Origin: Podarcis cretensis
Lineage: Eukaryota
Assembly (NCBI GenBank): GCA_951804945.1
Contig: OX638150.1
Coordinates: 29,388,001-29,452,000, forward strand
DNA length: 64,000 bases
Direction of reading: 5' to 3'
Part shown: piece after piece, positions 1 to 64,000 of the stretch
Layout: the number at the start of each line of letters is the position of its first letter
How positions within the stretch are numbered: the first letter of the stretch is position 1
The notes under the pieces: generated by a model
Told to the model about the DNA's origin: nothing
Seen by the model: only the letters and a program-made list of their open reading frames with translations
Database searches by the model: none
Program-made: the position numbers and the translations under genes

Positions 1-1062
1 GGCATCAATTGAAGGTTGCAAGATTCAAGAGGAAGAATTCAGCACTATGGTGGGAAACCTTTGGCCCCGTTTCCTACATCTTCCAATAATTTTAAACATT
101 GATTTTATTGTGCACTTTCTGTGTTTTATAATAACTATTGTTGCAAACTGCTCTGAGAGTTCCTTGGGGCTACATAAACTGGGATGTAAATTTTAATTAA
201 ATTAGACATTCAGTGTATATCTTAACACCACAGACTTAAACTGCTTTCAAAGCCATTTCCTCTCATCAGGGAATCCTGGCATATGTATTTGCTGTGACAG
301 GAGTAAGGGATCTCTGACAGGATTTTCAACACCCCTTTTTGAACCAAAATTCTGAGGAAGCCATGACAGGATTAAAATGGATTTAAAAAATTATAGTGCG
401 GTTAGGCTCTCAGAATGACCGTAAAGCTATTCTTAACCTTTAATTTAATTTGTGAATGCAAATAAATAACAATGTGATTAGAGGGGGGAATATAGTAAGG
501 AAATGATACAGAGAAGAGCATCTGTTTAATCAATCATAAGTAATTTATTCAAAGTGTATGTTTATAAAGACAAGGCTGAATATCTGTATCGTATCCTGTA
601 CACACTCAGTTGACGATAATCTCCATTGAACTCAGTGGGATGTGTTGCTGAGCAGATGTGAATAGGATCATGCAGTTAGATATTCAGGTAGGGTAATCTG
701 GTGCATCTCTCAGTTCAAGCGTTATTTTGAAAACAATTCTCTAAATAATATATCTGCTTTGTTGGTACCTAATGCTGAACCTTAGCGTGAATGCACAAGT
801 ATGCAGGTATCCAGAAGGAAAATTGCAGACTCTTTGCTTCTCCTTCAGTTCTGCTGCCACCGTGCTACCTTGGAGCTAAATTATGGTTTGACTGAGCATT
901 ACAGATGAAGCTTGGCCCATGGTTTGTTCCCCCCCAAACTATGAGCAGCAACTTGCTCCCAGAATAAGGATGTTACTTTTAGTTTAGCTTGGCCATTGTA
1001 TTTGTTTAGTTTCTACTGCAAGGTGCTTGCACTTCTACTGCAAGTACCTAAACTGCAATAGC

Positions 1063-1207
1063 CTGAGGATAGGTCAGCTGGATACAGCGTGGTGTCAATA
1101 ACGCCAAGGTTGCAGATTCAATCCCCATATGGGACAGCTGCCTATTCCTGCACTGCAGGGGATTGGACCAGGTGATTCTCAGGGTCCTTTCCAACTCTAT
1201 AATTCTG
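1063..1207 (+). mobile_element. Short tRNA-head SINE with CR1-derived 3' tail
   Basis: Degenerate A/B-box head (taggtcagctgg...gattcaatccc) plus tail ggggattggaccaggtgattctcagggtcctttccaactctataattct. Confidence 0.65.
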
Positions 1208-1295
1208 AGCTAATGACAGCTGCAAATATCTATCTTGCCTGTTCTCTCTAAGCCCGAAGTTCAGCTTAGTGTTAAACTGGGCCAAGGTCTATTTA

Positions 1296-1646
1296 AAGGT
1301 AAAGGTACCCCTGACCATTAGGTCCAGTCGGAGAAAACTCTGGGGTTGCGGCGCTCATCTCGCTTTATTGGCTGAGGGAGCCGGCGTACAGCTTCCGGGT
1401 CATGTGGCCAGCATGACTAAACCGCTTCTGGAGAACCAGAGCAGCGCACGGAAACACCGTTTTCCTTCCCGCCAGAGCAGTACCTATTTATCTACTTGAA
1501 CTTTGATGTGCTTTCGAACTGCTAGGTTGGCAGGAGCAGGGATCGAGCAACAGGAGCTCACCCCGTCACGGGGATTCAAACCACTGACCTTCTGATCGGC
1601 AAGCCCTAGGCTCAGTGGTTTAACCCACAGTGCCACCCGCGTCCCC
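1296..1646 (-). mobile_element. Sauria SINE, full length (subfamily A in this window)
   Basis: tRNA-related head at the right end, (ACCTTT)n tail at the left; 12-bp TSD aaggtctattta at 1284-1295 and 1649-1660. Confidence 0.92.
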
Positions 1647-1869
1647 TTAAGGTCTATTTAGGTCTTGTTTAAATATGCTAAATGTATCAATCAAGCATCT
1701 TAACAGATTTGTCAGATAAAATACTGATCATAGATGCCCAACTCTCTTTATCTGTACACAGGCCTACATAATACCAAACAAAATGTCCCTGCTTTATCAT
1801 GAAACTGGCATAAATTCAGAAAGATTATTGCACTTCTCTATGTTTGTGCACAAATAAGTAGTTGTCTGG

Positions 1870-2025
1870 TATTAAGTCAGTTCCACCTAGCTCAGTGTTG
1901 CCTGACTGACAGTGGACCTTCAGGGTTTCAGGTAGAGTTCCCTCCAAGCCCTACCTGGAGATGGGAGGGATTGATTCTGGGACCATCTTCATTCAAAGCA
2001 GGCGCTCCACCACTGAGCTATGGCT
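1870..2025 (-). mobile_element. Degenerate tRNA-derived SINE
   Basis: Reverse-complement tRNA-like head (ccaccactgagctat; gggattgattctggg). Confidence 0.5.
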
Positions 2026-2639
2026 CTTTCAATGATCATGCCATTTAAGATGCTCAGGAGAGTGATAAGCTATGCAGAGCAGCTTGTGCACATAGAATAT
2101 ATTATACGGAAGTGGCCAGATTTTCCTCTTGCACAAGCTGTTTATACAGTGAAAATAGCTGCCATGCTTCTCTTGATCATATACTTCTTGGTTCCCTATG
2201 GCTCAGTAGTATGCTACAACTTCAGGTGACGCGTCCTAGTGGGACTGTATTAAATTTAGTGGCAACTTCCTCCGAGTGCAATAATGTCACAGCTGCTAAC
2301 GCTCTCATTCTTTGGAATCCTTTCAAACATTACCGCAAACTTATTTTACATAAGGGGTACCTTTCCAGCAGGAAAATCAAACAAACTAACTGGAACTAGG
2401 GAAGTGCATGTTTACATTTCCACACAGCCGTTGTGCTGTTTGTGTTAGGGTAGGCATGCCCTTGTCAGGAAAGGGCTGCTCAGGGACCTTAGGACCTGGA
2501 GTTTGTGACTCCATTTTCATATGAGGAGTTTAAGGAAGAGGATGGGAACACAGGGAAGAAAATAAGGACAGCTTTGTTTGTGCCTATAAACAGAGAGGCT
2601 AAATCAGTGTTTCTCATTTGCAGAGAAGGAAAAATAAAT

Positions 2640-3120
2640 GATTGGGGGCTATGGAATTTATAAAATTGTGCATTGTATGAAAAAGCGGATAGAGGTATTT
2701 CTTTCTCCTGAATTCATAAAACCAGAAGATAGGATGACAAATAGCTACTGGCCATCACCGGCAGGGGACAAGTGCAACAAAATGTTGCAGTGTATCCTCA
2801 TCCTGTTGCAGGCATGTTTTGAATCTTGAAGCAATGTTTGGTGTGTGGTCTCAAGATGGGAGGCCAAAAAGTGGCCTGTTTTCCATCCTTTCAAAGGCTT
2901 TTCTCATTGGGCCAAAGGGGGGGGGCAGTGATGACAATGAAACTCTCACTTCAGAGGCTATATGCCTCAAATTTAATAATTACTGGGGGAAAGGCAAGAG
3001 GAGTGAAGGGTTGATGTGTTACTGTTCTTCCTCTAGGATTTGTTGAAGCATCTGACTTGCAACTATGGGAAAGAGTGCTGGGCTAGTTGGACCTTTGGTC
3101 TCATACAATAGCACTCTTCT
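2640..3120 (+). mobile_element. Old CR1-type LINE 3' fragment
   Basis: Degenerate CR1 3' motifs (tataaaattgtgcattg...; tgctgggctagttggacctttggtct). Confidence 0.4.
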
Positions 3121-6100
3121 TTTTGAGCATATGTCATTCATGTGGGACATGGTGTGCCAAAGATAATCTGAAAAGCAGTCTGTTGGCAGACTGTTATCCA
3201 GCTGTCATTGTATGCTTGTAACTTTTGACTAAAACCCGCTGGAAACACAGAACCAGCCTCTGCTGCTCATTAGCCCTACTAATGCAAGCCAGATGGACAT
3301 GAATCTAGCTGCATTACCAAAACACTTGAAAACATTAAGAGGCTTTCTGAAAATAAATGACAGAAGTATTATTCCCCATTTTATAACTGGAAACAGAGAC
3401 AAGAGTGACTTGACTGAGGACCACTTTGTACAATAAACCATGGCCCACCACATGCTATGTGTAGTTGACTTTAGCAGCTACTAATGTATTGACAAATGAA
3501 TCCATGCTAACATTAAAAAGCAGCAATATGTGTCTTGCCCATCATAAGCATGTATGTTGATCTGATAGATGGCAGAAACCTGAAGTAAATTTCCAGGATG
3601 CAGAGTTGCTGTGGGTTACTTCAGGACCCTGGATAGCTCCTAGCCAACAGACCACAACACAAAGTTCATCCAAGGTGTGAGATGCTACCTGCAAATGAGT
3701 TACTTATTAAAAGATCTTTTCTCAAAGGAGTTCAAGGGTTCATTCATGGTCCCTCTTCTTACAGATTAGGTCAAGGGACTATGGTTGGCTCAAGGTGAAC
3801 CTTGGTGTCTCATATTTCAGTAGCACCCTGTGCTATGCCAAACCCCGGTGTGTTCCTCCCTCCCCCTGCCTTGAATTGGAGTAATAATGAAGTCTGCTCT
3901 GGCGTGCCAGAAGCTCTGTGCCCAGTGCAGCTGCACTGCTCACACTCCCCTAGCTCCCAGTGAGCTTCATGGCTGAGTGGGGATTTGAATCCTGGTATCC
4001 CAGGTCCTAAAACCACCACAATATAGGGATACACTGCTCGATCCAAAACATTAGTAGATTTATTATCACAATAAGCAAACACCAAGGAACTGAACATTAC
4101 ATGCATGCCATGTTGATCAGTCCTCCACCTCCCACAAGACTCTGTGGACGCTACAAACCTGAGTTGCATTCAACGGAGTACTAAGGATAGTGTTCTGCCA
4201 ATGGCATGATCTCTCTTTTCTGAGGTGAAACCAGAGTATGATGATCTCTCTTTTCCTCCCTCCACATGCTGTTCCAGGGTTTCCCCCAACTCTCTGGAGA
4301 AGATATGGGGAAGTTGTGATGAAAAGGGGGCTGAGTTATGAAGGACCAATAAGAGATGGGGCATTATTTAAACTAGACAGTATGTGGTCACTGTGAATAC
4401 TGCCCAGCTGAATTTGTAGAGAAATAATTGCTACAAATCTAGGATAACAGCCATAAGCTACTGGACAGCACAAGGCTATGACTTTCCTGAACAAAATGCT
4501 GGACTCAACAGATTGCTGGTAGGCTTGTTTAAAATAATCAGTAATTCAGTAAAGGTTCCCATGGCAACAACTTCCACTAAGACATAGCTAAGCACCATGT
4601 CAATTAATCTTAAACAGCTTCAGACAAGCAAGGAAGACACATTATTCTTTTGTCCTTTACTGTGACTGTATTTCAAGGATGCCAACAATGTGTGCTCAAG
4701 ACTTTCCATTCTCCTACAACCACACTTAATACTATTTGCATGAAATGTGCACAAATGTTTTGCCAGACATATGACAACTCTAGAAACGATTTAGGCAGCC
4801 CATTCATGTTGTATGGACTGTGAAAAGCCCATTTTGAGAACAAGAGTGTATAAAAGAAGGCAGCCTGATAGTTATTGTGGTGGGCGATCCCTGTATAACT
4901 ATTCTGCAGTTTTGCTGAAACCATAGAACTTTAGCTTTCATATTTAGGAATACTTAAATCCTTGCTTTATAGTCCTGCAGGCTGTTGAAAATGACTTGCA
5001 AAATATTCCCAGAATAATATCATACACAAACCTAGTACAGGAGCATAAATTATATAGTGTCCATTCAGAACCAGGGTTATTCAAGCATTTCCTGTCATTG
5101 TCCTTCCCTGATGTCATATCAGGTAGCAGCTCCCATCAAAACAATCTGAAGCAAGGAAGTGGGGCTGAGCATCTGGTTCTCACTCAGCCCATGATGGAAG
5201 CTGTCTTCCCTTGCTGGCGGGTTGCCACCCCATACCCTTGGGACTGTCTACTCTTGTTGGGTGAGGCATACAAGAGTGTGTTACAAAAAGAAAAAATTAT
5301 CTGTGCAGCGACACACTCCCCAATCAGAGCTAAGTCTGTTATGTCACCTCCTGCTCTTTACCAATAGTATTCCAATTTCTAATATTTAGAGTGCTTAGAG
5401 TGTTGGATTAGGAGTGGGAGAGAGAGAACAATGCACACCATCTTCAGTTTGAGGGCAGTAGAATATAAATGTAAGGAACAAAGCATACATTTTGTTTTCC
5501 TTGTTGTATGCATCCTTCAGAAAAACAAAAAGCCAGGTCTTGGGGTTCCTCACGAACATTTAAGTTACAGATGCTTTTCTGTGATAGGGTAGGTCAAGCT
5601 CTATATAAGTGAGCTAAAATTAAATGCGTACGATGCTTTTAAAGGTTTCAAAGCACTTTGCATATGTCATCAGTAATAACTTAGAACAATAATGCTGTGA
5701 GGTTGGCCATTCTCATGATCCCTTTGCAGATAGCGGACTGATGTTATGAGGCAGTGGTTTGCTTCAGTCTACCTAGCAAGTTTATGTTTGACATGAGCTT
5801 TGAACTGAGGATTTCCTGGCTTATTGTAGTTGATGCACTTAGCTGCTACAGTAAACCAGCTCTCACATTTTTCATAGAATGAAAACATGCCTTTCACATT
5901 ACGAAAGGATAAAATTTCTCCTTTCATGGCTGTGGCTCTCTGCTCAACCTACAGCACGGGTCCCCAAGGACTTTTTGAGCACAGCACTTCACTCAGAAAA
6001 TATGCTGAAGGTTTGAAGCTAGTCTTTTGAATCATGTCATGTCTCAGGGCCATCTTCGATTAAATGGCTGCTGTCCAGCTCGACAAGCAAAAAGCTATTT

Positions 6101-6478
6101 CAGAGGAGATGTCTTCAGGTACTGCTACTATTTTAGTGTGATATGGCTCAGCATTCTGTGTTTTCCTGCTACACAGCATTCTTTGTCATGGTTCCCTCCT
6201 GCCTGGTGCAGATAGCTAATAAGATGCACATGGTTTCACTATTTTACAATAGTCTCCTTGTTTCTTTAGTTGTTTCTAAGGTTGGGGCAGAGGGAGAAAA
6301 TCGGAACAGACTGCGCCACAGGTCAACATACATATCATTATATCAAATTTGATTAAAAGATCAGCTCTTTTGCCATTTTCCCTGGCATGGGTATGACATT
6401 AGAAAGCATTCAGTAAGACTCCACTCATCTAGATAAGTAGCAACTCATCTGTTTGACTGTTTATGCAGCAGTCTTCCC

Positions 6479-6481
<3 letters not shown>

Positions 6482-6531
<50 letters not shown>
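6482..6531. repeat. (TC)n microsatellite
   Basis: ~25 TC units. Confidence 0.95.
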
Positions 6532-6533
<2 letters not shown>

Positions 6534-7099
6534 CTGGTACAGCATTCTTAAATTGCCTCAATAAAAAATGGCTTGAAATAATTTTGTACCCCTAAGAAGA
6601 ACAATTATAATCCTATAAAGGGGTGGGGGGGGGGAGTTCTTGCCACATAGTTAAGTCACTTATCATACAAGGAATTGTGGGAGAATTACTGTTTTCCTTT
6701 TCTGGACTTAAAGCTGCAATTCCAAGCACACTCACCTGTGAGATGTTGTTGTTTTGGAGGCAGTAGCTAGGTACTTTCTCCAGACTGCAAGGCACTTACT
6801 TACCTCCTCTATCCACCCTTTTGAAAGAAGAGGATAAGAGGATTGCCAAGAGCAGGTGCAGCTATCCAGAGATGAAGACAAGCCAGGAGTGCATTGTCTG
6901 TGCGTTATCAGAACAGCAATTATTATCTTCTTTTCTTCTTTGTCAGGAGGAGCAGCTAGGCACTCCCTCAGGGAATTGCTTTGTTGTTCTGCAACACCCC
7001 CCACCCCTTCACTCACCCACCTGTCCACCACATTTTTCTTGACATCTGTTCTCCAAAGTTTCGCCTCCACCCCCGTCTGATAACAGTCAGATCCCATTG

Positions 7100-9374
7100 A
7101 CCAGAGGCTGTTACGGCATTTACATTTTATTAACCATTTATTTCATTAATTGTTTTACTCTCACAGTACAATCTTGTGGTGGTTTATTATTAAATGTATA
7201 TATACTTTTTTTTCCTTTAAATTTTGCTTTTGGAAAATAAATAAAGAGATAAGTGAACCATATAGGTAGATTACTTTCTGGAGCCTTGGTTAAACTTCAT
7301 GATTGGATCTCCACATCAGACCTGTGAAAAAACACAGCTCCCTCCCCCCCCCACCCCAATTTGGATGGAAGCTGACAGATTAAAACAGAAAAAGACCACC
7401 ACAACCATAGTCCTGGCTGTGCAAACTGAGGGGGGAAGCACAAGGGATCTTGTTCTTGAAACAAAATATATAGGATATACATTACAAAAAATAATCGTCA
7501 TCATCATATTCTCATTTGCTTTTAATTGCGTAGGTTAAGTCAGTTATACATGGATTTCAGACTCTGGCTTGATGCTTGTTAGCAAAATCCATCAACTATC
7601 TGCCCTTCCCTGAGTTCATTGCCACTTACAGAGGGACAGGCACGGCAATGGGGCCAAGGCTGTGGCATCTCAGCACAACTGACACTGGGGATCAGCAAAC
7701 TAATGTGTCAAGTCACCTCTTGGGTTTATTCCCATCATTTAATTTTGGCAGCTTTCAGTATAGGTTTCTAGCTATATGAGCAATCCTCCCTTGGCCTCTG
7801 CCTAGTATCTTACATGGTGGCTCTCAGCCTAGAAGGTGGGGAAGAAGGGGGAAAAAACATATAGCAGGCTTCATAGTGAGAGCCAGGAGATGGATTTTGC
7901 AAGCAAGGAAAAGCTGACATCCTCAATGCAAGATGAATTGGATGCTATCTCTATTCTTAATGCTATCACAAGCGACAAAATTATTGGCAAGACGACGACA
8001 GAATTCCATGCCTCTCCACAGCTTTGTAGACAACTGATTTTGGAGCCAGTGCCAATAGCTGCACAATGCTGGCACAACATAATGCAAAGGGACCTTCTTG
8101 TCTTTGTGTCCCTACTCAGGCAGCCATTTAATTGGGAATCTCTTCCCCTGGACACTGAAGAGACCGAAGTCTTTACTGTATGGGAGATGGGTGGCATGTG
8201 AGATGGAACCAGCATTCTCTAGAGAGCGGGAACATCAGTAGTTCTCTTGCAGGCAGCACACCATGCATGCAATCACAGGGTGCCAGGTATACATATAGCT
8301 TCCCCTGTGTTCGGTCTAGGGGGCAAGTGCCTGAAGTGGTGGGGGGGGGATGAATGGGAGGAGGGACCCTCTGCACAGGCCTGTTCTGTATGTGTGTTGC
8401 AATATCTGCATCCATTACCAAGCTGAATAATAGCACTTCTTGCAAAAGGAGAACAGGAGGTGGGGGTAGGATTTAAGGCAGTGGTACAATGATAAGTGAA
8501 CTCCTTGCTCTCTATGAGGAGGTAGCAGGCCATTTCTTGTGCTTATGGGGTTCTGCTGTGAGCAAAAGGAGTTAGAGGATGGCTGGAACAACTTATAGAT
8601 TGAATGGACATCAGAGGGGAAGGTCTCCTGTCCTGTCACGCAGCTTCTCAAATGTGTCACTCCGATTTCCCCAACAGACACCCAGGAAGTGGGGGCAAGT
8701 TTCCTGCTTTCCCTTCCGTAGTGGCAGCCAACTCTGTAGTATTTTCAGCAGCACCAAGAGACTCTCTCTTCCTTAGGGCTTTCCTTTCGTCTTTTACCAG
8801 TGGAACAGTAAATGCAAGAGAAGGTGGCCGGTGGCATATAGAGTAGTAAGATACACACAGAACTATCCAAGACCGGCAGCCTGCTAGCATGCGACTGCCA
8901 GGGCCAGCACTTGGCACAAAATAGGTAGCAGCCACAGACGTTCTAGGTAGAGTATGTAGAACACTAGGTGAGTCCTGAATTAATTCCTGATTCAAAGGAA
9001 AACCCACCCCTGTTCTAGGAAGGAATCATCCTCTTAGTTTGTAGGAGCCATAACGCCAAGCAACCAGAGAAGCAGTCATGGGCAGTGGTGGTGAAACCCG
9101 GTGAGAATATATATACTCGTTTTCTGCTGCTCCTGAAGGTACTGGCTCGGAAGAAAAGCAAGAGGCTGCTTCTCTCCCCTCCCCTCTGACTCAAAATCAT
9201 CAGTAGCTAAATCAGGAGGGAAAAAAGTGTTCAAGTTACGGGGGGGTTGCACAGCAGCAGCAGCAGCCAACACTAAACATTCAAGTCGATAGTTTCACTA
9301 TGTACACCATGAGTGAGACACGGTCCCACCTGCCAGAAGATGTCCTGCTCTTGACAGAGCAGCCACACACACTG
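7100..9374 (-). other. RPTOR: Probable RPTOR 3' UTR (~2.3 kb); cleavage site approximate
   Basis: Follows the stop codon, has no recognisable young repeats and ends at a minus-strand AATAAA cluster. Confidence 0.6.
7126..7188 (-). terminator. Polyadenylation signal cluster (three AATAAA)
   Basis: Plus-strand TTTATT at 7126-7131, 7137-7142 and 7183-7188, with a minus-strand TGTA (CFIm-type) element between them. Confidence 0.6.
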
Positions 9375-9443
9375 TTATCTGATTCGCTTCTCCACCGAGT
9401 ATACAGAGATGTAGTAGTCATTGCTTCCAACTGCCAGGTGAGG
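9375..9443 (-). CDS. RPTOR: RPTOR last coding exon (~34): PHLAVGSNDYYISVYSVEKRIR*
   Basis: cctttccacag|CCTCAC...AGATAA; stop TAA at 9377-9375; matches the Raptor C-terminus. Confidence 0.97.
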   Translation of the reverse strand, partial: PHLAVGSNDYYISVYSVEKRIR

Positions 9444-12400
9444 CTGTGGAAAGGAGAGGGGGAAATAGAATCAGTGCATACATAGCAGGGTTCTGCTGGT
9501 TTTGAAGCTAGTCAGAATTTATACTCGCCTTTTGAAGCTAGTCAGAATTTATACTCGCCACCAGCCTTGCTCGTCACTCAAGAGGGAAAGGGTTGGAGTC
9601 ATCATCACCATTATCAATTAATTAATTAATTTAATTTCTATACCACCCTATACCCGAAGGTCTCAGGGCGGTTCACATAAAATATTGTGATGTCACACCA
9701 GGTTGTCTGACTGCCACTGAAGCCTAAGTACAGAGGCAAGCCCCTTCACCCTCTTTCTCAGCTTCAAGCTGGATATAATGGGCCAAAGGTCTTACTTCTT
9801 GCTCTGAGCCCAGAGAGGTTCAGGAAGCAGCAAAACATTGACTGTTAAGGCACTAATCTGTTTTATTCTGCTTCTGTTAGGCAACATTTATGTTGCTTTT
9901 ATTGATTTTAATTATTGTATTTTGTATTACGAAGTTGGATGGTTTATTGAGTTGTGGCCATAAAAGCTCTTACCTACCTCTGTTTCATCCTCTACAGTGA
10001 CAGTCAACTTCCAGTAATTTCTGTTATGCTGGAAATCCTTTCTCCACTAATTTCCCCTGTTTGTTTCCAGTGGATTGAAAATCCACCAATACAGTTGAGT
10101 TCCAACATACATGAGGGTACAGTTCCAAGGGTTGTGCAAAGACACGAAAATTGTAAATAGGAAAAAAATGCATTTTCCTTGTCTGGCAAGGTGTTGAGAG
10201 TCCCATGGGAAGGTCTCCCCTGTGTGTGTGTCTCTGCTGCCCCTCTCCTTCAGGTGCGAATGGCCATTGCAAGGAAGGAGGAGTGGGGCAGACAGAGAGA
10301 GATGCAGGCAGAAGAAAAAGGCTCTAATGGATCTGGAATGGAGCTGCAGCCAAGTGTGTAAAGTTGAATTTGTGAAAGTAAAATGCACATATGATGTGAC
10401 TTGACTGTATACCTAGTTGCAACCTCGTATCTACTTTGCACTATTCATCAGGCATCTCTTCCTTTGATCACCTGGAGCAGAAACCTTTGTTTGGCCATGG
10501 TCAGAAACAGGATCATGGACTAGATGGATCCATGGCTTGACCAAGTGAACTTGTAACTTGACAGCTACTAGAAAATAGTTGATTCTGGGAACTTTGTCTA
10601 AGCAAATAAAAGAACTCTACTAGAACTTGCATGCAATCTGAAATAAATAAATAAATGCTCCCCACCCCACCCCCCAATGAGCTAGTTCAATGAATTTTCT
10701 CACTGAATTTGAGTTTTCTGAATTTGGAAATATTGTGTGTGTGTCCCTCTCAACAGCTTCACTAAGTCATCTTCATAATAGCTATTCAGAACAAATTAAG
10801 GGTAACAATTGAGATGTTCTACAGTTTAGAAACGAGACTGACCCAGTGTGGATGGAAGGCTAGGCAGCTGATGGCACCCACTCGCTGGCCCATGAATCCA
10901 TCGTAGTACTTGATATTGTTGATCAGCTCACCATTCCCATTGTAGATTGCAGTGAATTGATTCATAGAGCCACTGCAGAGGGAAACAGAGATTACAGGAC
11001 ATTGGTGACATTAAACAACTGGTGGTTAAGTCCTAGAGATGAAGCTTTTCTACTCTTGTGCCATTTGCGGAGCAAGAAGCAAGTGATCTTACAACAGCAA
11101 ATGGGATTTTCTTTAAGGCATGAAATCTTCAGCACAATCTCAGCTATTAGCAGGTTCACAATGGAAAATTCACATGCTCAGTAGGAGATTTAGGGAGGCA
11201 GGTTGGGAGACACAACAGCAGGCAGGGAGAACATAACTATGATATGGTTTTGAGTGAAAACCCCAGGCACCAAACTGCTGACACTGGACAGCAAGTCCCT
11301 AGCAAATAGTGCACTTTCTGCTCTTAAGGAAGGGAAACCCACATAATACGATGAGCTGCAACACCCACCATAATTGAAATCCATGTGCTGCAGGTTCAAT
11401 GAAGCATACAAGAATTGAAATACCTCAGCTGCAAACACGTGAAATAAGCCACACTGTTTATGCCAAGGAAAATAAATGCAAGTGTTTAACAATGGAGCAG
11501 GTGATATGCAGGCTGCATTTAGAACTTACCATGCAAACAGGTTGGCTTGTGGGTGGATGTCCAGAGCTGTCAGTCCTTTTACTATCTGCAGGACCTTCAC
11601 TGATTCTGGCATCCTTGGGTCAAAGAAACGGACATCTCCATTAACACTGCAAAGAGATAAAACATGGGGCTATTATCTGTTTGCTCTAACAAGGAGAGCA
11701 GATCTACTTATCCCAGAACCTGGCTAAAATTAGGAGAGTATTAGTATCAATGCTCAATTTGCCAGCAATGTCCCTTTGTGAAAACCAGCATACTTGCCAC
11801 CCACTGCAGTCTGTTTCAGGCAGCCCTAGATGCTGCAGAAGCAAACATAAGGTTACTCACGCACAAGGAATCAGTGTACACGAATCAATTCATTATTCCT
11901 CCTGTTCAACTCATTGGCATTAAATACCACTAGAAAACCACTGACTGGCTTTGCTGTTTGACTGATTTCTGGACTTTAAGACCCTTTGTATTCCCCTGGA
12001 ACAAGGTAAATGATAACAGGGTTACTTTAACCATATGCAAACATCCTGTGACTTTGGGCTAATGGTCCTGTGACAGATTTTTGGCAGGTTGAAGACCTTT
12101 AACACTGGACAAGATGCTTTATAGTGGCACCAGTGAATGGTCACAATAATTGGTGAAGTGAAATTTCTAACTTTCAGCTTGATTACTGTCTTGTCATAAA
12201 TATAATGGATTCATAGTTAATGAAACTGGCCTTCCAGTTCATAGCTAATGAAACTGGCCTTCCAGTTCATAGCTCATGAAACTGGCCTTCCGTCCTAATC
12301 CTTTAAATGCTGTAAGGTGTGTCCAAGTGATGATTCTATGAGGAAAACAAGGTTGAAACATGGGGTCCACTCACTGAGCAGATTGTTTATTGAGCAGAGG

Positions 12401-15400
12401 ATTTGGGCAAAATGTAAGGGAGATGGATAAAACCAGGTCTGCTAAGAAACTGAAGGAATTACAGTCCTTGTCTGTAGTTTTCAGAGCAGAGAGATTAATG
12501 AAAAACTAGTAGAATAAGGAAGGCAAATGAGAAAATGTTGCTGAGAAAACTGTAGCCAAAGCCTGATCAGCTGAAGTTATCTTAATTCAGTCAAATGACT
12601 GTATTTTATTGAGAATTTACTATTTTATGTACAATGCTTAAGGGTTTCTTTTTCTTTTTATAATGCAGTTTATAAAATTTCTTCAATAAATAATTTTGAT
12701 TACAGAGAATGGCTATTTAAGTGTAAAAATCTAGTCGGAGGGCCTTAAACTTTGGTTATAACTAATTCTCTACTCCCTGCATCACCACAATTGCTGGTCT
12801 GAGGATGTAACAGAGCCTGCTAAGCAGCAGCATTCAGGTAACTGGGATCTGGATCTTGTTAGGTAACCCTATAGTCTATCTCATGCTGCTCTTCCCTACA
12901 TGACTTCCTTAGTCTCCAGCTGCAGCATTTCATAATGAGGACTCAACATGGGGCTTCCCTACTGTAGTTCAGATCCTTCCGCTCTCTCTTGTGATACTTC
13001 AAATATCTGACCTGCATGCCCCGTCTCTCTTAGAACTTTCCCTTCATTTAGGGTTCATTATATCTCTCTTGTTTCTGGAACCTTGTAATTTAATTAAAGA
13101 CCTAATAGCCTTCATAGTGTAACCAATGGCTGGTTACAGCCTGTGGAGCTGACAGTATAAAAAAAGGCAAAGGAAAACATAGTACAAAAAAAGAATAGTG
13201 AGCAGGGCTTTAAGTTGCACCAACTTCTGGTTTGTGCAAGGAGAAGACTCTACAGCTGTACTGCCAAACAAAACGGCAACGAAGACACAGCAATAAAAAG
13301 ACTGAAGATGAAAGCACCAATATTTGATTCCTTGTATGCATCCAGCTAATGGAGCTGGTGAAAGCTAATGGAGACTGGTGAAGATCCACTTGAAGGCTGA
13401 GTGTTTACAGCCCATCTGCAACACGCACAGCTGAAAAGTACAGACCATGTTCTAAGATCTGATTCCAAAAAAAGCTGTGGGTGCAGAAGAGAAACTAATA
13501 CCTCACAGACAGTCAGATCTGGAAAGCCAAAGGTCAATACCAAATGCTACAAAATGAAGAACTACAGAGAAAAGCACTCCAGCTGTCACTCCCTAGTGTT
13601 AAGCTGTCAGAGATGTGGCAGGATCCTCAGGAAGCATCTGCAGCACCACTTAGAGAGGGCAGAACCAGGGTTAAAATATCCAAGAGAGGCAAAGCTTCAA
13701 ATTATTACTCAACATAAGGAAACATTCTAAAAAAACACAGACAAAAAAAAACACATAAGGAAACATTTTGATTAAAAATAAGTCTTCAGGTTTACTGTAA
13801 ATTAATGTATGTGACATCTAATCATGAAATGATTTATTCCATGTTCTTAATTCCTGCTGCCCTTTATTTATCTTATAGAAATTGCTTTTATTGTATTTTC
13901 TTTTATATCCATTAGTGTGCATTAAAAGTAAGTGAATCAATATAAAAGTAATGAATGGAATAATAAACAATGTGAAAGGTTCATTTCAGGGTATAAAATA
14001 TGCAATTAATAAGATGTTAAACTTGCTGAGGGGACAGAGACAGAGCACTTAGTGATATTAACTGTATTTATTTTTTGGGTAGCAGATTGCTGCTGCTCTT
14101 TCTTGATTGGTCCAGCTGCTCCTAATATTACTCTCATTCATATGTTGACCCAGCTAAATATTATTCTCATTCACATGCAATGCTAAGCTGACCCATGGCT
14201 GAGCATGAACAAGCAAACCTATGGGCTTCCAGAGATGAGATGATGGTCAGTTGACTCTTCCCTGGTCTAGGTCTCCCAGACAATCACGAGCTGTTTAAAC
14301 CATAGGAGACACCTTGGTTATAGCTTGTGGTTTGTCTGGGAGAGCTAAGCCATGAGCCTGGGGTATGAATGACACACTAAACCATACTATGGATTAGCTC
14401 AGCATAGTGCAGCATCAAAATGACCAAGGAGGAGCAATGTGGTTATAGCCTCCTCTCTGGGAGCCCATGTGTTTCCTTGTTCATGCTCAGCCATGGTTTG
14501 CCTTAGCATTACACACAAACTAGGCCATTGTCTCCTACTTGATCGGTTCAGCAACCCTAATATTATCTGCCCTAACAGTATTGCTTCTGCAGCAGCTGTC
14601 CAAGGCTTCAGGCAGAGGCTTTAACAAACTTGCTACCTGGGATCCTTTGGACTGAATAGGCTAACCTGAGACACCATCTGCATGTGCTATGCCATTAGGC
14701 CTTATGGTGTGCTGCATATGCCTTTTGCATTGGGACAAAGGAAGTAAGAACAACTAAATCAGGACAGATTTAAGCCAGACCATGGAGAAAATCTAATAGC
14801 AGATCCTGAGTGTGCCAGCATAATCAGTACGCACATCAGTAATGTAGAATCCCAACAGTTGAGTTTAACGAAGCTGCCTGTGTGCTGAAGTAATCGAGGA
14901 AACGCAACAAACTTCTCAAAAGGATTAAACAGGATGAGACAGCACCATGATTCATCCTTCAGCTTCTTCAATGAGTTCTGACCACAGCAGTGCCTGATGC
15001 TGAGGTGCTGGATGGAATACCTGTGCCTACTGCTACATTTTATTTTAGTGATGAGAAACTTGCTCGACCTCAGAGGGCTACTGTTACTAGAAACATCCTG
15101 GAACTGTTCTGCATCTTTTTTTCCAGTCCTTCAGGAACAGAGGTACATGCAAGAAGGAGGAAAGGGTGTCCTTAAGTAACAAAAAGATGAACCCAAGCCA
15201 ACATCTGTAAGATGCCCATGCTATGCAAATCAAGACCCCAAAGTTAGAACTGACCTTCAGAGAGCTGCTTTTGTTGTGAGAAGTACAGAGTTTAGACTTT
15301 TATCCGCAATCATTCATCTCTCCGTTTCCTGGTACATAAATCATTTGTCAAGCTTCTGCTGGCATTCTTAAGAACACCATTCATGATCCTATTCCCTACA

Positions 15401-18400
15401 GATGTTCTTTGGGTTCTTAGTGTTAGTGTTTCAGTATAAATGTTTATCACCCACTGTAAAGTACAAGCCTTATAGTGAGTATGCCACTCACTCTTGAACA
15501 GAATCATGGAGTGTGCCTGATGTATGACTAGAAAGGATCACATTTTACATATGCACCCACTGCAAGAGGGTGATTCAAATAGGCTAGTGCTGTGAAGGCC
15601 AGTTACTCCAACCTAGCCAATACTCTGTCTGCTGAACAGCTGTCTTACAATAGACTACTGCCTTCCATGTTAGTTTATTAGTTAATTTATAATTAATCAA
15701 TGCTCAAAGCATTGTACTACATAGGTTCCTAGCTGCTCTCATATCTAGTCACAAATTGACCCAGGTCTTGGCTTTAGTAAGGTCGTTGAATCATGGCTCT
15801 TTAGGCTGTGCAAGCTGAATTAATCTAAAACTGAAGTGCATAATCTTTTGCTGAAACATCAAACTACATACTGCATGCTGTTGAGAGTCAATATGGCTTG
15901 CTAGGCTGATCTAATTGATGTGGAACATGCCCAGTTCCAGGTAAAATTCCAATCCCTTTTTGAATCTTGTGAGAAGCACCTTTGTTTGAAAGATAAGATA
16001 ATTATCTAATGTCAGGTGGGGCCTACCAAAATAATTTCAGAGTCAAATAGATTCTCATCTGGCAAGAGAAACTACTTCAACCAGCTTCCAGGAAAAACAG
16101 AAGTTATAACATTTGCTGCCCCTTCTTTGGGGGTGGAAAAGCATTACCTCTTACAGCATTATATTTTCTTTCAATTCTGTATACAAGGAAGAAGTTCTCT
16201 GGAAACAAACTATGACTTAGTGGTAGTAAATTATAGTCTGCTGTCCTTTGAATGGGGTAATAAATAAACACAGTGCTCCTCCACCATATTTATGAAGCAT
16301 GAGGAATGGATTTATGCACAGAAAATTGCTAGATGGGGAAATAATTCTGCATAGCAATAAGCCCAGAACATGCAATACAATCTATCCCTTGGTGTTTTTT
16401 AAGCATTTTGTCTCAGTAGCAAGTCTTGCTCTAGCCAGTTACTTCCTACCTTTTACTTTACAGCTATCAGATAAGTATTTCTGTTTAAGATTAGGATCCC
16501 TGTCTCCAGTGTTGTTACCTGTCATGCCAGGCCCTGATCCCACCTTGGTCCCCATCTAGATCAATGACCTAAGTGAGTAGACAAAGCCCCACAATGCCAG
16601 GGCCCTGAGGTCTGTGAAAGGGCCTCCAAGGGATGTATTAGGGGCCTCCAAGGGATGTATTAGAAGATTCCTTGGAGTGGATTCCTGATCCAGCTTGGCT
16701 AACTCAAGTGAGGGAGGTTGAATCATCACCTAGTTCTTTGGAAACACCAGCAGCAGAAGGTCCAAGCCCTGGCAGCTGGTCAACATTGGAGTCCATGCCT
16801 GAGAGTCAATGTGACAACAGAACTCTTGCATAAAGGGCTCTTTCTGAGTAACAACCTTCCTCAACAATAAAGGCTCTTAGAGCAGACTCAAGCACCTGAA
16901 CTGGTATTGGGCCTGGCCTGAGACACTAGGCTATACAGTGGTACCTCGAGTTACAAACACCTCCGGTTACAAACACTTCAGGTTACAAACTCCGCTAACC
17001 TGGAAGAATTACCTCGAGTTGAGAACTTTGGAATGGAAATCGTGTGCTGGCAGCGCAGCGGCAGCAAGAGGCCCCATTAGTGAAAGCACACCTCTAATTA
17101 AGAACAGATTCAGGATAAGAATGGACCTGCAGAACGAATTAAGTTCGTAACTAGAGGTGCCACTGCATATCAAGCTTCACTTGGTCTGCTAGTTACTGGA
17201 AACAACACAAGCCAGCCAGCTCCCTCCTCCCAGACCCAACTCCTTTGCCTGCCTTGCTTTCTTAAGAATCTCTTCAGTTTTTGACCCCTAGACTCCTGCT
17301 TATTAATGCTGACCCTTGATTACATTTGGATCCAGATTGGATTTCTCTGACCTTGGTTTGACCTGAGCCTTGCTTTCTGGACTCTCTTTCCAAACGTTTG
17401 GTGATATTGTGTGTGGGACTAAGGCTGCAGTGGGTTCCACTGGGGACCTGCCTCCACTTAGCTCATAAACTCCAGCCAGAGCATGGCATGATTTTATTTA
17501 GGATCCTTAACTTTAAAGTGAAGGCTGAGCATTCAGAAGATAATGCCACAAATTTATGGGTGACCCTTCCCAAAAGCCAATAGAAGCTGACTTAGAACAC
17601 AGTGCCCTCACTCACAGGATTAAGCCATGTAAGAAAGGGAGCAGAGTAAATTTTGCACTCCCGTTTGTGTACATATAATGACTCACAATGCACTGCATCA
17701 AGCGTTAAATTTGTGGGGCTTTGCTTTCTTTGAGGTACCACTCCTACAATATTATGCAGTTCCCACACTCAGCTCTTCCAGTCAGGTGGGCCGCAACCTG
17801 AAATGGTTGATCATCATCAGAAGAATGTATCTAATTTGAGGAGGATTAGATTGTTTTTCCTGACTGAAGTTTGCTGTGACCAAGTTTGAAAACCCTTGCT
17901 CTAAGGAACAAGGTTACCCGTTCATCCGCTCTCCCATCTTGGGAGCAGGAATTAATTGCAGAGTAGAAATGCCAAAGTGAAGAGCTCAAATCTCATCACT
18001 GTTTAAATACCAGAGACAGATTTTTAAACAAGAGAGGGCAAAATACTGTTTTGACAGGAAAATGTCGCATAAATATTCAGAGGCCCTTGTTCCTTTTCAT
18101 TTCGTTTTCTTTTACCTGACACTCATGATGTTGCCTTCAGGATGTTTCTGCAAATACGCTTTCACCACCCAGGCTGTGTGCTCTCGATAGGTCATCACTC
18201 GGCTACAAGAGAGAGACGAAACTTTGTAAGACAAAGCTGGAAAAAGGCCATAAACCAACTCATGAACCATAAATGTGAAAGGGAAATCATCTCCTTGCTG
18301 TGGCTAGGTTCCCAGTTAGGTAAGTTGCAAGACTTTGAACCAGAGATTTTGAGTACGGGCATTATATTTTGCAACTGCATGTTCCAACATGTGCCCTGTG

Positions 18401-19484
18401 TCAGATAAAGCATAAGAGGAAATGAGAGGGGAGGAGAAAAGGTAGGAGGGAATGACCCCATGTTTTTGCTCTAGGACATAATAAGTAAATGTCTTAGTAA
18501 AAACTTAGCTCTGATGTCTTTTACAACGTATGTATTTCAGGAAGAAGAAAAATCAATGCAATATTCTTCTCCCCTTCTTTAAAAAACAAAACAAAACTGT
18601 AAAAATTTATTTCTCTTGCAGCTCAAGTTGATAAAAATTGCATCACCTCATAGCATTTGTTTCCAGGTCATAGCTTTTTTGAAATGAGTAGGTGAGAAAT
18701 ATAGAGTCCGACAGGTAATCCCTGAGCAAATGGTGATAGAAGGTTATGGTAGGGTTTGAATAACGTTGGTGCTAGAGGACACATGGAGCCTTGAATTGAG
18801 GTAAGTTATCATGAGTGCTTAACCACAGAGCCATCAAATGATAGACGCGCTTCACACAATTGCAGGGGGTTGGACTAGATGACTATCGTGGTTCTTTCCA
18901 ACTCTACAATTCTATGATTCTATTTAGACAATAATGTACAGATTTTAGAAATTAAGACCCTCGGGATTGTGCCCCTTGTTTAATGTAATCTACAAAATAT
19001 GGGAAGACATCTTCTTAAGGTGCTGCAAACCAGAAAGACAGGATGCGATGGGGGAAAGAGCCTCTTACCAGAGAAGATTCATATAGCACAATTTCCACTA
19101 TGCCATCACAAAGTTTTTTTAAAAGAGAAGTTCTGCAGTGGTGCAAGGGAAATTGCCCAAACATTAGAAATGGACTCACCACCCCCCACTCTGCACTCCC
19201 TGGAAAAAATGGGTGCATTCTTTGGGTTGCATTCAACCACGTTGAACTTCATGCACAGAACAACTCCAGTGAGTGCAATGGAACTTCCCCTTCCTCTCCT
19301 ACCATGCCATGTGATCCCCAGATTTGCTCTAGGGATTCCCCTATCTCTCTAGAGCATACCTGGGAGTAGAGTAGGGCTGAATGGGACCTGGAGAGGGAAA
19401 GGAAGTTCCACTGCACTTGCACGCACACAATAATTTAGCTGGATTCAACCTAATATCCTTTTCACATTACGTTTTCACACATGC

Positions 19485-19535
<51 letters not shown>

Positions 19536-22500
19536 TAAAAAAAAAAAAAAGGATGGGGGTTCCAAGAACAGCCAGATCTCTAGTGTGTTTGGAGGCATTG
19601 AAACAACGGCAAGAATAGTAGTAGTGAATGCAAAGTGAATGCAACTTGCTAGTTGTAAAAATTAGATAAGTCTCTTACCATTCGCTCAGAGCCATCCGCC
19701 GGTCATAAACACGAACTGAACCATCACCAAGCCCTGCTACAATGAGCGAACGATGCGAGTCACAGGACAGGCTGGTGACACAGCTGTCAGCCCCTGTGGG
19801 AATATCCTAGGAGAGAAAAACACAGTCCTAAGCTAAGACAGCTGGGAGATTTTAAGTGCACTGGCCATATATATAGCCCAGTGTTACCCCTGTAGTGGGG
19901 TCCACACATGAGCACTGATGCTGAATAATGGTAACAAGGTGGTTGTGACAGCTTTACCATGCAGGCTCAGATTTTGGCTTAAGACTGGGGGTGAACAAAT
20001 TGCCTCTGGAAACAAACTAACTTCTGGTAGTGAAAAGGGCTGAAGTTTTTAATGAAGACATCAAGGACACCTATTCTGAGCTGCAGCATCAGGCTAATTG
20101 GTTCTTTTCTTCAAGCAAAGAGGAAGGCATAAATATTATCAGAACAGCATCATCTCCATGGTGAGATTCAGGAACTTGTGTGGGTCTATGCCTTATTATG
20201 TATTAAAATTTCTATATTGAATAATACTAATTTTAATAAAAAATGTCTTAGGTCTGTTTCACATGGTTTAAATCAGGGTTCAGCAAACTTTTTCAGCAGG
20301 AGGCCGGTCCACTGTCCCTCAGACCTTGTGGGGGGGCCGGACTATATTTTGAAAAAAAATAAATGAACGAAATTCTTATGCCCCACAAATAACCCAGAGA
20401 TGCATTTTAAATAAAAGGACACATTCTACTCATGTAAAAACACGTCGATTCCTGGACCATCTGCAGGCTGGATTTAGAAGGCAATTGGGCCAGATCTGGC
20501 CCTTGGGTCTTTGTTTGCCTACCCATGGTTTGTTTTGGAAAATGTAATCTGGGCTACTTTACACCTATATGCATACTGGTATATATGAAAATTGGGTCAT
20601 GAATTTCCTTTTGACTGTGGTATATATTTCACACAAGTGTTCATCAACTTCCTGATGTGTCTACTCACTAAAGCAAACCTTTGCATTGGAACAAGTAGCA
20701 TGTGATCTTAGCCCTTCAGTTTGAAGGGAAGCCCTGATTAACCACATTAAAAAGTCCTAATTAACTAAGATAAATGTCCAGGAGGAGATTCTTTTCCGCA
20801 AAAACATATTTGTCCCTGACCAGCCATAAATACTACATTGAAGGGCAGGATGGATAGATGAGTGCTGTTTAAACAAACACACACCATTTCCCTGGAGAGA
20901 AATAAATCTGCTCCAGCTGAAAATACACCTGGCAGCTAACTAGTTCATGTAAGAGAGGTATGAGAGGTATGGCAGCCATTGCTTTCTAAATAAGTACCTA
21001 TTAAAGGAAGAACTCTGCAGGGCAACAGCTGTTTATTGGGCATTAGATCAGGCCACAAATGCCACAAAAGCAGATTAAATATATATTTAAGAGCAGAAAG
21101 CACTAAGAAGGGAACTAACAGCAGGAAGGCCTGGTGAGAAGGAGACACTTCTTATGCACCCAGTCAAATAGCAAAGGTGAATTACTAAAAGTGGCAGAAC
21201 TACAAAGAGAACTGCAAATGCAACTAGCCTTTCTACTTCACATTTTTTTGTGCAGTTTTTTAAGGGTGATTATAAAAGTACATAGCCTGCCATGAACTCT
21301 AAAGCCCTGCATTTCCTCTGGGGAGAAAGACGTTACCAAAAAGTGTTTCCTTTTAAATGATGGAAGCTGTTCCACTTTGACACGCTGCTGCTCCCCAAGC
21401 CTTGCAGCAAAAAGGTTTAGAGCCCTTTATAATCTCTTTGGAGTCAGGAATTCTCCCTCATATTTTTATGGAAAGTAAACTGTGCAAGATGAAACATTGC
21501 ATGCCCATGGTCAAAGTTGAAATAGAAACCTGGAGTCCTGACAGGCTGCAACAAGATTCTATGCTGCATGTGTTCATGCTCTGCAGAAAAATGGTAAGAA
21601 CAGAAACCAAGGGCAGTGTACTTTATGAAAGAACAACTCTGGAAAATAATAAACACAAAGAGCAATGCTGGTATATTGTTGGAAAGACACCCGACAACGT
21701 TATTCTAAGGCTATAGCCCTTTCCTCTTTATGTGCTACGCATAACAGAACTGCGTGGAATAATAAGAGTGCAGCTGTGAAAAAGAAAAACAGTTTCAATT
21801 AAGCAACCAAAAAATTGAGCAACATTTTCAAACTAGCATAATAATCAGAACTGGCTCTGCAAAATTATGTTAGCTAATTTCACACCTCCTTCCTATTTTT
21901 GCTCCTGTGAGCCTATCCGCCTTCTCTTGATGTTATTTTTTGCATTTGCTTCATAAAAAAAATTAGATTAACAGTTTACTGGAGATAAAAATCTGGCAAT
22001 CCTAGACTGAAATGGAACTGTAGTTGCATAGAGGCTCTGCAAGTTAAGATACTTTTGTGTCTCCAAATCAACTCTCTTGTAGACTTGCAGAGGGTTGAGA
22101 AAGGGCCACAATGGTGTCTATTAAATTCTTTCAAATCAGACTATAATCCAGATTAGAGTTCCATCCACAGCATGCCACAGGCAAAGAGCAGAATCTGTGG
22201 ATAAAAGGTGCTTAAGGAACAAATAGTTCCAGTTGACTGACATTACTGAGTGAAGTTTCAGGTTGCAAAGGAAAGCAATTTTGCCTTGAGCGGCGGCGGG
22301 AGTATTTCTGCAATCTGTTTGCCAACAAGATCTTTTCTGCACCTAATGTTGCATGTAGAATTCCAGCTCCATCCAACAGCTGAGTTTAGTAATATGTAAA
22401 CAGCATCTTGGCAGCTATTCAGGTAACTTGTCAATTTGGAACATGATGACACTTGGGGGAAGTGAGTGAATTTTCTACCATGAAGCTCATATGCAAATTA

Positions 22501-25500
22501 GTGTTCCATCCAATTAGTGGAGTGGAGCCTTGAACTAGAAGTCTGGCAAGTGGACCCAGGCACCTTTCTCATTGTGGTAACCTGCCAAATGAGAAAGTGT
22601 TCAGATTTGACCTGTTATTTGCACTAACAGCCAGTATCGGTAAGGATTGGATGTCTCAATAGGCCAAGAGGATTCCCTCTGGTCCCAAGAAGCTTCCAAG
22701 TCTACCCTGGCTCCGCAGCATGAGAAAACCAATGCACAGATGCACTGCTTTCACGGTGCTCATCCCTGCTTACCCATGTGCCAATTTGATTTCCTGTTTG
22801 AACCCTTAGCTTGGCTTAGTTGGTGCCTGCTTGCTGCAGACCACCATTCTTGGCAGATATCTAATAACCCAGATGAGCTATGGCAGCAGTAGCTAACCCC
22901 CAAGCACTCTCCCAAGTCCTTGGCAGCAAAAAGAAGGGGGAGGGTCAAATTAAACACAGTGTTGGGGCAAACAGATAGGTTTAAGCTTCTCCCCATCCCC
23001 CAGTCCAGTTCCCTGATGGAGATGCAAACTGTGTCCACCCTGGTGATCAGGTCAATCATTTAATGGACGGGGAGGGGGCATGGCCTTGCTGTGAAGACAG
23101 CATCACACATGTGAGTGTGGTCTAGCTGCACCTGCTGCTGCCTTGCAGTTTTGGGAGGGTTGGGTCAAGAGTGAATGCAGACCTTGGGCCAAAAAAAGTC
23201 ATCCACTCCTGGGATGCAGACTAGTTCAGTTGAGATTTTATTGTACCAACTGTGCTAGATCATCACAGCTGTTGAATCAATAGAAGTGTCATTCCAAATT
23301 CTCTCTTTCTGCAAGGAAACCATTAAACTATTAACAAACTATTCTAAAATTGCCCCTCACATCTGTTTCAAGTATATAAGCCCATGCACCCACCCTTAAT
23401 CTATGATGATTCTCACCATCTCCTACCAACCTAGTACCCAACATATACTCAGTGGCTCAAATAATGGGCAGTGGAATTTCTGAATATGACTACTATGTTT
23501 CTGCTGCTCTGGGTTTTGCAGTATGATTAAGTCTTGATCCCCCGAATCACTGCAAAAACCAATTTGCACTGTTTAAGAAATAAAATGCCTTTAAGATGCT
23601 CTCCGTACAATCATTAATCATTCTAATTTAAAATATTTTCACCCTGCTGATTTCTGATGTTCTCTAATTTGCACAGATAAAATAATATTTGAAAATAATT
23701 AAGATTAGCATAGGCTTAGTTGTGCTGCATTGCTGGGTCAAAGTGCCATAATTAATGTTCATCCAGAGGTAATTAATTTCCAAAAGATTTGTAGACTAGA
23801 CTTTATTTCCCACAGCAGCTTAGACAGAGATGTTGCCTCTCATTATGTGGCTGAAGAGGTGGCTTGATTTAATGGCAACTGATGTGAATGTACATGTTTT
23901 TTTTGCTAAGGTGAGTGGCACGATAGCTCAAGCAACAAGGCGGCTAAAACTGCTCTGTTCCTTTGTCAGTCTCCATGCCTATAGAATAGGAGGAACAAGG
24001 CCGGCTCTGTCATGATGTGAAGTGTAGTAGGTGACTTTAGGTGGCAGATAGAGAGGAATGGCGTTTGGGGGGCTGCCAAAGGCAGATAGATGTTATAAGG
24101 GACTTTTAGGCTTGCCAGCTAGTCAGTTTCTAGCACACATAGACAGGGTTGGCCCAGACACTGCTCTGTGCATTCAGTATAGTGAATTTAAATTTGCTGT
24201 CACTCAGCCTCTGCCATTGTAAGCTGGATCTTCTTAGTCCTGGCAGTGAATGACAGCCAGGAAGAAGCTTGGCTGGCTTGTTGTTCCACTGTGGGATGTG
24301 TCAGCTGCCTGCACTCCTAAAGTTTCCTTGGATCATGGTTAGAGATGCATGTGAAGAAAAGGATGGGAGCTCACCACTGCCAAGGGAGAGGAGGAATAAC
24401 AGCTCAAAGAAAAGCTACAGCCAGCAACAGCCAATCAGAACCAGCTTCCTCTGTCATTGTGTGCATGTGTGTGAATGCATACATGAGAGAAAGTGCTTGT
24501 CTGTATGCTTCTTGTCTGTGTCTGCATGAGAGATGGTATTAGTGCATCTTTGCTTCTTTTATCTGTCATGTGCACAGTGTTGGTTTTTTGCTAGAAAAAA
24601 CACATGGAATGTGCACATATATGTAAGAGAGAATGCAATTTTGCATTGTGCCTGTGTAAATGACTAATGGGTCTTTGTAACATTTCCTACATTGTTAAAT
24701 TCCTTGATCACATAATGCATGATCTGTAGTTTGAGGGCTGGTTGACTTTCTTGAGATATGTATTCTGCATGTATTTCCTTCAGTACTCTAAAAGGGATTC
24801 GCTTTAGATTGTCCTTGGAACTAGTTTCAGTGTTCCTCATATGTGAATGTCAGATGGCCTTAAAGGTAAAGGGACCCCTGACCGTTAGGTCCTGTCATGA
24901 ACGACTCTGGGGTTGTGGCGCTCATCTCACTTTACTGGCCAAGGGAGCCGGTGTACAGCTTCCAGGTCATGTGGCCAGCATGACTAAGCCACTTCTGGCA
25001 AACCAGAGCAGCGTACAGAAATGCCGTTTACCTTCCTGCCAGAGCGGTACCTATTTATTTACTTGCACTTTGATGTGCTTTCAAACTGCTAGGTTGGCAG
25101 GAGCAGGGACCGAGCCATGGGAGCTCACCCCATTGTGGGCATTCTAACCGCCGACTTTCTGATCCGCAAGCCCTAGGCTCTGTGGTTTAGACCACAGCGC
25201 CACCCGCATCCTTTCAGATGGCCTTAGGAAAACAGATTTGTCCCCATGGTCCAGATGTTCACAGGAAATGATGTTTCAAGGCTTAGGCTGAAAGTGCTTG
25301 AGGTGCACCAAGCATTTCATCTTTGCAAGGTATCTGGTACTTCAGCATGCTTTGTAAACAAAATGTATCACAGGTACACAGGCATGATTCACCCCATTTG
25401 TAAATAACCCTGGTCCCACATTCCACCCCACATAAACTTTTTGACATCCATGGAGAAGCATTTCCACAGACACCTTCCGTATGGAGTTCAGGAATTATCT

Positions 25501-28500
25501 TATTAACAAGTAGCCTTTTGAGTGGCGAAATTAGCAGCACAAGACATTTCTCTGTTTCGGATTGCTTAAATACCAGATCCATAAGCAATATATATTGTGC
25601 TTACCTGAACTTTCATTTCTCGGTCTGTATCCCAGATTCTTATAATCCGTACATCTCCAGAAGTCATGAGAAGACCAGTTTCCTGTTCCCAGTCCACCAC
25701 CATCCCTGCTCCTGAGGAAAGAAAAAGGTGTGCCATACAAATTTATATCTTGGTACATGTGGACAGATGAAATAAGTCAGAACATTGTGGGAATGAAATC
25801 TTCCGGTCAAGCAGAGCAATCCAACACAATGAGTGCACTGTGCATCAATGTTAGAATGTGGTAGGTACTGTGGACTTTGGGAAGTGGCAGGTTTTGAGAA
25901 AAAAATATAGCAGGGTGCAGGGTGGTGGTGGCGGCAGCCTTCAACAGTGGTTTCTAGCTGGTTTCATTTGAAATGTTTTATTCACAGGAGTCACAAACTG
26001 CTTGTATGATACACAAAAGTGAGGGGAAAGTGTTTTAGTAATTATCTGTCCCCCTGTTTTTGTACCCAGGGAAGAAAAAGACCATTCCTCTCCAATATAG
26101 CCATAAGGTTTTTGTTTTGCTTTGCTTTTTTAACATAGAGATAAGCAGTAAATTGCATTAGGCATGGAAATACTCAAATGAATTTGTTGCAGTGATACGA
26201 CCTTCTCTTGTTTCTAATCAACAAAATCCAATGCAACATGTGTTTTTTCTCTGGTTTCTGCACCTGGGCTCCTTTATAAGGAGGTTGGGCTGCGATGACA
26301 AATGACTCTGAAACAATTTAGGATTCATAGCAGTCTCTTCCTTAACCCAACAAGGCAGCATTTGATTCTTCCTGCCAACCTCACTATGACTTCCACCAGG
26401 GCCTTTTATAGGATAACAAAACAGAACCCAAATAATGACTAATGCACCAATCTTCTGAAAGGGAAGTACTATGAAAAGTACCCAGCCCCACAAAAAGACC
26501 AGATATCTAGTCAAAAGATAAAAGCAAACTCTTGCATTTTTTAATCTTTTAACAGCAAAAACATGTAGCACTCCCTTAGATACTAACTGCCACCATAAGG
26601 GCAGTAGCACCATAAAGCAGGGGGACATTTATTTCTTAATTTAATGCATTTCTATAATGCTTTGTACTGAGTAAGTTTTTGAAGTGGGGTACAGCAAAAT
26701 AATAAAATCATATAATAAAAACTATTAGCTTTATCCAACCAAGGTCTATATAAACAGCAAATGGTATTGAAAGTTTTTGAAGTGGGGTACAGCAAAATAA
26801 TAAAATCATATAATAAAAACTATTAGCTTTATCCAACCAAGGTCTATATAAACAGCAAATGGTATTGAAAGTCAATGAGAGATCATGCAGAAGTTGCAGG
26901 GTCATACATCCCATGCCCCTCTCCTGATAAAGATCCATCAGGGCAACCAAGGAAGATTCAGTCCCCATAACAGGCCTGAGTCCAGACTGGAACGTGTCTA
27001 GAGATAATCAGTATCCTCCAAGAGTGCCTGCAGCTGGGACATCAAGACATAACAGCAGCACAAACATTCTACCTAGTGCTATAAACACAAGCACGTATTA
27101 AGGGTCTTGTATCTACTTGCACCCGGAGGTGCTTTCGAACTGCTAGGTTGGCAGGCGCTGGGACCGTGCGCTCCCGCTGCTCGGTCCCAGCACCTGCCAA
27201 CCTAGCAGTTCGAAAGCACCTCCGGGTGCAAGTAGATAAATAGGGACCGCTTACCAGCGGGAAGGTAAACGGCGTTTCCGTGTGCGACTCTGGCTCGCCA
27301 GAGCAGCGATGTCACGCTGGCCACGTGACCCGGAAGTGTCTCCGGACAGCGCTGGCCCCTGGCCTCTTAAGTGAGATGGGCGCACAACCCCAGAGTCTGT
27401 CAAGACTGGCCCGTACGGGCAGGGGTACCTTTACCTTTACCTTTAAGACAAAAAAAAAGGGAAGCTACTTCTCTTGCCCGCCTTGGATCGTCACCTGCTA
27501 GAGGTGCTGTTGCTGCACAGCACGTTGCAGATCCTGATTTTATCAGGGGGTTGGATTGCATGACCCCCCAGTCCCTTTCCAACTCTATGAGTATGATCAA
27601 GGTATATGCTCTGAAAGCATCTTCCTAATTATCATTGTCTTCATTCCCTTCATCCAGTGGCCATGCCCAGGCCCACTTTAATGTTTCTTGTGGCCTGCTG
27701 GAATTGCCGGCTGCGAAAACACCTGTGCAAGTATGGAACTTGGGGGCTGCCCTTGGGCCCTTCGTTTGCTCTTACTGCAAGCAATAGGGGCGCAGGGTGG
27801 GAGGGAGAGAATGGCAGCAAAACGGACAGTGCATATTTTTATCTGGACATACAAACTTATTGTTTCTTCAGCTTCCTTGGCAACTTGGAGGGGTGCTACA
27901 GATTCAGAGCAAGCAAAAAAGGCGGCAGTTTAGATTATAAGCACCTCTAAAGCATTTTGCGTTTGTCATCCTGTTTATGGTCCGTATGACAAGATAAACC
28001 CAGCAGGCTTGAGATGGATGATGCCTTTTCATCTTAAGCAGGCAGCACTCTAGGAAGAGATGCTTAAGCTGCCAGTTTCTCAGTCATTCATACTTACATT
28101 TTAGCACAAGAATCTTAACACTGTTTCAGCAGCAACATAATCTGCAGACAACACATACACAATATGTGGGTTTTTCTCCTTGCTTGTATGGCATGGCACC
28201 TTTGTTTACTTAGTGTCTGGAGGAAGTTGTCAGGTAGATGAGTCTGACTTTAGACTAGACGGACTGGTGGGTAATCACAATGTCCTGGGGGAAACTAAGC
28301 TGCCTATGATTGATGCTTTTATAGTTTTTTGGATCAACTACTGTAATGTCTCTTTGTGGGGCTCCATGGAGGTATGGAGCTATTCTGCTCTCACATCTTC
28401 CCAGAAGCAAAGTAAAACAAAGTGTTCAACATTTAACTGCCTTGTAAACAGAATGCTAAATAAAGGAGGTAGGATTTAAATTCCTGGCTCTGCCATGGTC

Positions 28501-31500
28501 TGACTGACCTTGAGTAAGACATCTGTTCTTGCCCAAGTCTCACTTCTTACAACTGTGAAATGGGGTTAATAAAGTACCTTAATTCTCTCTCCTTTGTGGG
28601 AAGGGAAGCACAAAAATAATGTTCATCATACATCACTTAAAAGGAGTTCGCTCTCTTGAAGGTTTAACTGCGTGGAATGAACAAGACTCTACTCTATAGT
28701 GGACGATATACAGATTTCTTCCTGAAGACTAATGAAAAATGTAAGCCTCTGCAAACACAGGTGAGAAAGACTCCCTTCTTTATGCTGCTCTATAAAACTG
28801 GAAGCAGTCACTGTCTGAGCAATGGGGGCTCTGCTGAATCTTTAGCAGTTAATGACAAATATTGCTTCTCAATATGCTTATTTGCCTTTTGTCTCCTTCC
28901 CCAGTCACTTGTGTTTTATGAGAACTGCCTTCCTCTGTAAGTAGTGTGGTCTGGATTCTCAGCTGCTTCACTAAATCTTGACAACTTCCTTGGCAACTAT
29001 GCTCAAGAGGAAGTGACCTGGCCTGTTCCCACATAGTTCCAGGCAAACGATGCCGTCAGTTATAACAACCATTTTACAATATAAGGAAGCAGGGGAACCC
29101 TTTTTGGCCCTTGACAGAATATAGAATACGCTCTTCCTCCATGTAGTGACATGGAGGTTTATGTAGCTCTTGCCACCAGAGGGTGCCCATGTGCTGAGAA
29201 CTAGGATGGCACAGCATCCCTCCACTCTCAAAGGATTGCAGCAGACAAGCAGAATCTGAGATGTTTAAGATGTGTTTTTAAACCCATTCATGAGACATGA
29301 AAAGCAAAAAAAGATCTATGGAGACAGCCGCCCTTTGCATTAAATCTAACTCATTCATAAGTGCATAAATATATAGAAAGCTATGAAATGCTAATAGAAA
29401 ATGCTACATAATGATGAGCAAAGTAGCTTGTGTGCATTACCCACTTCAGGGCAAACTAATGTTTATTAAAGCAGGCCTGAGGTTTCTGATGGTTTTCAAA
29501 GAGGGAACTATCATAACATTATTGACTCATGTTTACATCTCAAGTTCCTTGCGTCTTGCGGATCAGAGGCTCGTTGACGACTCTTGATTTCATTTTAATT
29601 AAAAAAAGAAAACCAACCTTTCCATGGGATTGGGGGATGTGGGGCACAGAGTCAAGAAGACAGATCTTTTGGAGCCTTTCCAAGCAATGTTCTTGCAAAC
29701 AATAAAATCTGTGTGCAATTAGTTGTTTCTTGTTTGTTCCAGGAGTCCAAATGCCTGTTTGCAAAACAGTGCTCTCTGTTGCAAGGATACTGCATTTTTT
29801 CAGCACTCAAATAACAGTATTTGTTCATGTGAAAATGCATCCATAGTTGTGAGCACAGTGCGAAGTGTGGCAGCATAAGCGTCACAGCCACCGACTGAAG
29901 AGGACTAGTAACGCCAATAGAAATTATTGCTCTTTCATTTCCTTATATGCTAAACGTTCCTCTGCTGTACAACTCAAATGCACAAACGCCATCCCTTCCT
30001 CTTCTAAGCAATGTCCTCCCATGTTGTGAACTGTCTTTACATAGTTATTTATTTCTCTCCTGATTTTACACACACAGCAGCACAACACAACACAAACCAA
30101 CCTTTGAAACTGGTTGTTTAAGATCTTTGTCAGAAGCCTCTCTCTGGATACCCCTATCTTTGAAGGTGAGGAGGATGCCTACTGGCAATAGGGCTCTCTC
30201 AGCAGCGATGCTTCAGTTGTTTTTCTCCCCTTATCCATTTATGTGGTGCTAGATTTGATGGTCTTTACTCAGCATCTTTTTGCTTTCCAGTGTGTTTTGT
30301 GTTACAGCTGGTTTAACATCTATCTGCTGATGATGTTTGATTGCATTTGTTAGCATTTTAATATTTGTTGTGGTTTCCGATCATGATGTTGTGAAGCTCC
30401 CCCAGATCCAATGATCCCCTCCATGACATTCCCACAGGGCTCATGATGCAAGGTACTGCTCAGGTACTAGAGAGCCTGCTGCTATGTGCTCATGAGGAAA
30501 TCTGTAATGGAGCCTACTGCCACAATTTGTTCCCAAAGAGGCAAGGTTCATGACAGCAGACATATTCTCACAGACACCACGTAAAAGAACTTCCACCTTA
30601 TTTCCATAAGGCATTACAGTGGTACCTCGGGTTACAGACGCTTCAGGTTACAGACTCCGCTAACCCAGAAATAGTACCTTGGGTTAAGAACTTTGCTTCA
30701 GGATGAGAACAGAAATCGTGCAGTGGCGGTGTAGCGGCAGCAGGAGGCCCCATTAGCTAAAGTGGTGCTTCAGGTTAAGAACAGTTTCAGGTTAAGAACA
30801 GACCTCCAGAACAAATTAAGTTCTTAACTTGAGGTACCACTGTACATAAAGTCGAGTGCATAAGACACATGGCAGAAAGCTAATTTTAAAAATAATTCCT
30901 CTTGGCTTCTTCATGCAAGGACTAGCAGTTCTGCGTGATATGGAAGGGTATTTTTAAAATATGTCAGACACTGGAACTTTCCTTGTAGGATTCCCCCAAA
31001 GTCAGAGATGCATCTCAGTGGAATAGTTCCCTGCATATGTTTCAGCAAAGAACCCTGGCATCAGAAACAGCTGCATTCCAAATACATTCTATTTAAATCA
31101 TGTTTTTTCCCTCCATCCCCTCTCCCAAAATCACTGCTGTATCACAGTCCTTGTCTAACTGGCGTTTTGATTAGTTCAGAAATGTGTGCACAGGCCACAA
31201 CACAACAGTATCCAAGAAAAGGAAAGCTGATCTTCTATACACCGCCCCCCCTCCTGGCTGATAAATGAGCCATGTCCCTGTTTTAATTTCCAGGCAGCAG
31301 TGGGGAGGCTGCATTACCTCATTATTCATTAATTCCTGAAAATGCCCCTTCAAGTGACACTCCTGTGCCAAGCATCACCCAAATGACAAAAGAAGACTCT
31401 CTAGAACACCGGGAGCCTTAATTTACCAAGTGAAAAGTGCCTCAAAATAGAGCTGCTGCTCCCCTAATTACTTTATTTTCATAAAAGACCTGACCTCTCT

Positions 31501-34500
31501 CAAGGCATCATGCTCTGTCTCTGACTACAGAGGCACAACATAAGTTAATCCCACAGACCAATCAATGCTGGGATTCACCTACTGCCTTTTTAAAAAGAAA
31601 AACACATCACCTCCTCATGAGACTCCTTCTGTCTCATCCATATCATGGTGGATAATGAATGCACTTGGATGCTGGTTCTGATACAGCACAAATGTGGCAT
31701 GACATGCAGTTCTGCTAGACGTTTTCCGCCCCACAAAGCAGAGTTACTAAGGTCTCTCCTAGATGGAGCTTTAGCACTGCCTTTTAAGTTCAAAATGTCT
31801 TTCTTACAAAAACAAAACTCCTTATTGTGTTCCTTACTTAGTAGTATTCCTGTTCACTGCCCTGCTTCTCTCCTTGCCCCCCCCAAACTTCGTCCCTCCA
31901 ACTTTCTCACCCCTTACTCTTAAAAAAAAAAAAAGGTACAAGACCTGATAACTTTTATGAGCTCCTGGGCTGGGGGAAACTCCTAATCCCACCCCAGGCC
32001 TTGCCTTGGAGCTTCTTGGATTTGAACATTTATTTAATTATAAATTGGATTTTTAAGCACTGCTTACTTTAAGTGTCAGGTTGAAGGGAATAAGACCCTC
32101 AGACTTGACCAGGGAAATCTGTTACTAATGTCTTTTGTGGCTTTTGTTTTGCTAATCAGCAGCCTCATGGGACTGCTTTGAAGAGTGTGGAAGTGGTGCT
32201 CAGGGAGATTTGTAATTCTTTCCTTCCATACCCTACCCCTAAAGCAAACTCTCCCCCCCCCTTACATAAAGTCTGCTATGACTGGGGTGGAGAAGACAGA
32301 CGTGGACAGCAGCTCTCCCCCTAAGCTAATAGTGATAGGAGAAGAATTACATTGGAGAAAAAGCCATGGGATAGTGTTTAATAAATCTCTTTCTCCTGGA
32401 GTACTACTTCCCCACTCTTCAAAGCAGCCCCATGGGACTGCTAATTAGCAAATAAACTACAAAAGATCCTAATCACAGTTCTTCCAGGTCCAGTCTGGTT
32501 TGGACCTTAGAATACATTAATTTCCCAGAAGCAATTGATGCAGTGGTATTTCCCTGGTAAATTTCTAAGGTTGTGGGAAGCAGGGGTGGGAGGTCTGGAG
32601 CACACTTTCTGTTAGTTGTGAGACTGAGGCAAGATGGAGGATAGCCTAAGAGGATCCAACAACTGTCCAGGACACATTTACCACATTTGCTAAACTCCTT
32701 CAAATATCAGTACAACAACAAAAAGCAAACCCATTTACAGACAGCCCTGCATTGCCTTTAGCCATCATCCAGTGAGTGAGGAGAAATGAGGCTGAACCAC
32801 ATGGTTATGCTATTGTGATAGATACTATTGGTTGGCAATCTCACATCCCCAAATGGACCTTTTCTCACATAGAATAATGAATCAGAGACAAGTTTAGTCA
32901 CATTTATCAGATGGGATGGCAGTGTCTTTGCACTTTATAATCTGGAGCAAATATTTTTGTGCTTTTTGCAGTCATTTTGCCACTCTGAAACTCTCCAACT
33001 CCTCACAGAAAGAAATGTGTTCTCAAAGACCTCAACAGGTGTGCCAGGCTGGCTCTGAAGCGGAGCTATCTATTCGTGTGCTCCTGACAGATTGTTGCTT
33101 CCAAAGCATCATCAGTATTGATTCTCTATGGTGGTTGCAATAAGCTGGTCTACTGCTCAGCCTATCAAAAGGAAACCCCTTCAGCCTCCACCCTTCCTAA
33201 TTTTAGCTTTGTCAGCTTGCCAGCAAGTTTCTACAAAAGATGGGATGCTCATAGTAATCCATTGTATTTGCATGTTCTTCTCCACTGCTTCCCAATAACC
33301 AGAGAAAGTTTAAAGGCCCCAACCTAAGAGAAGCCTGAATCACAGAACACACAGCCACCTTTGTTCTGATAATCACTGCAGACACATTCCAGCCCTTATC
33401 AACTAGTGAATATTAATAATTCATAGAGCGCCTAAGAAGATTACATCAGCTTTCTGACACATACCACACATACCATGTCCTGTTGTGCCAGCCATCTGTC
33501 ACTATCTCAAAAGCTGAAGCAACAGAGAAGGATTTCAAGTCCCATCCCTCCACAGGTTTTTTCCCCCCAGTCTCAGTCTAAAGAGCTAAATACATGTTTT
33601 ACTGTAGGTTGGAAATGTTCAAAACCTTTTCCAGACAATTAATTGCCAAAGGCGGAAACCAACTTTCCAGATTGAAACAAGGTCACACCTGCCATTTACT
33701 TCCACTCAGCATCCCATAATTACAAATCAAAGTAACGTAGCAGTCAACAAAGACAGAGGCATTTCATGAAGAGATGCTCAAACATTCCAGACCATCTCTT
33801 GAACTGTTTAAGAGTAATGGTGGTGGCCGAGAAGCTGCTGTACCCTGAGCATGGCTGGCCTGCTGTGATCCTTGTATAAAGTGATCACACAACAATATTG
33901 CCTCTGCATATCTTGAAAACACTTTCCAATTTCCACATTTTGTGATCAGGCTCCCGAAGCGAAGGAAAATGCACGAATCTCCTCCCTTTGCCTTTCTTCC
34001 ATGTGGACACTTGAGGCCCATGTTGACAGAATATCAGATGTAGAAGCCCACAGTGCATAGTACAGACAAGCAATACAAAGCAAGGAATGGGAAGGCCAGG
34101 AGAAGCTAAGCTGCCTTCCAAGAATTAACAGGACCCAGGAGATGTTAGAAGGAATGCCATTTTAAAAACAACAACAACACATATGATTAGAAGGACCACC
34201 CCTCCCGCGCTGATTGTAGGTAAGAGGAAAGAGAGCACTCACCTCCCTGTTTACTTCTGTCAAGATAGATTGAAACCCTTCGGGCCAGACCTGTGAGAAG
34301 ACAGGGATTAAGGGGTTGATGCTAAGGGTAAGTTGGTCAGCCAAAGCAAAACAAATCTTAAAAAAAAAGGATTAGGAAAAGCAACCCAAAAGGAACAGAA
34401 AAGAACACAGTTAGAGAGAAGCAGTAGCGGCAGAGAGGCCTCCATTCAGGGAAGGAAGGAAGGAAGGAAGGAAGGAAGACGAGTAGGTTGATCACAGCAG

Positions 34501-37500
34501 CCATCCTAGGAAGCCATTAGCCATGAGGAGGAAAGCAAGACCGGTCTTCTTTTGCTCATGTGCTCAAATCCCACTCAGAAGGGCCCTGCTATACTCTACC
34601 TAGAATGAAAGGCACCTTGCTGTCAGTGGAGGAGTGAGAAATGAAAGCTGCGCTCCAAATGACCCCTCACCAAAGAGAAACCCACAAAGAAACCCAACAC
34701 CCTGTGAGGGGAGAGGTGAATCCAAACAGCCAAGCGATGTGCTGCTCAGGCCTCACTGAGCCACCAGCTCAGCTGTGAAGCAATACAGTAGGCAGCAACA
34801 AAGCACACTTCAATTATTTGCTAACGAGCACTCATTCAGAGAGGAAGGACAATTTACAGAGGACTCTGCTCAAACAACTGCTTAAGTGGGGGAAATTAGC
34901 AGTACAAGGGGATTCATTTGAAGTCATTAGGAAGAAGGCTGGATAATGAGAGGAGCTGCAGGGTGGCGGCAGCAGCTCAGTTGTTAAGGACAGGGCAGCT
35001 TAGGCACATGCTGAGCCTAGCTGCCCTTGGTTTGCCCAAGGAACTCTAGAAAAAGAACCTGCTTGACCTTTTCCAGGGCAGGACTTGCATAGGCCACTCT
35101 CAAACACCATGGGCTCACCTTTAAAACAAGCCCCAAAACTGGGAGGAAGTAAAGCAGTGGTGATGGATGCCCGCAAAGAGGTCAGAGATGCACCAGTTGG
35201 AGGTGACAGCCCATTCTCTCCATTGTAAGGCATCACTTGTTCTGTACGGTAGTCTGAGAGCACCAGTCAGAGTCCTTTATTTATTTACATTTATATGCCA
35301 CCTTTTTTCTCCTTGGCTAGATGGACTGCCTATCTGACCTCAGGGAAAGATGTTCCTTATGCTGTTGCTTTTCTTTTCTCTTCAGTGTGGTGTAGTGGTT
35401 AAGAGAGGTAGTCTTGTAATCTGGTGCACCAGGTTCGCTTCCCCACTCCTCCACATGCAGCTGCTGGTTGACCTTGGGCTAGTCACACTTCTTTGAGGTC
35501 TCTCAGCCTTACTCACCTCACAGAGTGTTTGTTGTGGGGGAGGAAGGGAAAGGAGAATGTTAGTCGCTTTGAGACTCCTTCGGGTAGCGATAAAGCGGGA
35601 TATCAAATCCAAAACTCTCTTCTTCACTCTTCCTAATTCTAACTGGTAATACACAGGATGTGGTTATGCTGATGTGAACTACCATGTCCTTCCCCTACCA
35701 GTCTACAGTCTGACCTAGGAGCCTGCATTATGCTTTCTGTTAAACCACTCATCTTAAACATCCTCTTTGTAAAAAAGAAAGGAAAAAGTCACTCTGCCTA
35801 TTCCATGTGAAACCTCGCATGCAATCTACATAAACCAGGACCTTTTGAAATAGTGTCTGAATCACAAAACGGACACCTGTGGGAGTAGCATCCTCTCAGG
35901 AACCACCTTGATACTGTAACCTACTGAAGCACTAACTTGCACAAGGCTTGCCCTGCTTTTATATCTTTCCTATTTCTCCATGTCACCCTTCTCACTGGTT
36001 CAACTGCAAACAAAACCATCTAAAAGAGAACCATTCCACGCACACACAAAGAAAACCCTGTAGAATAAAGGGGCTTGCTTAGTACCGGTCCATCTCTTGT
36101 TATGAGGAACAGACCAAGTCAGAATGACAGATCTGCTTGGCCAAAACAGCCAAGTGCTGAATTTATTCAGATGTTCATTTCAGCAACTCCCCCCCCCCCA
36201 CCTCCTTCGGAGTGGTACAATATGAACTGTGCCTGCACTATTTCAGGTGGTGCCTGGGTGCTTTCATTAAAATGGTCATTATATCAACACCAATTCAGCA
36301 CTGACCTGGAGCTGACTCATAATAATGTGCATAGATTCTGTGGTTCCCTCCACCCCCTGCCTGATTCTCTAGTGCTCACACAGCTGTTCTAATCTTCACA
36401 TGATCCAAAATATTACGACTTTGCATAATGTGAAATTTGTTCCTGTCTTTCTTAGACCTAATCCTTTAACTTTTAGATGGGCAATGAATGTATTTGGTAG
36501 ATTTAAGCCAGGAAAGGGCATAACCAATGCTAAGAAAAAAAACCCTTTTTGCTGTTGCAGTATGTAGTCAGTACGGAGCTGAAGCCTTTGGGTTTCCTAT
36601 ATATAGGCACATTAATGTTTTGCTGGAGAATTACACACACTTTTATAAGATTCCTTTCCTTCCATCCCTCTTAATCCACTCCAGCTTGTTCTTCACAAAT
36701 GAGAAAGCTTGCACAAAGAGGTCAGGTCCACCCACTCCTTTAAGTGTGTCCTCTGCTCCTGCTGTTCATTCAATCCCCTTGTGAGGTCAGTGACCCATTT
36801 TTCATCAAGATGATTACATCACCAACTGAGGATTAGAAGATGGAGGAGAAAGATGGAGGAAAAACAACCAACAGCAGAGGATGCTAAAATTCAGGTATCG
36901 TTCCACTAGCATGTAAAAAGAGGAAGGAAGAGGAAGCACCATACAGAAAATCGAGGCCACAAGCACAATGGTCTCAGAGAGGCAGGAGTCAGATTACAGC
37001 CCTGTGCCAAACTGCACCAGCAGTCTCCACAGCAAAGGCCAGCACTTCTAACAACAATCTCATTTCTTCAGAGGACTCATTTAATTCACCCTGCACCTTT
37101 GCACAGAGTGAATTTAACTAACCCTCTCATTCCCACAGCAATATGCATAGGTAGTAACAAAATCAAGGACCGAAAGAGAAATGTAATAGTTCTGTAAAGG
37201 AAGCACAATCACTCTCCCTTAGTGCTGTTTCTTATTCACCGAAACAGTGAGGAAATTACCGGGAGAAAATCCAAGCCATAGTGGAAATCAGAAACAACAG
37301 TCACAAGGGACCTGGGCAACTCTTCTCTACAGAAATCATTTGCTCATGCTATAGAAAAGTGTGAAAGGGGGATGATCAGGAACAGCTGTTCTTTACTATC
37401 AAAAAACAAACCATTGCCCATTACCCATGCTAGGCTGTATCTGTAAATCAATGCTTCATGGGAATGTTTTTTATGTCAACATGTTGGTTTGCTCTGCTCT

Positions 37501-38758
37501 CATTACTCTTACACGTTTTATTTTTTTATGATGCCTGAACGTTGTTTAAAAGGAGTTGTTACGTGGGCAGGTTTTTCTTGTCTTCTCATCTTCTGAACTG
37601 CAGCCACAGACAACAGCAGTGGCAGACACTTCAAAGGAAGAGCCAAGGATACAATTGGATTTGACTGCACACACCAGCCTCTGCTGGAGTCCAAGGGTTA
37701 AGGCAATATTTGCTTGTACACATTTTATTGAACTGAATCAATGAAATGCCACTTCTCTTCAGCCTCAAACTTTTTTTTTGTAGTGACTAAAAACAATAAA
37801 AATGAATTATTTTAAGATAAGAGATGATAGCTAAACAGAGTATATTTTTAGCCAAAAACAGTCACTCTCATTCAGAATTTATAACAAAGGGCTTATAGGG
37901 TGTTAACATCAGAAGTGAGGATATCAGAGTACAGCAACACATATCAAGTTGTGTCCATGTGATAGCAGGTTCTCGCCTTATCTTAAACCTTTTAAAGCAT
38001 GATTAGGGAACCTGTGATCCTGCAAACGTTGCCACACTACAACTCCCATCATCCCTGAACCATTGGTCATGCTGGCAGGGGCTGATGGGAGTTGAAGTTC
38101 AACATTAACTGGAAGGCCACAAGTTCTTCACCTACTTCAAAGGAATTACATGGGTTAGAAAACTACATTTCCAGTTTAACATATTGATTGATGAGAGAAG
38201 CAATGTATTGGCTATCAGACTACAAGTGTCTCAGACGAATATTTTCAAAATTTAGTTATGGACTTTGCTTGTCTATTTTTGTGAAGCAAAATGTAACACA
38301 GGATTTATCCCACTTTCTTTGGACTTCAAAGCCAGCTCTCAAAAATTATTGCCAGCATTGGACGCAGTATCATTAATATCAGCCTCCAGCGAACTGGTGC
38401 CCTCTACATGTTTTGCACTACAGTTCCAATCACCCCTAAGCCTTGGCCACACTGATTGGGGATGATGGGGTTGGCTGCTTTATATGTATTCCATTTAAAT
38501 TAGCCTTTTTGCTTAGTGCATTTGTACTTGAAGTATTTGCTAATGTGTGTGTGTGACACAAACCTTACAAGTATGCTAAAGTTAAGATAATTTCTTTCTA
38601 GATTTTCTGATTGCAAATTCTGGATAAATTCATTGGTTTTGGTGGGGATAAGCAATAAAAATAACAGAAAAATGGGAGAAGAGCATGTAGTGGCGCATAA
38701 GGAAGTCTAACAAAGTTCTAATTTCTCCTACGATGATTAATTCAGTGCTTGTTTTGAA

Positions 38759-38802
<44 letters not shown>

Positions 38803-41800
38803 CTCTGCCTACTGGGTAATCCAACACTGGCTATGCTGATTCTCAAATACAGTGATACCTCGGGTTACATACACTTCAGGTTACGGACTCCGCTAACCCA
38901 GAAATGGTACCTCGGGTTCAGAACTTTGCTTCAGGATGAGAACAGAAATTGTGCTCCGGCGGCACGGCAGCAGCAGAAGGCCCCATTAGCTAAAGTGGTG
39001 CTTCAGGTTAAGAACAGTTTCAGGTTAAGAACGGACCTCTGGAACGAATTAAGTACTTAACCCGAGGTACCACTGTATGTGCTTTCAAGATGCTTTAGGG
39101 TGAGATGTGTGTTTAATGAACATCACGTAAGCTTTAAAGCTTGGTAAAGGGACTGTGAAGACAAGACCTGAAGGGATCAACAAGATTTGACTTTGGTACT
39201 CTACTCTCCACCCAAAGCAGCAGAGGGAGTTCAAGAACTGCAAGATAAGCATCTCTTAGCTGCTTTTATTGACAATATTCCTGTAAATGGCAGGATTTCA
39301 CTCACAGCAATGTTTATAGCAGACATCTAACTGCCCATACTTTATGATCGGTTCTGTGCACATGTAATGGTGCGTTACAGAAGCTCGGGTTTGCAGCAGC
39401 TGCACCTCAAATTTCAGGCTACCTGGCCGAAAAGGAAGAGGAACAGAATCACCATAATATTCTTTTCATGGAAAGAACCAGAGGAAGGTCTGTCAAAGTT
39501 TTAAGATCTGAGTGAGGCATCGTCTGTGAATTCCAATGAATAGCTAGAAGGCACATTATACAGGAAAAGCCGGGCAATGTGAGGGAGGAAGAGGACATTA
39601 AAGGAAAACATGTAGGCAGCGCTACTGAAATGTAAAACCCTTAATGTTCAAAGGGCAGAGATTTTATTTTGACGTATCAAACCACTATCACTTACTGGCT
39701 ATGCCAGCACAAATATTTTAAATGGAATGCAAAGTGCTGGTTTAGCAACAGGAAGTTTTCAAATAAGCGGTTGTCAGGCTTCAGTGCTGAGATGCACAGG
39801 TTCAGAAATGAGAACTGTCAGAGCATTAATGACTCCTCGTGTCTTGGAAGCAGACCAAGTATCCTTCATTATCACATCCGGCATAGTGGGGTTTTTTTTG
39901 GTCACCTAACCCTGCACCTCAGTCTCTCAGCCGGGCTTGTTAAGTGATGGGTTTCTTGTTGACACCTAACCCTGCCTGGATTCTCAACATGTTCGGGACA
40001 CTCAAACTACTTGCACTACCATCCTGTAAATGTGACATTTCACTTGACCTTCCATCCTCCCTCCACAATGAACAGCAGGAAATACTGCAAGCGGTGTGCC
40101 CAAGTCAAGGCAGGCTGAGCAAGGTAGTATGGGAAGCATGCAGAGCTGGGGCAAAAGGGAACAAGCAAACCAAAAAAAGGATAGTGGCAAGAGGTGAGTT
40201 TTTGGGGTAAAACCCCAAAGTGAGAGGAGAAAACCAGCTGCAATAATGAGTCCAAGGAAGGGCAGTGCTTAGAAAAGCCTCACACAACAATTCTCTATCT
40301 AGAAGCAAAAAAGTTAGATCTGACCTCCAGTGATGAAACTCCAGCGCAGTCCAGGAAGGGAACTCACCTGTACTCCTCTGTTCAGCACTATGAAAAAGTT
40401 TGCATCTATTCCCCATCTGGCATCTCTGCTTAATCTTACATTTATTATTTGTTTTTAAAGTATCGCGGGGCAGAAATTTCTCATCGGCTCCATCAAGACC
40501 AAAACATTGTTAACAAGGTATTACTGTAGACAGTGAAGACCACTCCATGTTACCTAACCCTGTTCCAAATGATGGCAAACTACTTTTGCCCCTTCAAATC
40601 CAGATAGAATGCTAGGTCATACCTACCGCGTGTTGTTGGTAGCATGTCTGACAAGCCCTGCCAGGCTGTTACCATCTCTGGATTCTTCTCCAAGTCAGCA
40701 AAGTTTTTCCACACCCTTATAGCACCATCATCTTGAAGGAATGACAGAAAGAAAACTATAAGGCAATTCAGCTCAGAAGGGTAAGCTGGGCTTACCCAGT
40801 ACCGTAAATTAATCACCATTACTGATTTGGCTCCAGCAGAAAATTCATGCTGCTTCAGACAGATTCCACTACACCATGGTTCTCCAAACATGAAGCAGGC
40901 ATCCTTATGGAGAGATCAATTGTTACTATGGAAAGCTTGATCTGACACTTTCTAATCATATTGTTGAGTCCGTTTGCCTCTTAAGTAAGGGAGTAATATG
41001 CCAAGCTCCACTATCCTCTGCCACATTCAGAGTGACAGGCAGCAACCTAGCTTGACAGCAATATAGATTATGTATTTCCAGACGGCCTTACTGGTAATTA
41101 AGTCAGCCATTTTGGAAGGAATTTTGCTTCCTGCGGTCCTAGTATTATCCCAATTTTGATTGTGAATTGGAGGATCACTGGGTGCAAATAGCATCTTACT
41201 GTGTACTCTATGCTGTCCATGAATGTAACAGTTCTGCAGCATCCGCACAAAATTGCTATCAAAATGCCACCCCACATTTCCCCCCATTTAATCTGGATTT
41301 ACCTGTTCTGTGGAAATTCTGATAGGTTAAAAAAAGGAGGGGGAAAACAATCAATCTGGATTAAATGGGGAGAAATAATATGGGGTTGCATTTTGATGAG
41401 GATGAGACTGTATGTGCCCTGCAGGAGTAACACAGAGTTTCCAATAAACTGCCATGTGGAAACACCCACTGAGGGTTATAGTACAAGAAGAGATGGGGAC
41501 TGGATCTCCCATTGGTGTAACAGTAGCCACTAAAGGAAGGGGAAAGGATCTGATCTAGGTTGCGTTGCAGCATTAAGGTCAAATTCTGATAGGTTAAAGT
41601 TTTATCCATGCAACACTTTCCTAAGAAATATTCTCCCAAACCATTATTTGACCTATAGGCAAAACATATAGGTACCATACAGAAAGCTCTTTTTGATTTT
41701 AAATTAGAGGCACACATTATGAAAAAAACTGGAGAACATGTAATATAAAGATTCTGTTGGCTTTCTATTTTATTCTTTTCCTTGAAGTGTTCTTTTAGTG

Positions 41801-44800
41801 TGTTTTCCGCCTGAAAATGAGCAAGGATCTTATGAATGATTCTAGCCTGGCATGGCAATCTTTAAGACCAGTCTGCTTGCAGCACCTTATTTCTCCAAAC
41901 CTTCATCTTATTTGTTGCTCCCTCTTGTCATTCAGCAAACATTTCCCCCCACTGTTTATGGGAGCAATGCTTTAGCTGTCTCATAGTCCATTGGCCCAAT
42001 TTTCCTTATTAAGTCAAACACTACAGCAATAAAAAAAATCCAGCTGTTTAAGGAAACAGGGAAAACAGCACTTTATGCTGCTGCTGCTGCTGCTGCTACA
42101 ACAGTATATAGCAGCACATGTTTTATTAGTTTATATACTTGAGACTAGACAGGAACACTGAAGATGCTCTAATCTAAAAATAGTACAGTGCTGACTCCCC
42201 ACCATCCCCATATCTATCTGTAGAGGGACTACTGAAATGGAGGTATTATAGCAAAACATTTCAGCTTCCACTTTCTTCACCAGCTCTCATATAAATCAAG
42301 GGTGCTATAGTCAAGGTGGTAAGACGACTACAACACCCTTTGACTGACACGAGAGTCAAAGGGAGCCACAGAAGGCAGAAGCCAAAACATTTTGCCTTAA
42401 TATATCTGTTTCAGTAGTCACTGTAATAAATAAATGGGATTAACTGTATCCTTCCAAGCAAATTTGTTTGAAGTGCTGTTTGATGCTTTTTTGTGTGTTT
42501 TTTAAAGTCTCTGTCTCTCTAAATTGGTGATAGCAGCAGTATTCAAACAAGGTTAATGAAAATAGACTCAGTAGTTTAGCTTCTTCCTGCTTGTTATGGA
42601 CAAAGCTTTATTCATTAACTGTATCATAAACTTAGATAGGTCTGGAATAAATACAGATTATTATCTTTAAAGATTTTGTGATTACCTTGGCTATAGACTC
42701 AAAGCAAGAAGGCTAAAACTGAAAACAATTATAGTATGTACAATAATTTCCAAATGAATTTCACATACCAAACCCTCAAATGGGGGGGGGGGGGGAGAAG
42801 AGAGAATCAGGCCACACTTTGCTGAGGTGGATGTTTCCCTGAATGGATGCACAGTTTTTCATTTGCCTATGTGGTACACGTATGATTCCCACTGCAGTTC
42901 ATGGGAGACTGGAGTCTTGCTTGTGCACTCAACATTAGTGTTGTTCACTAGGACAACAATGATATGCTTAGGAAAAATATGATGGGCAATAGGCTGCACA
43001 AAATAATGCTGCTTTTGGAAGGGATTGTCACAAAGCACAATATTCCTGAAGACACACCCTGCAAGAATAATGGTCTCTGGAGAAGCTTACTTTATCTGTT
43101 AACCCGGCCTGAAGTTCTATGGAGCAGAGGATTACTCTGGAGTTGTGACGGCCAAAGAAAGTGCACAGGGGTTAAAACTGATGGTTAGGATTCCTGACGT
43201 CAGGATAAGAAAAACTGGTATGAGGGAACAGGCTAGTGCTAGACTGTCCTGATTCCCAAAGCATTTTCTGAACTTGGGATGAAATGAAGGTGAGGGCAAC
43301 AGACATGGTGAGAGACAGCTCACAGGAAGATTCTCAAACAGAGAAGCTCCAGTGTGCTTGAAGAGTTTTGTGAGTGACTCAATAAGTTTGTAGGCAGGAT
43401 GCACTGAAGACAGTGCAAAATAAAAGGCTACGGAAGTTTTCACTCTTGGTTCAAAAAAATACAACCTTTATTAAAAGGTGGGTCCCTTTACTAAAACAGA
43501 TGAATAAAATAAGGAAGCATGTATAACAATACACCTCTGTGTGACTGAAATGCAAGATGAGGTCCATAGACAGGGCAGAAAACACTTTCTTAGCCCTCCT
43601 TTTTAAAAAATATGAGGCCATACCCACCTGTAGCAGTCAGGAGCAGAGAACAGTCTTGTCCATTCAGATATTCCATGGCAGTGATCCTTGTGTAGCGTGG
43701 GTTCCCATTGTGAAAATAGTCCAGCTTTTCTCCCTTTTCCCAATCCCAAAAACTGGGAAAGGCAGGGGGGAAACAAATAGGTAAGTTGGATTCAGGTTCC
43801 AAGTGGATTTAAGTTCCCAGGATAAAAATAAAATAAAATGTTATTCTATACACTGGCTCCAAATCAAATGTATTCCTCCAGCCCGCCCACCCCACTTTGA
43901 GTATTTAACAACGTTTGATTAATGTCTCTTCATTACACCTCCGGCTTCTGCAGAGAAAGTAATAAGGCTGAAATTCTATTAGGAGGGTCTGTAACAAATC
44001 CAGGCACAACAAGACGACTGCATGTATGAGGCTTTTGCTTAGCAGCAAGAACAGGGCACCAGCTCAAGGGTGTTTAAAATGCCAGTGCCTTACCAGATGC
44101 TGTCCTTGTCAGCCACTGCTATACATGGGGTGAATGGGTGAAACTTGACCACTGACGGCATGCCAGGGTTCCTGTTCAGGAAGATTTGATCATCTAGTCG
44201 TGAAATACCTAGGGGGGAAAGGAAGAGAAAAACAACATGAATAGTGGTATCAGGACCTCTCACAATGCCAGCCACCCTGAGCCCTAAGACTGGCAGGGGA
44301 GGTCCTATCAGTGGGACTGCCAATATATGCTGCCTAAGTGGCATTAACTCATGAGAAGGCCTTCCCCTGCTAGTGGTTTTCTCTTTGTGGAATGCCCTCC
44401 CTCGGGAGGAGCATCTCCCTCCCTCATTAGTAACTTTTCAGCAGGGACTTAAAAACACTCCTGTTTACCCAAGTACCTGATTGCTGAAAGACTGTTCATG
44501 GAAACTTTGAAATTATTAAGCTGTGAGGATATGTGATTGTTTTATGTTTTAAAATATTTTAAATTGCTTATAAATATGCTTTATTTTTATTGTATTGTTC
44601 TAGCACTTTGGTGTGTTTTTTGTTTGCTCTGGGTTCCTTTGGGAGGAAGAGCGGGGTAGAAATGTAATAAATATTCATAATCATAAAAAATAAATTCTGA
44701 TACGCAAGACTACATTGAATGTACATAATTTAGTATTCTACAAAGGAGGTTCTTGAAATATGCTATGCCTGGTCTCCTCAAATTAAAGGAGGGAACCCAC

Positions 44801-47014
44801 CCTGTTTCTGTCCAGGCTATCTTTATTTGTCCTCGGTCCACACAGAAAATGAAAACATCACTCAGCAAGTGCCCAACTGTTGTACTTGATTCCCTCCTGC
44901 ATTACATGTCTGTCTATTTTCTGTGTGAGAGCACAGGGGAAGACTGCCAAGTTGTCTTCACTGTTTGATAGCCTCTCCTGACATTGCCTTGCATTCCTGA
45001 CAAATTGGAGATCTCGCAAATCTTTTCAGATTTTGATAGCGGCGCTCTAAGGAGGTTAAGACGAGAACAGATTGGATTAAGCAGGCAAAATGTTTGTGCC
45101 TTGTTAAATACTTATTGCACTATGCCAATAATGCTCAACTACGATAACAGCCGAAGTTTCATACTTAAATAGGGCTCAAAGCCCCCAAATATTAATGGCA
45201 AATTCACACAAGAACATCATTTTCTGGAGTTCCGGTGTAAAGCAAATCTGAATATATTCTTGTGACAAAATGTTTTTTGCAGGTAAGTGGAGGCAGATTT
45301 CCAAAATGGACAGCACCAAAAAAATCCTCCAGTGTTTCCACCACTGCTAAGAGTATGCAAAATAAAATTCTGAAACTGGCATCCTTAACTGTTTGCAGAG
45401 TTGTATGCATTGTTCCTTTAAAATAAAAATGTAAGGCTCTCTTCTCTGCTGACTCAAGCCTACTAGGTCTCAAAGGACTGAGCTATATGTGAGAAACAGA
45501 CCATCTCTCTCGACAGATTAATATTTCACACTAATCTTTCCCCAGCTGACATCTGTAGACGGAAAGTCCCCCCAAATTTTCTCATCCCTGGTGAGAGCAA
45601 TCTTGAGTCACGCTGAAAATGGCAGTATAGGTGAACAGCACAAATTTGCTCTTATTCACTGGCCAACCAAGCTGCAGAAAGAGTAGAAATGTCAATTCTA
45701 ACCACAGCTATGCAAAATTAAGGGGCCACTTCAGCAAGATACAGGGAATTCAAATATCCTCTGTCATTAAACAATAAAGCCCACAGTCTGACTGCTGCCT
45801 TGTAAATGAATAAAGAGTTATAAATAAGCAAGATGCGCTTTCAGTACAGCACTGAATATATATGCTGATGAAACGTGAGTCCAATGTATATGAAGGGAAA
45901 GAAGCTGTAAGTGTAAAAGAGGCCACACATAAAAAAGCATTGCAGAAACATGACAGGATATGAATAAACAATCATTTATGGGGCCCCATAAAACCAAAGG
46001 ATACTGAAACCCTTTACGTGCCTTGTGAATGTGAAGGGGATACAGCAGGCTCTTGCAGATCACAAGCTAATTTGCTGAAAACCCCAGCAGTATTAGACAC
46101 CTATCAAACTCTGACTCTGCTCTTTGGAGAAGGTGAAAATGCTGGCATTTCGCCTGCAACACCATCTCTTGTAAACAAGCTGCCGCATCCATCTAAACTT
46201 TACTGGATGGAAGAAAAGCCTGGCTCTGTTCAGCAGCATATGTTCAATGTCTTTGAGCAATTCGTTTTATCTCGAATATTTTGCTTTTGGTGGGGCATGC
46301 CATTTTTGATCAGCAAGACTGTCCAGAAGCTCTGCTACTAGCATTCAGTGTTAGCAAGCTTCCTCGGTAGGCACATGTTTCACATACACCCCCCCCCCGG
46401 AATCGCCCCGTAAAGGTAAAGGGACCCCTGACCATTAGGTCCAGTCGAGGCCGACTCTGGGGTTGCAGCGCTCATCTCGCTTTATTGGCTGAGGGAGCCG
46501 GCGTACAGCTTCCGGGTCATGTGGCCAGCATGACTAAGCCGCTTCTGGTGAACCAGAGCCGTTTACCTTCCTGCCGGAGTGGTACCTATTTATCTACTTG
46601 CACTTTGATGTGCTTTTGAACTGCTAGGTTGGCAGGAGCAGGGACCGAGCAACGGGAGCTCACCCCGTTGCGGGGATTCAATCCGCCTATAGACAGCGGC
46701 AATAGAATTACATGGGCAGATTTAGCTAGTTACTTACGTTTAAGCACAGATCTTAATATGGGATAATGATTACTGAGCACACACACACAATCAAAATATG
46801 CACATGCTTTGAATGTCAGTGGGGAATAGCTCAGCTACAACATGCACATTTCCTGGGTTAGGGAGAATTAGCTAATTAATTCTAACCACTACTATACTAA
46901 TGTACCCATGCAACATACGTGTGAAAAGGAGCATGTACACAGGACGCAAGAGGAGATGGTGTTGGAGGGCAAGTGTCCTGCTGCTGAGAGAGACACATTA
47001 GTCTTTTCCCTCTG

Positions 47015-47046
<32 letters not shown>

Positions 47047-50000
47047 ACTCTCTCTCGGTTCACATTAAAAACCAGACCTTGGTGATGCAAAGTGGCATGA
47101 ATGTAGAGAAAAGCTGACTTAGGCAAGGATTAAAATACCTGTTTAAAACACAGGCACACAAGGATATGAAGAAGGGGCTACAATTTGTAGGGAAAGAACT
47201 TGCCACTCCAGGAAAACAATATAACTGGGGCACACTGAAACTCCTGGGTTAGTCAGGAAACAGTCAGGAGCAGAGAACAGCCTTGTTCATTCAGATATTC
47301 CATGGCAGTGATCCTTGTGTATCTCCTAAATTCCTGGGTTAGGAAACAATGGGACAACCACAAATCATATTGGCAATATGTGTCTCCCAGACTCTTGTAA
47401 CTACCAGCCTGCTGATTCCACATGCATGTGCTTTACCCAAGGAGAAAAAGGCTGTCTAACTCTCAAAAGCAAACAACCCCATTACAACAAAACAAGTTGA
47501 AGTTGTGAGCAGAAGCTCACGCTAAAGAGGTCAATGCTGGCCAAACAAATGGTTTATGAACAGTGTTCTTGTTCATGGCCTCATGTAAAGAGTGGATAAG
47601 CATTCTCCTTGGTGCCAGGAGATGTATAAAATGGGGTGGGTAAGGGAGAAAAAGTTGACCACCTTTTTGGATGATTTTCTGTGCTTGCTTTCGGACTCTG
47701 GCATTGCGCAGAAACCGCCACTCCCTTTCTTTGCGGACCTGGCTTTCCAAATCATGTTCTTCTGGAATCTGCCAATTAAATAATAATAATAAAAATGAAT
47801 ACAACAGGAGAATGGCAAAGAAAGGCTTCTTGTGATTCCAAATGCCTCTAATTTCAACCAGAACAGGGACCCTTCAGCCCATGCAATCTGACCAAAACCA
47901 GCAAGGGGCAGATGAGGTTTTTCTGTTCTTATACACTTCATTACCTTCTGAACTGCACATCATCCACCACTGGGCCCCAGGGCTGTCAAGTGATCAAAGC
48001 CTCAGTTGTTTCTTTTAACCAATTAAAATAAATATGATAAAATGTCTACACAGGCAATATTTTCAAGAAATCTAATGCAGATAATTTTTCATTGACAAAT
48101 GACAGGGAATGCAACTGGAATGCACTGCTTGAATGCAGATGTATACATAGATCAATTGCAAAAATGATATTGGCACTGAAATCCTCTCACTTGGGACATT
48201 TATTTTAAAATGCACATTTTAAGCCTATGGCTGATAAACCGTATCCGTTATTTGACAAATATTCCAAAACCTATTCTTTACTCACTCTTTTGAAAAGGTC
48301 TATTTGTTTTTGTCTTGTCTCATTCAGGCTACAAGTTCTCACAGAAAGCAAATGAATATCCCATTTTCTTAAACAGCAACGTAAATTTATGAAGCTCATA
48401 TAAATGGCTTGTCACAGCAGATATATTTGAATCTTGTGGCTGCTGTTACGAACCCGAAAGCTCATCCCTAGCACAGGACCATTTTTACACTTGTCTCCAA
48501 GTCTTTCTTCTGTTTAGATGGAAGGAGTGCAACTTCTGCATAATTCCTTATGAATAAAAGGCTCCATAAAGTATGTGGCAGGGAAGTGTAAACACAGAAG
48601 GTATAATTCAAAATTGGAGACAACATGTGGAGATCCTGTACTTCTTCCTGTCGAGGGCCTGAGCAGCTAGGGGATCGTAAAGATTCTGCCCTGTTATTTA
48701 AGGAAGCAAGCACACTCAATTGCAAGAAGTTGATGCTGCTCATATTTTGGGAATGGCTGCTGAAAACAATTAGGCAGAAGTGTAACGGCATGAAAACATA
48801 CATATTAAATGTCAAACGTGAGTTGGCTTTCTGTGCAGAGAAAGGTGTACTTTGGATTTTCAGAGCCAGGCCAGCAGTTTTCAAACCAAGCACTCACTCA
48901 GCTCAGGTGTTTTGCTTTCATGACGACATCCTTTGAAATTATTATTCATGCCATGATGAAGGTTCTGCTGATATAAAACAGTGCTGCTAATCAGTTGGCA
49001 CTGTAGCCTGAGAGACCAGGCATTGGTTACCACTGAGAAAACAGGCGTGGTAGCCGTTAAATTTGTTCTAGACCAATAGAAAGAACATTTCTTTTAGATT
49101 GGTTATCAGAACCTCCCAGTTCACAACAGAAAGACATATCAATAAAGACTGAAAGGGCACACTTAGTCCCTATCAGTCCAGAAAAAAGTATGCCAAATCA
49201 TATTGCCATGCAAAAAAAATCCACAGCAGCCCATCCTCTGGAAACAAATCACAACAAGATTACAAAGATTACAAAGCTAGACAGCATTTATTTTATTATT
49301 TAAAAAATAATAATTCTCCCTCACTCTCCCCAGTAGTGTTTGGATTGTTTGGCAACAATCCAAGGTTTGTTAAATGGAACATGAGAAATGAACAGCAATG
49401 TACAGTAATAAGCAAGCCCACGATAAAATATATTTAAGTATATTCAAGTGGAGAGATATACTTTGATAAAAATGTCATTTCAAAGGAATAAATTGGAAGA
49501 AAATCTTAAAGGACTTTGTATCAAGAAAAGAAGACAAGGGGCATGTACAGAATCTAAACATTACCAGTTGGCATCTAGCATGGCTTTTGTAAGTATGGAT
49601 TAGGAAATGCTTCTTCCCTGTGTAACAGCTCCCATAGAGTTAGTCTGTCCATATCAGAAGCTGGCTGCACCAAAGTGCCTTCAGCACATTTGTTGCATTG
49701 GCCTATGATGCCAAATATGTTCATAGTGCTGGCCTTTGTTTCACCTTATCTGCTCTACCATGCCAAATTATGGAAAGGAAGAGCTACATGGTTTTCTCTA
49801 TATGGTTATTATATGAGGAAGTATCACATACATAAACAGACAATAGGTTGCATCCAATCTTCATTTTATGCCGGAAACCAGATGAGGACCAGGGCATTAG
49901 CTTCCTGATCACAAGCTTCCATACTGTGCAATGTACTAGAGCAAGCTGATATACTTTGTCACTTTGCAATGAAACATCTCCTCTCTTAACTCCCCCTCCC

Positions 50001-53000
50001 TGTGTATCCCCCACTTCTATTCTGGTGGTTCCTCAACTTTCTAGGGCAGATTTGGGAGAGGCACAGGAGGGTATGTAGAGAGAGGAGAAGTTCTGCTGCA
50101 CTAGCAGAACAGGACAGCTTCATTGGGTACAACTCAGTATTTTTGGCCTCATACTCTGGTGAGCTGTAGTGGAATGCACTGATAAACAGGACTGACGCAC
50201 AACATTTTGGCACCTGAGGCTAACCACAAAATGGTGCCCCTATCCCCACCAGGGGAGAAGGGTGAGTGAAGATCTGCATCAGGAACAAGGATGGAAGGAA
50301 GATCTACATGAATATCTGCTGCCCCTATGGCTCCTGCCACCTGAGATGGTCACTTCACCCTGCTTCATGGGTAGGCTGGTCCTGATAATGAATGATGTTG
50401 CTAAAACCAAGGCAGTACTTGGTTCTAGCAACTCGGGAGGGGAATGGAATAAACCATCTACACACACAAATGGGAGCAACCTGAAATCAGTACATGTGTA
50501 AATGTCTGAATTAGTGGCCAATTATCAGCAAGGGATTAAGAGTGTGATCCGAAATAAGTGATTTAGCAATAACATTAATTCCTTTCCCAGAAATAAGGAC
50601 TCGCTAGAGTATTTGCATTTTTTCAGCTTAGGTGACTGGGTTACAAAGGTGGGGCAGGATGGAGTCTTATAAAATTATGCATAGTGTAGAGGAAGTGGAA
50701 TGAATGATACTCCCTCTCTCATAACACTTCAAATTAGAGGTCATCCGATGAAATTGACAGGCACAAGATTAAAGATAAACAAAAGAAAGCACCTTCACAC
50801 CATGCAACTCATAATGGCTTAGATGGCTTTATATCCCTGTTATCTTTGTCCATGGAGTTTTCTTGGCAGGGATACTGGAGTGGCTTGCTGGTTCCTGCTC
50901 CAGGTGGATCACGTTTGGTCAAAACTCTCCACTATGACCTGTCCATCTTGGGTGGCCCTGCATGGCATAGCTCATAGCTTCTCTGAGTTATTCAAGCCCC
51001 TTCGCCATGGCTTAGGATACATACTAGTATACATACTTCCATACATAGTATACATACTTCCATACATACTAGTAGTGATGTATGGAAGTGTGAGCTGGAC
51101 CATAAAGAAGGCTGATTGCCGAAGAATTGATGCTTTTGAATTATGGTGCTGGAGGAGACTCTTGAGAGTCCCATGGACTGCAAGAAGATCAAACCTATCC
51201 ATTCTGAAGGAAATCAGCCCTGAGTGCTCACTGGAAGGACAGATCCTGAAGCTGAGGCTCCAGTACTTTGGCCACCTCATGAGAAGAGAAGACTCCCTGG
51301 AAAAGACCCTGATGTTGGGAAAGATTGAGGACACAAGGAGAAGGGGACGACAGAGGATGAGATGATTGGACAGTGTTCTCAAAGCTACCAGCATGAGTTT
51401 GACCAAACTGCGGGAGGCAGTGGGAGACAGGAGTGCCTGGCGTGCTCTGGTCCATGGGGTCACAAAGAGTCGGACATGACTAAATGACTAAACAACAACA
51501 ACAGATGGCTTTAAAAAGACAGGACAAATTTATTGAGTGTTAGGACTATTAACAGCCATTAGTAATGAAATCTACTGTGATCTCTACCTTCCGAGGCAGT
51601 AAAGGAATTGTAAACCAGTTTTTGCTGTTGGGGGGCAATCAGTGGAGGATGGCTGTTGCGCTCATGCCATACTTGTGGGCTTCCAAGATGGAGGATGATA
51701 GACTAGATGAACCACTGGCTCAATCCAGCAGGCCTATTCTCACACTATGTTTGTTCTCTCCTTGCAGTCATTTTTTTTTTACTTTAGAAAAGTCTTTCTA
51801 TAGTAAACAAAAGACAAGCTTCTGTTCTGTTCTAATCACTTCTATGTGGGTCTCCCAGAGGTGTGTGGGTGTCTGGAATAGTGTTACATGATTAGGATCA
51901 TGACACACTACAGATTTCTAACACCTCTTGGCTTCCACTCAGACAGAAACCAATTACAATTCAGAAGTATCCCACTGAGCAGTGCCATGTGAAAGCCAAT
52001 GAAGTTGTTCTCCGCTTTATCCATATCAAGATGGAAACAGTCAGCAAGGGGTTGTTGAAATAAGGACAGAGGATGGATTTTCTCCTTGCAGCAATAAATA
52101 ATGTTATAGGGAGATCTCTGCTGGTTTCACAGTGATGAAACAGTTTCCTAAGGGGCTAAATCCTCCATCAGTTGAACAGAGCCAGAGCCACTGTGGAGCT
52201 GAGGTGGCAACCTGTGGCTATTGAGGCTAGGGTGTGAGTGTATATTTTTGTTCATATGTTGCCTGCATTAAACATAAAAGATCCTAAAAGTTGCAGTCAG
52301 ACACTGGGGCAACACCAGTACTGCACTTCCCCGACTTTAAACGTTTTCAGAACTCTTGAGGTGGGAGTGGGGCTGGACCTATGATTACCTGAGCATTGCT
52401 GTTAAGTATCAGTTAAAGTACTACCAGCTAAAGCACTACACTCTTTTCTGAAACGAACCTTGTTCTGCTTTTCCATAAATCGAACACTGACTGATGCCAA
52501 TGATTTGTAATGCCACCAGTCAGTGCATAGAAGCATAATGCCTATTTCTCAGGGAAAGAATGTTCCCTTCCACACCAAACCTTACAGAAATTAGGTGTAC
52601 TTGCAGCCCCTTTTGCATGTATTCCTCACAAGAGCATCTACTCGGTCACCCTGCCTGCTGCATGTGTTTCCTAGCAGAGTCTTGGCGTCAGGATCTAGGC
52701 TCTCTCTCCTATCTACATTTAGTTCACATTTCATGGTGTGTGTGTTTAAATGCAGGCAGCTGAAATTCTCAGAAGGCAGCAGGAACAAAACAGGATTCTT
52801 TACTCCTGAATGTGCCACATACAGCATTTTCAGGAGACTATTCCACATAACTCTAGAGAACTATATAGATTGTAAGAATGTCAAGCTCAGCTAGATGAAC
52901 TATGGAATAACCAGGAAAACAGCACAGCTGCAACTGATGGCATATACCAATTTTGCTCCTTGGATATGTGCAGTGCTAGCTTTTGTTTCATAGACACTAA

Positions 53001-56000
53001 TTATTGTTCAGTGTAGCGTTAGTATTTTTTTTTTTTTTTTACTATCTTTGGTGAAGAACACCCTGTAGGATACAGCATGTGCGGTGTCCATGAAACCCTG
53101 TTAACAGGCTCCCAAATCGACTTTTTATGCAACATGAGCAAAATGCAAAAGATAGTGGTAGGTAGAGAAAGAAGCAAGCATAAAGGTATACTGCACATCC
53201 CTTGGATGGGATCTTTAATACTGGATTCTAGAGGTTTTTAAGCAGAAGTTGAATGGCCAAATGTCATGTATGACCTAGTTGAGATTCCTAGACTAGATGA
53301 GCCTCAGGGTCCCTTCCAACTCTCCAGTTCTATGACTCTATATGGAATCACAGGTTTTTCCACTGGAAGCACAGGTCTCAAACTCCTCCTAGGAGAAAAG
53401 CAGTTTGTGGGAGGAAGAGTAATGGGGCGGGGAGCAATGGATGGTGAAAGAGTGATGCACTATTGTTCCCCATAACATTTCATTTTTGAATGCCAGTCTG
53501 TAACTGTAGTCAGGTGGATTCACAGAGTTCACCAGTATTGTGTAAAAACTGCCAATACACCTTCCAAAATTGGATAAGCATTTTCTAATGTTTTCTTAGG
53601 GACGCAGGTGGCGCTGTGGGTTAAAGCCTCAGCACCTAGGGCTTGCCGATCGAAAGGTCGGCGGTTCGAATCCCTGCGGCGGGGTGCGCTCCCGCTGCTC
53701 GGTCCCAGCGCCTGCCAACCTAGCAGTTCGAAAGCACCTCTGGGTGCAAGTAAGATAAATAGGGACCGCTTACCAGCGGGAAGGTAAACGGCGTTTCCGT
53801 GTGCGGCTCTGGCTCGCCAGAGCAGCGATGTCACGCTGGCCACGTGACCCGGAAGTGTCTCCGGACAGCGCTGGCCCCTGGCCTCTTAAGTGAGATGGGC
53901 GCACAACCCCAGAGTCTGTCAAGACTGGCCCGTACGGGCAGGGGTACCTTTACCTTTACCTTTAATGTTTTCTGAATTAGAGCCAAACCTTTGCGATGGT
54001 ATGCTTATATTGCTCGTGAGGTCTTGTCATGAACAAGACCTGCCTTTGTGTGTGAGAGAAAGCAAGCAAGTGGGGATGAGCAATTGTGTGGTAGGAAAGA
54101 AGAAGAGAGATGGACAGGAGAGTGGAGAAGTAGTGAGTGGACTCATGAGAGATTGTGGGGATGGTGGTGGAAGGGCAAAGAAAGGAGATGGTTGAGGGTG
54201 AAGATTGTGCAGGGGAGGGAAAGATGGGCAGAGACAGTCTGAGGAGCAGATTCGCCTTTGATTTGGGCTATTTGTGTACATGGGTATTTAAAATCAACCA
54301 CAATGTTGGCTGAAGGTTTCTAAGGTGGCAATCCTAAGTACACTTACCTGGGAGTAATCCCCACAGAACAGATGGGGCACACTTTTGAGTACATATGCAT
54401 AGAAGCAGACTGCAGACCAAATTCTATTTCCAATAAAGCAAGTCAAATGATGGGACAGCCTATGAGTATGATCTGTGAGATATCAATCCACCTGTTTTAT
54501 TTCAAACATCTCAGCAAAATTCAGTTCCGGGGGATATGCTATAACCCTTCAATATTAGTGGTAATAGGGAATATAAGGTAAAAATGAACATGTTATATAG
54601 GATTGCAGTAATTTTAAAATATGGATAAAATTCTCACTACCCAAAACCCTTTTGTGTGTGTGTATATATATATATATTCCTGTAAACCCTGATGAAAGAA
54701 ATGGGACATCTATTTCCAGTGGAGCTTGTGGAAGGAAAATTCTTGCTGGAATGTGCCTCATATCTATGGTAGTAAATAGTTATTGCTGGACAAATCTCTC
54801 TCTAAAACTGTGTTGTAGTTCTTCACTCAGCAACAAGTAATTATTCAAAGCACTCCAAATATTCTTAAACTTCTACTTAAAAAAACAACAAACTGAAGTA
54901 CTCACACTAAAAACACACACCCTGTGTGCACAGAATGATGCATTTTGATTGGCCATCTGGAGTGATTTATTAGATTAATAAGGCACCACTCTGGCGAACA
55001 GCTATTCTCAGAAAGCAGATAAATGTGTTTAATAATCATTGGGAGTTAATATATTACCCACTCTGAATGGTAAAATAAAGATAGCATTATCCTAATTCTT
55101 TTATTTTTAAAACATCTACGTGCTGTTCTCTAGTCTTGGAAACAAGCACATAAAAGTCAGTTTGGCCAAAGTAGTTGGACCAACAGCTTGAAGCTAATTA
55201 GTAATTAAAGTAGTAGCATTTCCAAATGTTTCAATGCCTGTGTAGCTATGGGTATCAAGAGAAAATTAATTGTATTTGTGCTGTAGTTGATGAAGTACCA
55301 AATGTTTTATTACCTGGCAAATTCTCTTGGTGGTTCAATTTTAAAAAAAACAAAAAACTGGGGATCTGCAAATCCACCTGTAAAACATGTTGTGATTAAG
55401 GAAAAAAATTGCTTGAATATAGTGCCCGTTAGTGTTTTGCTTTGATGACCAGTAGGGTTCTTAGGTATGCAGAAAAAATATTGACAGAGATCTCAGTAAC
55501 AGGTTTTATATTCTTTTTTTTAAAAAAGGATGTGTGTGTCAGCCACTGTTTCTTTATTCCAAAACCCAAGTGTAACCTGATACCTGCAGCACCTAGCAGA
55601 AACTAATTCAGTCTGTAATTTCGATCTTGGAATAGAAATGAAATGCTGATCACATGATTAAAACATGCAGTCTAATTTTTGTACTTTTAAATCTTGTTTC
55701 CCTTGCCCCCACCTCCCATTTGGATACCACCTAGCCAGATGAAGAGCTAGAACTGAAACTTAGGCTCACTAGTTTGTGATATTTTGGCTGGTGCTTATAA
55801 ATGCTGGTTTTGGAGAAATACATGGATTATTCACATGTCCATTCTGGGCCTCCTGGAGGCACTAAGTGCACACAGGTCTGTTGGGTGTCCGTGTCTTTGT
55901 TACTTCACAAAATATTTCTTGCCCAGAAAGAGCTATGTGTGCTCACTACCAACAAGGTAGGTCACTGTAATGAAAAGAAAAGAATAAACTGGAATAGAGG

Positions 56001-59000
56001 ACTGAAAATGGGATCAGCCAACAGAGGCCCTCAGGTACATATCCCCACCCCCGCCCCCCTTTGCTGAACTCTTCTGTACATATCATACCACACAGCTCTG
56101 GGATTTGTTATGTTGAAGCATGAAAACAGAGGACTTCACACTTACACAACCCCCACCTACCCACCATACAACTGTATATGAAGTTTCAGGGCAAGCTCGG
56201 GGAAAAAAAGTTCTCTCAACCCCGAGCCTATAAAGTACAGCACTATTCAAAATGCACGGCAATATTTTGTTTAGTTGTTCGCTGCCACTTGTTATCTTAT
56301 TATGCCCTCCTCTGTTTGTTCATTTTTTAGTAAGCATTTTCTGCAGCAGTAGCAGTGGCTGTTCAGTGCCTTACACTGCTGCACATTAACATTTTTGAAC
56401 CCAAGACCGCAGTCACTGATTGCGGACATGAACCAACAGCCTTTGCCGATTTGTGGCTCCACAGAAATTTAGGGGGAAGCTTATCTTGAACCTGGAGGTT
56501 CTATATTGTCATCCATTGATAAGACTCATCCTCCATGAATCTGCCTGTTCAAGTGGTTCTCAAAGCACTGGGAAGGGGGGCACGTTCAGCGGACCAGTTA
56601 ATACCACTCCCTGACAACTCAAAGTACATACATAATTCTTATTTTAATATCTGTAGTCTTGCCTATCTAATGCGATGAATGTGCCTGCTTCTTGCAAGCA
56701 AAGTTATATGAATTCATTGCAAGACATATTTCAGCCTTTTTACATTACCCAGCATGCAAGAAACCCATTGTACTGCCTATAGGGAGACAATTATTTCTGC
56801 TCCCTCTTCAGCTGACAGACTGTGCATAAAATACTGTAGCAGAGTAATTTTGGAAGATATACATGTGTACACACACACATACACACACAGGTGCAACACA
56901 GGAAGTTGTCATGCCAGTATGAATTGGCATGAATTTCTGGCAACTCATCGCTATGAACACAACCTCTAACTAAGAACCTTACATCCAGAAACTTGTGCTG
57001 CTTTGGATGGATGCTTACAATTCAAATTTCAATTGCCTAGTCTAATTCATGAAAACCTTCAGCGTGTCTCCTTAGTTTTGTTCTATAAATGCATCTGTGA
57101 TGCCTGAGGATATGTTATTATGGGGGCGAGAAGGGTGCTTTTTATGTTCTTGTGATTTTAAAATGAGGCCAAAGAATACCAGCCCTTGAGTTTCCTGAGT
57201 TCTAATTCAGATTGCATAGACCTGATGAAGGGCTTTGACCTTATCAGCTGAAAAGTACTCTTCACACTGCTCAACAAGATAGGATCCCCATCTAAGCGCC
57301 ACAAAATGGCCATGTCCTTCCACGAGAACATGTGTGGCACAATCCAGTATGATGCTTCATCCTCAGACACCTTCCCTTTAAAGAGCAGTTTGAAGGAGGG
57401 CTGTGTTCTTGCCCGAACTCTCTTTGGCATGTTCTTCCCTCTGTTGCTCTTCTATGCCTTCAGCTTGACAGAAGATGGAGGGGGGGGGTCTGTTCAATGT
57501 GGCATGTCTCCACACCAAGACAAAAATGTGGCGGGTTCTTATCTGAGAGATGTTGTTTGCAGATGACGAAGACTTGAGGAAGCTCTGCAGAGACTCATCA
57601 AATGTTTTTCCAAGCTTGCATGGAGTTTGGCCTGACCATCGGCCTGACATCTTGGGTCAGGGTCTTGCTAGCACACCATGCACCAGCATTTCTGACCCCA
57701 GGCTTGAGGCGGTAGACAATTTTGTTTAACTGGGCTCCACCATACCCAACAACCTTTTCCACTGATGCTTTCCACATGTGCTGTATCAGGAAGAGCCAGG
57801 GGTACCACATGGCAGAGCAGTCTCAAAGATGTGTTGTTCCAAGGTTACCTTCCCAGCATGTTCACACTTCTGTCTCAGTGATGTCTAAACTAGATTGGTA
57901 ATGTCCACAGATGAAAGATGGCAGGACCCCCAATTCTATGGGGAATTGGCTTCAGGCACCAGGCCCATTGGTAGACCAACTCTGTGTTGTTCTCTACAGC
58001 CACGGCAAGCACTGTAACTCTCTAACAGTTTGACTCCAATGGCACACTCTTCCATTCTCTCTCAAGACATATGGATGCCAATGAATTCAGATTGTAGATA
58101 AACAGCCTGGTGACAAATGGAAACCCCAAAGATGCATGAAATGAAGCAAGGTCAACTCTTGGTCCAAGAAGATTATGTGACTTGCTGACCTCCCTCCTGG
58201 ATTAGAAAGCTTTTACTTAAGGCAAAATGTTCCAGTGTTGCTTCAACATTAATACAGCTAGAAACAGCAAAGAGAGTGAGACACCAACAGTTCTGCCCTT
58301 GCTGGTGAAAAGCAGAGGCTTTAATTACACAGCAAGCAAAAACTGGCATTTTTAAAAAAAGTTTGTTGTTGATGTCCCTCTGGGACAACAGACAGGCAGA
58401 ATACTTAATCACTGCAACTCTCCCAGGAAGCTCAAGTGCTATCTGGATCAGAGAAAAATTGTTTGTTAACCCTCATGGCACACAAATAAAATATGAACAT
58501 AACGTTGCTCAACATAGCATGTGAGCTGAAAGATTGTGCTGTATTTGGCCTACATTCTTGTGCTCAAATCTTGAACCCACCCCAGCCCAGCTCTCTTCCC
58601 ACTTCACCTTGCTTGTGTGTAGGTTAGATATAATGTGCAAAATGCACAATGAAGGTTTGGCATTTTCGGCAACAGTCAGAGGCATAGCATTAGCTTGCTC
58701 ACGGTATTAGATGTAAATTCCAGAATCATGAATTCAGCACTGCCTCTTTACTGTGGAGATGAATAGAAGCATGATGAGAGGGGAGGGAGCAAGTTTTTCT
58801 TTGAACACAAACCTCTGTAGTAATTAGCAAGGAAAGATACAGAAAACACAGCTGTTTGCAGCAAGTATGCAGACAGCTGCTTAGAAGCTGTCCTTCCCTG
58901 TACCATTGTGATGATTTTGGTGTCATTATTATACATAATTTATATAGCATTGTTTGGCATACAACCCACCTCTCATTCATATTCTGTGAGGCAGGCTGCT

Positions 59001-62000
59001 ATTATTCCTGTTTTTACTAATGGAAATACGGGCTGAAAGGTTGTCATCCAAGGTCCATGGCTGAATGGGACTAGAGCCCTCATTCTCGAGGTCCAGAAAG
59101 CAGACTGAATGACTTGCACTGTGCAATAGTTGGGCTCTTTCTCATGAGGCTTTCTTCATTTTTTAGTTTGGTTTCCTTCTTGGTGGGCCATCAAAAATGG
59201 CTGGGGAACACTGCCTCCAAATGCCTTGTTTACAAGCCAGTTCATCACAGGGGCTTGCCTACCCTCCCTCCTGCAAGCCATCTATCACTTTTACACCTTC
59301 TCTGATGTTGCTGCAACATTTCCTCCCTTACAATCTCTCTCTGTCCTGGTGTCCTCTTACTCCTTGCTGTCCTCCTTGGAATTTTCTGCCGATTATAAAA
59401 GGGAAACGGTCCCTTCCAGCTCATCTCTTTTCCAACCCCCCCAACCCCATCAATCCACCTGGAAGCTGGCAAGCACAAGGAGCCAAACTGCCTTGTTGTC
59501 TTTCCCATACACATGGTATAGGATTGGCTGCAGCTTTCTATTGAATGCATATAGGTAAAGGGTAAAGGGACCCCTGACCATTAGGTCCAGTCGTGGCTGA
59601 CTCTGGGATTGCGGTGCTCATCTCGCTTTATTGGCTGAGGGAGCCGGCGTACAGCTTCCGGGTCATGTGGCCAGCATGACGAAGCCGCTTCTGGCGAACC
59701 AGAGCAGCGCACGGAAACGCTGTTTACCTTCCCACCAGAGCAGTACCTATTTATCTACTTGCACTTTGACGTGCTTTCAAACTGCTAGGTTGGCAGGAGC
59801 AGGGACCGAGCAACAGGAGCTCAGCCCGTCACGGAGATTCGAACCGCCAACCTTCTGATCAGCAAGTCTTCGGCTCTGTTTAACTCACAGTGCCACCCGC
59901 GTCCCATTGAATGCATACTTGATGGTAAATTTGTTTTTTTTAAATGAATATTTATTAGCATTTTTTAAAAAACAAGACAAAAACAAAAATAACAAAAAAT
60001 ACAAAAATCCAAAACTTACAAACAATTAAAAACATAAAGTTTCAATTACTTATTTTCATTTAACTTGTTTCTCCGACCACCTCACACCTCCCCATCTTGT
60101 ATTCCAATTTAAATTGTTAGCTCAGCAAGTCCTTATTGATGGTAAATTTGGCTTCCATTTTCTGTGAATTCTGTGGCCTCCTGCCTGGTGTGCTTCCTGC
60201 ACAGTGGGGCAGCTGTGGTAGTGTGGAAGGCACTAGATTCCTCTGGTGGGTTAGGCTCAGGGGACAGCATATGTGAAGCTTCTGCCTTAGGCTGTGTGGG
60301 CTCAGGACCACCAGCCTCAGATTATATGTGCTCCAAACCACCAGCTTTTTGCCCTGTGAGCTCTGAATCACCAGCTTCAAAAACAATGGCTTTTGGTGAA
60401 TATGTGAGCCCTAGGAGAGGAGATTGCAGCCACTTTGCTCCTCACTGGTCATTCTGCTGCTGCAGCTAAGCCATAGCTTGGCATGTCTACTGAACTTGAG
60501 TATATGGTTTATATCTCTCCAGACTAACCATGAACCAAGATTTGCCCTATGGTTTATAGCTCATGGGTTGTCTAGGAGAACTAAACCACGAGTCCAGGTC
60601 TGGAAAACACACTATGTCATGCTTAGTTCTGTGCAGCACAGCAGGAAAACAACCAGGGAGGAGCTACGGGGCCACAATCTCTTTGGGAGTCTGTGCATTT
60701 GCACTAAGCCACAATTTGGCTTATCATTAGGTACAGAGGATGTGCAATTCATTTTACTTTCTACTATGACTGCTTGATTGTAGGCAACAAAGCTGCCCTG
60801 ATAACATAACCTGCTCCATGCCTGAACTAGAGAGTGGCTGCCACACTAAGTACCCAGAATCTTGTATGGTATAATGGGATCCCATGGCTGTGGAAAGAGA
60901 TCTGCCATCCTTTATGGTGTGCTGTGTATGTGGAAAGGGAGCCTGCAATCCTGTTGATCCACATATAGGTTCTTGCTACCACCCAATATGGCCCATTATA
61001 CCTTTTTGCAACAAGTGGCACTACAAACAGGGCTAAGACGGAGGCCCTAAACTGTGTCATGATCAAGAGAGCCCATAGCATTACCTCCAAATGTGTACTA
61101 TTCTAACAGAAAAGACAATGAAATAATACACTTTTATATTTGAATTTATACTGGTACATAAGTGAGGATGCAATTAAAAACTAACAAACTATCTTGCAGT
61201 ATTCCTGTTTCTATATAATGTACCCTCTTAGCACATATGATTTGTTTTTAGAGCAGCACAAGAGCCGTTAAACATGCAGTCTATCACTTACTAAGTGGAA
61301 GAGTCCACACAGCATCTATTGTGTGTGTTCTGCACATAACACAAAATGTAAAACACTTTCTTTCATGATTTTTTTGAGAGCACAGCCATGGATGTCACCC
61401 AATGATAGCTGATTTATAATCACAGTATGATAAGTATGGTACTAAATATATTATTGTCACATCAGAACAAAAATGTATGTTCTCCTGTGTGTTTTAACAG
61501 ATCATAAAAACTTTAGAAATCTTGGGGGGGGGATTTGTATGTGTGTTTTGTATTTAGAGGCCCCTCATAATCTGAGCCCTAAATTGTAGTTTACTTAGCT
61601 TGTGCATTAATCCAGCACTGGCTATAAACATATGGAACCTCTGACTTTCATGCCCCATGACTTTCTTCAGTTTGCAGCACAATCATAGGGTTCCAATGGC
61701 AGGACTCTGAATGTGGCAGAAGCAGGGGCATGCTTATGAAAACAATGAGTACAATACAAACCACCACTCCCCTTCCACACACATGTATTATTTTCCTACT
61801 GCTGATAAAACCATACGGGATGGATTCAGCATGAGCTGGGAAGTGTTAGCTAAAGCACAAAACTGACAAGCAGTTACAAAGCATTCTGTGAATGAAGCCT
61901 GCAATATTTATCCATCTGCATGCCAGGCTATTACTGAAGAGAAGGAATCAATAGCTGCTGGGTGTTTTTTTTGTGTGTGTGTGTTTAAAATAAATAAATA

Positions 62001-62331
62001 AATGCTCAACTCCTGGAACAGAAGGTAAATGAACAAAGAGAGAGAGAGAGAGGACCATGAATGAGAACTTGGCAGTGTGAATATGCATGTGTGTGTGTGT
62101 GCGCGCGCATGTGTGTGCATGTGTGTACATGTGCAAACAGTAATTTGATTTTTAGGGTGAGGTGCATTCAAATGATTCTGCAATTCAAAAAAGGGCTTAT
62201 AGAAGAAAGGCAGACTGTACCTTCATCACCGGTTGAGCAAAATACTTGGCACTCCAGTCGCAAAACCCCGTCTGCATTGTTGCTGACATGAAGTTTTTAT
62301 GCCCCACGGTATCTTCGGTATCATCAGCTGT
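9375..62331 (-). CDS. RPTOR: Regulatory-associated protein of mTOR (Raptor), 3' part: join of 62221-62331, 47663-47768, 44094-44208, 43628-43752, 40627-40731, 25605-25711, 19679-19806, 18116-18202, 11530-11646, 10843-10972, 9375-9443; gene continues beyond the window end
   Basis: All 11 exons have AG/GT boundaries with matching phases. The summed length of 1200 nt gives an uninterrupted 399 aa that is near-identical to the C-terminus of vertebrate Raptor as I recall it. Confidence 0.98.
9500..9559. repeat. Perfect 30-bp tandem duplication
   Basis: ttttgaagctagtcagaatttatactcgcc x2. Confidence 0.95.
10843..10972 (-). CDS. RPTOR: RPTOR exon (~33), 130 nt: (C)GSMNQFTAIYNGNGELINNIKYYDGFMGQRVGAISCLAFHPHW
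   Basis: ccctctgcag|TGGCTC...CACTGG|gtcagt. Confidence 0.97.
11530..11646 (-). CDS. RPTOR: RPTOR exon (~32), 117 nt: (S)VNGDVRFFDPRMPESVKVLQIVKGLTALDIHPQANLFA(C)
   Basis: ctctttgcag|TGTTAA...TGCATG|gtaagt. Confidence 0.97.
12210..12291. repeat. 28-bp minisatellite, ~3 copies
   Basis: ttcatag(t/c)t(a/c)atgaaactggccttccag x3, last copy partial. Confidence 0.92.
14179..14510. mobile_element. Fold-back MITE-like element with ~60-bp imperfect terminal inverted repeats
   Basis: Left arm aatgctaagctgacccatggctgagcatgaacaagcaaacctatgggcttccagaga pairs with the reverse complement of the right end. A related degenerate copy lies at ~60465-60730. Confidence 0.7.
16620..16663. repeat. 22-bp tandem duplication
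   Basis: gggcctccaagggatgtattag x2. Confidence 0.92.
16936..17165. mobile_element. Tc1/mariner (pogo/Tigger-like) MITE
   Basis: TIR cagtggtacctc...gaggtgccactg, TA on the left flank (right flank reads CA); same family as 30617, 38850 and 62502. Confidence 0.88.
18116..18202 (-). CDS. RPTOR: RPTOR exon (~31), 87 nt: (C)RVMTYREHTAWVVKAYLQKHPEGNIMSV(S)
   Basis: ctctcttgtag|CCGAGT...TGTCAG|gtaaaa. Confidence 0.97.
18860..18922 (+). mobile_element. CR1-type 3' tail fragment
   Basis: gcagggggttggactagatgac...ttccaactctacaattctatgattcta; similar tails at ~27545-27597 and ~53200-53345. Confidence 0.7.
19486..19535. repeat. (AAT)n microsatellite followed by an A-run
   Basis: ~16 units; source of the spurious poly-I and poly-Y ORFs. 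Confidence 0.95.
19679..19806 (-). CDS. RPTOR: RPTOR exon (~30), 128 nt: DIPTGADSCVTSLSCDSHRSLIVAGLGDGSVRVYDRRMALSE(C)
   Basis: ttctctcctag|GATATT...CGAATG|gtaaga. Confidence 0.97.
20274..20527. mobile_element. Non-autonomous hAT (Charlie-like) element
   Basis: Termini cagggttcagcaaac...gtttgcctacccatg form imperfect TIRs; left flank gtttaaat resembles a hAT target. Confidence 0.65.
24863..25211 (-). mobile_element. Sauria SINE, full length (subfamily A)
   Basis: Colinear with 1296-1646; 13-bp TSD tcagatggcctta at 24850-24862 and 25214-25226. Confidence 0.92.
25605..25711 (-). CDS. RPTOR: RPTOR exon (~29), 107 nt: (G)AGMVVDWEQETGLLMTSGDVRIIRIWDTDREMKVQ
   Basis: ttctttcctcag|GAGCAG...GTTCAG|gtaagc. 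Confidence 0.97.
26673..26872. repeat. 98-bp perfect tandem duplication
   Basis: 26673-26770 is repeated at 26771-26868 and bounded by a 4-bp aagt microhomology. Confidence 0.95.
27110..27444 (+). mobile_element. 5'-truncated Sauria SINE (subfamily B) with an inverted duplication at its 5' end
   Basis: Body nearly identical to 53685-53963; (ACCTTT)3 tail; 27110-27166 is the reverse complement of 27182-27238. Confidence 0.92.
30617..30842. mobile_element. Tc1/mariner MITE
   Basis: TA|cagtggtacctc...gaggtaccactg|TA. Confidence 0.9.
34243..34290 (-). CDS. RPTOR: Candidate alternative (cassette) RPTOR exon, 48 nt, phase 1/1: (G)LARRVSIYLDRSKQG(G)
   Basis: ccctgtcttctcacag|GTCTGG...AGGGAG|gtgagt: near-consensus acceptor and donor, length divisible by 3, open in the frame set by exons 28 and 29, long pyrimidine-rich upstream region. 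No transcript evidence is available here. Confidence 0.7.
34450..34478. repeat. (GGAA)n microsatellite
   Basis: ~7 units. Confidence 0.9.
35383..35625 (+). mobile_element. tRNA-derived CORE-type SINE with L2-like tail (Squam3-like)
   Basis: A-box tggtgtagtgg, B-box-like ggttcgcttccc, CORE motif tgaccttgggctagtcac...ctctcagcct, tail gctttgag...aaagcgggatat and (ctt)n end. Confidence 0.75.
37998..38135. mobile_element. Short palindromic hAT-type MITE (common squamate repeat); partial relative at ~38380-38470
   Basis: gggaacctgtg...actacaactcccatcatccct...ggggctgatgggagttgaagt...cacaagttc inverted symmetry. Confidence 0.65.
38761..38800. repeat. (AC)n microsatellite
   Basis: ~20 units. Confidence 0.95.
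38850..39075. mobile_element. Tc1/mariner MITE
   Basis: TA|cagtgatacctc...gaggtaccactg|TA. Confidence 0.9.
40627..40731 (-). CDS. RPTOR: RPTOR exon (~28), 105 nt: (D)DGAIRVWKNFADLEKNPEMVTAWQGLSDMLPTTR(G)
   Basis: ccttcaag|ATGATG...ACGCG|gtaggt; lies within ORF 40580..40891. Confidence 0.97.
43628..43752 (-). CDS. RPTOR: RPTOR exon (~27), 125 nt: (C)FWDWEKGEKLDYFHNGNPRYTRITAMEYLNGQDCSLLLTAT(D)
   Basis: tttcccag|TTTTTG...CTACAG|gtgggt; lies within ORF 43590..43802. Confidence 0.97.
44094..44208 (-). CDS. RPTOR: RPTOR exon (~26), 115 nt: (G)ISRLDDQIFLNRNPGMPSVVKFHPFTPCIAVADKDSI(C)
   Basis: cccctag|GTATTT...ATCTG|gtaagg; lies within ORF 44090..44344; start of the WD40 region. Confidence 0.97.
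44250..44672 (+). mobile_element. Degenerate L2-type LINE 3' end
   Basis: L2-like motifs (aggccttc...gtggaatgccctccc...cttaaaaacactcctgttt; ctctgggttcctttgggaggaagagcggggtagaaat); similar relic at ~30130-30400. Confidence 0.5.
46412..46686 (-). mobile_element. Sauria SINE (subfamily A), 5'-truncated, ~15-bp internal deletion
   Basis: Colinear with 59552-59905, stops in the B-box region; no TSD found. Confidence 0.9.
47261..47321 (-). other. 61-bp intronic copy of part of RPTOR exon 27 (source 43634-43694)
   Basis: 59/61 identical, same orientation. Confidence 0.95.
47663..47768 (-). CDS. RPTOR: RPTOR exon (~25), 106 nt: IPEEHDLESQVRKEREWRFLRNARVRKQAQKIIQK(G)
   Basis: ttggcag|ATTCCA...AAAAAG|gtggtc; lies within ORF 47517..47804. 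Confidence 0.96.
50660..51740 (+). mobile_element. Old CR1-type LINE 3' fragment interrupted by the Bov-B insertion
   Basis: aaaattatgcatagtgtagag...gaggtcatccgatgaaattg before the insertion; agatggctttaaaaag...gactagatgaaccactggc after it. Confidence 0.6.
50832..51502 (+). mobile_element. Bov-B (RTE clade) LINE insertion: inverted 5' segment plus sense 3' end
   Basis: 3' part encodes VMYGSVSWTIKKADCRRIDAFELWCWRRLLRVPWTARRSN...QYFGHLMRREDSLEKTLMLGKIE (Bov-B ORF C-terminus); (CAA)n tail; 11-bp TSD agatggcttta at 50821-50831 and 51503-51513. Confidence 0.92.
53599..53963 (+). mobile_element. Sauria SINE, full length (subfamily B)
   Basis: Head gggacgcaggtggcgctgtggg with B-box ggttcgaatcc; (ACCTTT)3 tail; TSD taatgttttct at 53586-53596 and 53963-53973. 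Confidence 0.93.
57160..57990 (+). mobile_element. Degenerate RTE-clade LINE reverse-transcriptase fragment
   Basis: Frameshifted RT motifs IDLxKxFD (57217), KEGCVLARTLF (~57392), LFADD (~57553). Confidence 0.75.
59552..59905 (-). mobile_element. Sauria SINE, full length (subfamily A)
   Basis: 12-bp TSD attgaatgcata at 59540-59551 and 59906-59917. Confidence 0.93.
59934..60135 (-). mobile_element. 5'-truncated polyadenylated retroposed insert (likely L1-type 3' UTR)
   Basis: 15-bp TSD ttgatggtaaatttg at 59919-59933 and 60136-60150; minus strand is T-rich and ends AATAAA...poly(A). Confidence 0.8.
62221..62331 (-). CDS. RPTOR: RPTOR exon (~24), 111 nt: TADDTEDTVGHKNFMSATMQTGFCDWSAKYFAQPVMK
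   Basis: Minus strand tctctggacag|ACAGCT...ATGAAG|gtacag; phase 0/0; matches Raptor ...QTGFCDWSARYFAQPVMK. Confidence 0.96.
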
Positions 62332-62501
62332 CTGTCCAGAGAAAAGTGAGGAAACAAAGGTACACGTGCTTCAGTTACAGTACCTGCACATCTGGTTTCT
62401 CTGAGTGTATATCACATCAACCACAGTAGGATGTCACCATCCAATAATAGTCTATTGGAACAACCCCGCCCCCCGCCGCCAAATCAGAAGATAGCCTAGT
62501 A

Positions 62502-62712
62502 CAGTGGTACCTCTAGTTACGAATGCATCTGTTTACTAACGCTTCAGGTTATTAGCTCCGCTAACCCGGAAGTAGTTGCTCCCGGTTGCGAACTTTGCCC
62601 CAGGATGCGAGCGGGAGGTGCCATTAGCGAAAGCGCGCCTCAGGATAAGAACGGTTTCAGCTTAAGAACAGACCTCCAGAACGAATTACATTCGTAACCA
62701 GAGGTACCACTG
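62502..62712. mobile_element. Tc1/mariner MITE (divergent variant)
   Basis: TA|cagtggtacctc...gaggtaccactg|TA. Confidence 0.9.
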
Positions 62713-63784
62713 TATATTATTTCTGAAGCAAATCGTGGGGGAATGTGGCCATATTTTGCTCTCAAATATTACATGCCACAGAAGTTGCTATGCCCTGTAA
62801 TAAAGTATCTTGTAAGTATCTTGACCATTTCGGTAACACTAACTAGGGGAAGCACTTCTTAGGGCTGACAACCTTTGTAACTTTCTATGTGGTAGATACC
62901 AACATTCTCCTGTGATCCTTTTCAAGGGCAACGTACACTGTTAAGCTCAACCAAATAAAGTCAAGCTCTTTTCACAAACACAAGTACAGAATGCTGTTAA
63001 AGAGTCACACAGCCAGGACTGAACAAAGTAGCTGAGGGAGCCCTCCAATCATATTTGCAGTCATATATGCATACTACTGAAAATGGTGGTGAGGCCACTT
63101 GGATGAAAAATATATATGAAAATGCTCATTACATTTATATATGCCACTGTCTTCCAAGGTTTTCCCTGCTCCATTTCATTCTCAGAGCAACCCTGTGAGG
63201 TTGCTTAGATTGTAAAAATTGGCAAAAAACATCTTACTGTGTGACCTTGGGCAAGATTTATTTATTTTTGCCAATTTCTAAAATTGATTTTCCAGGTCTT
63301 AACCCAATTATACAAATTATTTCCAAATGGATACAATTTTGTTTAAGTGACTTCCCATGTGTCATTCTTGATGCGTCCTTGTCTTCTGATGTTACTGCTT
63401 TTACAGCACCCAGTGAGATTTATGGCTGAGTGGGGAACTGAAACTGAATCTCCCCAGTCCTAGTCCAACATTCTAACCACTAATACACCATCCTAACTTT
63501 TACCAGCTTGGTTCCTCAAGCTTTACAGTATTTTCTATGAAAGTTGCTACCTATGCCAGGTGGCCAGGTGCTATTTCCAATTCTACCACTGCCTATAAGA
63601 AAAGACAACATTGACACATGTTTCCAATTATGCAAATGGGAGGTGAAAGGGGGCCATAGAAGAATTCCAAAGATTGCTATAATATTATAATAAGTAATAA
63701 ATAAATTTAAGGACTATGTGCTGTCCCAAAATGCTGTACGTATTTGTTTGAAAGAACCATATGAATTTAGGCCTTTGTAGGGAA

Positions 63785-63786
<2 letters not shown>

Positions 63787-63827
<41 letters not shown>
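63787..63827. repeat. (AC)n microsatellite
   Basis: ~20 units. Confidence 0.95.
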
Positions 63828-63830
<3 letters not shown>

Positions 63831-64000
63831 TGGCCTAGTGAAAAGTATATTAATGCTGTCTAAGAGGCAGAGACCTGTATTCTCTAGGGTGCCGATTTTA
63901 ATATTGAACAGGGCACCTGTGTCTTCAGTAGAAGTATAAAAGGGAGAATTTCAGAAGGTGAAATGACACCAAAATGACAAGAGAAACTGGCATGTCCACA

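What the first reader, a model, noticed from the sequence alone, without database searches (positions are those of the whole stretch)
34243..34290. Hidden 48-nt in-frame RPTOR cassette exon adding an RRxS kinase motif to a WD40 loop
Seen: inside the 15-kb intron 28 the minus strand reads ccttaatccctgtcttctcacag|GTCTGGCCCGAAGGGTTTCAATCTATCTTGACAGAAGTAAACAGGGAG|gtgagt. This has a branch-like CTTAAT, a pyrimidine tract, CAG, and a GAG|GTGAGT donor. It is 48 nt and fits the phase-1 junction exactly, giving ...SDMLPTTR-GLARRVSIYLDRSKQG-GAGMVVDW... The ORF track shows only another frame here. Established: canonical human Raptor reads LPTTRGAGMVV without the insert (about R1123/G1124 by back-counting from 1335 aa). 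R-R-x-S-hydrophobic is the PKA and Aurora consensus, and PKA regulates mTORC1 via Raptor S791. Inference: a splice-switchable second basophilic phosphosite in the propeller could make mTORC1 tissue-specifically kinase-responsive. It may already appear in predicted isoforms of non-mammalian genomes; I cannot check that.
Basis: partly seen in the sequence, partly recalled or inferred. Interest (0 to 1): 0.85.

Follow-up and report, generated by a model that had tools for sequence, protein, structure and literature searches.

The report
Known conserved RPTOR 48-nt alternative exon
The 48-base stretch is a genuine alternative exon of the growth-control gene RPTOR, kept almost unchanged from chimaeras to mammals and already present in many database gene models, so the exon is not new, although I found no paper on what its 16 extra amino acids do.

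Summary
Window 34290..34243 (minus strand) is 48 nt, with a strong acceptor and a GAG|GTGAGT donor. It is open in the phase-1 frame set by RPTOR exons 40731..40627 and 25711..25605. It would insert 16 residues between human Raptor R1123 and G1124.

It is not a chance pseudo-exon. The same insert, identical in 116 of 138 insert-bearing proteins retrieved, sits at that junction in Raptor proteins of lizards, snakes, birds, turtles, alligator, amphibians, coelacanth, gars, bowfin, teleosts, a chimaera, a marsupial and several placentals.

In Podarcis, Anolis, Tiliqua, Sphaerodactylus, three snakes and two salamanders, insert-bearing and insert-free isoforms are both annotated. Assembled transcripts of both kinds exist. 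It is therefore an ancient cassette exon that is already annotated, not hidden.

An AlphaFold2 model places it in a disordered loop between two WD40 strands. Its core, RRVSIY, nearly copies the known PKA site (RRVSSY, Ser791). A splice-gated second basophilic phosphosite is plausible but untested. Four word searches found no paper on this exon.

The parts
34243..34290 (-). 48-nt alternative cassette exon of RPTOR (phase 1 to phase 1). It encodes the 16-residue insert (G)LARRVSIYLDRSKQG(G).
   Evidence: Sequence and frame. tblastn of the Podarcis muralis X1 protein gives a 17/17 identical HSP at 34291..34241. The same insert is seen in 138 database proteins.
34291..34312 (-). Acceptor region: branch-like CTTAAT (34312..34307), pyrimidine tract and CAG (34293..34291).
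   Evidence: Acceptor weight-matrix score 7.6 bits; 6 sites this strong or stronger in the 15-kb intron.
34237..34242 (-). Donor GTGAGT following exon-final GAG.
   Evidence: Donor score 7.5 bits; 3 sites this strong or stronger in the intron.
40627..40731 (-). Upstream constitutive RPTOR exon (105 nt), ending ...LPTTR plus one base.
   Evidence: 34/34 residues identical to human Raptor 1090-1123.
25605..25711 (-). Downstream constitutive RPTOR exon (107 nt), beginning (G)AGMVVDW.
   Evidence: Matches human Raptor 1125-1159.

Best explanation
Window 34290..34243 (minus strand) is a genuine, ancient alternative cassette exon of RPTOR (Raptor, the substrate-recruiting subunit of mTORC1). When included, it inserts 16 residues between R1123 and G1124 (human numbering). 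In the model this is the connection between the last strand of one WD40 blade and the first strand of the next, and the insert forms a flexible, exposed loop. When skipped, the canonical 1335-residue type of protein results. Both forms are annotated in many vertebrates, so the exon is already known to databases. Shown here: the exon's anatomy, its conservation across jawed vertebrates, inclusion and skipping within the same species, and its predicted loop location. Inferred, at about 0.3: the conserved core L-x-R-[RK]-V-S-I-[YF]-L is a splice-gated phosphorylation site for a basophilic kinase. It nearly duplicates the sequence around Ser791, which the eLife 2019 paper calls the only PKA-motif serine or threonine of canonical Raptor. 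The long isoform would then carry a second such input.
For: Anatomy. Position in human Raptor. A search with the downstream exon alone found a Prochilodus gene model (KAI4894127.1) in which the same 15 residues are joined to the next three or so exons. Two region searches plus cluster listings gave 138 proteins with the insert, 116 of them identical to the window's. Ten of the 15 residues between the flanking glycines never vary among the 127 inserts of standard length. Taxa run from Callorhinchus (GITRRLSIYLDRSKQG) through gars, bowfin, teleosts, coelacanth, amphibians, reptiles and birds to a marsupial (identical) and placentals (pig, horse, buffalo, elephants, a dolphin). Include and skip pairs occur in the same species: Podarcis muralis X1 1376 aa versus X2 1360 aa; Thamnophis elegans 1351 versus 1335; also Crotalus tigris, Liasis, Anolis, Tiliqua, Sphaerodactylus, Lissotriton and Ambystoma. 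Logan proteins of 1352 and 1297 aa sit on 6.5-8.4 kb contigs and carry the insert; one of 1282 aa lacks it. These contigs are too short to be genomic, so they are spliced transcripts. In the AlphaFold2 model of a bird Raptor fragment, residues 570-590 (insert at 574-589) have pLDDT about 25 and no secondary structure, between strands 557-563 and 594-598. A scan of lizard, bird and newt Raptor for RR.S finds only two sites: KMRRVSSY (Ser791) and LARRVSIY (the insert). PMC6529218 states the PKA motif R-R-X-S/T-hydrophobic and says Ser791 is the only residue of canonical Raptor within it.
Against: Many bird entries are homology-projected models and are not independent evidence of expression. Nothing shows that the serine is phosphorylated or that inclusion is regulated. 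No clear binding motif for a tissue-specific splicing factor was found within 400 nt. Placental versions drift (R to K at -2, Y to F or C, V to A in pig), which hints at relaxed constraint there. The insert region of the model is low-confidence by nature.
Confidence: 0.93

Rival explanations
1. It is a real conserved cassette exon, but its role is structural or in binding rather than phosphorylation. The extra loop would change a partner-binding surface of the Raptor propeller, or the protein's stability or localisation, and the basic motif would be a docking element rather than a kinase site.
For: Conservation extends beyond the kinase motif: L-D-x-S-K-Q-G is also nearly invariant. The loop joins a blade-final strand to the next blade's first strand; from textbook knowledge of WD40 folds, such loops lie on the face often used for binding. 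A brittle star has an unrelated-looking 15-residue basic cassette at the same junction.
Against: The match to the Ser791 site (RRVS-x-Y) is hard to ascribe to chance, and the serine never varies in the 127 standard-length inserts.
Confidence: 0.3
2. It is a chance intronic pseudo-exon that is never spliced in.
For: Pseudo-exons with good splice sites occur in long introns. No reads from this genome were seen.
Against: The identical peptide occurs at the identical junction in proteins and transcripts across jawed vertebrates. It is the only site pair of this strength in 64 kb.
Confidence: 0.01
3. In this lizard the exon is constitutive rather than alternative.
For: In sauropsids the insert-bearing form is often the X1 model, and a rattlesnake UniProt entry not tied to a genome contig (A0A0F7Z7I6, 1351 aa) carries it.
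Against: Insert-free isoforms are annotated in Podarcis muralis, P. raffonei, Anolis carolinensis, A. sagrei, Tiliqua and Sphaerodactylus.
Confidence: 0.06

Closest known systems
Annotated +16-residue Raptor isoforms, for example XP_077780211.1 (Podarcis muralis X1), XP_051491087.1 (Apus apus X1, representative of a 950-member cluster) and UniProt A0A0F7Z7I6 (Crotalus adamanteus)
   Same: The same exon at the same junction, with the 16-residue insert identical to the window's translation.
   Different: Nothing of substance. The window is from another lizard: one upstream exon differs by two residues from Podarcis muralis.
Raptor Ser791 (PKA) / Ser792 (AMPK) site
   Same: The core R-R-V-S-x-Y is shared (KMRRVSSY versus LARRVSIY). 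Both fit the R-R-X-S/T-hydrophobic motif cited in PMC6529218.
   Different: Ser791 is constitutive and lies in the long low-confidence stretch before the WD40 domain. The cassette site is optional, sits in a propeller loop, has Ile rather than a second Ser at +1, and has no experimental support.
RPTOR_v2, the human isoform lacking exons 14-17 (recalled from memory, not checked here)
   Same: An alternative RPTOR isoform.
   Different: A large deletion in the HEAT/ARM region rather than a 16-residue loop insertion.
15-residue cassette (AETVSRTRRLNKERL) at the same junction in Amphiura filiformis Raptor isoforms
   Same: The same position, similar length, basic and Ser/Thr-rich, with included and skipped isoforms annotated.
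   Different: No clear sequence similarity, so homology is undecided.

Membership tests
RPTOR / Raptor orthologue | Flanking exons encode the Raptor WD40 sequence | tested here: met
   34/34 and 33/35 residues identical to human Raptor 1090-1123 and 1125-1159. tblastn with Podarcis Raptor maps 11 exon HSPs plus the cassette on the minus strand.
Conserved alternative cassette exon | Canonical AG...GT boundaries and a frame-preserving length | tested here: met
   48 nt, phase 1 to phase 1, no stop.
Conserved alternative cassette exon | Present in mature transcripts or proteins of other species | tested here: met
   138 proteins carry it, including Logan transcript-derived ones on 6.5-8.4 kb contigs.
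Conserved alternative cassette exon | Both inclusion and skipping occur in the same species | tested here: met
   Isoform pairs in Podarcis, Anolis, Tiliqua, Sphaerodactylus, Thamnophis, Crotalus, Liasis, Lissotriton and Ambystoma. These are database gene models, not reads that I inspected.
Conserved alternative cassette exon | Junction reads in this genome's own RNA | not testable with these tools
PKA-type basophilic phosphosite (R-R-X-S/T-hydrophobic) | Arg at -3 and -2, Ser at 0, hydrophobic residue at +1 | tested here: met
   R-R-V-S-I. R(-3), S and I never vary in the 127 standard-length inserts, and -2 is R or K. Motif as given in PMC6529218.
PKA-type basophilic phosphosite (R-R-X-S/T-hydrophobic) | Accessible, flexible context | tested here: inconclusive
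   The model shows coil with pLDDT about 25 between two strands. This is consistent with an exposed loop, but low confidence is not proof of disorder.
PKA-type basophilic phosphosite (R-R-X-S/T-hydrophobic) | Actually phosphorylated by the kinase | not testable with these tools
   Needs a kinase assay or phosphoproteomics.
Neural microexon programme (exons of 27 nt or less) | Length 3-27 nt | tested here: not met
   The exon is 48 nt. No paper linked RPTOR to this exon under the microexon search terms.

The most novel reading that the evidence does not exclude
The cassette is a splice-gated duplicate of the Ser791 PKA site. Cells that include it would make an mTORC1 whose Raptor carries a second cAMP/PKA (or PKD/AMPK-family, L-x-R-x-x-S) input on the WD40 propeller, giving isoform-specific kinase control of mTORC1. 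This function has been conserved since the jawed-vertebrate ancestor, and I found no paper on it.
Probability: 0.25. Interest if true: 0.65.

Novelty: already known. Interest (0 to 1): 0.3.

Why it matters
For the scan this is a correct call of a real exon from raw sequence, but not a discovery, because gene-prediction pipelines already include it in many vertebrates. One point may interest mTOR researchers. The human protein in the solved structures matched here is the insert-free 1335-residue form. A cassette conserved for roughly 450 million years (my estimate of the chimaera-tetrapod split) nearly repeats the only PKA motif of Raptor, and none of my four literature searches turned up a study of it. 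That gives a cheap, testable hypothesis about isoform-specific regulation of mTORC1.

Tried and rejected
Later work on it was confined to local scripts and to database proteins reached through the downstream exon.

The search of earlier findings by place gave nothing near this window. By words it gave nothing on RPTOR.

Rfam found no RNA family in the intron.

Literature searches found no paper on this exon: RPTOR + cassette exon; Raptor + mTORC1 + alternative splicing + isoform + WD40; Rptor + microexon; Raptor + splice variant + mTORC1 + exon inclusion. This is absence within that library and those words only.

A scan for splicing-factor motifs within 400 nt found no Rbfox or QKI sites. It found only generic pyrimidine-rich CUCUCU/UCUU just after the donor and a UG/U-rich run at +62 to +75, too weak to name a regulator.

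My first attempts to identify the species by HSP identity were confounded by HSPs running into introns. The cleaner count shows only that the Raptor C-terminus is too conserved to tell lizards apart.

The chance pseudo-exon reading is rejected on the conservation data.

The exons were searched separately by reference.

Full report
**The observation**

A branch-like CTTAAT lies 18-19 nt upstream, followed by a pyrimidine tract, CAG, 48 nt, and GAG|GTGAGT.

The upstream exon is 40731..40627 and ends one base into a codon. The downstream exon is 25711..25605 and begins with the remaining two bases. In that phase the 48 nt read G-LARRVSIYLDRSKQG-G without a stop. The mechanical ORF list shows only a different frame.

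Searched one at a time by reference, the two flanking exon peptides match human Raptor residues 1090-1123 and 1125-1159 in solved structures. The insertion point is therefore between R1123 and G1124, as stated.

**Is it more than chance?**

The candidate scores 7.6 bits (acceptor) and 7.5 bits (donor). The 15-kb intron holds 6 acceptors and 3 donors at or above that strength. This is the only such pair 20-250 nt apart on either strand of the whole 64-kb window. It remains the only in-frame open pair in the intron when thresholds are lowered to 4 bits. It is not part of any repeat within the window, and no Rfam family lies in the intron.

**Evidence from elsewhere**

I searched 1.84 billion representative proteins with the downstream exon alone. 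Among many single-exon fragments, one 162-residue gene model from the characiform fish Prochilodus magdalenae (KAI4894127.1) carries ...LARRVSIYLDRSKQG-GAGMVVDW... and continues through the next exons. That is the candidate exon's product, identical in sequence, spliced to the downstream exons in a teleost.

A region search seeded from a brachiopod-type Raptor, and a second one seeded from a horse isoform, together with two cluster listings, gave the following:
- 138 Raptor proteins carry an insert at exactly this junction, and 116 of them are identical to the window's translation.
- 32 proteins lack the insert.
- Non-mammalian carriers: Callorhinchus (GITRRLSIYLDRSKQG), gars, bowfin, teleosts, coelacanth, frogs, salamanders, a caecilian, turtles, alligator, many birds, snakes and lizards.
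- Mammalian carriers: a marsupial (identical insert), pig, horse, water buffalo, elephants and a dolphin. The placental versions drift slightly (for example GLARKVSIFLDHSKQG).
- Among the 127 inserts of standard length, ten of the 15 residues between the flanking glycines never vary, including R(-3), V, S, I and the S-K-Q tail.

**It is alternative, not constitutive**

The same species have models with and without the insert:
- Podarcis muralis X1 (1376 aa) and X3 (1351 aa) include it; X2 (1360 aa) skips it.
- The same pattern holds in P. raffonei, Anolis carolinensis, A. sagrei, Tiliqua and Sphaerodactylus.
- Thamnophis elegans, Crotalus tigris and Liasis each have 1351 versus 1335 aa forms.
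- Lissotriton and Ambystoma also have both.

Logan-assembled proteins of 1352 and 1297 aa lie on contigs of only 6.5-8.4 kb and carry the insert. One of 1282 aa lacks it. The last ~390 residues alone span more than 50 kb in this window, so contigs that short must be spliced transcripts. Both mRNA forms therefore exist.

The window's Raptor exons differ from Podarcis muralis at a few residues. The animal is thus another lizard. A scan note calls this genome lacertid, which I did not verify.

**Where the insert sits**

An AlphaFold2 model of an 801-residue bird Raptor fragment with the identical insert was built from a 54-sequence alignment. It gives a 28-strand propeller. The insert (residues 574-589) falls in a stretch (570-590) with pLDDT about 25 and no secondary structure. 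It lies between the strand ...MVTAWQG (557-563) and the strand MVVDW (594-598). By my strand count, this joins the outermost strand of blade 2 to the first strand of blade 3. From textbook knowledge of WD40 folds, such loops lie on the face most often used for binding.

**What it may do**

This part is inference. The conserved core L-A-R-R-V-S-I-Y-L fits the PKA motif R-R-X-S/T-hydrophobic as given in PMC6529218. [quoted passage not shown]

Scanning lizard, bird and newt Raptor for RR.S finds exactly two sites: KMRRVSSY (Ser791) and LARRVSIY (the insert). They share R-R-V-S-x-Y. From my own knowledge, the insert also fits L-x-R-x-x-S, the preference of PKD and several CaMK/AMPK-group kinases.

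A splice-gated second basophilic site is thus a reasonable hypothesis, which I put at about 0.25-0.3. A purely structural or docking role for the loop is about as likely. I found no evidence on tissue specificity and no convincing splicing-factor motifs nearby.

**What is known**

The exon is already in RefSeq, Ensembl/UniProt and B10K annotations. As a feature it is known, and the word 'hidden' does not hold. Four literature searches found no paper that discusses it. The human protein in the solved structures matched here is the insert-free form.

The exons were searched separately by reference.

**Verdict**

The novelty claim is not. The functional idea is plausible and untested.

Noticed in passing
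not in this window (Podarcis muralis X1, P0295, residues 841-865): Lizard X1 isoforms carry a second optional segment of 25 residues after residue 840, just downstream of the Ser791 region. It accounts for the 1376 versus 1351 aa isoforms. Its exon lies upstream of this window.
   Followed up: partly
P0153 and P0340-P0347 (Amphiura filiformis Raptor isoforms): A brittle star has a 15-residue basic cassette (AETVSRTRRLNKERL) at exactly the same junction, included in seven annotated isoforms and skipped in two. It may be deep homology or convergence.
   Followed up: partly
P0021 (Lingula-type Raptor model, residues 840-890): This model, which has an internal duplication, carries a 50-residue insert at the same junction. 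The insert contains RSRSF and ISRMSFY, faintly like the vertebrate RRVSIY. The current Lingula model P0332 lacks it, so it may be retained intron.
   Followed up: no
P0024 (Prochilodus magdalenae KAI4894127.1): Upstream of the cassette this fish model reads unrelated sequence, and the split codon gives Ser instead of Gly. This fits a different upstream exon ending in A, or a mis-modelled start. The DNA could not be fetched.
   Followed up: no
window 26673-26868: A perfect tandem duplication of a 98-nt AT-rich unit inside the same intron.
   Followed up: no
window 27110-27238, with related arms at 25003-25128 and 27166-27293: A 60-nt inverted repeat, 97% complementary with a 9-nt spacer, and related copies 2 kb away. 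It looks like a small foldback or MITE-type element.
   Followed up: no
window 30615-30844 and 38848-39077: Two 230-nt direct copies at 90% identity within the intron, probably an interspersed repeat.
   Followed up: no
cluster of P0261: A 298-residue 'endonuclease V isoform X1' of Muntiacus reevesi is filed in the Raptor 90% cluster. This suggests a read-through or chimeric model with a neighbouring gene.
   Followed up: no
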